Shown piece by piece: positions 1-11,732 of a stretch of 11,732 bases of DNA. The notes under the pieces were generated by a model, which saw only the letters and a list, made by a program, of their open reading frames with translations, was not told the DNA's origin and searched no databases. The DNA comes from an uncultured bacterium (lineage in GTDB: Bacteria > CSSED10-310 > CAZUFC01). The stretch is taken from positions 1 through 11,732 of the forward strand of contig CAZUFC010000194.1 of NCBI GenBank assembly GCA_964619725.1, read 5' to 3'. Numbering within the stretch: the first letter of the stretch is position 1; every line of letters starts with the position of its first letter. Position numbers and translations under genes: made by a program.

Positions 1-1
1 G

Positions 2-367
2 ATGACCGAGGATTTCAGCTAATGAATGTTTTCCAAGCAGTGACTGACCGCGAAATAATAAAATTTGTGTCGTGTCCTTTCTCTTGATTCGTGTGATTCG
101 TGAGATTCGTGGTTGAAAATAAACCTTTCCCGGTTCGAGGACCGACTTACATTTTTGCCGCCGTTTCCTTAACGATTTTTATCAGAACTGCAACCACGAA
201 TCCCCCGAATAAGATTGCAGACATGACCGTGAATTGAAACTGATGAATGTTTTCCAAGCAGTGACTGGCCGCGAAACAATTAATCTTTGCCGTGTCCTTC
301 TTTCTCCTGATTGGTGTGATTAGTGAGATTTGTGGTTAAAAATAAACCAATACCGGTTCAAGGACCG
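2..367. repeat. Two diverged tandem copies (period ~221-223 bp; 2-144 vs 223-367) of a non-coding repeat containing 3x 9-bp GATTCGTGN sub-repeats; copy 1 probably continues left of the window
   Basis: The 25-mer ATGAATGTTTTCCAAGCAGTGACTG is identical at 22-46 and 243-267. The alignment is collinear at roughly 80% by eye, from ATGACCG (2/223) to GGACCG (139-144/362-367). The 9-bp units lie at 86-112 and 309-335. Confidence 0.9.
192..337. repeat. REP/MITE-like element with terminal inverted repeats AACCACGAATC ... GATTTGTGGTT
   Basis: 192-202 AACCACGAATC is the reverse complement of 327-337 GATTTGTGGTT (1 mismatch) and of 104-114 GATTCGTGGTT (perfect). No target-site duplication is visible. 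Confidence 0.55.
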
Positions 368-3300
368 TAACTGAATACTGCGGAGTCGTAGTTTCCGATA
401 ATATCGGTCATGGCGTAGTTCAGGAGCGCTGCGTGGAATTTGATGCCCTGCATGGAGTCTTCGCCGGTATCGGGCCATATGAAGTTCAGGATATCGATGG
501 AGCGGCTGCCTGGGTTGAAGTCTACCGGTTCATAGTCGAAAGATTCCAGCCAATCGGGATAGTAGAAGAAGATACCGTGAACGTCCAGGAGAACTGCGAA
601 GGGTACGTTTTCAAGGGTATCGGGGCCTGGATTGTATAAAACAGCGTAAAGTTCGAAGGGGTCATTCGGGCAGAAGTAATCGGCATTGATGTGAAGTGTG
701 ATTCCCATAGGAGGATTCGGCGTGCAAGAGGGGGATACGGAGGGTTTCACCGTTTGCGTTATGGTTGGCTGTTCTGTCGGCTTAAAAGTAGGCGTTTCGG
801 GAGTGCATGATGGAGAAGGCGTCATTGAGGCTGTTGATGTCGGAGTCGGAGTCCGTGAGGGAGTTTTTGTGGGGGTTTCGGAACATGTTGGAGTTTTCGT
901 GGGAGATTGGGTCGGAGTTGTTGTTTGAGTCCATGTGGGGACTACTGTGGGTTCCATTGTCGGCGAGACGGTGGGATATGGGGTCGGAAAGGCTGTGACG
1001 ATGCGTTTAGCGTAGATGTTCGTGTCAGCATCGCCGTCGCGGGAGCTTATCCAGGCGACGAATATCTGGTCAGCGTCGTTGACTGCCAGTGAGGGAGCCC
1101 AGTCATGCCCGGAGCTCTGGACCGTTTGAATCGGTTCCTGCCATCCGGCGCCGGAATTTGATGTGAACCAGATATTTCGGGAATCGAAAGCATCCGTTTT
1201 TCTGTAGGCCAGGTGGACTGCGTTTGAGGAAGCGGCGATGGAGGGTTCCATAGGCGAGGCTGTGTAGTCAGGATCGACGATGCTGGGAGATGACCATGAA
1301 CTGAGGTTGCCGTGAACCGTTTTGACGGTCAATCCTTGGGAAGTACCGGAAACGTATGCGATCCAGATTTCGCCGTTGTCCGTCACAGTTGCGGAGGGAT
1401 CGAATGCATCTTCCTGTTCGTCCGAAAGAACCGTAACGGGCGTCCAGAATCCGTCAAGCTCATACCGGCATACGACTTCCCACCGTCCGGCATTACTGCG
1501 GCTCCAGATCAGGTGAACATTGTCTGCATCATCAACTATGCATAAAGGGTCCTGGTCGTCCGGACCGATCTCCGTAAGCCGACCAGGCGCAGACCAGTTT
1601 CCTCCCGATTCCGGTTTCGTCGAAAGATAAATATTGGCTTCGGCGTCGCGCCAGTTTTCCCAGAAAAGGTGTATTATGCCGTCGCTCAAACATGCTGCCG
1701 GTTTAATATCGTATCCCGGATCGTTAAGGATGAACTGAGTCGATCCCCAGTATGATCCTGTTCGCTCTGCGGTTTTCAATTCCTGGTCGTAAGTGGCGTA
1801 GTTGAAGCCAGCGAAGAAGGCTCTGACCCCATCGCCCGTCCTCAGAATCATGGGATTCTCCTCCCAGTATTCGTAACCGCTGATGTCGTCCGGCGTTTCC
1901 CATCCGCTGCCGTCGTATCTCGAAGCGCATGCGCTGCATCTGCCGTCCAGGGCGCTCAACCAGGTTAACCATAATTCTTCACCGGCGCCGCCGATCAAAT
2001 AAGGCGCGGCATCAGAATAACCGCTCGTGCTGACCTTCGTTTCTATCAAGGTTTCACATGCGGGACTATCGGCATCGGGAACGTTTTGATCGACCTCTTT
2101 CTTTACCGCATGCGGAACGGCGGATCGGGATTCCTTATAAATGCTTCGGTCTGTTATGTTTACTTTCAATGTAGGGTCTCCAATAATGTTCATACCGTAA
2201 AACCACATTTCGTCATAATAATCGAAACCGTCCGATGCTTCATACTGAAACCATTCCAGAAAAGCCTGCCCCAGACATTTGGCCTGCCCCAGAGGATAAT
2301 AGAACTCCTCAAAATCAAGCATGCTGCCCACTTTGGCGCTGCCTACAGCGGCCAGGCCTCGGTCCGGCCGGAATACGTACATGACGGCGATGTTGTCGAT
2401 TTCCACGAAGCGTGTGTTGGAACAGGCGAATAACTGGTAAAAAAGGGCATTCGGGTCCATAATGTCCAGGTCGTAATTCATGTAGCATCCCGCATAATCG
2501 TAATATCCGTCTTTAAAAGTATGCGCCCAGGGGCAGGAATGCGCCATAATATGCACCCATTCGTATCCGGTGATAAGCCTGTCGCGATAATTGGCCGCGG
2601 TCGTCTGTCCGTCCTGATTGATTACTGTAACGTCGGAATAAGCGTAATTCAGACCCACATTGGAATAGGGCCAGTCGTCGTCATTGAATGCCAGGGCCCT
2701 TTGGGGAACTCCCAGGCCTTCCGTCCGGTAAGTGTGAGCTTTATCGAAATAATTCCTGGTTAAAGATATTTCATAGTCCCAGCTTATATGATGAGCATTG
2801 ATACGGCCGACCCAGATTTCGGGTGAAACGGCTCCCGAATGGGAATCGTAAAGTCCGTCCGAGTTATTATCGGACCAATTGCCGTTGAGGTCCATGAAGT
2901 ACAGATCAATGGGAAATTCTTCTCCGTCGAAATGGTACCAGGCCAGGGGAGTTTTTCCGACAAAAACGGCTCCGGCCAATCCTTCCGGCAACCAGGTTTG
3001 AAGCAGCGCTTTTACATCTTCAGCCGTACCGCCGCCCAGCGACTGAGTTTCAACGTCATATCCTTCAGCCTCCAGGTCTGCTGCATAAGAGGTTAGCTCA
3101 CTCGTCAATAAAGTCGAGAGACGCTCATTGACAAGAATGAGAACCAGGGGATAATCCCGTATTTCCCGGCATCTTGATTTGAAAACCGGGCCCTCTTCCC
3201 GGGTGGAATACAGTTTTTCGCAACGGATGGATTCAAAGGGCGCGGAATTGAGCCGGTATTCATTATAAGTCAAAGGACTCCGGTTTAAAGGGTCCATCCA

Positions 3301-3408
3301 CTGCAAACGCTGCACTTCCTCAAGATTGCGTTTGCCGGATACAGGCTGCGCCGATATGGCCAGAATAAAAATTAGGGCGAAACTGATGAAATAATGACCG
3401 TTTTTCAT
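358..3408 (-). CDS. Secreted peptidase C25 (gingipain-like cysteine peptidase) + 7-repeat beta-propeller + Pro/Thr linker + conserved ~116-aa C-terminal domain
   Basis: 1016-aa ORF with RBS AAGGAG at 3420-3415 and a Sec signal peptide (MKNGHYFISFALIFILAISAQPVSG). C25 motifs: PEIWVGRI, HIMAH290S, LFAC329S (putative His/Cys dyad), GLAAVGS and IIGDPTL. aa ~465-805 hold seven ~50-aa repeats (P-x-hydrophobic...HLxW...IY...W-x-x-P). aa 808-900 are P/T/S-rich and aa 901-1016 form the CTD. Confidence 0.85.
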   Translation of the reverse strand: MKNGHYFISFALIFILAISAQPVSGKRNLEEVQRLQWMDPLNRSPLTYNEYRLNSAPFESIRCEKLYSTREEGPVFKSRCREIRDYPLVLILVNERLSTLLTSELTSYAADLEAEGYDVETQSLGGGTAEDVKALLQTWLPEGLAGAVFVGKTPLAWYHFDGEEFPIDLYFMDLNGNWSDNNSDGLYDSHSGAVSPEIWVGRINAHHISWDYEISLTRNYFDKAHTYRTEGLGVPQRALAFNDDDWPYSNVGLNYAYSDVTVINQDGQTTAANYRDRLITGYEWVHIMAHSCPWAHTFKDGYYDYAGCYMNYDLDIMDPNALFYQLFACSNTRFVEIDNIAVMYVFRPDRGLAAVGSAKVGSMLDFEEFYYPLGQAKCLGQAFLEWFQYEASDGFDYYDEMWFYGMNIIGDPTLKVNITDRSIYKESRSAVPHAVKKEVDQNVPDADSPACETLIETKVSTSGYSDAAPYLIGGAGEELWLTWLSALDGRCSACASRYDGSGWETPDDISGYEYWEENPMILRTGDGVRAFFAGFNYATYDQELKTAERTGSYWGSTQFILNDPGYDIKPAACLSDGIIHLFWENWRDAEANIYLSTKPESGGNWSAPGRLTEIGPDDQDPLCIVDDADNVHLIWSRSNAGRWEVVCRYELDGFWTPVTVLSDEQEDAFDPSATVTDNGEIWIAYVSGTSQGLTVKTVHGNLSSWSSPSIVDPDYTASPMEPSIAASSNAVHLAYRKTDAFDSRNIWFTSNSGAGWQEPIQTVQSSGHDWAPSLAVNDADQIFVAWISSRDGDADTNIYAKRIVTAFPTPYPTVSPTMEPTVVPTWTQTTTPTQSPTKTPTCSETPTKTPSRTPTPTSTASMTPSPSCTPETPTFKPTEQPTITQTVKPSVSPSCTPNPPMGITLHINADYFCPNDPFELYAVLYNPGPDTLENVPFAVLLDVHGIFFYYPDWLESFDYEPVDFNPGSRSIDILNFIWPDTGEDSMQGIKFHAALLNYAMTDIIGNYDSAVFSYGP

Positions 3409-3483
3409 TATTTACTCCTTACTGTTCTTTCATGCTGGAAAAAAATAGTCAGCCCGCATCTGCGGAGGGCAGTCGGTCCGGTC

Positions 3484-3523
3484 AATGCGGAAAAGCGATC
3501 AGCATTCTGTGCTTCCCCGCATT
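3484..3523 (-). other. 5'-leader RNA hairpin of the C25 gene
   Basis: Minus-strand AAUGCGGGGAAGC / GCUUUUCCGCAUU forms a 13-bp stem with two G-U pairs, which are mismatches on the plus strand. It begins at the predicted transcription start. Confidence 0.5.
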
Positions 3524-3527
3524 AATG

Positions 3528-3556
3528 AAATTATTCACTCACTGTCCCGATGTCAA
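3528..3556 (-). promoter_or_regulatory. Putative sigma70 promoter for the C25 peptidase gene
   Basis: On the minus strand: perfect TTGACA (3556-3551), a 17-nt spacer, then TAATTT (3533-3528). An overlapping AATAAT is an alternative -10. Confidence 0.55.
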
Positions 3557-3651
3557 TTTGATGCTCATTTTTGATCAATGCCTGTTTTTTGAATCAAATC
3601 GTTCCCGATTCTCCGGTTTTAAATGATGCGCGTGATTCATGACTATTGCTC

Positions 3652-3680
3652 TTGACAGTTTACGATTAGGAGTAGATATT
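3652..3680 (+). promoter_or_regulatory. Putative sigma70 promoter for the sppA-GT-C operon
   Basis: Perfect TTGACA at 3652-3657, a 17-nt spacer, then GATATT at 3675-3680 (4/6 match). RBS AAGGAGG at 3731-3737. Confidence 0.5.
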
Positions 3681-3742
3681 AAAAAGCCCTTGGACAGGCG
3701 GAGGCGTCTGGTTCATAAAAATGGATTCCTAAGGAGGACTAA

Positions 3743-5470
3743 ATGACTACAGGAGCAAAAAGACGATTGATCACCCCGGGAAGACTGATTGTTTTCCTGG
3801 TGATAGTCACGGGAATAGTAGGAATGATCTTGCTTTTCAGCCCGCAGAAGGCTTTCATAAAAAAAGGCAGCGTGTTGCATCTGAACCTGAAAGCTCCCAT
3901 TGTGGAGAAAGGCGAAATGAGTTTTTTCGTCTCACAGGGCATATCCTTGAGAAAAGTGTTGGATACTTTGGAGTCGGCAGCGGAAGATGATCGGATTAAC
4001 GGAATATATTTTCAGCCGGACAGGATTTACGGCAATATGACGCTTCTGGCCGAATTGCGGGAAGCGCTGATAAAATTTAAAGAATCAGGAAAATCCCTGA
4101 CAGCGTTTATGACGAACTGTTCGTTGCGAAGCTATTTTCTGGCGAGCATAGCGGATACCGTCTGCATGCTGCCTACCGGAAGCATCATTATGTTGGGAAT
4201 CAACGTTGAAGTGCCCTATCTTAAAGAAACCCTGGGCAAACTCGGCGTAACGGCTCAAGTCGTCACTATCGGGGACTATAAAACCGCCATGGAATTTCTG
4301 GAAGAGTCTGAGATGTCCTCTTATACGCGCGAACAAACGATGCTCCTGATGCAGGATTCTTTTGATTACCTGATAAGTAAAATTGCAGAATCCAGAAACA
4401 AAACTGAAGCAGAAATGAGGAACATAGTCGACAAGGGAATCATAGAACTCCAGGAAGCTGTGGACCTGGGACTTCTCGACAGGTTGGCGTATGAAGATGA
4501 ACTGACGGCGCAGTGGAAGCCTTCCGAAGATAAAGACCCGCTGTTGGTGGATTATTCCGCTTACTCGGAGGGAATGTCCTTATTCCAATTTGATATGGGA
4601 TTAGGCGATAAAATCGCCGTCATATATGGAAGCGGAATGATCGTGGAGGGTCGAAGCGGCAGCGATCCGGCGATGGGCGCGTTGATGGGTTCGGAGAGCA
4701 TTGTGAAAGCTTTTAAAGAAGCACGCGAGGATGATTCCGTTGTTGCGGTCGTTTTCAGGATTGACAGCGGAGGCGGTTCAGGCATCGCTTCAGACATTAT
4801 CCGAAGGGAAGTCGAGCTTACAGTCAGCGAAAAACCTGTAATAGCTTCATTCGGCAATGTAGCCGCATCAGGCGGTTATTATGTCGCCATGTCCGCAAAC
4901 AAAATAATAGCTCATCCCACAACCATTACAGGCTCTATCGGCGTCATGGGTTCTAAATTCGTTCTCAAGGAAATGTACGAAAAAATCGGGGTTAATATGG
5001 AAAGACTGCAGATCGGAGAAAATTCCGATTTGTTTTCCAGCAGCGAGAAATTCGATGAAGAACAGAAGGAGTTGCTCCGGAACCATATGCGGATTTTTTA
5101 TGAGGACTTCGTGAGCAAGGCGGCGGAGGGACGTACCATAAGTTATGAAGATGTGCACAGAGTAGCGCAGGGGCGAGTATGGAGCGGAATTAAAGCGAAA
5201 GAGCACGAATTGATCGACAAACTGGGAGGTTTTCAGGCGGCGGTTCGAGCGGCTAAGGTTGCGGCGGAACTGGACCCTGAAAAGGAGATGCCTTTGACGA
5301 TATACCCTCGACCCAAAGGATTCATCGAGCAGTTGGCGGAGATGATGAACATGGCGGCCTTTTTCCAGGACCCCCTGTCGTCGTATGAAATAGAGACGGC
5401 ACAGATTCGTAAGCTGTTTAATGAAGCCTATCTTTTGCTGACGCCCTACAGCTTTATAAAAATGCGATAA
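3743..5470 (+). CDS. sppA: Signal peptide peptidase SppA, 67K type (peptidase S49, tandem domains)
   Basis: 575 aa with an N-terminal TM anchor. Motifs: AAEDDRINGI, LREALIKFKESGK, GDYKTA (catalytic Lys), RIDSGGGS, VAASGGYYVAM (catalytic Ser), TITGSIGV, AQGRVWSG and LIDKLGG. Strong RBS. Confidence 0.95.
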   Translation: MTTGAKRRLITPGRLIVFLVIVTGIVGMILLFSPQKAFIKKGSVLHLNLKAPIVEKGEMSFFVSQGISLRKVLDTLESAAEDDRINGIYFQPDRIYGNMTLLAELREALIKFKESGKSLTAFMTNCSLRSYFLASIADTVCMLPTGSIIMLGINVEVPYLKETLGKLGVTAQVVTIGDYKTAMEFLEESEMSSYTREQTMLLMQDSFDYLISKIAESRNKTEAEMRNIVDKGIIELQEAVDLGLLDRLAYEDELTAQWKPSEDKDPLLVDYSAYSEGMSLFQFDMGLGDKIAVIYGSGMIVEGRSGSDPAMGALMGSESIVKAFKEAREDDSVVAVVFRIDSGGGSGIASDIIRREVELTVSEKPVIASFGNVAASGGYYVAMSANKIIAHPTTITGSIGVMGSKFVLKEMYEKIGVNMERLQIGENSDLFSSSEKFDEEQKELLRNHMRIFYEDFVSKAAEGRTISYEDVHRVAQGRVWSGIKAKEHELIDKLGGFQAAVRAAKVAAELDPEKEMPLTIYPRPKGFIEQLAEMMNMAAFFQDPLSSYEIETAQIRKLFNEAYLLLTPYSFIKMR

Positions 5471-5479
5471 TCCCCTGTT

Positions 5480-7003
5480 TTGAAAGGCCGAACCCAAATC
5501 AGGAATAATGCTGATAAGGCTTTCATCATTCTCCTGGCTGTTCTGGGAGGATGCGCATATTTGCCGTTACAAAGCGCCGCTCCGTTCGAGTGGGACGATC
5601 ATCAGTTTTCCAGCGCGGTAATCGAATTCAACATGAACATACATCATCCGCATCCGCCGGGTTACCCTTTGTATGTAATGGCCGGACGGGCGCTGCTGCC
5701 GGCATCTCGCACCCCTGCAGCGGCGTTGACGCTTTTTACGGCCATATGTGCTGCGATATCGGGACCGCTTATATATTGGCTCTTCCGAAGGAGTTTTAAT
5801 CCGCTGCAAGCCTTGTCGGGCGCCGTGCTGATCCTGGTTCAACCCGTCTATTGGTTCACAAGCCTCAGGGCGGTCAGCGACGTTCCGGGATTGACTTTCG
5901 TCTTATTAACCGCTGCGGCAGCGACATCAAAACTGAAAGACAGGAGCGCCGTCATTGCTGTTGCGTTGCTCAGCGCCGTTGCCCTCGGCATCAGACCTTC
6001 CAATTCCCTCATACTTGCGCCGCTGATGTTATATTTTGTCGTCGAAAGATCATTATGGAAAAAGGCCGGGCTTTTCCTGACAGGATTGATATGCTTCAGC
6101 GCAGCCCTGGCGACCTGGCTCGTTCCGCTTATCCTCGACACCGGGGACTTAAAACGATTCCTCGAATTATTCGCCATTCAAAAAGAGTGGGCGGCAGAGC
6201 ATGACACGGTATTTGCCGCTTTTTCCGCGGAACGGCTGATCCGGGAACTGAGACTCGCCTTCGTCGATATCTGGGGTACGAAGAATTTTGCGATCTGGAT
6301 GAATCTGTTTATTATCCTCGGTATCGGCGGTTTTCTCTTCAAGGAAAAAAAGAAAAATAAAATTTTCTTTGCAGCGGTTTTCCTGCCCTATTTGCTCTAC
6401 TCTTATTTTTTTATGAACTCTTTTTTCATGAGATACGCAGTTCCAGCCATACCGTTTTTGGTCCTGCTCTTCATGTGGGGATTAAATTTTATTCTGGGAT
6501 TTTCCCGGTTCGGCAAGGAAAAACTTATTCCCTTCATTTGCGCGGTGACCGCAGCGATGTTTATAATTTGGTCTCTCCCTTCATTTTGGGAATTTCATTC
6601 TGAACCGCCGCCGGTTCAAAAAGCCTTTCAATGGATTATGCGCAACTACAAAACGGAGAATACAGTCGTATTAGTGAACCAGTCTTTGAGACCGCACAGA
6701 GATTACCTGTTTTCAGAAGATTACCGGGTTAAAGTCGTCAAAGCCCCGTTTTCCAGGCATAATAAGGAGAAAGTTAAAAATGTTTTGAGCGTGAAACAGT
6801 CCGGTAGAAGACCAAAGGAAGCTGTCCCGGGTTATGAATTACTCTTCGAAGCGATGTATGAAGGAAAAGTAATGCGCAGATTAAGCGCCGGAAGGTATCT
6901 ATGGTGTGGGGTCTACGGGATGGAGGATGCTTCGGAGACAGGCGCGGATAAACCTGTGGAAACCAGGCTGAACCATACTCCGGGACCCCGTACGATGAAA
7001 TGA
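5480..7003 (+). CDS. Polytopic membrane GT-C-fold glycosyltransferase, DUF2723 / TMEM260-like (lipid-linked sugar donor; putative protein O-glycosyltransferase)
   Basis: 507 aa with about 10-11 hydrophobic segments followed by a soluble C-terminal domain. The acidic EWDD motif follows TM1, then HPPGYPLY (5651-5674), which is typical of DUF2723. The TTG start lies 9 nt after the sppA stop with no clear RBS, so the start is uncertain. Confidence 0.7.
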   Translation: MKGRTQIRNNADKAFIILLAVLGGCAYLPLQSAAPFEWDDHQFSSAVIEFNMNIHHPHPPGYPLYVMAGRALLPASRTPAAALTLFTAICAAISGPLIYWLFRRSFNPLQALSGAVLILVQPVYWFTSLRAVSDVPGLTFVLLTAAAATSKLKDRSAVIAVALLSAVALGIRPSNSLILAPLMLYFVVERSLWKKAGLFLTGLICFSAALATWLVPLILDTGDLKRFLELFAIQKEWAAEHDTVFAAFSAERLIRELRLAFVDIWGTKNFAIWMNLFIILGIGGFLFKEKKKNKIFFAAVFLPYLLYSYFFMNSFFMRYAVPAIPFLVLLFMWGLNFILGFSRFGKEKLIPFICAVTAAMFIIWSLPSFWEFHSEPPPVQKAFQWIMRNYKTENTVVLVNQSLRPHRDYLFSEDYRVKVVKAPFSRHNKEKVKNVLSVKQSGRRPKEAVPGYELLFEAMYEGKVMRRLSAGRYLWCGVYGMEDASETGADKPVETRLNHTPGPRTMK

Positions 7004-7008
7004 GCAGT

Positions 7009-7041
7009 CCGGCTGACGCCGGCAGCTTACAGCCCTTTTTT
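7009..7041 (+). terminator. Possible weak intrinsic terminator after the GT-C gene
   Basis: A short GC-rich stem (CCGGC-TGAC-GCCGG at 7009-7022, or GGCTG/CAGCC at 7011-7015/7030-7034) precedes T6 at 7036-7041. Confidence 0.3.
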
Positions 7042-7245
7042 ATTCGTTCTGGTTGACTAACTGTTTTCGGTCCGGAAACCGCTCTTTTTCCCTGGCGCTG
7101 CGTCAGGCTGCGAATTGGGTTCAACGGATAACCAGGCCGCCTCCTTCGCAAATCACAGCTTGCATTAAAATTTTAACAGGGTATCGAGTTTATGGAAAGC
7201 CTCAAATTAAAATGCCTGGTATATCAGCGCATGCGGGACGGGTCT

Positions 7246-8319
7246 TTAAAGAATTTTTCGGAGGACCGGAGTATTTCGAACGATCTGGGATGCGAGAAGG
7301 CTTAAGAGTAAAGTCAATCCTGCGATAAAGGGCACGACGGCGGGATGTATCATATTCAATGTAACGTAAAAAAACACTCCGACATGGCTGAGAATATAGG
7401 GATCATGAAGAAGATAAACGGGCCAGGCGTTTTTACCCAGAAAGCGGAGGATGCCGGGGCCTCGCATGAATCCCCAGGCCGGGAAAGGCAATACCAGGGC
7501 TAAAGGCAATGAAATTTGGATGATAAGTTCCGCATAATGAATCATAGCGGCATTCAGGCTGAGCGAACGGATGGCCATTGCGATTACGGTCAGAAAGACG
7601 GCGGAAATCGCTGGTATTCGCAATCCCCGTGGATTTCTCTCAGCAAGTCTCTCGCTTATGATGCTTCCCATATCGTAGATCAGCAGGAAACGGAGATAAT
7701 TCAACGGGTAAAAAAGATCATTCCAGGGGATGACAAAAAAAAGCGCTGCACCGGTGATCAGGCGGATGATGTTCCAGGGAATGAATTTCCGCCAAATTGG
7801 ATATGAAATGCTGACTATGAACAGCATCAGGAGGAACCAGAGCTGATAAGCCGGATTCAAAGGCGTCAGAAGCATTTGGAAGAAGTGAGCCCCGGACTCG
7901 ATAGGAAAGGCTGTTAAACCTGTTCCGTATTTTTCGTTTAATATGAAAAAGATTTGTCCCATAATGATATACAGCAGGGTAAAAATGAAATAGGGCCTGA
8001 TGACGCGCCGGGTTCGATTCTTCAAATATGAAAGATAACCGATATCGCCGGAGCTGATGGATTTCAAGCCGAATTTTATGCCCGATATAAATACGAAAAC
8101 ACTGATCGAAAACCTCATCAAAGAATCCAGGAGCCTGTAGTCGAGTTCGTGGTGCACGAGGGCAAGAGAAGCGCCGCAGCCGACCACGGTATAATTGGCC
8201 AGGGAGTGAAGCATAATAACCCGAAGTATAGCCAAACCCGCAACAGCATCCAGATAATGAAGATAAATTCTTGAGTTTTGAGTTGCGCTTTTCATTTTCT
8301 TTGCACCTTGACCCATCAC
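7246..8319 (-). CDS. Acyltransferase family 3 (OafA/WecH-like membrane O-acyltransferase), AT3-only; true start possibly ATG at 8295
   Basis: About 10 TM segments. AT3 motifs: YLDAVAGLAILRVIMLH, FVFISG, KNRTRRVIRPY (RxxR), YQLWFL and FLGKNAWPVYLLH. AAGGTG precedes the ATG at 8295. Confidence 0.88.
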   Translation of the reverse strand: MMGQGAKKMKSATQNSRIYLHYLDAVAGLAILRVIMLHSLANYTVVGCGASLALVHHELDYRLLDSLMRFSISVFVFISGIKFGLKSISSGDIGYLSYLKNRTRRVIRPYFIFTLLYIIMGQIFFILNEKYGTGLTAFPIESGAHFFQMLLTPLNPAYQLWFLLMLFIVSISYPIWRKFIPWNIIRLITGAALFFVIPWNDLFYPLNYLRFLLIYDMGSIISERLAERNPRGLRIPAISAVFLTVIAMAIRSLSLNAAMIHYAELIIQISLPLALVLPFPAWGFMRGPGILRFLGKNAWPVYLLHDPYILSHVGVFFYVTLNMIHPAVVPFIAGLTLLLSLLASQIVRNTPVLRKIL

Positions 8320-8554
8320 TGAATTTTATACCCGATTTTTCCTTTTAAGGTAAGACAAAATATTATCGCCAAAAGCAACAGACATTCAGCATGAAAATCG
8401 GGAGCTGTTGAAAAATTGGGACTGATCAGACCGGGATTACACTTCGACCTATCCAAAAAAATCGGCGAATGAAATCCCCCTTAAAAAAATTCCACATTGA
8501 TCAAAGAGCGTCTTTTGAGGTTACAATTCGACAGAATCTCCCATCATTTTGTTT

Positions 8555-8596
8555 CGATTTCGATACCGATTGCGATCCCGATACCGACCCCGATTA
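8555..8596. repeat. Degenerate hexamer tandem repeat (CGAYNN)x7
   Basis: CGATTT CGATAC CGATTG CGATCC CGATAC CGACCC CGATTA. Confidence 0.85.
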
Positions 8597-8821
8597 CTGA
8601 GACAAAATGTCAAAGTTTTCAAAGAACTGTAACCCCGGTTTGATCAATCCCAAAAAACCCATAAAATAATTCATGTTGCAAAGTCTCCTCTTTGGATGTC
8701 CTCCAAAATTTTAAAGGCGAAAAACGCATTTTTAATGAATGCCGTAATTTTAAACTCTCATACACATTTAATTTTGCGGAATGCAAACCTCGGAATGTGC
8801 GCTTTTAATAAATGTCCATTT

Positions 8822-8850
8822 TTGACTATTTACTCTTTTTTAAATACTCT
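8822..8850 (+). promoter_or_regulatory. Putative sigma70 promoter for the beta-helix gene
   Basis: TTGACT at 8822-8827, a 17-nt spacer, then TACTCT at 8845-8850, with AT-rich sequence upstream. RBS GAGGAG at 8944-8949. Confidence 0.55.
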
Positions 8851-8956
8851 CATTCCCGTCGACAGGAAGAAACCTTCACATGTCGACTGCAATGAATGGA
8901 CATTTCCTTACTTTTAATCCTCTTGGTGGAATTAAAAAGGAGAGAGGAGCTCAAGT

Positions 8957-10966
8957 ATGAAATTAAAATCACTGTCGCTTTCGCAGCCTTATCTTTCGAA
9001 TAAGCGGAAATTATGGTCGACTGTCGTCTTTCTGATGTTCGTGATCATGATGAACGCAGGGATATGCGCCGGATCAACGTACTATTCGGATTATTGCGAT
9101 CCCGGCGCGGACGATTCAGGACCCGGGACAATGGAGCAGCCCTGGCGCCATTGTCCGGGGATGCCGGGATGGGAAGGGACGATTCAATTGAATGGCGGCG
9201 ACGTCGTGTATTTTTGCAACAGCAGCGTCTGGGAGGTTTCCGAAGGCGACAGCGGTATTCAGATCACAGGCGGCGTAACTTATGACGGTAAGAGTTGGGG
9301 TTCGGGCAGTCGTGCGACTTTACGCGCTATGGATGAGTTATCCCGTGCTGTGATTAACGTCATGGAGGACCATCCTACTGAAGAAACAGTTATCCGGGGT
9401 TTCGAGGTGGATGCCGGCAACAAGGCCACATCAGGGATTACGATGAACTGGCCGCATATGCAGCGGGATTTGACAGGGGCTATGAAAAGGGTCGAGGACT
9501 GCGTGGTGCATGACGTCAGCAGTCGGTCGAACCTTAATCAATATGAATACGGCATCCTGATAGGCGGCTGGTTCGGATATCGCACCAGTAACGTGGAGAT
9601 ACTGGATTGTCTGGTATATGACGTTTCCCGCGTTGGCATTGCCTGTTATCCCGGCAACGACGTTCCGGAAAACCATGTGGAGAACGTGGTCATCAGGGGT
9701 TGCGAGGTTTACAATGCCGGACTCGATCCCGATTCGCCCGGAGCAGGATTCGGCATAGCGCTCAAGAACCATGTGGCGAATGCCGTGGTTGAATATAATT
9801 ATCTTCACCAGGCAAAGGTTTCCGGCATTGTGTTGACTTGTCATCCTGAACCGGGGTTCCGGGGTCCTGAAAATGCTGTGATCAGGCATAATATAGTTCA
9901 CAATTGCCGTCAATGGGGCATTTACCTGGAGAAATCCGGCGACAAGAGCGCTGCGATTTACGGCAATCTGATTTTTCATAACGCCTATGAGGGAATACTG
10001 CTGGCATCTTCGTTGAGCGACGGGCTTTCACTGAGCATCTTCAACAATACTCTTTATCATAACTATCAATTGGATTGGTCCCAGGAGGTTCGAATATCGA
10101 GCAGCAATGCGGAGATTGATTATCTTGATTTCAGCAACAACTTGATTTACGCGTCCGGGATGACGCGTTGCCTGCTTGACGACGATAACGAAATAACGTC
10201 TCATTCGAATAATTTATACTACCGGGAGCACGGAGCGGCTCTCGTCGTGGTCGGCGATGAAGGATATACCGCTGACACCATTGCAGAGTGGGAACCCACG
10301 GCCCTTACAGGAAATCCGAAACTGGTCGACGTCACATCCCTGCCTTCCGGGTTCTCCGGCGTTTACGGAGTGGACCTCGAACCGAACGCCGAGGGATTGA
10401 ACATTGCTCCTCTCTCGTCCGCCCTGGATTACGGAATCCCGCTGGGAGAATCATACAACACAAGCATCAACAGCATACAGCGTCCCGCAGGCGACGGCTG
10501 GGACCTGGGTGCATATGAGCGGAGTGCAGCTCCGACACCGGAACCTACGGCGACCCCCGCGGAATTCTCCCCCACTCCCTCGCCGCCGCCTCTGGGCGTG
10601 AGAATCATTCTGTCGACTGAATACGTCCGTCCCGGCGAACTTTTCTATGTATGGGCTTACCTGGACAATCCGGGTCCCTCCATGTTGACGGATATCCCCC
10701 TGTTTTTCATGCTGGGCGTCTACGGAGAATACTGGTTCTGGCCAAGCTGGAGCGCCGGCGAGTCGCCCGAACAGGAAGGAATGGATTTCCAATACCGTGA
10801 CATACCCCCGGGATCGACATTCGTCAATGTTCTGCCGGCATTCGCCTGGCCCGATACCGGCACGCTTGAAATGACAGGCCTGATTTTTTACGGCGCCATG
10901 CTGGACCAATCCTTCGCTTTTGTTCTCGGACAACCGGCCATACAAGTTTGGGGCTTCGGTCCCTGA
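8957..10966 (+). CDS. Secreted right-handed parallel beta-helix (pectin-lyase-like) protein with choice-of-anchor-Q-like motif, Pro/Thr linker and conserved ~124-aa C-terminal domain
   Basis: 669 aa with a long signal peptide ending about NAGICAG. N-cap TYY...GADDSGPGTMEQPW. PbH1-like repeats: NVEILDCLVYD, NVVIRGCEVYN, NAVVEYNYLH, NAVIRHNIVHN, IYGNLIFHN and IFNNTLYHN. Closing motif SSALDYG...RPAGDGWDLGAYE. Linker at 10523-10591, CTD at 10592-10963. Confidence 0.85.
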   Translation: MKLKSLSLSQPYLSNKRKLWSTVVFLMFVIMMNAGICAGSTYYSDYCDPGADDSGPGTMEQPWRHCPGMPGWEGTIQLNGGDVVYFCNSSVWEVSEGDSGIQITGGVTYDGKSWGSGSRATLRAMDELSRAVINVMEDHPTEETVIRGFEVDAGNKATSGITMNWPHMQRDLTGAMKRVEDCVVHDVSSRSNLNQYEYGILIGGWFGYRTSNVEILDCLVYDVSRVGIACYPGNDVPENHVENVVIRGCEVYNAGLDPDSPGAGFGIALKNHVANAVVEYNYLHQAKVSGIVLTCHPEPGFRGPENAVIRHNIVHNCRQWGIYLEKSGDKSAAIYGNLIFHNAYEGILLASSLSDGLSLSIFNNTLYHNYQLDWSQEVRISSSNAEIDYLDFSNNLIYASGMTRCLLDDDNEITSHSNNLYYREHGAALVVVGDEGYTADTIAEWEPTALTGNPKLVDVTSLPSGFSGVYGVDLEPNAEGLNIAPLSSALDYGIPLGESYNTSINSIQRPAGDGWDLGAYERSAAPTPEPTATPAEFSPTPSPPPLGVRIILSTEYVRPGELFYVWAYLDNPGPSMLTDIPLFFMLGVYGEYWFWPSWSAGESPEQEGMDFQYRDIPPGSTFVNVLPAFAWPDTGTLEMTGLIFYGAMLDQSFAFVLGQPAIQVWGFGP

Positions 10967-11121
10967 TTTGAAATGAACTCGTCAAAAGCCTCCACTCCGA
11001 TGCAAAGGAAATCGGGAATATAGAAGCCCGCCCGACGCAGGACCGATAACCTGTAGGCTTTTTCCCCGACACGGACGCGTTCCCCTTCGCCGATCTCAGA
11101 TATGTCCAAAATATAAGTCAT
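10967..11121 (-). pseudogene. Truncated N-terminal fragment (~50 codons) of a PEP/pyruvate-binding (PPDK_N; PEP synthase / rifampicin phosphotransferase-like) protein
   Basis: MTYILDISEI...VGEKAYRLSVLRRAGFYIPDFLCIGVEAFDEF fits the family pattern VGGKxxxLxxLxxxGxxVPxGFxIxxxAFxxF. Its ATG overlaps the TGA of the upstream gene (ATGA, 11121-11118). Similarity ends where the convergent gene's stop lies, and the frame runs on antisense to 10888. Confidence 0.75.
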
Positions 11122-11570
11122 CTCTCAATCACCAGGTCCCTGACATTCTGAAAATGGCTTACGATGGAATATTTTTCTACAGTTATTTTTACCAGGGCGG
11201 TTGAATGCGCTGAAGCGAATTCCTCGAGATGAGGATGTTTTGACAAATAATGTTCCAGATAGCCGCCCCTAATCTCTTTGCTTTCTTCTGAAGCTCTCCC
11301 GTAAACCGTTACGGCTATCGCCTCATGAAAATCAGACACGCTGCGGGACCGGCTGTCTACCAATACGGCGACCTGCGGATTCGCCTGAAGATTTGAAAAC
11401 TTCCTGGTTGCTCTTGATGTGGTAAAAAAAATGTTTTTCAGATCGTCCGAAGCAACGAAAGCTATCAGACTCGTATGAGGTTGCAGGCCGTCCTGAGTAG
11501 CGAGAACTCCCAGCATTTGATTATCGAATAAATCCCTGACCAATTTTTGTTCATCGTTTGGCGTCGCCAA
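11118..11570 (-). CDS. Pyridoxamine 5'-phosphate oxidase-like (PNPOx, split-barrel flavin/F420-binding) protein
   Basis: 150 aa. Motifs: GVLAT...QPHTSLIAF, IFFTTSRATRKFSNLQANPQVAVLVD and AVTVYGRA. TTG start with RBS AGGAGG at 11581-11576. Confidence 0.9.
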   Translation of the reverse strand: MATPNDEQKLVRDLFDNQMLGVLATQDGLQPHTSLIAFVASDDLKNIFFTTSRATRKFSNLQANPQVAVLVDSRSRSVSDFHEAIAVTVYGRASEESKEIRGGYLEHYLSKHPHLEEFASAHSTALVKITVEKYSIVSHFQNVRDLVIER

Positions 11571-11647
11571 AATATCCTCCTGTTGAAATATTTCCGGTCC
11601 GTTTTACCGGTTAATTCCATCAGACAAAGTCTGAGTTTCACTTGAGT

Positions 11648-11677
11648 ATTTTATCAGTTTTAAAGTGGTTCAGTCAA
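11648..11677 (-). promoter_or_regulatory. Putative sigma70 promoter (extended -10) for the PNPOx-like operon
   Basis: On the minus strand: TTGACT (11677-11672), an 18-nt spacer ending TGA, then TAAAAT (11653-11648). Confidence 0.65.
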
Positions 11678-11732
11678 AATCCGGGTTTCAAAAATTTTGA
11701 ATTTTTCGCCGGCTTTCGCTTTGAAAAAACAG

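Follow-up and report, generated by a model that had tools for sequence, protein, structure and literature searches.

Described localization modules and the domain considered here

Terminal localization modules determine the final location of bacterial enzymes and adhesins, and they provide a handle for genome-based prediction of the secretome. The T9SS type A C-terminal domain (CTD; Por_Secre_tail, PF18962/TIGR04183) is a small Ig-like sandwich that terminates leader-bearing peptidases, adhesins, and glycosidases. It occurs as many paralogs per genome, in genomes that encode PorU, PorV, SprA, and the PorKLMN machinery, and a sortase removes it from its cargo, which becomes linked to anionic LPS. 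Type I dockerin (PF00404), CBM3, and SLH modules are noncatalytic, localize many enzymes, and sit behind linkers; dockerin, a helical Ca-binding repeat pair of about 60–70 residues, is usually found at the C-terminus, with N-terminal placement tolerated. CBMs typically have Pro/Thr linkers and may be placed at either end of a protein. The tripartite signals of the LPXTG, PEP-CTERM, and MYXO-CTERM (TIGR03901) types pack a motif, then a TM helix, and then a basic tail into about 30–40 residues. To our knowledge, the known C-terminal signals are not found at the N-terminus, unlike binding modules.

The domain described here resembles several of these modules in its placement while differing from each of them in its make-up. 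It was noticed in a stretch of 11,732 nucleotides from an uncultured bacterium of the CSSED10-310 lineage (contig CAZUFC010000194.1; “the window”), in which two otherwise dissimilar secreted proteins end in similar tails. Judged by sequence, these tails are short-loop and long-loop copies of a large family that is missing from all of the catalogs searched.

Two unrelated passengers with homologous tails

The gene for the first protein (P0001, 1016 residues) occupies positions 358..3408 of the minus strand, a range that includes the stop codon at 358-360. Its translation begins with a hydrophobic leader of about residues 1–25 (3334..3408), read as a Sec signal peptide, and continues through a C25-like peptidase region and a repeat-rich middle to a Pro/Thr-rich linker (residues 805–900; 709..996) and the terminal domain (residues 901–1016; 361..708). 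The second gene (P0002, 669 residues) lies on the plus strand at 8957..10966, including the stop codon at 10964-10966. Here a leader of about residues 1–39, with a hydrophobic core at residues 20–37 (8957..9073), is followed by a right-handed β-helix passenger (PF13229, E 3.3e-13), a choice-of-anchor-Q-like segment (residues 484–522; 10406..10522), a short Pro/Thr-rich linker directly behind it (residues 523–545; 10523..10591), and the terminal domain (residues 546–669; 10592..10963). The layout of leader, passenger, Pro/Thr linker, and terminal domain that the sequence-only reading had described can be seen in both translations.

Assignment of the passengers is less even. P0001 itself supports the label “C25 peptidase” only weakly, as the match to PF01364 (residues 162–416) reaches E 0.0062 and 16.3 bits against a cut-off of 23 bits, but its close homologs P0163 (30 bits) and P0176 (28.1 bits) exceed that cut-off. 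P0163 is also the best, at 43% identity, of the 44 homologs found for residues 30–800. For P0002, with 119 passenger homologs listed, the NF041518 match that defines the choice-of-anchor-Q-like segment likewise falls below its 25-bit cut-off (E 0.008, 16.4 bits); the same model scores above cut-off at the same place in homologs of this passenger and in five of 21 domain-bearing locus proteins.

The homology of the tails is clear. BLASTP aligns them with 39/124 identities (31%), 70/124 positives, and two gaps (8 positions), at 77.8 bits and E 1e-24, in agreement with an earlier hand count of 39 identities, about 34%, and two gaps; identity in the MAFFT alignment is 34%. The local alignment score of 202 compares with 29.8 ± 5.4 for 1000 shuffles (maximum 58; z = 31.7). 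When the full-length proteins are compared, the linker and tail alone align (E 6e-22) and the next segment has E 0.74, so that the passengers are unrelated, as had been supposed.

Both tails are acidic, with 2–3 Lys and Arg versus 13–17 Asp and Glu residues, and Phe, Trp, and Tyr together make up 18–19% of each. In composition and in all-β models, neither has a TM helix or a basic tail. This excludes identity with a tripartite signal, as the chain is about 120 residues long, folded, and ends in G-P, and no NCBIfam model matches it. The T9SS type A CTD differs in length as well, the window domains having 116–124 residues against the 72–75 model positions of TIGR04183/PF18962, and the acidic terminal domain is without the basic, Lys-rich last strand, differences that the sequence-only reading had anticipated. 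Rfam, tRNA, and tandem-repeat scans of the window gave no matches.

A large family missing from the catalogs searched

The two copies proved to be far from alone. In a protein library, a threshold of E ≤ 1e-3 gives 1911 cluster representatives of the family, of which 919 remain at E ≤ 1e-10, and 26 further copies are present in about 140 kb of related loci from three MAGs (L001–L008), where domain genes are often adjacent, with four in a row in L008. The earlier suggestion that similar tails occur in CSSED10-310 was borne out by copies on the CSSED10-310 contig L008 and in P0163. Among 156 domains of about 115–125 residues, W53, W86, and P87 are invariant (100%), and G74 (97%), L41 and G113 (96% each), A102 (94%), and N26 (93%) are nearly so; the motifs first noted as shared by the two tails are real and correspond to conserved positions of the family. 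Profile searches recover the P0001 and P0002 domains at E 8.7e-39 and 3.3e-46, respectively. The loop after W53 distinguishes the subtypes, with four residues in the P0001 domain and in 36/156 domains overall, and 11 residues in the P0002 domain and in 88/156. Identity of the P0002 domain to those of P0007–P0012 is 50–54%.

A match to a described family was sought in several ways, and none was found in Pfam, NCBIfam, or the sequences of the PDB. In the two window domains, 30 family members, and 129 full-length carriers, no Pfam or NCBIfam model covers the domain; MG4 gives a weak and nonsignificant match (E 0.043) in two of the 30 members. The best match of the family profile to PDB sequences is a macroglobulin domain of cobra venom factor at E 0.096, and P0001 has no matches there by sequence. 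Identity with the T9SS CTD was specifically rejected: the window domains have no matches to its profiles (E ≤ 10 in Pfam, E ≤ 1 in NCBIfam), PF18962 and TIGR04183 match 0/30 family members at E ≤ 1, and hhalign of the 156 domains against 25 T9SS tails gives a probability of 0.7% over 12 columns. PF07705 (CARDB) likewise matches 0/30 at E ≤ 1. PF00404 matches neither the window domains nor the 30 members, and the predicted fold is all-β, unlike that of dockerin. A literature search with the conserved motif strings returned no paper, and one for conserved C-terminal domains of candidate phyla gave nothing relevant among the matches listed; the main text of the CSSED10-310 genome announcement mentions neither secretion nor the terminal domain considered here.

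Predicted fold and structural neighbors

The β-sandwich proposed from the letters alone is also what AF2 predicts, as an eight-strand Ig-like sandwich with pLDDT 94.8 for the P0002 copy and 97.5 for the P0001 copy, a confidence that suggests that the domain folds autonomously. Foldseek places it among Ig-like domains of adhesion or binding proteins, the nearest of them only loosely similar (TM 0.5–0.65). CARDB (PF07705; 2kl6 and 3idu, Pyrococcus furiosus PF1109) is the best or near-best structural neighbor of both copies (TMq 0.51–0.59, rmsd 4.0–4.4 Å, E 2.8e-4 to 3.4e-3, identity 10–18%) and is similar in having a strand that leads into an N-x-G turn; at best, CARDB and the terminal domain would share a superfold. 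For the P0001 copy, the highest TM (0.60–0.65; E 1.4e-3 and 3.3e-3; 11–14% identity) is to the FnIII-type domains of Vibrio cholerae RbmA (4kkp, 4kkq). As a secreted component of the matrix, RbmA is said to bind exopolysaccharide as well as cells, a job resembling the role proposed below, but it is a stand-alone two-domain protein and not an enzyme tag. In the ESM Atlas, where all scores are below 0.9 and the best 30 clusters have no common Pfam family, so that they serve as leads only, clusters resembling CARDB and RbmA score 0.76–0.79, with CARDB the nearest named (0.76–0.78).

Complement macroglobulin domains (TM about 0.5), a porphyran-binding CBM, and the carbohydrate-binding domain of Wzt are further neighbors, the CBM-like ones at TM 0.44–0.53. 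Together with the aromatic content and invariant loop Trp, the Pro/Thr linkers, placement at either end of the protein, and some glycosidase passengers (GH31, GHL10, BNR_2), the CBM, Wzt, and RbmA neighbors are consistent with a CBM-type module that binds a polymer of the surroundings (detrital polysaccharide or biofilm matrix, for example) and not the producer's surface, thereby concentrating enzymes on food particles. Yet most passengers are peptidases, adhesin-like β-helices, FG-GAP proteins, or cohesin scaffolds, with no common substrate, and homologs fill the same slot with cell-anchoring devices, the exceptions being two proteins with CBM3 and dockerin; we consider a CBM-type role unlikely.

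The fold by itself discriminates little. The Ig-like sandwich is also the fold of T9SS CTDs, which would suit a sorting signal, but T9SS CTD structures are absent among the best 48 and best 50 Foldseek matches listed for the two copies, the fold class being a common one. With TM at most 0.65 and only one and four PDB matches at E ≤ 1e-3, the matches are generic, as might be expected of a passive Ig-like spacer or stabilizer without a targeting role, and secreted bacterial proteins often contain Ig-like domains as filler. Against such a spacer, the loop motifs are invariant over 156 diverse copies. From the strand order of the models, that is, from predicted topology and not from coordinates, the conserved loop residues would all lie at the pole of the sandwich that holds both termini.

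What occupies the same slot in homologs of the passengers

The passengers were also compared with their own homologs. Among the 44 homologs of the P0001 passenger, the terminal domain is present in one, PF18962 in 19, and a C-terminal dockerin in five; homologs from MAGs named Zixiibacteriota are among the dockerin carriers, and P0203 is a further homolog that exceeds the cut-off of TIGR04183. The P0002 passenger is found without any extension in 62/119 homologs and with the terminal domain in 1/119. Others have a T9SS type A CTD or MYXO-CTERM directly after the choice-of-anchor-Q segment, where tripartite sorting signals stand in P0260 and P0255, and a Hydrogenedentota relative (L009) ends in a TM helix and an Arg-rich tail. 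In P0258 and P0265, a dockerin and a CBM3 are instead N-terminal, directly before the choice-of-anchor-Q segment, which shows that binding modules can be placed at the front as the terminal domain can. “Choice-of-anchor” domains owe their name to such swapping of anchors, according to bioRxiv 10.1101/2023.03.06.531300.

Because the slot is filled by a T9SS CTD, MYXO-CTERM, or dockerin in homologs of both passengers from other lineages, the view that the terminal domain is a localization module in the general sense is well supported. The same interchangeability with sorting and anchoring modules weighs further against the spacer, as does its position, since spacers sit between domains and not at the extreme end behind a flexible linker.

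The slot also provides an argument for a sorting signal. In that case, a machine for export or attachment at the outer membrane, be it a diverged T9SS or a system not yet described, would recognize the folded domain while it is periplasmic, and the domain might afterwards be removed. The T9SS type A CTD holds the slot in homologs of both passengers, is the commonest alternative in that of P0001, and, like the terminal domain, has many paralogs per genome. The cargo (C25, PAD_porph, S8, M28, and PMP-like β-helices) resembles that of T9SS. Set against these similarities is the failure, described above, to find any relation to the T9SS CTD by profile or by profile alignment.

Diversity of passengers and placement

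The presence of the domain on diverse secreted passengers, first suggested by two proteins, extends to many families. Among the 129 proteins scanned, the passengers include S8, M23, M28, M1, S15, C25, C11, PAD_porph, and FGE-sulfatase families as well as GH31, GHL10, BNR, FG-GAP, β-helix/PMP, Kelch, LTD, plastocyanin-like, and cohesin domains. A crude hydropathy rule detects a leader in 111/139 family members, and Pro and Thr together make up a median fraction of 0.47 in the 30 residues upstream of C-terminal copies, compared with 0.155 in the background.

Whether the domain is always C-terminal has a mixed answer. In the 140 domain proteins longer than 175 residues, it is C-terminal in 129, with 117 of the 129 ending no more than two residues from the domain end, a terminal bias as strong as would be expected of a sorting signal. 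Seven of the 140, however, have it at the N-terminus right behind the leader, with FGE-sulfatase (three), GH31, and unassigned others as passengers, and in four it is internal, as in P0015 and P0104, or followed by a tail of at least 22 residues. N-terminal placement is also seen in two of the 26 locus copies, including one joined to CpeT. In P0066, leader and domain make up the whole protein, which likewise speaks against a passive spacer, an explanation that appears very improbable. The differing passengers argue for several origins of N-terminal placement; the tree of 156 domains, in which only 6/153 branches are starred, is poorly resolved and also compatible with one origin.

These N-terminal, internal, and lone copies set the domain apart from the T9SS type A CTD. 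Occurrence away from the C-terminus, which the sequence-only reading had named as counting against its proposal if frequent, is thus seen in a minority of proteins. We favor a position-tolerant attachment module as fitting this placement better than a strictly C-terminal sorting signal.

Neighboring genes and candidate machinery

The genes surrounding the domain copies are a mixture of RND efflux, transporter, peptidase, and regulator genes, and no conserved partner recurs in the approximately 140 kb of loci (Pfam search of 75 ORFs, NCBIfam search of 55). Because the carrier MAGs are diderm, encoding TolC-like OEP, Omp85, and FadL proteins, their leader-bearing enzymes need some route across the outer membrane, a point in favor of a sorting signal. 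In L001, a FadL-family barrel encoded 1.2 kb upstream of a domain gene gives a weak PorV_fam match (49.5 bits; cut-off 90), but it fits FadL better than PorV (PF03349, E 3.6e-33) and has no counterpart in L003, a syntenic locus. Among the 75 and 55 neighboring ORFs, none scores above cut-off as a T9SS, sortase, or secretin component, an absence that carries little weight over about 140 kb. Of the earlier proposal that the domain is a targeting or surface-attachment module of a lineage-specific secretion system, the localization role is supported, while the scans of genes beside the copies turned up no secretion system, sortase, or translocon. With the evidence on both sides considered, a sorting signal is a serious but rather unlikely explanation.

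The CSSED10-310 contig L008 bears on another possibility, that the domain mediates protein-protein docking, either as a dockerin-like partner of cohesin or as a self-associating builder of complexes. Seven cohesin-like modules are distributed there over three proteins, all ending in the terminal domain, and the 75 locus ORFs include no dockerin; dockerin, moreover, occupies the same slot in the P0001 homologs from Zixiibacteriota-named MAGs. But because the cohesin proteins carry the domain themselves, it appears to act as the anchoring end of a scaffold and not as a plug borne by enzymes. The window has no cohesin, and the all-β fold contrasts with that of the helical dockerin. Docking is thus quite improbable.

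A proposed role in attachment

We propose that the terminal domain is a folded, noncovalent attachment module that holds an exported passenger at a common extracellular target, a reading to which we assign a probability of roughly 0.45 and in which binding, target, and the absence of cleavage or threading are all inferred. This attachment module is favored over a threaded C-terminal sorting signal because the domain shows no relation to the T9SS CTD and occurs in N-terminal, lone, and internal copies. In the proposed sequence of events, the Sec leader would export the passenger, and the module, mostly on a flexible Pro/Thr linker, would fold after export and then hold the passenger noncovalently at one common extracellular target. 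That target would most likely be a polymer belonging to the envelope or matrix of the producing organism, for example a surface glycan. In the models, the loops N-P-G, W-F-W-P-x-W, W-P-D-T-G, and terminal G-Y-G-P, all conserved, cluster at one pole of the sandwich, and this cluster is the likely binding site.

A bolder version would make the domain the cargo tag of an undescribed outer-membrane pathway for export and attachment that replaces T9SS in CSSED10-310-like bacteria and recognizes the tag in folded form. Recognition as a folded domain would explain how the tag could work at the N-terminus too, and if this doubtful proposal were true, the domain would represent a modular, transferable secretion tag with a new or long-sought type II-like recognition mechanism.

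Implications for uncultured lineages

The family comprises about 1900 clusters, and in uncultured lineages the domain is borne by proteases, glycosidases, adhesins, and cohesin scaffolds. As the copies of Pfam and NCBIfam searched miss the family, its carriers are annotated by their passengers only or as hypothetical proteins. A family model would improve prediction of the secretome and surface proteome in these phyla, and candidate machinery could be profiled against it as a clean marker. As a small domain that is predicted to fold with confidence and tolerates either end of a protein, it would also make a practical experimental tag. If its partner is a new translocon or an envelope polymer, the family would mark a way of displaying proteins on the surface of diderm bacteria that is as yet undescribed.

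An Undescribed Terminal Domain on Unrelated Passengers

The last 116 residues of P0001, a 1016-residue, weakly C25-like protein (358..3408, minus strand; domain at 361-708), and the last 124 of P0002, a 669-residue right-handed β-helix protein (8957..10966, plus strand; domain at 10592-10963), share 39 identities (BLASTP E 1e-24), with a local alignment score of 202 against 29.8 ± 5.4 in 1000 shuffles. Beyond linker and tail, full-length BLASTP found nothing shared between the two proteins (next segment E 0.74), and in translation each starts with a hydrophobic leader and has a Pro/Thr linker ahead of the tail. The coordinates, identity level, motifs and layout proposed in the sequence-only reading were correct, as was its view that the passengers are unrelated.

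A profile of the two tails, searched against 1.84 billion representatives, retrieved 1911 cluster representatives at E≤1e-3, of which 919 pass E≤1e-10 and 14 pass E≤1e-30, and an HMM search of six-frame ORFs found 26 further copies, often in adjacent genes, in related loci L001-L008, so the family is not limited to two copies. Nine related loci came from four metagenome-assembled genomes (MAGs) in a single scan of genomes: L001-L007 from two related “uncultured bacterium” assemblies, L008 from a candidate division CSSED10-310 MAG (contig PWNJ01000075.1), and L009, matching a passenger only, from a Hydrogenedentota MAG. Neither Pfam-A nor NCBIfam holds a model for this family: the window tails had zero matches (Pfam E≤10, NCBIfam E≤1), 30 members scanned singly gave nothing significant, and no Pfam family covered the domain in 129 full-length carriers (65 + 64). 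No relative was found by sequence in the PDB (best E 0.096), and three domain motif strings were absent from the literature searched, a body of 8.4 million full texts. A confident match to a described family, which the sequence-only reading had set against its own proposal, was thus found in none of Pfam, NCBIfam and PDB sequences; the domain is an undescribed family inside a known class of terminal localization modules.

The passengers of the 129 scanned carriers include peptidases (S8, M23, M28, M1, S15, C25, C11), other enzymes (Porphyromonas-type arginine deiminase, FGE-sulfatase, GH31, GHL10, Metallophos, Amidohydro_3), repeat or adhesin-like modules (BNR and sialidase-like propellers, FG-GAP, Kelch, β-helix/PMP, lamin-tail domains), and plastocyanin-like and cohesin domains. 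In L008 (1-11130), the domain closes the product of each of four consecutive genes, and three of these products hold seven near-identical cohesin-like modules (mutual identity 76-85%), so that the run looks like a scaffoldin-like gene cluster; no dockerin was seen on that contig. Docking of the domain to cohesin or to itself is very unlikely.

Alternation of Terminal Devices

The most informative result comes from comparing what occupies the slot after the passenger in homologous proteins. The passenger of P0001 (residues 30-800) has 44 homologues at 29-43% identity over most of its length, one of which carries the terminal domain; the nearest full-length relative, P0163 (43% identity; source name beginning “candidate division CSSED1”), has it. 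In 19 of the 44, precomputed annotation places a type IX secretion system C-terminal domain (T9SS CTD, PF18962), confirmed at the extreme C terminus in P0174, P0176, P0184 and P0200. One further homologue, P0203, has such a domain in the same terminal position, scoring above the TIGR04183 cut-off. Five more end in a dockerin, all from MAGs named Zixiibacteriota.

Among the 119 matches listed for the P0002 passenger (residues 40-525), 62 end within 20 residues of the passenger, 49 extend more than 60 residues, and one, P0214, has the terminal domain. At least four of those listed exceed the TIGR04183 cut-off (P0211, P0246, P0267, P0286), P0260 and P0255 reach that for MYXO-CTERM, and P0258 and P0265 carry an N-terminal dockerin and CBM3. 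Many others combine an fn3 domain with an unannotated conserved tail (P0207-P0230 and others) of ~20 residues in which V-M-P-T-D and L-P-L-V abound; in the two scanned (P0207, P0222) this tail lay outside every Pfam and NCBIfam model, and it may be another C-terminal signal.

Directly upstream of the terminal device in these homologues lies a choice-of-anchor-Q segment (NF041518). It stands ahead of the terminal domain too, scoring under the cut-off in P0002 and over it in 5 of the 21 locus proteins that bear the domain. The term “choice-of-anchor” denotes surface-protein domains whose anchoring devices alternate (bioRxiv 10.1101/2023.03.06.531300). The 1743-residue Hydrogenedentota β-helix protein of L009 (5300-10531, plus strand) has only a choice-of-anchor-Q-like segment in common with P0002; at its C terminus, Asp-rich repeats lead into a TM helix and an Arg-rich tail, a tripartite-type sorting signal. 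With such occupants of the slot, the domain is interchangeable by position with a secretion-and-anchoring signal (T9SS CTD), membrane-anchoring signals (MYXO-CTERM, TM helix with Arg tail) and a scaffold-binding module (dockerin).

The domain is itself none of these. As proposed, it is distinct by sequence profile from the T9SS CTD, whose HMMs do not match it (profile-profile probability 0.7% against 25 T9SS tails). The missing helix and basic tail set it apart from tripartite signals, and an all-β fold with no match to PF00404 sets it apart from dockerins.

Position within Carrier Proteins

Among 158 carriers, including both window proteins, 140 longer than 175 residues were used for position counts; the 18 shorter ones are mostly contig-edge fragments. 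The domain is C-terminal in 129, with the chain ending exactly at its end in 69 and within two residues in 117. Seven have it directly after the leader (P0010, P0016, P0020, P0021, P0058, P0141, P0152), on differing passengers (FGE-sulfatase in three, GH31 in one); one locus ORF joins an N-terminal copy to CpeT. In four it is internal or has a 22-23-residue tail (P0015, P0104; P0080, P0153), and P0066 is leader and domain with nothing else. The 440-residue P0070 runs from leader through second half-domain, first half-domain, unrelated stretch and Pro/Thr linker to a complete C-terminal domain, its partial copies being either rearranged or permuted or an assembly artifact. A tree of 156 domains is too weakly resolved for counting origins of N-terminal placement. 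The localization-module reading is well supported by the slot comparison, and the strictly C-terminal signal first envisaged is weakened by N-terminal, internal and stand-alone copies.

By a crude hydropathy rule, 111 of 139 proteins have a leader, and many of the others look 5'-truncated. Median Pro + Thr content in the 30 residues upstream of C-terminal copies is 0.47 (background 0.155), with the linker missing in 35 of 127. That the domain is a passive spacer is highly improbable.

Fold and Conserved Residues

AlphaFold2, given a 30-sequence alignment, models the same eight-strand all-β sandwich for both window copies (P0002, pLDDT 94.8, pTM 0.85; P0001, 97.5 and 0.87), in line with the β-sandwich originally suggested. 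Foldseek matches in the PDB are loose and to Ig-like sandwiches only: CARDB of P. furiosus PF1109 (TMq 0.51-0.59), with which the domain has at most a superfold in common, RbmA (0.60-0.65), complement macroglobulin domains (about 0.5), and further neighbors including Der p 2, RhoGDI, a porphyran-binding CBM and the Wzt carbohydrate-binding domain. The matches listed include no structure of a T9SS CTD. CBM-like targeting to a substrate is improbable.

An alignment of 156 domains shows no variation at W53, W86 and P87 (numbered as in the P0002 domain) and conservation of about 93% or above at G74, L41, G113, A102 and N26. Subtypes are set apart by the length of the loop after W53: 88 domains have 11 residues there, as in P0002, 36 have 4, as in P0001, and 16 have 7. 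Each of the two main subtypes is thus represented once in the window. Both window copies are strongly acidic, with 18-19% aromatic residues. Strand order in the secondary-structure strings suggests that the N-P-G turn, W-F-W-P-x-W, the W-P-D-T-G loop and the C-terminal G-Y-G-P would share the N-terminus pole, with variable loops probably opposite.

Neighboring Genes in the Window

The window has six clear genes. Besides P0001 and P0002 these encode a full-length SppA signal peptide peptidase (P0003, 3743..5470, plus; TIGR00705, 332 bits, above cut-off), whose gene adjoins that of the large leader-bearing P0001; a PMT_2 GT-C glycosyltransferase (P0004, 5480..7003, plus; PF13231 E 7.6e-11); an acyltransferase_3 protein (P0005, 7246..8319, minus); and a PNPOx-like protein (P0006, 11118..11570, minus). 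P0004 and P0005 lie between the two linker-bearing proteins. Because Pro/Thr linkers are classic O-glycosylation sites, P0004 might glycosylate those of P0001 and P0002; the surroundings of the domain genes in L001-L008 showed no PMT_2 gene. Two minus-strand ORFs overlapping the P0002 domain (10451-10945, 164 residues; 10824-11072, 82 residues) were taken as spurious, since the plus-strand reading has ~1900 homologues.

Proposed Attachment and Possible Secretion

The carrier MAGs are diderm, with TolC-like OEP, Omp85, FadL and RND pumps. One domain gene in L001 has, 1.2 kb upstream, an ORF for a FadL-family outer-membrane barrel (6820-8166, plus; PF03349 E 3.6e-33), which matches the PorV/PorQ family weakly, at 49.5 bits against a cut-off of 90, and is missing from syntenic locus L003. 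That a diderm cell must get these enzymes across its outer membrane, together with the T9SS-like cargo and strong C-terminal bias, speaks for a folded-domain secretion or sorting tag; N-terminal and stand-alone copies count against it, as, weakly, does the lack of machinery across some 140 kb of flanking sequence, leaving this main rival rather unlikely.

The preferred reading, at a probability of roughly 0.45, is that the domain would hold its passenger non-covalently at a shared extracellular target, probably some polymer in the producer's envelope or matrix. It is favored because the domain is predicted to fold autonomously, because it tolerates either protein end and stands alone, as binding modules do (the dockerin and CBM3 of P0258 and P0265 are N-terminal too, within the same protein family), because its aromatic loop cluster is conserved, and because in cohesin scaffolds it occupies the anchoring end. 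The family merits a curated model and a test of binding or secretion.
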